DNA from: Folioceros fuciformis | Lineage: Eukaryota | Direction: 5' to 3' | NCBI GenBank assembly: GCA_049999805.1 | Contig: JBNGIO010006239.1 | Coordinates: 7,001-45,742, forward strand | DNA length: 38,742 nucleotides | In this document: positions 1 through 38,742 of the stretch, one piece after another | How positions within the stretch are numbered: position 1 is the first letter of the stretch | Layout: each line of letters opens with the position of its first letter | Notes under the pieces: generated by a model | What the model saw: the letters and a program-made list of their open reading frames with translations, nothing else | Databases searched by the model: none | Told to the model about the DNA's origin: nothing | Position numbers and translations under genes: made by a program

Positions 1-23
1 CTCCCGGTTGGCTCTGCCACACT

Positions 24-399
24 TGTATGGTGTAAGGAAGAAAGTTGGCAGTAGTGTTCCTAAGCCCCACCTAGGAATAGTGGGAAGCAGCTGCGAACAT
101 GCTAAAACCTACAAGCACTACTGGTGCCTGTGCAAGGGTAATCGACAATAAGGTTTGTGAAGGGTATTTATCTATTTAGACTCTTCATAGGATTTGCTTA
201 TTAACAAATTTCTAATAAAGAACATGTGCATGAGAGCACTAGACACCAATAGAAGATTCACGAGAATAAGATGTTCGTTATGAGAAGCGAAACAACATAA
301 CTACACACAAAAACTTGTAATCATTTATAAACCTAGTTATAAGTAAACTGATATGGTTTGTTCATTTCAGGGTTTGTAAATAAAAGCAATTCCAATACA
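24..399 (-). repeat. 3' LTR of the copia element (left end approximate: 24 or 31)
   Basis: Minus strand reads PPT TTTGAGGGGA then TGTATTGGA from 399. A candidate matching terminus TGTATGG/TGTAAGG lies at 24-37. Segment 216-357 is similar to 4160-4270. Confidence 0.65.
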
Positions 400-979
400 T
401 CCCCTCAAACCCTATTTGGGACAAAACACCCGTTAACTAGATTGAGCTTCATGCAACCTCCGTCCTTGCGCCAGGACAGGATTATACCCAGAAATTGCTG
501 CCCACTTGTTACAGCTGGCCATTGCAATCCTACTTGCAGCTTGGATCTGATCATCAGCTCATTCGCGTACACGACACAGAAGGAGAAAAGGGGAACTACA
601 CCAATGAGCTGAAAAAGAAATGTAAATGCATGCATTGGTCATATCCGGCGTGTTGCTCCAAGGCGTCGATCTCTAGTGAGTGAGCATCCACCCTCCTCCA
701 TGCAAGCCGGCTTAGGTTTGACTAGCATAAAGAGTTGGAGATTACTGCCTTTAGAGTTGCTTGTGCAACTCTGCTGCCTAACAAAATTTGCAGCAAAGGT
801 AAGATCTACTAATTTATCTGAGCTGCGCTCACATTGCCCTCATTCGATCTCCATAACGATTCATCTAGGGCTTGTTATGATTGCAGGAGTGACACCAAAG
901 ATTGTCCTACATGTCACACATGGGAATTGCTAGATAAAAGGGCATCCACATGCTACAAAGACTTGAGCCACGTCTATGG

Positions 980-2769
980 ATTAGTGACATTACCCACCCT
1001 CTTAAGATAAGTGGCCTTGTTGTTTGAGAGACCTAGAGATGCATTATGCTACTCACGTGTTCCCTTAGGTAGGCCGTTAGTGAGGATGTTTGCGACATTA
1101 AGGGTGGTGTTGACATATTTCAGTTTAATAAATCCATGCTCTACAGTCTATATGATATAGTGGAACTGGATTTCGATATGCTTAGAGAGGGCGTACAGAA
1201 GTGAATTGGCAGTGAGTGCTATGGTTGAAAGACTATCACACTGTAGGAGAGTGTGATCTGATTGTTTCCAGCATATGCCATCCAAAAATTGTCTAACCTA
1301 AGTGATTTCTCTAGCTACTAGGGAGAGGGCACTGTACTCTGCCTCCGTAGAGGAGAGGCTCACAGTTGTGAGTTTCTTAGACTACCTAGAAATTGTTGAA
1401 TCACCAAGTATGAGACAAAATGTAGCTAGTGATTTTCTGCCATCTAAATCCCTTGCCCAATCTGCATCAGATCATGAGGTAAGGATTGTACTGGCTAAAT
1501 GTGAATACTGCACATAGAAGTCTTGTGTGCCTTGTAGATAACGCAATATGCGCTTAACAGCAATCCAATACCGCTTGTCAGGGTCTAAAAGAAATCTAGA
1601 GACAATGCAAACAACTAGTGCAATATCAGGCCGACTCCAGCCTTTAAGATATCATAAACTCCCAACGGCTTCACAATAAGGTACTAAACCCATTTCTGCC
1701 CTCTCTTCATCTATAGTTGGGCACTCCCAGAAAGGAAAGCTTATCCCCAGTTGATACTGGTGTAGATACTGGCTTAAGATTTGTTAACCCAAAATTATTA
1801 AGAAGCTGTTTAATGAAATGTGACTGATGAAAAGTAACCGTTTTACTTGCAGAATCAAAAGAGAACTCAATCCCAAGAGCAAAAGTCAAGGTCCCAACAT
1901 CTGTCATATCCCACTCAAGGGATAGCTTCTTTTTAATCTTTGTAAGAATTTGTTGATCGCTAGCAAAGATAAAATTGTCGTCTACGTATAAGGCTATAAT
2001 GCATAGTTGATTGTTTCTATGCAAGATGTAAACACTATTATCTGCATCAAGGGGTTCAAAACCCAAAGCCCTGAGTTTCTTATGAGCTCTTGCATTCCAA
2101 ATGCGAGCTGATTGCTTCAAACCATAAAAGGACTTCAACAATTCACAGACTTTATAAGGGTCAAGGATGTATTCTTCAAGGTGGAACATGTATATGATTT
2201 CATCGAATGGACCATTTGAAAAATCGGTTTTCGCGTCCATTTGGTGGACAATCAGTTTGTGTTTTACATCGTAGCAGAGAAGCAGTCTCATTGATGTTGG
2301 TTTTACAACGGGACTAAAAGTCTCATCGTAATCAATTCCTTATACTTGAGTATAACCCTTGGTCACTAATCTGACCTCATAACAAGCCATTGAACTGTCT
2401 GGATTCAATTTCAGTTTGAATACCCACTTTGACGTGATTGCCTTCATCCCCGGCGGTAAGTTGACGAGCGTTCATGGTCCATTGGATATTAAGCTGTTAT
2501 ACTTTGAGTCTATTGCCTTCTGCCATTCTACATGCTGTGGACCTGGTAGAGCTTCTTTTTATGTAAGAGGTGTGTCAGGAGGTTCCATAATAGTGGAGGC
2601 AACAGTATTGGCATAGGCCATAAGGTTAGCATGTGTTGGTTTGACTAGGGGTTGAATCAAATGGTGACCAAGAAACAAAAGTGTCCCCTGGTAAATAGGG
2701 AGGCTTAATTCATTCAGATCTAGGTCTATGTTCTCTTGGGGATCTCCTTGGGGGAGTGATATCTAGATC
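980..2769 (-). pseudogene. Copia pol remnant: linker, reverse transcriptase, RNase H
   Basis: Motifs WVFKLKLNPD, LVTKGYTQ, IDYDETFSPVV, YVDD, YCEAVGSL and SDADWA, broken by stops and frameshifts. Confidence 0.9.
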
Positions 2770-4160
2770 TACATGTATTTGCTATTCAACTGGAAAAGGT
2801 ATTGAATAGGTTGCTCTGTAACACAAGCTACAAATCCTTCTGAGATACTAGATGAAGGTGAGATACTAGCTGAAGGAGTCATGTACAATGACCTATATCG
2901 TTTTCAGCTCACAACTTCAGGTCCTAAGGTTTTCATAATAGACTCTCGTTCTGAAGTAAGCAGCACTTTCCTCTGGCACTATAGATTGTGCCACCCTAGT
3001 ATCACATACATGAGACACATGGTCAATACTCCTGAGGTTTATAAGGACCCTATTTAGATCAAAGTTTTAGAAACCCTTTTCTGTGAAAATTGTTAGGTAT
3101 GAAAAATAGCTCAAAAACCCTACAATGACCTAGAGCCTACCAAAGCCTTAGGATTACTTGATGTCATTCACACTGACCTTTGTGAGCCAATGTCCACTGT
3201 GTCTTTTGGCGGTATTGTTTTTTTTTCTTACGTTTTTGGACGAATGGAGCCACTACTACGTTATATGTTTCCTACACAACAAAGACCAAACTTACGAGCA
3301 GTTCCTTGATTATGTTCGTATGGTAGAGACTTAGACAAGCAAAGTTATCAAACATATTCGCAATGATAACGATAAGGAGTACTTGAGCCATGACTTCCAA
3401 TCAAGCAGAAGGGTATCATTCATCAACTAACACTACCTTATCATCTAACTCAAAATTCTAATATCATCCAACTCAAAATTCTAATATAGAAATATATAAT
3501 AGGACCTTGTAGGAGCGCTCTCGAGCGACCTTATCCCTTGCCGGCTTGACCAATAGATAATGGGCAGAGGCAAGTTTCAGCTGTGAATTATGTCGAGAGT
3601 AGATTACGTGTGAAACCATGTGAATTATGTCCAGAGTAGATTACTTGTGAAACCACATTTCAATTATACACCTTTTGAAAGGTGGACTGGACAGAAGCCA
3701 AGGATAAATCACTTGCATACATTTGGAGCTGCTGCATATGTTCACGTGCCTGAGGCTAATCGAGGTAAAATGGACGACTGTGCTACTAAACACATCTTCA
3801 TCGGCTATTCTGAGTTCTCCAAAGGCTATAAGCTGTTTAATCCTTACACTTGTCAGCTAACTCTTGCACCTAGTGTAAGCTTTAACGAAAGCTTCATTCT
3901 TAATCACCAGCTGAAATCTATTTCAAGTCATGAGCCTTTGTCAAAACCATCCATTTATGGCTACATGCTATTTGATCTTGAAGCCAGCATTTTTGATGAT
4001 TCAGACATCTCACTTTTCCCAGATATGTGAGATAGTACAGCTGTCCCTCCTCAACAACCAGCTCAGCCACTTGAAGCACCTGCAGCAATTTTACCTTTAG
4101 ACATTGATCCTATTATCCAAGATTTGTAGCCAGTCCCTATGGTAGACAAATCTGATCCCT
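2770..4160 (+). pseudogene. Copia GAG-pre-integrase / integrase / SH3-like remnant, in opposite orientation to RT
   Basis: Plus-strand LWHYRLCH (~2972), LDVIHTDLCEPM (~3155) and ORF 3620-4030 (TPFERWTGQKP..LHTFG..AYVHVP..IFIGYS..KGYKLFNP). Confidence 0.88.
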
Positions 4161-4270
4161 AAAGAACATGTGCACGAGAAGATTAAGGAGAATAAGATGC
4201 GAAACAGGGTAAGTACACACGAAAACTTGTAACCATTTCCAAACCTAATTATAAGTAAACTAATATGACA
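4160..4270 (-). repeat. Partial 5' LTR-like segment
   Basis: Diverged direct repeat of 216-357 (taaagaacatgtgca...aaacttgtaa...aacctaattataagtaaactaatatg), ending in CA at 4270. Confidence 0.7.
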
Positions 4271-4941
4271 ATAACACTACGAGCTACGAGGGCCCGCTGG
4301 TTTCCAGTAACGGTTGAGACGTGCGAGACTGTGCTTTACGTGCACTTGGGTGGACTTTGAGTTGCCTTTTAGAGCAAGCGACATTCAGACATATCCGAGT
4401 GCGTCGATGCCGGCATGAAGCTCGGTGAGTAAGCTCTTCAAATGCTTACCTGAATTGCATACCACGTACTGTATGTACATACATACAGTAAGCGTGCACA
4501 AGGGTGAAGATATCTCGATCTCGGGCAGGTGGAATAGGCGTACAATTGAATCCAAGTTTCACAAATGTCATTGGTCGGGAAAATGCCAGCTGAGATTTTT
4601 GCAAGCGGATAGGCTTTGGCAGGCCACGTCGAACTCTCAAATCCAGTTGTCCAATCCCCGTAAGGGCGGCACGTTTCCCCTCCTGAACGGAATCAGCAGC
4701 CAAGCAAGCATGGAGAGGCTCCCAGGCAACGACGACCCACTTCTCTGTCCACGCTCGGAGGTCACCGAGTGGCGTGCTCCAATCTGCCCTCCAATCGGGC
4801 GTTTGGAGTGCCGTTTACGAATGGCAAGTAGTTGAGGAATCCGCATCTGCCGATCCACTGAATTGCAAGGTGAAGTACACGGTGCCGGTTTCCGGGTTCG
4901 ACACGGTGGCCTGCTCGCCTGTGTCCCGATCCGAAGCCAGC

Positions 4942-7422
4942 ATGAGCCTGCTGGCCTTCTCCAGCAGGAGCAGCGATCTGGGCGTGGGGCTGGATACGAG
5001 ATGGCGGCAGGAACAATGCGGATGCGGGAGTAGAAACTCCTGGACGCTGCGTGCGCGGGTGGTGGGGAAGGCTTTGAGCACCGGCAGTACGACGCAGGCA
5101 GGAAGCGCGGCAGCTGCACAGATTGTGAGCAGTGCCGGAGCTGCCGGTTGCCCATTCACCCAGCTCACCTCCCGCCTCGCGGGGCAATCTTCTCCGACTC
5201 CGAGTCCTGGGTCTGCACCGGCAGCACCCGATGGCTTGCCCATCCCGGGGCCGCATCCTTTCAGCCTCGATTCCTTCGTGGATGTCAGTCGTATCTTTTT
5301 CCACGGGCTGCATGAAGCCATGCTGTGTTTCTCGCTTAAGTACGGGCCGATCTGCAGGTGGAAACTGGAACCGTGGGTGCCGCTGAGCAATTTCTGGCAG
5401 GGCAGTTTTTCAATCCTTTGCCTGGTGGGCGGGAAGGTGGGTCCTTGCTCTGACCGTCCTCTTCCTTCACTTCCTCCTGCAGATTCGCCAATCCAGCCTC
5501 TTTGAACAATGCAACGAGCTGGGTGTTTCTCAACTCCCCTGACTTTATCCAGCATGTGTGTGCCACGAACGTCCGGAACTATGGCATGCGCTATCTCCCA
5601 GTGAGTCCCGGTTTGGTCAGGGAAATATTTGTCAGCTCGTGTCACCCACAGGTGTCCATTACTGATCGTGCCGGATTGCGTCAGGACATTTACAAGTACG
5701 TGACCCACGAGAAGGGGATTCTTGGGTCCCAGGGAGACTACAATGCCAAGCACAGGAGGCTGTGTCAACCGCCCTTCCGCAGCAAGGCGCAGCTGCACAA
5801 GTTTGCTCAGGTGGTGGTCGCCAGGTACAGCGCTGTTGTATTGTACTCTATTCTATAATTTGTATTTTATTCCTCAAATCACGCGTGCCCGTAGTCGGAT
5901 CTTGTCACAAACGATTGATGGTTTCATGCAGGTCAGTTGAGCTGGCCGACATATGGGAGCACAATGGTGGTGCGGGATTCTGCACGGATATGGCAACGCA
6001 AACGCAGCGGCTCACTCTGGACATCGTTGGCTTGGTGGCCTTCAATCACGACTTCAAGCAGACGGAGCGCATTCAGAGGGACATGTCCGGGGCTGCCAAC
6101 GATCACCGGGAGGGCACAGACCGTCTCTTGTGGGCGGTGAACACGTTTGGGGAAGTCCTCGCTGAGGTGGGTTGCTTCTGCCGTGCAATTGCGAGGTTTG
6201 AGGGCTGCGGTGCCTGGAATCCGGGGAATGGGTGGTGACCGCGGTGGGCTGTGTTTACAGGTCTTCATCACCCCGTTGCCCGTGCTCAAGTTTCTGGGGC
6301 AGATCGGGTTCCCACAGCTACGCATGCTTGAGGAGTCTGTGAAGACCATGAGGGAGTCTATGTTGGAGGTCATACAGGTAGGTGGGTCTGTGCCACACTG
6401 GTTTTTTCTGCTCGCGAGGCCATGCCCTGGACGCGTATTTGGTCTGGCCCCTTGTCCTTACCGGGAATCGGATTGAGCCTTGCTTGTGATGATTCTGCAG
6501 GAGCGTCGAGAGGCTCTGGCGGCCGGTGCCGCCCATGACGATTCTCTGCTGGGCGTGCTACTGCAGACGGTTGATGAGGATGGCAGCCCTATGACTGATG
6601 AAGAGCTGTGGGAGGATGTTCATGACGTCATGGGGGCGGGTCATGAGACAACAGCTACAACAACAGCAGCAGCCCTGTACTGCATATCTGGTACTACGAC
6701 CGTTTCGAGCTCTCGCTTGCAGTCATTTTGTCACCGAAGCTATGGCATAACACGGTGGTGTTGTCAGCACATCCTGAGGTTGAGTGCAAGGTCGCAGCAG
6801 AGCTGGACACTGCGTTGGCTGGCCGCCCTCCTGCATACGAGGACTTGGAGCGACTGCCATACCTCACGCAGTGCGTGAAGGAGACCATGAGGTTGTATCC
6901 AGCCATACCAGTGTTTCCACGGGAGGCTAAGGAGGACGATGTGCTGCCCTCCGGACACCCCATCAAATCAGGTGGGCGCAGCAGGGAAAGCATTTTCTGT
7001 CTGTCCATCGTTCATTCCCTCAACACAGCACAACGTCGCGCTAATTGCCTTAACGTTGCGCTGTGCTGGTGGCAGGTGACGTCGTGTTTATGTCATCCTA
7101 CGCGATCGGACGCTGCCCTCGGATATGGGCTGATCCTCTTACCTTCGATCCTGACCGATTCTCGCCTACAGCCAGAGCCCAACACCATAAATTCCAATGG
7201 CTACCTTTCGGGGCGGGCCCTCGTATGTGTCTGGGGGCCTCCTTTGCTCAGATGTCTGTCACGCTCATGGTAGCCACACTATTGCAGAGATTCTCTTTCA
7301 AGCCGTTGCACCCTACCAGCCAATTGATTCCGGTGCAGTATGACATTACTATGAACTTCAATGGGTCCAAGGGACTAAAGATGGGAGTTGAACCCAGATT
7401 TTTAGCGACTGAAGCTCGGTGA
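4942..7422 (+). CDS. Cytochrome P450, 8 exons, with a Ser/Ala/Arg-rich N-terminus resembling a transit peptide; possibly an algal/non-seed-plant clan such as CYP747 or CYP746 (unverified)
   Basis: Exons ~4942-5357, 5483-5600, 5685-5824, 5932-6166, 6261-6377, 6501-6690, 6768-6971, 7076-7422, joined at GT-AG. Motifs: PIPGP hinge, I-helix AGHETT, ExxR (KETMR), FDPDRF and heme motif FGAGPRMCLG. Start codon inferred. Confidence 0.93.
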
Positions 7423-8288
7423 CTCTCTGTGGTAGGTACCAAATTTTAGTGGCAGGTCTAACCTGTGACCACGAGACCTGGCAATGTGGTAGGGATGATG
7501 TGGCCATGACTGAAGGGCGCCAAGGACATCGCATGAATGTGGAAGACCTGGAGTGATCTACGTTATATGCCCTGGACTTTGCTAGAACCTTCTGTCTGAA
7601 ATTGCAGGTGGGTTGCTCGTTCCTATGGTTTGTGGAATTTGGACAGTTTTTGTTGTACTGACGATAACAGTCCTCATCTATCTGCTTTGTGACAACAGGG
7701 ACCGTGACCTTGTGGAAGGGAGACAGAGTCTCGGAAATGTGCATGGTTCAGCAACAGAGGCATGACAGGATTCTGTGACTCAATACAGTGACTCTGGCAG
7801 CATGGCAGCAAAATATTGTGCTTTCAATAGAGCCTTTCAAGTCAAGATGTAGTGTACAATTGACACAGAGAGATTACAGGTCCATGGCTCTCCTGTTTAG
7901 ATCAGCCTAGTATGAATAGGAAACATCCCGAATGGTTAGTATTCGGCGTGAGATGATGCATTGCTCAGTAATTATGAACACAAGGCTTGAGAACATCCTG
8001 TTAAACGCAACATCGTTATTCAACCCCTTCATGGTGGTGATATCTTACATTTCTTCACGATGTGTTTGAGCTTTCTTTCCACTGATGCTCAAGAATAGGT
8101 CTCCATTCCTGCCACCGGCCCAGAAAATCATACCCCATTTGTCAGCCAGAGCACTTTGCAGGGCGAAAAGGGAGATTGGACTGGTCCAACCCTCAGTCTG
8201 CTTAAAAGACTCCGACCTGTCGTTCTATCCTGGATTTCAAACGTCATATTAGACAATAAAAATTCTTTATTTCTCACTCACTGTCAAC

Positions 8289-8293
8289 GGGGG

Positions 8294-8339
<46 letters not shown>

Positions 8340-8361
8340 GGATCGAAACCCGGCGTCTCCA
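8289..8361 (+). tRNA. tRNA-Ala(UGC)
   Basis: Cloverleaf GGGGGTG-TA-GCTC..GAGC-G-CGCGC-TTTGCAT-GCGCG-AGGTA-CCGGG-ATCGAAA-CCCGG-CGTCTCC-A. G3.U70 Ala identity pair, upstream CAA, T-tracts from 8387. Confidence 0.96.
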
Positions 8362-8865
8362 ATAATTGCTGTAACTCAATCAGGCATTTTCTTTGGATTT
8401 TTCTTTTTAATTTACGTTTATTTGAGATGAACCACCGGCAATGGGCCGCCGTCCATTCCACAGTCCTCAACATATCCACACTTCGATGAGGGTCATATAT
8501 CCCCAAGTGTATGGCCAGCGGGCCATTTGTTATTAACATCGTGCCCTTCGCGGATATGGGTTGTCAGTTGTTCGTTGTGTCTGCTCAATGGAAGTCATGC
8601 AATCCTCTCGGAGGTTATGGAAAGGAGAAAATGTTGAGGTTTGGTCAGGCGTGGCATGCCTTCAACATCGGCGCCCCGCCGTCCTTCACATTCACGCCGT
8701 CCTTAGATATAAAGCTTGCCAGTCGGCATTTTTCTTCCTCCAACGGCCACATCCTCTTTGAGGGGACCTTGAAGAAGAGCGACCTGGTCTTGTTACGGAG
8801 GGGCCTTTCACACTTTCACAAGAATGTCGAAAACGGGCTTAAGGCTCTGTCGGGCATACTTATAT

Positions 8866-8914
8866 ATCCCATATTGGTGAGGACAATTGACTGACGCCAA
8901 GTGAGAGTATATAA
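8866..8914 (+). promoter_or_regulatory. Plant snRNA promoter (USE + TATA) of U4
   Basis: ATCCCATATTG at 8866-8876 (USE consensus RTCCCACATCG) and TATATAA at 8908-8914. The ~31-bp spacing is the longer, Pol II-type arrangement. Confidence 0.85.
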
Positions 8915-8937
8915 GAGCGCCCCCACACTGAACATTT

Positions 8938-9082
8938 ATCTTTGCGCTTGGGGCAATGACGCAGTTAGTGAGGTCACACCGAGACGCGTCAATTGCTGGT
9001 TGAAAACTTTTTCCAACCCCCCTTAGTGGCCTGCAAGGGCCACTAAGAATTTCTGGCAGGTTCGCTCCCGAGCTGAACCTAA
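8938..9082 (+). ncRNA. U4: U4 spliceosomal snRNA
   Basis: Begins ATCTTTGCGCTTGGGGCAATGACGCAG and contains TTGCTGGTTGAAAACT (plant U4 U6-pairing regions). Hairpin CTTAGTGGCC..GGCCACTAAG, Sm site AATTTCTGG (9048-9056), terminal hairpin AGGTTC..GAACCT, and USE/TATA upstream. Confidence 0.95.
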
Positions 9083-9883
9083 CAAATGAATCCCAAAACG
9101 GATGAAATGCCCTCAGGACCCCGACAAAATACGGGCCTGTCGCACTGTCCGTCAGCGGGTCAGGGAAAGGCCACGAGATGTCACCTTGAACATTGAAAAC
9201 TCTGTTTGATGTATGCTGATCTGTGAGCTCCTCATTTCATGGCCTTCCTTTCACATTCTGAGAGCACCTTCCGTGCTCACCGGGCTCACCTGAAATAACC
9301 AGTTGAGGAGGGTGACCCGGTTCTGTAAGATTTCAGTATGCTGACTGACGTTGGCAGAAAGGAATTTTCCAGTGGCACAGCATCGTGCCATTAGCACCTC
9401 CTTGACCACATGTCCAGCGTCGAGCTGTTTGTCAAGCAAGTCCGAGATCATATGCCTGAAAGAAGGCGGCATCCGACAAATGACACGCTGTATTGTTTTC
9501 CGTAGGGACTACAACATAAATGCGAGGAAGACGGCAAGGTTGGAGGCCAAACCCCCCCTGTCAATATCGGTCCGTCTGTAATACTTATACCCAACTGACG
9601 GTGCACGTTCTCAAAAGAGTGCAACTAAACTTTCAAGCTCCTGGCTACAGCTCTCACCACAAGGCCGAAACGGAATCCGGCGTTTTCTGTGGCTATGCAA
9701 CCGATTTGGCGTTCAGCTGGCCTTGGAAGCCACATTGCACATACTGACGCTCCCATGCCGTATGTGGGATCGTCTTTCAACTANNNNNNNNNNNNNNNNN
9801 NNNNNNNNNNNNNNNNNNNNNNNNNNNNNNNNNNNNNNNNNNNNNNNNNNNNNNNNNNNNNNNNNNNNNNNNNNNNNNNNNNN

Positions 9884-9957
9884 CGATCCCAGACACCCAG
9901 ACCCGATCCCAGACACCCAGACCCGATCCCAGACACCCAGACCCGATCCCGGACACC
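9884..9957. repeat. 20-bp tandem repeat (CGATCCCAGACACCCAGACC) running into an assembly gap
   Basis: Three perfect copies plus a partial copy directly after the gap at 9784-9883. Confidence 0.9.
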
Positions 9958-10384
9958 GAAACTCGAGGTGTGGAGGATCAGGCTGCACATCACAGGAGGT
10001 GCCCACGTTCCAAGGTTCAAAGATCCTGATGTACATGCGCATCTCCTCGCCTGAGAAGCAGCAGGTGCGAGCTGCCTTGGACCAAAGTCACATAGCCCTG
10101 ACGACTTTTTCAAACACAATGCTTCAAAAATTGGTGACCTGAACTGTGCATCCTTTGTCGAGGGTCGCAGCAGATGGAATCAGCATCCGACGTTCCATTT
10201 TGAAAGGTTTATCTGCAGCAGACTCACATGCTGAAATAAGGATGGGAAACACTACGCGACTTCTGTGTCAAGAGTGAAAGCTTTAAAGTTGTTGGTGCTA
10301 CTCAGTATAGCCTCCTTGTGTAAGCTGGTTTGCCCTCATTTGTTTTGCTGAGAACCCATCTCGATCAAAAATAGTGGCAATGAT

Positions 10385-12621
10385 CTACGGTGCCAGTCTC
10401 TTTGGATCCCGTGGAAACATTGAAGTTTTCCTGATGTTATCAAGTGCACAGAAGAGCATGACAACACGCTCCAGACCCACTCCAGCACCTCCATGAGGCG
10501 GAGCACCCCACCTGCATCGGCCAAATTTGTCAATACAACTCAATGGAAAACTGAACGATGGACTCGCCAACGTGAGGTTAAGTCAGACAAACCTGAAGGA
10601 ATCGATGTAGGTTGACAAGGTTTTCACATCGATTCCACATTGCTCTGCACGCTTTGCCAAAAATCCAGGTTCGTGGATACGTTGAGCACCAGAAACGATC
10701 TCCTCCCCTGTGATCCAAATGGTAGCGGAGGTCATTCAAAACTCCAAGCTGCACCAAACTACAAGAGGTGGGCCTGTCCACAAAGTCGCATACCTCGAAT
10801 GAAAACATCAAATGAGTTGGTGTAATTTGGGTCATCAGCACACGGCATGGTGTAGAATGGGCGAACAGCTAGTGGATATCTGTGAAGAATGTAGAAGTCT
10901 GTCTTGTACCTACAAAACAGTGATGAGACTGTTAGCACCATCTCTACCCACACCAAAAAGGTCGTGAGGGCTTACTTTGCCTTGACGAGCTGACCCAGTT
11001 TCCTCTCCACTTCTGTGCTCAGGTCTCCCAAGGGATCTATCTCTACACCTGCTTCCTGCTCAGAAGAAGATTTGATCAGCCCAGAACACAGTTCAGGGAA
11101 TGCAAAATCTGAACGTGAGGAAAGATTCAAAGAATCTTCGCGCAGAAGTACCTTCAGCAGCTGAACGCCTTCAGCAAAGGTGAGACGCAAAGTCTGTCTC
11201 AGAAACTGTCGCACCCATCAAACATCGTCGTCAGAACCCCGTTTCCCCAGCAAGGAAAGCAAACAACGCACTGCACATTCGAAATGAAATAACCGCGCAC
11301 CTGAAGAGGTTCGAAAGGATATTGAGTGTTGATAGCTTGAAGTTCTCGTGCGCATTTCTCATTCAGACCATCAAAAATGGCTACGAACAGTCGATCGATC
11401 AAGTCAATCACCTGCAAGACAAAGTGGTCAGCCCTTACACACACCAAAAGAAGAGATTCTCACAATTGAGGGATGTTACCTCAAAATAATGTCCATTGAT
11501 CTCCATTTCAAGATCAAGGCCAGTGAATTCACACAAATGCCTGTGGGTGAAGGAGTCTTCTGCCCGAAATACCGGACCGATTTCAAACACTCGGCCAAAA
11601 TCTGCACAGATGCCCATCTGCTTATGTAACTGAGGTGACTGAGCAAGGCATGCCGGTTGATCCTTGTACTGGAGCTTAAAAACCGAGGACCCTCCTTCAC
11701 TTGCTCCAGCTATCAGCTTGGGCGTGTGTATCTCCACGAAATCCTCATCCAGAAGGAATTGCCGGAAAAGCTACAAAGGACAACAGACAGAATCCTTCGC
11801 ATCAAGGTTCTTCCATCTACATGGAAATTTGATTGAAGAGGGGAAAGAATCGCTCACCCTACCGTGCCAACTTGAGACTGGATCCGGAAAATCCCCTGGT
11901 TTGCAGGGGTGCGCAAGTCGAGAACCCTGTTGTTAAGCCTCGAGTCTTGGAGGACACGAACAAACTGGACATTCTCCTGGACAACGAAGGGCAAGAAAAT
12001 GAGCCCACACTAGGACATCAGATTTCTAGGCTTTCCTCATGCACCTCTGTCATTCGTCGGGGTACGGTACCTCAGCTGCTTTCTCAATCTCACGCTCGCT
12101 TCGAGCTGCATCTTCAGGGTTGATAGGCAGCACTGGTTCCGCCTTACTGACGCAGTAGACTTTGCGGACCTGAATCTCGACCTGCCAGCACACGCAAAAC
12201 GTTCAAACACGCGGGCAGCGCGCATCCGAAACTTCATACCTGTTCGCACCATCCATACCTGCTGCGAGGTCGCAGCGATGGGAGTGCCTGGCACGGACAC
12301 CACGCCCTCGACGTCGATGACGCTTTCCTTGTTGATGGCCCCAACGAACTTGAGCATCTTGTTGCTGGCGTGCTCCCCCTTGNNNNNNNNNNNNNNNNNN
12401 NNNNNNNNNNNNNNNNNNNNNNNNNNNNNNNNNNNNNNNNNNNNNNNNNNNNNNNNNNNNNNNNNNNNNNNNNNNNNNNNNNCCTTCCCTCCAGCCGCCC
12501 CCGCCAGCTGCTGCCGCAGCTGCTTCTCTGCCTTCATAGCTGCCTTCTTGGTCGCCTTCTTGCTCAGGGCTCCCGCCTCCGCAGCAAGCTCCGGAGCGCC
12601 GGCATCTCCACCGGACGCCAT
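10385..12621 (-). CDS. Cytosolic aspartyl-tRNA synthetase (multi-exon; part of the N-terminal OB-fold is lost in gap 12383-12482)
   Basis: Exons translate to [64 protein letters not shown] (motif 2), [38 protein letters not shown] (motif 3) and [10 protein letters not shown]. Confidence 0.96.
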
Positions 12622-13261
12622 CCTGCTGCTCGGGCCGCCGACAAAAACTCACACGGCCTGAGAGCTCCCTTGCTACACGTGAATGAAAGTTGGTACCTTC
12701 CCGCAAGCATGCGAGTGACAATGCAGAACGTCAGGCCCTTCTGCCGGCACCAGAACCCAGACAATCTGACCCAAGGTCCTTCAAGGAACCAGCTCAGTGA
12801 ATTCCAGGGCAGAGGCAAAATTGGGGCATTGTCTCATAATCCCCTCTGTTTAGTGATGCTATCAACGCATTTAGGTCGACGGATTGAGATCCTGCGTCCT
12901 TAGACACTGGAGCCTCCTCTCGCAGTGTTGGTCCTGTCACAGCTGGGGAAACCAATAGCAGGCAGGTCCAGACTTTATAAAGGGGCAGGCCCTGGCTGGA
13001 AATTAATTAAGGATGATATTTATTTATTTTGTTCTCAATGTGAGCAATTACTAAGACACTTGCTAGTGATGCTCCGTTCCTTCACCCGCTGATGACTTGC
13101 TGGATGGATGATGGGGCCAATGTCCGTTCTTTTGAAGGATTTCTTGCATCGCTGCTACCGNNNNNNNNNNNNNNNNNNNNNNNNNNNNNNNNNNNNNNNN
13201 NNNNNNNNNNNNNNNNNNNNNNNNNNNNNNNNNNNNNNNNNNNNNNNNNNNNNNNNNNNNG

Positions 13262-16200
13262 CCATGGAATCTGCTCCAAGTGTTGGGATTGGAGAGGGGT
13301 GGCCTGCCGAATCGCGTGGTGCTGGAGCTGCGGGCGAGTGGGAATCCGCAGGGGAAGGCCTGGTATGTGGTGTGGGGAGGGGCTTTGGCTGATTCACCGG
13401 ACATCGAGGTCCCGCAGGCGCTGGCGTACTGCATGGGAGTGGAGGACGGATGCCGGGTGCAGGCCCGGGCGGTGGCGGATCTCATGAAGGCCAGCAGAGT
13501 GCAGATCATGCCGGCCAATGAGGACGACTGGGAGGTGCTGGAGCTGAACGCAGAGTTCATGGAGGAGCAGATTCTGAACCAGGTGGCCGTGCTGCAGGAG
13601 GGGCAGAGGTTTCCCGTCTGGGTGCACGGCCACACTCTGCTTGTGCTCACTGCTGTGTCCACGGCTCCGAAGAAGGTGGTGCAACTCGTGGCGGGATCGG
13701 AGCTGCTTGTGGCGCCTATACCGAGGAAGCTCAAGGGAGCTGCGGAGGACAGTGCGGCGGGAGTACATTCTTCTGAGGCGTGGTTGCGGATTCAAGAGCT
13801 GGATTCGAGGCTTCCGCTGCAGTGTCAGGTGGGAAGTGTTGCGTGCACCACGCAGCCGACTACGGTCGTGTTTGTATCTGCAAGCACGGCACGGGCAGCT
13901 CGTTTGGAAGATAAGCAAGTGGTGGTCGTGGTGGCAGGTCCTGGTCTGCGGAACGGGTTACAGAAGGCAGATTCTGGGAGGACGGATGGTATGTTGTTGA
14001 GGCTAGGGGAGCTGCCAGGGCCGGGGGATGACTCCGCTTTGGGTGTTGACAGCGGAGCCGGGGCTAGGCAGGCGTTCGTGCGTGTCTGTGTGCGGCCAGG
14101 AGTGTCCAAGGGGCATGTAATGATGGCTCAAGCCCTGCGCCTTTTCCTCGGGGCTAAATTACACACTCGTGTGCATTTCCAGGGTGTCCCTCAATCCTCA
14201 TCGACATCCAAGCCTTCTTACCTCCTCTTGTCTCCCTTAGGGTTTGTCGAAGGTCAGCGAGAGCAAGGGCCTGGAGCGTTTTCTGGCAGGGCTATGGTTT
14301 CAGCAGAGGACGATTTGGGTGCAGGGTTGTCGGCCGAGGGACCTCTTTCTACTGTGTCGAGGCACAAGGATTTGCTTGCAGCTGCTATGGTGGAGGGGTC
14401 AGCACAACCGAATTCTGCAGCAGCTAACGCTGAGAGGGGAAATGGGTACGGGGCAGCTGTCATAATCAGGGCATGGGTGTCTGCTCAAATCTCTCTTGGC
14501 TGGCACTCGAGCCATGGAGACGATGCTGCAGTTCCACTTGGCGGCAAGGCTGTCATTCATCTCAGGTTAGCTGTGCAGGCTGACTCGCAGAAAGTGGATG
14601 AGGAATACGCTCTGCCTGGCTGGTCGAGGATGGTTGACGAAGGGACAACGAAGAGGCAGACAAGAGACTTGTTCTTTTTGCTAGTATCACAGAGTTCGGC
14701 TGTTAATTCCAGATCAGCGCTGTCTGTGTCAAGGATCGCAGAGGATAAGAATTACTTCTACTATTTGTCCGAAACGTCGTCACTGCTAGATCCCGCTTTG
14801 GCAGTGAGAGGGGAGGTGCCTGGGGAAGCTTCGGAGAGACAGGGCCAGATTCGTCTGGGCCGCCCCCAATTGGCACCGTGTCCAACGGGGATGGATATAG
14901 AGGAAAATGAGGCTCCAGAGTTGTCATCGCTTTCTTGGTTGGAAGGCCCAGCATCTGAGAGCATTTCCAGGTTGCGCGTACTGCTTTCGCCAGTGTTGCG
15001 AGGCAATGGTATTAGGTCCGAAATACCTTGCCCTGGGAGTGTGCTTCTACATGGACCATCTGCATGCGGGAAGACTCATCTGGCTTTGGCACTGGCTCGA
15101 GATTTGAAAAATGACCCTTCCATAGTGGCCCACACTGTCTTTGTGAGGTGCCTAGAGCTGGTCGGGGAGCAAGCACAGACGGTGAGAGCTGCACTTGAGG
15201 AAGCCATCTCTGAGGCACAACTACGTGCACCGTCCTTGATCATACTGGATGATTTGGATGCTCTCTTTCCTCCTTCAGATTCTGGAGGAAGTGAACCTAG
15301 TATAGCGGCTCTTGCTGAATTCCTCGGGGACCTGATGGACGACGCACAGAGAAGCTGTGAACCAGCAGCAACTGCTTTTCTTGGGATAGCAAAATCACCT
15401 ACAACTCTTCCAGCAACCCTGTGCTGTGCCGGAAGATTTGACTTCTATGTGGAGTTACCGGCTCCAGCAGCCAAAGCAAGGGCAGCCATCCTACTACGAG
15501 CAGTTGAATCTCGTAGATTTGTTTGCCCTCAACAAGTTGCGGACAAAGTGGCGGCAAGCTGTGATGGATGTGATGCAATAGACTTGGAACTTCTGGTGGA
15601 CAGAGCAGTCCATTCAGCCACTGCACGCTACCTCTCTCCCAACGTGGCTCCTTCGTCTAGTCCAGCTCCTGCTACAGCTACACTTATAAACGTAGAGGCA
15701 GAGGAGGAGGGTGGCAGACCGCAGAGATCCAAGGCACTGGCAAGGATGAGTGCAGAGGATGCTCATTTGTCGATGTGCAGAGAGAAGTTTGAGTTGCTGG
15801 AGCAGGACTTTATGTTCGCTCTTGAAGATTTCGTGCCGGTTGCTATGAGAGGCATTGCCAAGAAAGCGTCTCATGGAGAACAGGTAGGGTGGGACGACGT
15901 CGGAGGCTTAGCTGAAACTTGTCACAAAATACGAGACATGCTGGAGACGCCTGCAAAACATAGCAAGATTTTTGCCGAGGCTCCCTTGAGGTTAAGATCA
16001 GGGGTTTTGCTATTCGGACCCCCTGGATGTGGCAAGACTCATCTGGTAGGTGCAGCTGCAGCAGCATGTTCACTCCGCTTTATATCTGTGAAGGGACCTG
16101 AACTTCTGAATAAGTACATCGGAGCTTCTGAGCAGGCAGTTCGAGACCTTTTCTCAAGGGCGGCTTCTGCAGCTCCATGCATCTTGTTTTTTGACGAGTT

Positions 16201-16783
16201 TGACGCTATAGCACCAAAAAGAGGGCACGATAACACAGGTGTGACAGATCGTGTTGTGAACCAGCTCCTGACAGAACTGGACGGCGTACAAGCTCTCAAT
16301 GGAGTGTTTGTGTTTGCTGCAACCAGCCGGCCTGACCTCCTGGACGCGGCACTCCTAAGGCCAGGGCGGTTGGACCGGCTCCTTTTCTGTGACTTTCCGT
16401 CCACCGAAGAGCGCGGGGACATTTTGAGAATATTGTCCCGCAAATTGCCTTTGGCGGAAGATGTTGATCTGAACCTGTTAGCATCGCTGACGAATGGTTT
16501 CAGTGGTGCAGATTTGCAGGCTGTGCTATCAGATGCGCAGTTGGAGTCCATTCACTGCTTTCTGGATAGCTGTGAAGAGGGCACTACTATGGCAAGTGGA
16601 GGTGAGGAAAGAAAACCCTTCATTACTATGGCACAACTGGAAGCCACAGCCTTGAAGGCAAGGCCTTCTGTAACAGAGATGGACAAGAAAAGACTCAATG
16701 CCATCTATGACGACTTCTTGGGTAACAGGTCTCCATCTCCTATGGCGAGGGACACCAAAGGCAAGCGAGCCACTTTGGCGTGA
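13262..16783 (+). CDS. PEX1: Peroxisomal AAA ATPase PEX1; single uninterrupted ORF, true start probably in or near gap 13161-13260
   Basis: PEX1 N-domain (EDDWEVLELNAEFMEEQILNQV), D1 (GPSACGKT, LIILDDLD), D2 (GPPGCGKT, KGPELLNKYIGASE, FFDEFD, APKRGHDNTGVTDRVVNQ) and the typical C-terminus GKRATLA. Confidence 0.96.
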   Translation, partial: PWNLLQVLGLERGGLPNRVVLELRASGNPQGKAWYVVWGGALADSPDIEVPQALAYCMGVEDGCRVQARAVADLMKASRVQIMPANEDDWEVLELNAEFMEEQILNQVAVLQEGQRFPVWVHGHTLLVLTAVSTAPKKVVQLVAGSELLVAPIPRKLKGAAEDSAAGVHSSEAWLRIQELDSRLPLQCQVGSVACTTQPTTVVFVSASTARAARLEDKQVVVVVAGPGLRNGLQKADSGRTDGMLLRLGELPGPGDDSALGVDSGAGARQAFVRVCVRPGVSKGHVMMAQALRLFLGAKLHTRVHFQGVPQSSSTSKPSYLLLSPLGFVEGQREQGPGAFSGRAMVSAEDDLGAGLSAEGPLSTVSRHKDLLAAAMVEGSAQPNSAAANAERGNGYGAAVIIRAWVSAQISLGWHSSHGDDAAVPLGGKAVIHLRLAVQADSQKVDEEYALPGWSRMVDEGTTKRQTRDLFFLLVSQSSAVNSRSALSVSRIAEDKNYFYYLSETSSLLDPALAVRGEVPGEASERQGQIRLGRPQLAPCPTGMDIEENEAPELSSLSWLEGPASESISRLRVLLSPVLRGNGIRSEIPCPGSVLLHGPSACGKTHLALALARDLKNDPSIVAHTVFVRCLELVGEQAQTVRAALEEAISEAQLRAPSLIILDDLDALFPPSDSGGSEPSIAALAEFLGDLMDDAQRSCEPAATAFLGIAKSPTTLPATLCCAGRFDFYVELPAPAAKARAAILLRAVESRRFVCPQQVADKVAASCDGCDAIDLELLVDRAVHSATARYLSPNVAPSSSPAPATATLINVEAEEEGGRPQRSKALARMSAEDAHLSMCREKFELLEQDFMFALEDFVPVAMRGIAKKASHGEQVGWDDVGGLAETCHKIRDMLETPAKHSKIFAEAPLRLRSGVLLFGPPGCGKTHLVGAAAAACSLRFISVKGPELLNKYIGASEQAVRDLFSRAASAAPCILFFDEFDAIAPKRGHDNTGVTDRVVNQLLTELDGVQALNGVFVFAATSRPDLLDAALLRPGRLDRLLFCDFPSTEERGDILRILSRKLPLAEDVDLNLLASLTNGFSGADLQAVLSDAQLESIHCFLDSCEEGTTMASGGEERKPFITMAQLEATALKARPSVTEMDKKRLNAIYDDFLGNRSPSPMARDTKGKRATLA

Positions 16784-17020
16784 CTTACTGCATGTGCTCA
16801 TGCAACAAGGTGAGAACTTCTTGTCACGTCAGATCCCCTTGGCCGCAGCAAACTGAAGCACCTGATAAGGAGAAGACGCCTCGGGGGTGCTGTTATGCGC
16901 CGTTCAACAACTCTGACTTCACAAGTGAAGTCCCCTGGTCTGTGCGTCACACCGGGCGTTAGCCTCGAACTCTTCCTCTATCAAGGAAACTTGGATAAAA
17001 GTCAGCCAGACGTGATTCGC

Positions 17021-17264
17021 AAAATCCGCGTTCATTGGCTGCCCCAAGAAGTACCGGTATATGCACACCTGATTACCGGCACATTAACTACGGAACTGTA
17101 CGTTTTGTCGTTTCAACAGCACGCTCGGCGGAGGGCCGTTCCGATAACGGCCCTCTAGCACAGACCTAGTAGTGGACTTCACTACACTTCCGGACATAGC
17201 GGCAGCGTGGTCCACCCACACCCTCATGCCTTGCGCCATTGAGGGAGCTACGGAGTGAACGCGG
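17021..17264 (-). ncRNA. Candidate structured non-coding RNA of unknown family, downstream of tRNA-Met
   Basis: 9-bp terminal helix (17256-17264 with 17026-17034) enclosing at least six stems, followed by T4. Most internal mismatches are G.U pairs on the minus strand. No expression evidence. Confidence 0.55.
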
Positions 17265-17279
17265 TCGATTCCAATCAGC

Positions 17280-17283
17280 AAAA
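17280..17283 (-). terminator. Minimal T4 Pol III terminator of tRNA-Met
   Basis: Minus strand reads ...CCCCA-GTAAC-TTTT-GCTG. Confidence 0.6.
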
Positions 17284-17288
17284 GTTAC

Positions 17289-17373
17289 TGGGGTGAGAGA
17301 GGCTCGAACTCTCGACCTCAGGATTCCTCTGGAGCTATGAGACCTACGCGCTAGCCAACTGCGCCACCACCCC
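17289..17373 (-). tRNA. Elongator tRNA-Met(CAU) with 11-nt intron
   Basis: Minus strand: GGGGTGGTGGCGCAGTTGGCTAGCGCGTAGGTCTCATA[gctccagagga]ATCCTGAGGTCGAGAGTTCGAGCCTCTCTCACCCCA. Intron at the canonical 37/38 position, as in plant tRNA-Met(e). Upstream CAA. Confidence 0.97.
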
Positions 17374-18366
17374 TTGCTGTAAATGGCTAAACTTAAAACT
17401 TTATTGTTAATTTTTTTGATGTACCAAAGTATCCTACTAAAGATATATCATGGGTTCTCCAGATTATTAAGAATGTCAATTTATAGCCTTTTTCCCTTCA
17501 GCCCAAGTACAGTCTCCGTGAAAGACTGCTTGATATCAAAATAAAGTATTCAATTTTGAAGTCAGCCTTATCAAGAGGTGATTATAAATTAAATACGGTT
17601 CAAAAATGATAACCAACATTGAAATACACGACATTTTTTTAACCTATATGTTTACACGAAGGAAGAGGGACTGGAGGAATGAAGCAAGGAGGAGAAGGAG
17701 GAAAACGTGGAGCGACCCAGCGGCAATTCGGTGGAAGGATCCGGCCATCTCCCACAATTGACTCCCTACGATGCCTTGTCGGGCCAGCCTTGTCTACCTG
17801 GCCCGAGGTGGAGCTTGACATTTGATGATACCGGAGGCATGCAGTTTGCTCTACCACGCTGCCTCCTTCGACGTTTGACAATAGAGGATCCACGCGGATA
17901 TGCGGTAGCCGGCAAGATTTTGCACAGGCCTTGGAATCGTGTGGCCTTGGGCTAACAGTTCCAGTCACATATTGCATGCTCATATTGTCAGCTCTGATGC
18001 TTCCGAGGCATGCGGTTGCTTCATGGGAGTTGCGGATCGAGATCTCGGGAGGGAAAAATTGTTACGTTCACCGATTCTGGTGCAATTCCTGGCCAGATAT
18101 CTGAGGGGCCGATCACGCACGAACTTGATCCACAGCAGGGGGAGTGAAACAGTTGAGGAGGTCGGCCATTTTTGGATCCTTGGGATACCGGATTTTTCGC
18201 TCTTCTCGGTGCTCGTGTACTGGTCGGCTGTTAAGCAGAATTGTCAGTGTTGCAGACTGCACCGTCAAAGGCTGTGTTGAAGAGGCAATACTTGGTTTGA
18301 CGGTCCTAAGGGCTCTCCAGATTGTTGAATCATAGGGGATCATTTCAATCTGGAGAGCACTGCAAG

Positions 18367-21300
18367 ATGTGGTTCTTTTATGCCTTGGCTTTGCCTGTGG
18401 CAGTGGCCCTCGTGGTCTTTACCTTACAGTATTTCGCGTCTCCCACTGTCTCCGTGCACGTGAAGCTCATCGTAGGTTATGCGTGGTTCTGTACAATTGC
18501 GGTCATTGTGCTCGTGCCTGCGGATATTTGGACGGTGAGCTGCGTGCCGAATCACTTGTAGTCTGGTTGATCAGACGTCATTTGAAGCGGTCAAGGCTTA
18601 AATACTATTCCGATGTCACATTTTGGTGCGCTGCCATTGACTTCTTGATTCCTTGTAACAGACACTCTCAGACGGTGATCAGCACAATCTAGAATTCCTT
18701 TGGGGCTGGTCGTACTGGAGCACGTTCGTTCTCACTTGGTATTTCGACTCCAACATCTCGTTTTTCTAAAGTTGCTGACATTCTCAGTTGTTGTCTGTGT
18801 GATTCCTGCTATGATGGATGTTTGGCTATGATGATATGTGAACTGTAGATTACAGATGAGGATATTCTTGCTGCTTGTGAAGCACATCTTAACTTGGGAT
18901 TGGTGCATTAGGGCAATCGTGCCATTGTTGCAAGGATTTGAGGATGCCGGGGACTTCACAGCTGCACAGAGAATAAAAACAAGCATCAAGAGCAATTTCA
19001 TCCTCTATTCCAGCGTGGGGGTCGTGGGATTTGTTGGCGTTGTCATATTGATCATTATGGGTAAATTGAAATGGTAAGGGTAGCTGCTCTTCATCCCGGG
19101 TTTGTAAATCCTCCTGATGAAGGTTTAAACACAGAGTTAAACTGGTTGTAGTTGATGTTAGTGCCCTCTGACAAACTTCTCCAATGCCATGCAGGGATGG
19201 TGTACTGGGTCTTGCCATGGCGTGCTCAAACACATTTGGTCTGGTTACTGGTGCATTTCTGTTGGGGTATGGTCTTGTTTCTGTTCCTCGCAGTCTTTGG
19301 TGGAACGCTGACCTACAGTTCCGCCAAAAGTGGCTGACCCATAAAGTTGTAAGAGTAGCCGAGAAACTTGACACGGCTCACACAGAACTGTCTACAGCTN
19401 NNNNNNNNNNNNNNNNNNNNNNNNNNNNNNNNNNNNNNNNNNNNNNNNNNNNNNNNNNNNNNNNNNNNNNNNNNNNNNNNNNNNNNNNNNNNNNNNNNNG
19501 AGTAGCCGAGAAACTTGACACGGCTCACACAGAACTGTCTACAGCTATTGTGGTGGGTGTCAGAAAGACTGTAACAACTGCTGTGTGTACCATAATCTGC
19601 TTGAGTTTCGAATCTTAAAGCTTTTTCACATGTTTTGCAGATTGCACAAGCAACTTCGAACCAGATGTCAAGGCGAGATCCCATGCGTGGGTACATGGAT
19701 ATTATTGATCAAGAGTTGCAAGAAATGGTACAGCGCTATTCATGCGTCCTTGTTGAAAGAGCTTGACCATAGCTGCTGTTCATTTGTCTATAATAGGACA
19801 TGCAACTGCCTTTGCTCCCTTCAGCCCCTAAAAAATCAATCACAGGTCAAAGACGATCCTGCGTTCAAACCATCAGGGGGTAGAATGGGTGAGAGTGACA
19901 TGGATTACGACACCGATGAAACCACTATGGCTGAATTGAGAAGGAGATTAAAAAAATGTAAAGAAACATACACACGGTACAAGAGGTATGCCAACATATT
20001 CTGTCTTGTGGTCTGCCATTTGTGATGTACATTGTCATTAATATCCCCAAGCTTTAATTCACGAAAAGGTGGATAGGTGCTTTTAGAGTGATTTCTGCCT
20101 AATGGTGTAAGGTTCGTTGTGCAGCGAGTACATATCCTTTGTAAGGGAGGCTCTCGAGCTTGAGGATACTGTAAAAAATTCAGAGCGAGGCAATTCCCCA
20201 GACAAGTTAGTATACGTTACAATTTTGACTAGAGGAGCTAGCTTGATCTTTTCCCCTTTGTGGCAGCAGCAGCTCCTGATTTTGTGTGAGACAGCTGCCA
20301 ATCAGCATGTAGGCAAAGTCATGCTATGATTGAAGGAAAATGGTGTTTTGCAGGCGCTTTATCTCATCTTTACGCCCTGCTCGTGTTGGTCCTCTGGCTC
20401 CAATGCTAGAAACACTTGGTGAGCCACGTGATATGTTTAACTCTGGTGAACAGATGCAACATGGAGTAGAAGGTCACAGATCTTCGTACGGCTCGGTTGA
20501 CATATCTGCTGACACAAAAAAACTCTCTGATTTGTAGAGTGGATCTGGAGGTGCAGAGTGAGGCAGCAGGCTGTGAGACTTGCGGCAGTGGTGATGGTTT
20601 TAATGTCACTGGCTATCATAGCTGCAGAGGCAACCCTTATTTTTAAGCACGGGCTGGACCTTTCTCTTTTCTCGCTTTTGATCAATGCCCTAGGAGACGA
20701 GGAAATGTCTGTCCAGGTTTGTACCGGCACATCTTCCCGCCTTGTCTTTGCTCGGTGACTAAGCCTTGCAGGTGACAGTTGTTCCCTTTTCACAAGCCTG
20801 ATCTAGGATGACATGTCTTGCAGATTGTAGCATTTATCCCCCTGTTGTACATGTGCATCTGCACTTACTACTCTTTGGCCAGGCTTGGGATGAACACTTT
20901 GTACTATCTCTCTCCAAGGCACACCAACTCTGTGAGCTTGCTGATGATCTGCTCGTAATTTACTTCACCTCATCATTTTTTATCAATGCTGAATAGTGTA
21001 TAACAGGATTTGCTGATGCTATTGTTCTTGATGTAGACTACCAGGTCTTGCTTGGGTTCTCTGACGTTGCTTTGTGCTGTGCCTATACAGCATGGTGGCT
21101 CGGTATGCTGCGCCTTTGTCATATAACTATCTCAATTTGATTCGGTTAAATGCCCCGAGAAAGACAACGTTTGAAACAGTACGTTCTTTTATTAGGTTGA
21201 AGCCTTCTAATTCCCTGCATCGGGACTGTTGTTGGTGACACTCATAATGGCATGTGGCTGGATTTACAGAAAATGGGAACGATGGAGGTCTTGCCAATTT

Positions 21301-22311
21301 TTGGAGGGAAATTGTTCAATCAAATATATCCTCTCTTCATGGTCATTTACACTGGGTTGTTAGCCAGCAATATTTTCCCGCGGTTGGTTGAGTATGTCGG
21401 AGGCTGGCACAGGTTCAAAGTTGACCGTGAACATGACCATGAAGCTGTTGTAGAGGGATGTGATCCTTCAGGGGTGATCATCATCAAAAAAGGTGCTCGG
21501 GATGCTCAACATTTACTGCTCATTGTTGATTGAGATTCAAGGGACATTCTGTCACCAGCTCAGAGGATTTTCTCCATGTTTCAGAACGTACGGGTTTGGA
21601 GCAAGGTGGCAATATTGGTGACAACGTTGTACCTCTGGCAAGACATTTTGGTCATGTGGATCAAGACCATGAAAGCGGGGGAAATCCTGAAGAGGTGAGT
21701 TCATTCGGGCTAGACCTAGTCGGTCTGGGAGTTTGTTGTGATATCATGGCTTTAAATACGAGAAAGACGCGAGAAAGTCGCACCGCTTACGCTTGCTCGT
21801 TGTCTTTTTGGTGCAGAAACTTTTGCAGGAGAAAACCAGCACAAATGTGGTGTCAAAAGCTGAACCTGAAGATAGAAGTCGATTAGTTCCATTGGCTACG
21901 AGTGAACAATTTCCGTCCACCAGAGACAACATCACAGCAAAATACGCAGCCTTGCGAGAAAATCTCCATAAGGCTGATGGCTCGAGGCCAAATCCGTTTA
22001 ACCCTTCAGCGAAACCGCCTGATAGCAGCTCAAGGAATCCTTTCTCAGAGGGGAACGGAGGGTTGTCTCGACCTAAAAATCCTTTCGTGGAAGGGAATGG
22101 AGGGCTCAAAAATACATGGGGAAATGTCACGACAGGAGGGATGGATGTGCAGGCAGCCATTGTGGGCAAGCGCTTTGCACCGTTGAGGAATTTCGAGGAC
22201 AGGGAAGCTGCTAAGGTGCAAACATCCTCGGCAGAGACGCTAGATAACATATTTGCAGGGCTGAAGACTAGAAAGCCTGATAGTGGCGACGACATGGATC
22301 TACTACGGTGA
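18367..22311 (+). CDS. LMBR1-domain membrane protein (LMBRD2-like), multi-exon
   Basis: Exons give MWFFYAL..IVLVPADIWT, WGWSYWSTF, VPLLQGFEDAGDFT, MACSNTFGLVTGAFLLGYGL, GGRMGESDMDYDTDE, MVARYAAPLSYNYLNLI and FNQIYPLFMVIYT. Confidence 0.92.
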
Positions 22312-22582
22312 CCTCCACCTCCCATGGTCTACTCCTCCAAGTTTCGGGCCATCTGACTGAACTGGCGTAGCCGAATCTGTCACAAATCCCTGTCACCAGC
22401 CAAATACTGATTGGGATCATTTAAGTTGTCTGCGTGACAAGGTGCCGGGAACCCCGGAACAATCCCATGAGTGATGGCCGTGTGCCATCTGCTGGCACCA
22501 GTAGTTCTGCTCCTGGCTTCGAGATCAAATTCTCCTTCACCTCAAGTAGCCTTACCGAATGCAGTATAATAACATTCAGCGT

Positions 22583-22712
22583 CCTTGAATGGATGGAGTT
22601 GTAAACAGGCATTTGGAAGCATGCTTGAATGCATGAAGTTATACGCTGGCGTTTTGGAAGCATCCTCGAAAGCATGAAGTTGTAAGCAGGCGTTTGGAAT
22701 GGATGAGTTGAA
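22583..22712. repeat. Degenerate ~41-bp tandem repeat (about 3 copies)
   Basis: Recurring unit of the form gttgtaa.caggc.tttggaagcat.ct.gaa.gcatgaa between the LMBR1 and AXY9-like genes. Confidence 0.6.
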
Positions 22713-22862
22713 GCTGAGGATGAGCAGCCTGACTAATAAGACCCGCCGCTTGCCAACCTCCTGGAGTGGCGTAGCGGGTGGTGAAAATATACCGGCCAGA
22801 CGACTGACGGCCTTGGGCTTGCATTGGCAATGAACCTGACCTGACTCCAGACAGCAAAGGCA

Positions 22863-23882
22863 ATGTCAGTGGCAGGGCGGGTCATGTCGGTGGTTAGCTC
22901 GGCTATGCTGCGCCACGGAGCACGCATCGCGCTTGTGTCCCTGTGCTTGATCCTGGCTGCTTCCATGCACATGCAGGTGTGGGAACAGCTGCCGCCATTC
23001 CCGTGGTTCTCAACAGACACGGCAGCAGGGACTGGAGCACGGACAGGGTGGCCAGCGTCGCCGATCTCGCCGCTTTGTCACGCACAGCTCCACGACATCA
23101 ACTGGACGGAAATGCGGAGCTTCCCTGCACCCGAGAGCGAGGTGACTTGGTCTCGGGTTGCCACTTCCCAAGCATGCCAATACGAGAGGGTAACCAAGGA
23201 GAAGGCGGGGGCGCTGCTAAGAGGAAAGCGGGTGCGCGTGTCCGGGGACTCCCAATCCCGCTTCTTCTTCATTGCGCTCTTGAAGTGGGTGCTACCTGAC
23301 GACAGGGAGTTCGTACGAGCGATAAAAGGCTTGAAGCGCCACAGCGACTACACTCACGTTTGGCGGCAGCAGCAGACCGTGTTCCACTTCGACTGGGCTC
23401 CTTACAGCCGCAACCTCTCGGACGCGATTGCAGATGTAGCAGAGACGCACCTCTACCCTGACTTGGTGGTGCTGGGAGCCGGGCTGTGGCATATGCTTCA
23501 CGTGACCAACCCCAGAGACTACGAGGAGTCCCTGCAGGAGCTGCGGCAAGCAGCTGCGACTATGATCCTGAACGCCAGCCGGGTGGCCCATGTGCGTGTT
23601 CCGCAGACATTCTGGTTGAATATCCCAACTTTGATCCGAAAGCTTCTCAACACCGAGGATAAGAGGGTCCGTATGACAGAGAAAATGTGCCGTTTGTACG
23701 ACGCAGGCCTGAGAAGGAGCCAGGTGCTGCAACCCCACGGACCCGCCATGCTCGTGGACCTGAGGCGCTTAACATCAGACTGTGGCCCGGATTGCACCGA
23801 AGACGGTATGCACTACTCGGATGCCACTTACCATGCTGCTGTCCAGATAGTTCTCAACGCCTTTCAGATTTTACACCCCTGA
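22863..23882 (+). CDS. AXY9: ALTERED XYLOGLUCAN 9-like polysaccharide O-acetylation protein (SGNH / PC-esterase fold), intronless
   Basis: N-terminal TM segment, GDSQSR, KRHSDY, DWAPY, GAGLWHMLHVTN, LNTEDKR and C..C..DGMHY. GDS and DxxH motifs intact. Confidence 0.85.
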   Translation: MSVAGRVMSVVSSAMLRHGARIALVSLCLILAASMHMQVWEQLPPFPWFSTDTAAGTGARTGWPASPISPLCHAQLHDINWTEMRSFPAPESEVTWSRVATSQACQYERVTKEKAGALLRGKRVRVSGDSQSRFFFIALLKWVLPDDREFVRAIKGLKRHSDYTHVWRQQQTVFHFDWAPYSRNLSDAIADVAETHLYPDLVVLGAGLWHMLHVTNPRDYEESLQELRQAAATMILNASRVAHVRVPQTFWLNIPTLIRKLLNTEDKRVRMTEKMCRLYDAGLRRSQVLQPHGPAMLVDLRRLTSDCGPDCTEDGMHYSDATYHAAVQIVLNAFQILHP

Positions 23883-24033
23883 GGATGGGTAGAAACTCCC
23901 TCGGCCGCGGGCTCAGGGTTTGCATCCTATAGAAGGAAGGTGGATGGCAGAAGCCTACCCCTGAGGTGAGAGGGAAGAGCTCTCTATCGGGAACCGAGTA
24001 GCTTAATTCTTGAAGGGTATGCAGTTTTGAGTG

Positions 24034-25605
24034 CTAGACATGACCTGATCTCACACAGAACTCCCGCATGAAACGAAAAATGTTGTTCACCTCATGCTCA
24101 GGTTGTTCCATGGTTCCCCCTTCCCCCTCCCCATCGTCCCCCTGCTCTTGTTCTCCCCCCTCCTCCTCTTCTTCTTCTTCATCGTCCTCCTCCTCTTCCT
24201 CCGAGCCCCGCCTCCCCAGCCAATCCCTGTACAGAGCGAGCCTGGTGTCTTCGCCAAAGCTCGCAAGATACCTCTCATCCTCAGGAACCGGAATCCAGTC
24301 CTCCATGTGAAGGTTGGGGTGCGGGTCGACAGGATCCCTTCCGGGCACAGGCTCCCCGTGCAGTTGACAAAAATTATGAAGCACGCAGCAGGCAACGGCG
24401 GTCTGAGCCGCATACTCCAACCCGACGTCCATGTTCCTCATAATCCTCCACCTGCTCTTGAGCATCCCGAACGCGGCCCCGATCCTCTCCCTCCCCTTGC
24501 TCAGCTGCGCGTCGAAGGCATTGAGGTGACACACGCTGTTGCCTTGATCCTCCCGCCCCGGGCTTCCGCCAGCAAATGGAGTGATGAGAAACGGGAGCAG
24601 CGGGTACGCGGAATCCCCAACCAAATACGGTCTCACCTCCCTCCCGTCCACCACCTCCAGCGGCTCCGCCAGCTCCCCGCCTTCCATGAGCTTACTCCAC
24701 AGCCGACTAGACCTCAAGTGCGCCGCGTCCCCCAGCCCGCCCGGACCGTTACAGCACACGTCCCAGAAGACGCAGTCGGCATCGCACACGCCCTGGAGCA
24801 GCACGCTGTAGAACCCGTGCTGCGTCCAATACCTTGGGGGGGAGGAATCCGACGAAGGGATCTGGCTGAGCCGGACGTGAGTCCCGTCGATGGCACCGCA
24901 CACATTAGGCAGGCCAGTGACGGCCTGGAAGCCGAGCGCGATCCTGCGCAACCGCCTGCCCGCCGGCGCCTGCACGTACCTGGAGTAGAGCTTGCCGCGG
25001 CTGGCAAGGGCGTGCGTCACCACGAGGGTGTAGCAGGCTACGGCGGCCGAGGAGACGGCGTACAGCTCGGCGACGGCGGCGGGGGCCAGACCGTGCGCGA
25101 GGCGGTGCAGAACCATGGCCACGGCCCGCTCCACCTCCACGGGAGCACACTCCCCTGCCGCCACCGCCTGCTGCTGCGCCTGCTGCAGGAAAGGCCGCAG
25201 CTCCTCCACCAGCAAGGTGAAGACCGGAAAGGAGACGCGGTATCGCCGCCTCCACTGCCGGTTCCTGCTCGCCTCGTCCATGCGCCGCGCTCTACTGTGC
25301 AGCAGCTTCCAGGAGGTAGCTTTCCTCGGGAGCTTGCAGGCTCGGGATCCTCCGCTACCGCTTCCTCCTCCTCCATGCTGCTGCTGCTCCCTCTCCTGCT
25401 GCTTCTCCTTGTCGGACGCGCACACCAGAGCGAACAGCGCCGCGTAGAGCATCACCACCACAGGCGCCATGGGCATCTGCAACACCATCAGCTTCACCAC
25501 CGCCGACTCCATGGCGCTCCCCTCCATGCCTACCGGCTCCCCCTCCCTCCCCCTGCCACACTGCCACGCCCCGCTCCTCACCCATTTTGCGCCCGGAACT
25601 ATCAA
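24034..25605 (-). CDS. PIF/Harbinger transposase-derived nuclease-like protein (ALP1/HARBI1-like, DDE_Tnp_4); start may be a downstream Met
   Basis: HTH-like region (VAMVLHRLAHG), GAIDGTH, YLVGDSAYPL, AFGMLKSRW, ACCVLHNFC and an acidic tail. Intact 523-aa ORF; no TIRs seen. Confidence 0.9.
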   Translation of the reverse strand: MIVPGAKWVRSGAWQCGRGREGEPVGMEGSAMESAVVKLMVLQMPMAPVVVMLYAALFALVCASDKEKQQEREQQQHGGGGSGSGGSRACKLPRKATSWKLLHSRARRMDEASRNRQWRRRYRVSFPVFTLLVEELRPFLQQAQQQAVAAGECAPVEVERAVAMVLHRLAHGLAPAAVAELYAVSSAAVACYTLVVTHALASRGKLYSRYVQAPAGRRLRRIALGFQAVTGLPNVCGAIDGTHVRLSQIPSSDSSPPRYWTQHGFYSVLLQGVCDADCVFWDVCCNGPGGLGDAAHLRSSRLWSKLMEGGELAEPLEVVDGREVRPYLVGDSAYPLLPFLITPFAGGSPGREDQGNSVCHLNAFDAQLSKGRERIGAAFGMLKSRWRIMRNMDVGLEYAAQTAVACCVLHNFCQLHGEPVPGRDPVDPHPNLHMEDWIPVPEDERYLASFGEDTRLALYRDWLGRRGSEEEEEDDEEEEEEEGGEQEQGDDGEGEGGTMEQPEHEVNNIFRFMREFCVRSGHV

Positions 25606-26779
25606 ACAATTTGCAATTACATACTGTCTTGCAATATCTAATCTCTATCGTTTTCGGTCTAAAAAGTGTACCTACTGCACATGACGTACCTGGTCACATA
25701 ACCGCGCGGTCAGATCGAGGGCCGCTTTCTAAACTACCTCTGTACGTACACACAGGTACGCAGTTTTGGTAGGTGGCAAGAGCCCTTTCCAAACCTCTTT
25801 TTCATAGTACGAACTGTTTGTTTCTTGTGTGGAAAGTATGGGTTGTCGGTCGGCCTTTCTTTTATACCCAATATTGTGAATTGAATGGTCAATAATTTTA
25901 TTATAAATTATTAATAATTTTTAGTCATAATATCTTGAGACTTGGGTGTTCTTTCATTTCCTAGTTCCTAGTTCTTTGATAGGTTCTTCTTTCTCTATTC
26001 AGCTATCCCTTTCCATATCTCTCTCTTAATAAACTCTTCAATGTATATATATGAGAAAAATTACTTATATTTATACAGAAAAATAATTGAAGTATCTTAG
26101 GTGTTTTTTTATTAATTAAAAATATGCATACTTATAGAAAACTAGATAACAAATAAGTTCATGCTTAAAGACAATTTATGCATGACTTGGTTCTTGCTTA
26201 AGTACTAGAAATTAATGTCCAAAGATAAATGATTGTCTTTCAATCCATATAGCTTTCACTAGAAAGATTTTACAACTCATAAAACTTTCATTTAGATCAA
26301 TGGTTCTCCTATTGTCTCAAAGGAAAATTACTCTCAACTCAAAACTAGAAGTCTTCCTTCATCCTTGACACATTTGGTGATCTTAACTGAAGCAACTAAC
26401 ATACATGTTATTGTTTTAGTTGGTTTATCAATGGATACTTAGAAGGTGAGTGTAAGGGTTATCTTGACTGTTTGATCATCAACATCACTTCTTCAATAAA
26501 GTAGGTGTGTGATGCTATTGGAGAGAAAGTAATGTTCTCAACCCAAGTATAAACATGTGCTCAAGTGATCTAGATAGGGACAATATTTTGATCCCTAACT
26601 AAGTCTTGCCATCATCGCTTCAAACATTTTCTTTTGTCCTTACACACATTAGGTTAATCATCTTTAGGTGCCATGACTGGTTCCTTGTTGATATCAACAT
26701 TAACACTTACAAGCCCATTATATCTATTTTTTGTTAATTTTTTTCTTAATTACTTACATATAGAAGATAAATTTGTGGG

Positions 26780-27571
26780 CTATTTCTTAAGATCACGAAT
26801 AAGGGCTTTAGTGATTTCCACAGCAAGGAGAGAGTTTTTCATAGCAAAGTCTTCATACTCTTTGGAAAAAACTATGTCATCGTAGCTCTTTAAAATCACT
26901 CCAATAGCTGTATCTTTCAATGTGCTAGTAGAGCAAAGAGTTGCTAGTTCAATAATCTCTAGAACATTTGAAGAGGAGATAGTTGTGGCTATGTATGACT
27001 CACAAACTTTCCCCAATACAGGAATATCGTATTTATCGGCTGCAATCAGAAGAGCATGGGCATGTTGGGCCATGGCTTCTTCTGGAATTTCAGCACAATA
27101 CAAAAATTCTAGAAGGTGCTTCATCTGAGCATGGCTTAGCTCTAGAATATGAATGGCCCCTTTGTGAGCCTCCTTACAGTAATCAGACTCAAACATAGCC
27201 TTAAAGACTGGGGATTTTGTTGCCATGACAACTCTATGGGCGTGGATTGAAAGGCCATCGCTAGTCTTTATTTCCACATCTGAATGAGCACCTTCTCGAA
27301 ATGCTTCGACAAGAGATTCTAAGAACTCAAGCTTTTCAGAAGTTTCTTCTTCTAATTGCTCTAATTGCTTCATCACTTTGAAAGCTTGAGCAAGACCCCC
27401 TTGCCTTACCCCTAAAGATTTGGATTTGTCTAGATCGTCATCCCTCCATTCGTGTTCTAATTTTCTTGATAGATCAAGAATGGCTCGCCCACCTTCAAAG
27501 CAGCTTATACATATGGTGTTTCGGGGAGATCTGTAAGTATTCCCAGAAGAGCTACACAAGCAACAATCCAT
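26780..27571 (-). CDS. BTB/POZ domain protein with N-terminal Cys cluster (At3g56230/At1g01640-like), intronless
   Basis: MDCCLC..PRNTICISCFEG, SDVEIKT..AHRVVMATKSPVFKAMF, LLEFLY and AADKYDIPVL. Confidence 0.93.
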   Translation of the reverse strand: MDCCLCSSSGNTYRSPRNTICISCFEGGRAILDLSRKLEHEWRDDDLDKSKSLGVRQGGLAQAFKVMKQLEQLEEETSEKLEFLESLVEAFREGAHSDVEIKTSDGLSIHAHRVVMATKSPVFKAMFESDYCKEAHKGAIHILELSHAQMKHLLEFLYCAEIPEEAMAQHAHALLIAADKYDIPVLGKVCESYIATTISSSNVLEIIELATLCSTSTLKDTAIGVILKSYDDIVFSKEYEDFAMKNSLLAVEITKALIRDLKK

Positions 27572-28696
27572 GATAGTGCAGTGACTTACATTTATGAAGA
27601 TGTTGTAGTTTTATCGGTTAAGATGCAATGCTCCTTGCAAAGATTGACATGTAGAGAAAGACAACAAAAAATTTCAATTTTCTTCCTTTTATCCAATAAG
27701 AAGAATTCTGAAATAAGCTATTAAAACTAATTAGGTAAACTGTTATAAAATTTTAAAAAATAGATTAATAGTTAATATATATTTTAATTATTATAGTGGT
27801 GTGCAACGTAGGAGAAGGTTGGAAGTTATAATTAGGAGGTTGTTATTGATAAACTTTCAATAATCAAAAGTGATGGCTGAAAACGGAAAGTATAGCATGA
27901 TGAGAGCATGCTCCTGTCTTGGCCGAGAGAGCGGAAACTGAAAGAGGATCCACGACCACTGATGACGGCGTTCCTGCCAATGGAATCCCGGGCAAACGAC
28001 AACCGATTCCTGTAACGCTTACCCTGAATATTGTCAGTCGTTTGGCTCGTACCTCTCATATGGACAGGACTTCCTTAACGCTGTCCGGGTCTTCTGTGAC
28101 TGTCAAAAGCCCTGGGCCCCATTCCTCCTTCCACCGAGCTCCCATGTAGGGAGATTGTTAGCACATGAGTACAAGGAAGCGCTCTTTACGCTCTCCATGC
28201 GTCTGGAGCCTATTCCAAGGTACTACAGGGTGAGCTTGTGCAGGACATGGGCGGTGACCATGGGCTGTGATTACCTCGAGTCACTTGGAGTTTCACCTTC
28301 GAGCTCCAAATCAAGCTGTGAGCAATGTAAACAACCCTTCCACGTTCATGTGCTGGTGGACGTGCTTGCCCACATTGAAGACTCTCCGGCTACCGGGAAC
28401 AGTGGAGAGCCGGAGAGTACCCTGAACCAGCGTGCTGGCGGTGAAGTTGAAAATGTTGTCCCTTCACACCCAGTTGGACAAAAAAACAGTGTGCAAGCCA
28501 CAGCAGGAGCACGTTGAATCCAAACAACCCAAATAATATCAATCAGGAATGGGGTACGGCCAAAATTGGCAGCCAGAAAGATTTTGAACAATATCTACAG
28601 CAGGCTGTGTTAGCCCCGCAACAACCATTGCCTAAGGCAAGCTAACCTGAACCAACACCCCGGTGGCTATGTATGTACACGGGGCGTGATGTCAAC

Positions 28697-30046
28697 TTAA
28701 AGGATCAGTCCTTGGGCTGGAGGAGGGCCTGACTTCACAGACGCTCCCCGAACAGATGGATCATAAATAGTAGGGTACCTCACTGGCCCGGACTCTGCTG
28801 CCGCACTCAAGGAAACAGCTGCTGGAGGAGTTAAGTTTTGCTGCTGCACTGCCTGAAACTGGGAGTACTCGTTGCCTGCAGGGCTGCTGTATACGTCCCC
28901 TCTGTCGTCCGTCTCGACAGTCTTGGGAGCCTGTGTTTGAAGGACTTTCTCCTTTGTTTTCTGGCCCACATCCGCTGCAGCCTTCTGCACCCTGCTGAAA
29001 GCCCCCGTCACCCATGTCGCACCTGTCAACACGTACTTGTTCTTCATCAAGGCAGAGCCTGCGAGGTTAACCTTCTGCTCAGCCGCTGCAAACACAGTTC
29101 TCGTCTTCTCTGACACCTGGAACTTCTGGTCCACAGCTTTCACTCTCTCATTCACAGCCGTCGTCCCGGCATTCAGCTTCTGCGTCAGCCCCATCTTCTT
29201 GTCCAGATTCGACACTGTGGCTGATGCACTGGCAGTCAGTTTGTGCTTGTCATCAAAGGCTTTCGCTTTGGACATGGCATCCTTGCCGAGAACAAACCCC
29301 CTTGCTAGCATAGATGCAATCACCTCTTCCGCCTTCGTAAGGTTATGAGGCTGGTTCAACCACGAACAAAGCGGATGAGTACACCTCAATCGTTGGGAAG
29401 TAGGAAACCACTACCAAGAAGGAACCACAAGACAGAGGTAAAACATAACACACCGTAGCGTCAGATCCCTCAGCGTGGGGAGAAACGAACTCGTCATCAG
29501 CAGCCACATCGATGTTCACCGCCTGGTCGACAATAGTTGCTCCCTGGCCCGGCGAACATCACCCACAAGTCTTCAGAACCAATCAGGGTCACCTAAGGCC
29601 ACCTCCAAGCGACCAGGCAACTAAAAGAATTCAACAATGACAGCAACATGACCGCGTCCTTACAGATAGGAGAAGCGCGGTATCCAAGGCCCCAACCTCC
29701 TTAAATGTCACAAACGCAACCTGCGAGCTCTCACCGTCCCTGCAAAGCCCGAAGCGCATGATACTGCCATAAGGAGACGCCAGACAAGGCCCCAAACAAC
29801 ATCCAGAAGGCAATTTCTGGACGCCAGCACACGAACCTCCGAAGCTCGATGTTCTGGATCTCTCCGGAGAAAGAAAAGAAATCCATGATGTCACTCTCCG
29901 TTGCTCTAGGAGAGACATTGCTCACCCGTACGATACTCCCTTGGGCTTGCTAAGACACATGGGCATAAGAAAATCAGCATTTCAGCCATCCTTGCGCCGT
30001 TCTGCCAGGAACATCAGATCGAACACAAGGCGCAACTCACCGCCAT
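28697..30046 (-). CDS. RRM protein, Binding Partner of ACD11 (BPA1/BPL)-like
   Basis: Micro-exon ATGGCG (30046-30041), then VRVSNVSPRATESDIMDFFSFSGEI, AFVTFKE..ALLLSGATIVDQAV, KAEEVIASMLARGFVLGKDA and C-terminal PAQGLIL*. Confidence 0.9.
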
Positions 30047-30529
30047 GGCTCGATCACACGACCGGAGGAACAGAACAAAACACCTGTATGGAAAGCTCGC
30101 ACACCACACAACGCCCCGCACGCAAACCAAAAAGCAGCTAAGACACAAGGCTGCGACAGCTGGATAATCCCAGGCAGACAAGCTCCTCAGCGCGGGAACA
30201 TAGTCAGATCCCGTAGTCTCGACACACAGCCCTAAATAAACGAAAGGTAACGCGCTTTCGGAGGCAACCGGGAAACCGGCACCCTCGTCCTACAGAATCA
30301 AGAAAGATCCAAGACTTAAGGGCAACTGCGCGAGGGCCACGTGCCCAGAAACGCCGTCTGATTTAGGCGGCAGGCTTCGCGGTCGGCTTTCGCGAGCAGC
30401 AGCCACTGCGGTGACCTGGTAGCTGCGGGCAAGCACTCGGATGAGAAGCCTGAGAGAATTTGCTTTGCTGGACTGGGGTACGGTTAGATTGCACTTGCGG
30501 TAGTTGGATTTTCTGTGCTGTTGTCGCCA

Positions 30530-32783
30530 ATGGCGCGCTCCGGATCCCTGGGGTTGTTGCTGCTGCTGGCCACACTGATCTGCGTGGCTGGGGAGGTGCT
30601 GGATCTTGATCCTGACAACTTCGACGAGGAGGTGGGGGAGCAGAAAGGGGCGTTGGTGGAGTTCTTCGCACCTTGGTGAGTGATTCATAGTTTCCAATAA
30701 GAGCTGGCAAGGATGGGGTTGGATTTCATACTTCAGGGTATCGACGGGACTGTCTAGGACTGTGGACGCCGGATGGTGGATTCTCTGAATTGCATTGTTG
30801 TGACTCTGGGCTGATATGTGGAGCTCCGAATCTTGCCCTAACTTGAGGTTTCTGAGGGAATGGTGGAACCCAGACTAAATTTTGATGCGGGTAGTATTTT
30901 TTTATGCTGGCGTGCAAGAGGATTCGCTGAAGTTTTTGGTGTTGCTGTAGGTGTGGTCACTGCAAGAGGTTGGCTCCCGAATATGAAAAGCTTGGGGCTG
31001 CATTCAAGAAGACTCAGTCTGTTCTGATCGCCAAGGTAAGAGCGATGGAGCTCGTCGCTAGTTGGGGGTTTCAGGTGGATTTTGCAGGGAGCTACTGCTG
31101 TTGTTACGGTTGTCACCTTGGGGTGAGGATAATCTGGCATTATTTCTTGAATTCACTGTGTTTTTATTGGCTGATATTGTCAGGTTGACTGTGACGCTCA
31201 CAAGAGTGTGTGCACCAAATATGGGGTCTCCGGTTATCCAACCTTGAAGTGGTTTCCTGCGGGGTCTCTGACTCCCAAGGAGTAGGTTCTCAGGCTGTGC
31301 TCTAGCTCTCAGCTCCTCTAGACGTTTGTCTTAGGAAGTAGTTTCGATTCCCTGGAGACATCTTCACACGTGTCTGTGTGCTGCGCAGGTACTCTGGTGG
31401 CCGAACTCTGGAGGATCTTGTGGAATTCGTGAATGCAGAAGCGGGTATGGGTGACTTTGACCTGGCTCCTATTCGAGTCCAAGTGAGTGCACATTTTTGT
31501 CTCTCTTCAGTTGTACGTTGACCAGCTTGTAATGTGCAGGCACGTCTGTCAAACTGGCAACAACAACTTCTGATGTCGTGGTGTTGACTCCTTCCAACTT
31601 CAATGCTGTGGTCTTAGACAAGTCCAAGCATGTTCTGGTTGAATTCTATGCACCTTGGTATATCCTGATACGTCCTTTCTATGGTTTGCATTGAAAGGTA
31701 GCTAGCAGCGGTGGCTAATTAACTGACTGGCTTCCTCCACTTTGGATGGGTGCCATGTTGTTCAGGTGTGGTCACTGCAAAAGTCTTGCTCCAGTAAGCA
31801 TCTTAGATTATCATCAGTCTGGCGTTTATGATTCCTCTGTCAACGAGTATGCCTCTCAAATCTCTGTGTGTTGCAGGTATACGAGCAACTAGCTAGTGCT
31901 TTCAAAGGAGAGAGCGACGTGGTAGTTGCCAAGTTGGATGCTGATGCTCACAAGGATCTAGCTGAAAGGTACGTCTTCCTGTGTTTGCTGAAGGAGCGGG
32001 TGAGGTTAGGTCTAAGCGCCTCTCTTCTGTCTGCGTAGATACGATGTTAGTGGATTTCCAACTCTGAAATGGTTCCCCAAGACCAACAAAGAAGGTGAGA
32101 ACTATGAGGAGGGCCGAAGTCTGGAAGACCTAGTTGCTTTTGTCAATACGAAAGCAGGTACGAGTCGAACTACTTCAGGCGGTTTGGACGAAAATGTAAG
32201 TGCTTTCTGGAGGCTTCTTGAGGACAGTTCAGCAGGAATGTCTTCGACTGGCTATTGGTCATGGGCTTAAATTTCGACATACAATGCAGGCCGGGAAGGT
32301 TCCCGAACTTGAGAAATTTATCGATGAATTTTTGGCCGCGAATCTGAAGGAGAAAGAAGCCATCATCGAGAAAGCGGAAGAGACGTCTTCCACCCTTGAT
32401 GGGTCAGCCGCAAAGTTAGTGTTGGTGATTGCCTTGCCGCCTTTCGCACAAACGGTGCAAAGTCGGGGTGTTTTATGTGAGATCGGTGCAGGTACTCGAA
32501 GGTGTACATCAAGGCCTTGAAGTCTATTGTTGCGAAGGGCGATGAATACGCGAAGAACGAGCTCCGCAGGCTTGAGCGTGTACTATCAGGGGTGAGTTGT
32601 CTCTCTTCGCTCTCTCCTCTCGTTGGAGAGTCATTTCTCCCTCGCCACCTGGGCATGCAGTACCGTCCAATAAGCGTACCGGCAGTGAAAAGATGTTGTC
32701 ATGCGCAGGCTGTCAACCCGCACAAGGTGGATGAATTCATTGTGAAGAAAAACGTCTTAGCTTCATTTGTGAAGGATCAATAG
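30530..32783 (+). CDS. Protein disulfide isomerase-like 2-1 / PDI11 type (two thioredoxin domains plus ERp29-like C-domain, no KDEL)
   Basis: Signal peptide [21 protein letters not shown]. Two W|CGHCK sites, each split by an intron. [40 protein letters not shown] and [13 protein letters not shown]. Confidence 0.95.
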
Positions 32784-34066
32784 GTACCGAAACCTCGTAG
32801 ATCTAAAGGCAGTCTAGACAATAGTTTTTATTTCGAGCCGAGGATGTTGAAGGTTTTTACTCCTTGAAATCTTCTCCTTGCTACTTCCACTTCGAAATCG
32901 CAGGGCCAGTTCCGGCCCTAATCGGGTGACGTCAACCTCACTCGTGTTTCTCAAGTAAAGGAGGCCCTTGCCTCTCACGCTAAGAAAATACCGCGATTAT
33001 CTTCATTCTTATTAAAGATGCATGTTGGCCCTTTATGTTTGAATCACGTGTTTGAAGGCAAACCTCATAGCCATATTGTCTCCGTTGTTGAAAAACATGT
33101 GGCCATATATTCTACTTGTTGAGAGGACAAAGTCATAGTAAGTAGACAACTAGTACTTCATCAAATGATAGCCCACCTAACATAGAAACATCATTTGGAA
33201 GACTTGTACCCATTCACATCTTCAACCTAATTTTTAATCACAAAATCAAATTTAATATATTTTGGAGTTTATGTGAAAGACACATCATGCCTGCTATAAA
33301 GCTTCACATACTATATGACATCTAGAGCTAACATGGGAGGCCCAAGATTTGAGATCCAAGTTATGGTGCAAGTTATGAACATTGAATGCAAGATAACAAT
33401 TCTGATATCTTATACATTGGTTGCACAAGGTTGGAGGATATTGATTGTGTACCTCTATTCCATTTAAAATATTCTTTCCACCAAGTGAGTTAGATGATGT
33501 ATAACACATCTAGTGTACAACATATCATGATGCTTCAAATGTGGCAACTTGTATGGATATCCTGCCAGTGTACTCATAGCTTGCTTTTCTTGTTGTCACT
33601 GGTATGACCAATTTGTACCATGAAGTACTGAAGGGCAAAATAGTTTATTCTCGAACGGATATTTCTTTTCCTACCGTGCGGACTGGATACCAACAACGGG
33701 TAACACGGTGTGATACCATGCTGATGTGCCAGCAACTTGTCATGACAGCGGACGACTCAATTTCCATTTTGGGAAGACGGCCTAGACGAGGTGGGGTTCC
33801 GGTCCTAATACCTCACGCGTGCGAATTGCATGCCAATTTTTTCTTATCAATGGAGCTGCACCCAGTCCAAGGGAATGTCACGGGACCTCTTTCGCTTCTC
33901 TGCGCCGCATACGCCACACCAGTGCCACAAGCTAGTGTGGACCACTGCAGATGATAATGGTCTAGAATTGTGCGTGTCGTTGTCTCCATTCTTCATAGGA
34001 GTCCATCTGCACTTGTACAGCCCTGACGTGGGCTTAAAATTACCTGAGCAATTGGAGTGCCATCCT

Positions 34067-36172
34067 TCATTTCGTAGCCACTGTTGGCGAGGTTGCCATT
34101 GGTTCGGTTTGAAATAAGTACCTCAACAAACAACCCACAACAGCTATACTGAGGCTGTTTCCGAGTAGAGCATACCTACACATGAAGAATTCCCATTGTT
34201 CAGTCACTGTTACCAATGGTAAGCATAAGAGGACGTCATTGACGAGCCACTCGCAACCTTCAGTACCTTTGCTTCAAAGTCACATGATTTGGAAACATGA
34301 ACTTTGCAGGGAAAGAATGGAGATTGGCCACCTGTAGTATCAGTATCATGCAGTCTGAGTCACAAGCATTCCTCCCAAGTACAGGAAACCATTGCACTTG
34401 AATAGTGACAGAACATACCTCCCGAGGAGTAAAATATCTAAGCTCTAAGTCTGATAAACGCATTCCAGAGGATCCCGTCGACAGGCTTGCCACTTGAGAC
34501 TCTGACGCCTGCAACGAACTCTTGTTATATAAGAAAATGTGATAGTTATGACATGAAGACCAGAATCTAGTCTTACAACAAGGGACAGCGGCGACTCCAG
34601 TGAAACCTACCTTCATTGCCAAAAAGGATCCAGTGCCCTTAGCAAACCGAAAGTAGCTTTTTGTAAAGCAGCAGCAACGTCTTGACTCGGGGCAAACAAT
34701 GTCTAGCTCAACATTTTTCAAACAGCACGAGTTAGCAACGTGAGAAAAGAATGCAGCAACTACAAGAACAAAATAAGTTCTCAAGGTTTAGAAAGGTACC
34801 AAAAACGTCACCCCAACGGTCGATTGTGCTGGCAGGCACAACATAGTCTTTCCATTTATTCAACATGGTCGATGTATTGCTGGCACAACTTGCCTCACAT
34901 ACTTCAATTAAACTTTTACTGCATGCATGTGCTACAGTAACTGGCTCATAAGTGCACGATGTTTGCACATCTTCAGTAGGCTCCAGCTCTAGAAAATGGC
35001 TGATAGGTTGGCAAATAACAGTCGGATCTAGCACTGGTTCATTCATGGTCCTCGGTTGAATACCGGGCTTGTACGGTGCTTGAGACGTCTTGTCCGTGCA
35101 ACGTAGGCACTCTGCAGCATCTGGGAGTACGGGTCCAGGTCTACAAAGTAGGCTCCCGTTCAGTTCCAAGTGTGCAAATGGTAGTGTCTCTCTTTTTGCC
35201 TGCGCAGGTTCACAAAGCACATCGATTCACTTTACCTGAGATGAAATGCCACAACACATAAATCAATGCAGGAATACTGGAGATGCACAGTACCAGACAG
35301 AAGTAGCGAGGTCTGGAATAAGGAATGCCGAACTGGAGAGGACTCAGGATGAACTCCTGAATTTGAAAACCAGCTCTCCTTAGCACGCCCCATAAGCAAG
35401 CATGAGTGACTGAGCGCTGTCAGACAGAACAAATAGGATCAGTCACTTTTCACCTCCTGGTTATGGCTCAAACCCACCCCTTACATGAATGGATCTGCTG
35501 TCACCTCAAAGCCCACAACATTCTCTACGAAAATATATGCAGGAGGTGATGCCATCTCAGCCAGCATCTCCAAAAGCTGTAAAAAAGAAGAAGCCCTGCA
35601 ATCGTCTACGTCTTTTCGCAAGCCTGCAAACCTACAGAAATCCAATGAGAGGTTTTCATTTCCCCGCAGACTTCTTCCTCTTTGGAAAGCAATATCAACG
35701 CATCATGTAAGGACTGGTTCTCACCTTGCCGAGTATATGGCTGACAAGGAGGAGACAAAAGCCAAGCATCCCCCTCGTAGTTATCCAGTTGTTGCGCAGT
35801 TAACCTTTGGATGTTTCCCTACAAGACAGAAGAGCAAGTCAATCGGTGCTGAACAACAAGACCTCTTGGTAGCTGGACGACACCGAGAATGCTGACATCA
35901 GAAACCTGGTTTGGCCGGTGGCCAAAGTTATGCTCATACACATCGTTGGCCACATCATTGATATCAAATGCCTCCGCCACAAACGCAGGCACACCTGCGT
36001 ACTCCAGCGAATACCTCTGCAAATGCAGTCTCATGTCAGCTGTTGTGGAATGCTAGGATGCTTTACAAAATCCTGCAGCAGCATGTCATTCACTTGCCAG
36101 TCCGCCGATTCCACTGTAAAATTCCAACACCCTGATGACAGGACCGTCCGATTCACTACCCGTTGAACCCAT
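34067..36172 (-). CDS. DNMT2: tRNA (cytosine-38-C5) methyltransferase DNMT2/TRDMT1, multi-exon
   Basis: [12 protein letters not shown] (motif I), [11 protein letters not shown] (IV), FVENVVGFE (VI), [10 protein letters not shown] (VIII), DNMT2-specific [14 protein letters not shown] and LLGNSLS (X). Confidence 0.96.
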
Positions 36173-36225
36173 GGTGCCAGGGACTGACCCCTGACTGAGC
36201 AAGGCACCAAGCCACAGAAATGACG

Positions 36226-36722
36226 TCGCGAACAGCGGTCACCAAGGTAACCTGGTAGCTGCGGGCCAGGAGAATGGGAGCGTTGGTGGAGTTCTTTGCT
36301 CCCCGGTGAGTAAGTGAGTGAGAGTTGCCAATACACACTGGCACGAAGACGAAGAAAAATTCTATTCAGGTCCACTAAGGACGGATTTTGGCAAGGATGG
36401 GGTTGGATTACTTAAGTAAGGGTCTCGACGGGACTGTGTAGGGCTGTGGACGGCGGATGGTAGATTCACCGCATTAAATTGTTCTGGCTGTAGGCTGATC
36501 TAGGTTGAATTCGGAATCTTGCCCTAATCTGAGGTTTCGAGGAAATGGTGAAACTCAGACAGAATTTTGATGTGAACAGCATTTCTAAATGATGGCGTGC
36601 AAGTGGATTCAAGAATACCCAGTCTGTTCTGATCGTCAAGGTAAGAGTTATGGAGCTCGTCGCTGCTTGGGGCTGTCAGGTGGATTTTGCAGAGAGCTAC
36701 TGGTTTCGTTGCCTTTGTCACC
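36226..36722 (+). pseudogene. Decayed partial duplicate of the 5' part of the PDI gene
   Basis: Colinear similarity to 30390-30430, 30640-30920 and 31000-31118 (5' flank, end of exon 1 GALVEFFAP, intron 1, end of exon 2, intron 2), with internal deletions removing the ATG and CGHC. Confidence 0.9.
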
Positions 36723-38742
36723 AGGGTGTCATTTTCACCGAGTACTAGCTCAGTCCCCGGGACTGCCTAGCCTGGCTACGCTTGGTCCCGGACCGAGCAG
36801 GGACCCTGCCTTTTCGCTACCCTTGGTCACTAAATCTAATAAATATTAAATAAATAATTTATATATAATAATATAAAAATACAGAATATTTAGTATATTC
36901 TATTGTAGGGCTGGTCTTTCCCAGCTTTAAAAATACCATTCCAATCTATCACTTTAACGAAGGGACCATTGATGGATATACTCATCAATGATCAAGGGTC
37001 AGAATATTAAGATTAGTTCTCATATTATTCATCACAAAGTTTTGTTTAGAAAATCCTTGGTCACATATAGCAGTACTACAAGATATAAGCAAACATAATT
37101 CCTAAAGACATAACATAGAGGGTGTTAGTATTACCTACTCCCCAGTTGTTAAGTATATTTTGTAAGCTGCTAATATACTCAATCCAGCACAAGAAGACTT
37201 CAAGATCAACACAAATGTTAGCAACTCAACTTGACACACTTCATCAACTACAATAGGGTCAACAACATTAGTATTTGTATCCAAAGAGTTAGTGCCAAAC
37301 TTTTTCAATAAAACCTCTAACAAACAATTAACTAACTATACACGCCCATCTGCATCTTCAGATAAAATTTAGGACTAAATAGATGACAAGCATGCAACAC
37401 ATGAGGATAAGGAAACTTATTATTCATTGCATCAACAATAGCTAAAGCATATTTGTTAGCACTAATAATACAATAACTTAGTTCGGTTTCAAAGTAGTCA
37501 GATATTACAAAACCCTCATATACTCCATGACTGTTTTTTCAAGTTTTCAATGAAAGAGAAATGCTTTCTACTTCCCATACTCATTCTATCAATTTTATAC
37601 ATGCTTTTGACCTGTTCAATAATAGAATCTATGAGCGGAGGTATGCTAACTAGCTCCAGATAATCACGTTGAAAGTTAGTATTCAAGGTATTAAGGACCT
37701 CTAAAATATCTAATAAAAAGTGAAATGAAAATAAGGCCTTAGTAGTTAGTAAAGCTTGGAAGATAGTTTTCCCCTACAAAGAAGAAGAACTGCTTGGACC
37801 CTTATTGGCTTTTGGCCAATTTAGGCTCTCATATTCTTGAGCAAATTTAAGTAAAGCTGGTAATAGACAAACTATTCTACTCATGGCTTGACCTCTAGAC
37901 AACCAACAGACATCATGAATTCCTGATACAGTTAAGACTTGCATTTCTTATCGCACTTGCAAATTACGCAAAGCCGTAGTCTTCTTACTTGAATGATGAA
38001 GAGCAGCGTACAATTTCTTGACAATCTTGTTCGCCACCTCAAAGTCGGGAACCTTGGATGCTGCCTCTGCAACTTCAAGCGATGTACGATGAACAACACA
38101 ATGAGTTTGAGCAAAATACGGATTCACATTACGCATAAACTTCACAACATTGTGATCTCCTTGGCCTTTGCCCTTGCCAATCATGACTGATGCTCCATCA
38201 CTTGCAAATCCACTCATTTTTATTATGTCTAAATCAAAAAGTTGCAATTGCTCAACCAAGGCGTTGAAGATCGCTTCTGCACGTACACTTGTTATGTTGG
38301 CTAGCTTCAAAAACTTCGTTCATACCGTCCTATTATACAAATAATACGGATAAATAATTATGTGTTGCATCATCGCCTTGTCTTTCCCCTTATCTATAAG
38401 TATCCCACACCATGGACTTGCACGCAACCTCTCCTTCTATTGTTCGCGTTAAAAATGGGTTGTGAGAACCATATGCTCCTTGCAAGCACTATCCGCAAGA
38501 TATGAACCATAGGTCTTCACCTCTGGAATGCCTTCTACTCCGATATCCCCCATGAACTCACAAAGGTCCTCGTACAAGTAGAAACTCAAATCCTTCTTAG
38601 CAATGAAATAAGTGAACTTCAACAAGTTGAGAATCTCCTTATCCTTTTTGGAAAATGCATTTCCAAAGTTTGTTGCATGGTTGGTTGTTGAGCCTTGGCT
38701 GGGGCTTGCTCCATCTTCAGTAACGCTAAATGATATGTACTC
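36722..38742 (-). mobile_element. Degenerate hAT DNA transposon (ZNF862-like transposase), continuing beyond the window
   Basis: Minus-strand SDGASVMIG, THCVVHRTSL (CxxH), VCWLSRGQA (RW-motif variant) and FHFLLDILEVL, with many stops. Probable terminus CAGGGTGTCATTTT at 36722 followed by GTCCC/GGGAC subterminal motifs. Confidence 0.85.

Follow-up and report, generated by a model that had tools for sequence, protein, structure and literature searches.

Behind an elongator-type tRNA-Met gene of Folioceros fuciformis lies a short self-complementary segment of DNA. The question raised by this locus is whether the segment gives rise to a structured RNA and, if so, whether that RNA has a function of its own. 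An earlier note had proposed that the tRNA and the segment form a dicistronic unit transcribed by Pol III, in which a stable RNA is made by read-through and is released by processing of the tRNA 3' end.

We analyzed the segment within the whole stretch of DNA available to us, which is 38,742 nucleotides long and is here called the window. The best explanation of the results is that the segment, present in one copy and specific to its lineage, is a GC-rich series of hairpins that lies between tRNA-Met(e) and the 3' end of PEX1, the convergent gene. As to its role, we tentatively favor the reading that it is a read-through trailer of the tRNA-Met gene, ending at a back-up terminator formed by a stem plus T4. 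Palindromes that have no role at the RNA level are nearly as likely as such a trailer.

The segment and its setting

The window is eukaryotic and plant-like in character. A scan of the whole window at Rfam gathering thresholds recovered U4 and two tRNAs, and nothing else. A PIF/Harbinger-type transposase frame and a fragment of a copia-type RT also occur elsewhere in the window. The genes relevant to this report are as follows (positions are those of the window).

8289-8361, plus strand: tRNA-Ala (ARAGORN and Rfam)
8867-8876 and about 8908-8914: upstream elements of U4, a plant-type USE and a TATA box, respectively
8938-9078, plus strand: U4 snRNA gene (Rfam, 107 bits)
13280-16783, plus strand: uninterrupted open frame of 1167 codons for PEX1 (peroxisomal AAA ATPase), assigned by its PEX1 relatives; convergent with tRNA-Met
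17289-17373, minus strand: tRNA-Met(CAU) gene, elongator-type, intron-bearing (ARAGORN; Rfam tRNA, 48.7 bits)
about 17327-17337, minus strand: tRNA-Met intron, 11 nt (at 17327, 11 nt are missing from another organism's RNA contigs)
17356-17366, minus strand: tRNA-Met A box (motif match)
start near 17695-18310, plus strand: LMBR1-like gene, right of tRNA-Met

The top database relative of the PEX1 frame is a protein at 59% identity. Among the 13 proteins listed, most named angiosperm PEX1 proteins are 40-42% identical to it over nearly the full query length; the outliers are one match of 54% identity over 53% of the query and one of 37%. The region upstream of tRNA-Met is AT-rich and carries CAA just ahead of the start. 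Sequencing runs X4 and X12, which stem from other organisms, cover the tRNA alone and not the segment.

The segment and the T-runs around it are composed of the following parts, in the order in which they would be transcribed from the tRNA.

17280-17283, minus strand: first T4, at +6 to +9 from the tRNA-Met 3' end; probable primary Pol III terminator
17265-17288, minus strand: AT-rich spacer of 24 nt (GC 0.375) from tRNA-Met to the closing helix
17021-17264, minus strand: self-complementary segment of 244 nt (GC 0.557), in which a closing helix encloses six internal stems and A-UUUU forms the end
17256-17264 with 17026-17034, minus strand: closing helix, perfect, 9 bp (pair probability 0.77-1.0)
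17221-17245, minus strand: GCAA hairpin (stem of 6 bp, internal bulge, tetraloop C-GCAA-G; pair probability 0.52-0.99)
17172-17215, minus strand: arm closed by 6 bp (pair probability 0.65, versus 0.32 for its competitor)
17096-17163, minus strand: domain closed by a 6-bp stem with one G.U, 17158-17163 with 17096-17101 (probability 0.32-0.39)
17131-17155, minus strand: perfect, GC-rich 10-bp hairpin with a 5-nt loop (pair probability 0.9-1.0)
17106-17118, minus strand: 5-bp hairpin with one U.G and a 3-nt loop (pair probability 0.77-0.86)
17051-17082, minus strand: 9-bp arm (8 Watson-Crick pairs and one G.U) with extra inner pairs (pair probability 0.93-1.0)
17021-17024, minus strand: second T4, separated by 1 nt from the closing helix on its 3' side; may serve as a hairpin-assisted back-up terminator, by analogy with the yeast work in the available part of PMC9278858
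16997-17000, minus strand: third T4

All stems that the earlier note had listed lie where it had placed them, and the 9-bp helix that it had described 24 nt past the tRNA end is present in the sequence, followed by A and UUUU at 17025-17021. According to the partition function, nearly all pairs of the closing helix, the GCAA hairpin, the 10-bp hairpin and the 17051-17082 arm have a probability of at least 0.9; the exceptions are one terminal pair each in the closing helix (0.77) and in the GCAA hairpin (0.52). Two rivals compete with the 17172-17215 arm: one is a 5-bp hairpin formed locally, the other a long-range pairing of 6 bp with 17038-17043. The domain at 17096-17163 contains the 10-bp and 5-bp hairpins, and its closing stem is the least certain helix of the model, with other pairings predicted to compete. 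Altogether, the minus-strand structure model has 68 pairs, made up of 61 Watson-Crick and 7 G.U pairs.

Folding strength was assessed against dinucleotide shuffles, as the note had advised, and is pronounced on both strands. The minus strand has an MFE of -101.4 kcal/mol and a z-score of -3.73 (200 shuffles, 1 of them as good), and the plus strand -89.8 kcal/mol and -4.11 (200 shuffles, none as good); an independent repeat with 40 shuffles gave -4.16 and -3.42, respectively. For comparison, 34 random 244-nt windows from the same stretch have a mean z of -0.2 (sd 1.1, minimum -2.9). When 1264 windows were scanned and regressed on GC, the largest residual was that of the segment in its exact frame, -24.5 kcal/mol versus -24.2 kcal/mol for the next. 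Equally extreme folds are found at the U4 locus (z -4.3 and -4.9, antisense frame) and inside a cytochrome P450 exon at 6833-7137 on the minus strand (z -3.6 to -3.9), of which the former is a true RNA gene and the latter is not. The segment folds beyond chance; it exceeds the background of its window only partly and is not unique in it.

The earlier assignment to the minus strand had been drawn from G.U pairs. Three wobbles in core helices favor the minus strand, but one in the inward extension of the closing helix favors the plus strand; in the plus-strand fold this extension consists of two pairs, one of them the wobble in question. All 7 G.U pairs of the minus-strand model become A.C on the plus strand, a count that is biased by the structure having been predicted for the minus strand. 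The lower energy of the minus strand is matched by lower energies of its shuffles, and the z-score does not separate the strands. We regard the minus-strand call as plausible but weak.

Proposed read-through from tRNA-Met and its alternatives

Promoter motifs, either general ones or those derived from the U4 gene of this window, were sought around the segment. There is no USE-like site within 700 nt, the nearest site with one mismatch being 700 nt off, and no A or B box with at most 1 mismatch inside 17021-17264, which agrees with the earlier remark that USE and TATA are absent here. The only exact USE match in the window is that of U4, and the total count of 5 compares with 7.9 expected by chance. 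Because the segment, as far as these motifs indicate, has no visible promoter of its own on either strand, the tRNA gene would be the only visible source of minus-strand transcription, and read-through from it the only visible Pol III route into the segment.

Several properties of dicistronic tRNA units can be recognized at this locus. A leading tRNA with an internal promoter precedes a second element in the same orientation, as judged by position and wobble pairs, and a candidate terminator stands right behind this element (T4 at 17024-17021, with another at 17000-16997). The interval between the two is where the locus departs from such units. Known dicistronic tRNA units are defined, in the accessible text of PMC2566860, by the absence of a T-track (four or more T) after the tRNA, whereas here T4 occupies 17283-17280. 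Loose contig ends of DNA run X1 give the flanks of other tRNA-Met copies in the same genome, whose sequence departs from that of the present locus exactly at the limits of the tRNA. In one of them the first T-run is a T4 at about equal distance from the tRNA; in a further flank (two records, consensus agreement 0.67) it is a T6 slightly farther downstream. Because the first of these copies has T4 at a similar place, we read the T4 behind the present tRNA-Met as probably the ordinary terminator of the gene, and read-through as a minority event. Its position at +6 to +9 therefore means that read-through can only be partial. In this respect the earlier reading has to be amended. Other elements of it are supported, namely that the segment is structured, is unassigned in Rfam, has the orientation of the tRNA and ends in a helix followed by T4. 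The segment is also single copy and shows no target-site duplication.

Some read-through past the first T4 is nevertheless to be expected. T4 is the minimum accepted Pol III terminator, and of the plant groups compared, the embryophytes other than angiosperms have the smallest proportion of tDNAs followed by a T-run of at least 4, and so the weakest tDNA terminators (both from the portion of PMC13437025 at hand). By the logic of hairpin-assisted termination, a T4 only a few nucleotides behind the acceptor stem of the tRNA should terminate well, and read-through may be rare.

From this arrangement we infer read-through, termination at 17021 and release by RNase Z, in the following manner. The majority of Pol III would halt at the first, minimal T4 (+6 to +9 from the tRNA end), and the polymerases that escape would continue for about 260 nt. 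The nascent RNA would fold into a multi-helix domain closed by the 9-bp helix, and this helix, together with the second T4 1 nt on, would act as a hairpin-assisted back-up terminator. Escaped polymerases would probably stop at 17021, where only 1 nt separates the second T4 from the closing helix, a geometry that favors release in yeast in vitro. This back-up stop would arrest Pol III within the 3' terminal part of the PEX1 transcript, which is convergent, and short of its coding sequence. A cut by RNase Z after the tRNA would leave a trailer of about 268 nt whose 5' and 3' ends are paired and which carries a U-tail.

In support of a read-through trailer, the fold lies in the extreme tail of the window background, and an apparently functional tRNA gene lies in the same orientation 24 nt away. 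Opposed to it are the 61 Watson-Crick pairs among 68 and the equal z-scores of the two strands, both as expected of DNA palindromes, the excess of hairpins across the window, and the P450 exon that folds as extremely. The GC content also tells against it: the segment (0.56) continues the level of the PEX1 3' flank (0.52), and a fall comes only at the tRNA-proximal edge (spacer, 0.375; past the tRNA, 0.33).

Much of the same evidence suits an origin at the DNA level, in which young palindromes, produced by local inverted duplications in a hairpin-rich genome, have come to lie behind a tRNA by chance, and any transcription of them is noise. We consider this explanation a serious one and nearly as likely as the trailer. 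The stems are nearly perfect and fold alike on both strands. Perfect hairpins of at least 9 bp number 12 in the window versus 4.55 +/- 2.9 expected under a first-order Markov model, and those of at least 10 bp number 8 versus 1.55 +/- 0.74. A coding exon attains the same z-score. Moreover, part of the segment recurs in inverted orientation in the PEX1 3' flank, 210 nt from its source at 17158-17183.

16924-16945, plus strand: inverted partial copy of minus-strand 17183-17158 (21 of 22 positions, one 4-nt gap)

This 22-nt inverted partial copy is all that an alignment of the segment with 16800-17020 (plus strand) reveals; no second copy of the segment lies there. A palindrome with 16-nt arms at 18309-18361 has a half copy at 17452-17468. 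The near-perfect stems and the inverted copies fit local inverted duplication as a possible source of the hairpins. Three observations are harder to reconcile with palindromes behind a tRNA by chance. Only three loci in 38.7 kb reach z of -3.6 or below, and this one begins 24 nt past one of the only two tRNAs and shares its orientation; T4 runs number only three in 589 nt, and one of them comes 1 nt after the closing helix of this locus; and the nested, non-overlapping helices form a single closed domain, not one long fold-back.

Conservation bears on both of these explanations. Relatives were collected by synteny as 80 metagenome loci that encode relatives of PEX1; they are distant, their best segments being 30-75% identical. 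A scan of the 14 best-scoring of the 80 loci, 10 of these 14 having a best segment of at least 59% identity, found no tRNA. Homologues of the segment, which the earlier note had advised seeking behind tRNA-Met(e) in related genomes, did not appear in any of the 80 loci, whose distance makes this a weak test: the best blastn match has an E-value of 0.18, and no match came from nhmmer. With a covariance model made from the segment alone (R1), the only matches outside the window had E-values of 4.5 and 9.8. As an indirect test, a 66-codon open frame that runs through the segment was compared with 1.84 billion protein representatives, and nothing related was found; the one match (E 2e-6) is unrelated and covers 25 residues of a 747-residue protein. 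Repetition in paralogues or relatives with compensatory changes, which would mark a dicistronic unit, is not seen: the segment is single copy, and 0 of 80 distant loci match it, a weak result. The absence of tRNAs from the 14 loci and of sequence or model likeness from the 80 counts against the trailer, and the lack of a homologue among distant PEX1-linked loci and protein representatives accords with palindromes.

A more far-reaching claim, close to that of the earlier note, is that the segment is a stable functional RNA of about 245-270 nt, of no described family, that is made by Pol III read-through of tRNA-Met(e) and freed by RNase Z. On present evidence we consider this unlikely; it would require, on top of the steps proposed above for the read-through trailer, that the released RNA accumulates and has a function.

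If the plus strand is read instead, the segment might be a structured distal part of the PEX1 3' UTR, or the region in which the PEX1 3' end is formed. A 3183-nt contig of run X2 extends unbroken from inside the PEX1 frame to 17117 and matches 16600-17117 without a mismatch. Run X2 is taken as RNA by guess; its contigs total just 48.6 Mb, and it is probably a poly(A)-type transcriptome. It is probable, then, that the 3' 97 nt of the segment lie within a transcript contiguous with PEX1, although contigs of this kind cannot give the strand or the end of a transcript. They leave 17118-17694 uncovered, an interval that takes in the tRNA and, counted from its 5' end, 60% of the segment; in a poly(A)-type run this is no evidence of absence. 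The continuous GC content and the plus-strand z-scores of -3.4 to -4.1 also suit a 3' UTR. On the other hand, the three core-helix wobbles become A.C mismatches on the plus strand, and no AAUAAA-like motif occurs in 16985-17130. Folding was also compared in the 720 nt after the PEX1 match for the four relatives whose match reaches the PEX1 C-terminus: three of them, including the closest (L059, L007 and L055), have no 244-nt window below z -1.7, and the distant, GC-rich locus L005 reaches -3.8 and -3.2. A structured 3' UTR of PEX1 is, in our judgment, decidedly unlikely.

Known RNA families and mobile elements

Pol III RNAs of the 245-nt size class have a helix that joins their 5' and 3' ends, and a U-tail. 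The segment, with its approximately 245 nt, joining helix and U-tail, resembles them, and it might be a diverged RNase MRP or P RNA, telomerase RNA, SRP RNA, snoRNA or scaRNA that covariance models miss. We rate this as highly improbable. A permissive cmscan of 551 nt (16900-17450) found no Rfam family at an E-value of at most 10, apart from the tRNA and one match at chance level. The latter is to the trypanosomatid snoRNA TB9Cs4H1 (15.2 bits versus a gathering score of 40, E 4.5) and straddles the tRNA end. The earlier statement that the segment is unassigned thus holds for Rfam. In addition, the USE and TATA box that the U4 gene of this window possesses are missing here.

Individual candidates were considered as follows. 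The C box, RUGAUGA, is found near the 5' end of box C/D snoRNAs, the D box, CUGA, near the 3' end, and a terminal stem joins the ends. There is no TGATGA on the minus strand of 16990-17290, and CTGA occurs only at 17278 and 17005, both outside the segment, so that a snoRNA resembling snoR43 was rejected; this motif search bears out the earlier remark that C/D boxes are lacking. By covariance model, no snoRNA in Rfam reaches its gathering score. Plant telomerase RNA was likewise rejected: no permutation of CCCTAAA, CCCTAA or CCCTAAAA, the three common telomere units to which the search was confined, occurs on either strand, and there is no USE. Plant telomerase RNAs are sought, in the excerpted methods of PMC8287931, by a template that spans one telomere unit and at least 1 nt more and by the USE of a type-3 promoter. 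RNase MRP and RNase P RNA, with their conserved P4 regions, and SRP RNA, with its helix 8, gave no covariance-model match at an E-value of at most 10 in the 551 nt.

The segment is single copy in DNA run X1 and is not a dispersed repeat. In the contigs of that run its depth is 9.7-11.4, versus 8.1-10.5 in the flanks and 22-43 in the tRNA part, and no second copy at 80% identity or more is present among the 11 records found, each of which is accounted for. Neither possible pair of inverted-repeat ends is flanked by an adjacent direct repeat of 2-10 nt. Dispersed copies with TSDs, which would have spoken for a transposon, were therefore not found. A MITE- or SINE-like element inserted behind the tRNA is barely credible, despite an imperfect 22-nt terminal inverted repeat (73% complementary) and the transposase frame and RT fragment elsewhere in the window, in view of the single-copy depth, the missing direct repeats and a multi-branched interior that is not one fold-back.

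Comparison with known systems

Known tRNA-led Pol III units carry short, recognizable second RNAs, such as a snoRNA, 5S rRNA, RUF70 or a miRNA. If the trailer accumulates, it would be a large multi-helix RNA of no known class that arises by tRNA read-through in a non-angiosperm plant lineage, and it would widen the repertoire of such transcripts. If the segment serves only to stop Pol III, it would be a natural plant case of hairpin-assisted back-up termination, so far shown mainly in yeast in vitro, that shields a convergent protein gene. If it does neither, it would call for caution, since a strong fold (z-score near -4), together with a closing helix and a T4 close by, would not by itself make an RNA gene.

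The closest counterparts in plants are the dicistronic genes processed by RNase Z, that is, tRNA-Gly-snoR43 of Arabidopsis and tDNA-eMet with a C/D snoRNA of rice, as given in the available portions of PMC2566860 and PMC7671301. Judged by those portions, the present locus shares with them a leading tRNA, which in rice is also an elongator tRNA-Met, a promoterless second element in the same orientation, and an expected release by tRNA 3' processing. It differs in that the downstream part is 244 nt long and multi-branched, lacks C/D boxes and is preceded by T4 after the tRNA. It also differs in being a single locus, the other tRNA-Met copies having other flanks. A literature search, to the extent that the texts were accessible, yielded no tRNA-linked RNA of this size in plants.

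The tRNA-led Pol III units of Yarrowia offer a precedent for a second RNA of no known family, RUF70, which was recognized by the position of its T-track. Those units have no feasible terminator within 50 nt of the tRNA and spacers of 4-17 nt, whereas here T4 begins at +6 and the spacer is 24 nt. They also occur in 13 to 48 copies with compensatory changes, and their products were detected by RT-PCR and northern blot, whereas the present locus is one copy known from sequence.

In size class, end-joining helix and U-run, the segment is like the plant type-3 Pol III RNAs of 250-300 nt, which include telomerase RNA, RNase MRP RNA and 7SL. It is unlike them in having no USE or TATA, no telomere template and no match to a covariance model.

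Hairpin-assisted termination provides the last comparison. In yeast in vitro, according to the available text of PMC9278858, a hairpin at most 7 nt upstream markedly improved release of Pol III at T4, and a spacer of 18 nt abolished the effect. The same text describes a hairpin from 5S, not one from plants, and reports yeast read-through regions to be less structured than the genomic average, the opposite of what is seen at this locus. The likeness lies in the geometry: the stable helix of the segment ends 1 nt before T4, within the 0-7 nt range given in that text.

Strong folding within coding sequence

On the minus strand, 6833-7137 yields z-scores (fold energy against dinucleotide shuffles) of -3.6 to -3.9, and its fold is as extreme as that of the structured segment behind the tRNA-Met gene. 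This stretch contains a hairpin of approximately 17 bp and sits within a cytochrome P450 exon, so such z-scores occur in coding sequence of this window. Across the window as a whole, short perfect hairpins are more numerous than expected. The protein-coding frames concerned here and below are as follows.

6728-7270, plus strand: cytochrome P450 exon frame (Pfam p450, E 3e-17)
13280-16783, plus strand: PEX1 (peroxisomal AAA ATPase), one uninterrupted frame of 1167 codons

Repeats and intron at the tRNA-Met gene

An inverted partial duplicate links the 3' flank of PEX1 (16924-16945, plus strand) to the central part of the structured segment (17158-17183, minus strand), with agreement at 21 of 22 positions and one 4-nt gap; its copies would pair on a minus-strand read-through transcript. 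A 13-mer at 16961-16973 matches the T-arm/B-box region of the tRNA-Met gene (17300-17312) at 12 of 13 positions, in direct orientation and 339 nt away; it may reflect chance or be a relic of a tRNA fragment. Where the LMBR1-like gene region starts, a palindrome (18309-18361) has 16-nt arms that are 94% complementary and a 21-nt loop, and a 17-nt half copy of it (88%) is located upstream of tRNA-Met, at 17452-17468.

In contigs of X12, a tRNA-sequencing-like run from another organism, the tRNA-Met exons are matched and 11 nt are missing at 17327-17337. This gap fits removal of the 11-nt tRNA-Met intron.

Runs of N, mobile-element sequences and the U4 locus

Four runs of exactly 100 N each are present (9784-9883, 12383-12482, 13161-13260 and 19400-19499). 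Because the same 15-residue peptide appears in the translation of both flanks of the last run, an assembly gap with duplicated edges within the LMBR1-like gene is suggested. The remaining features include two mobile-element sequences, of which the transposase frame is located in a block of 59-71% GC.

1710-2291, minus strand: copia-type reverse-transcriptase fragment (RVT_2)
24037-25605, minus strand: PIF/Harbinger-type transposase frame (DDE_Tnp_4, Plant_tran)
8867-8876, plus strand: plant-type upstream element of the U4 gene
8938-9078, plus strand: U4 snRNA gene (107 bits)

A tRNA-Ala gene lies on the same strand as U4, 577 nt upstream of it; its first T-run, a T4, comes only at +26 and is followed by two T5 runs. 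The U4 TATA box, at about -30, is approximately 31 nt beyond the plant-type upstream element.
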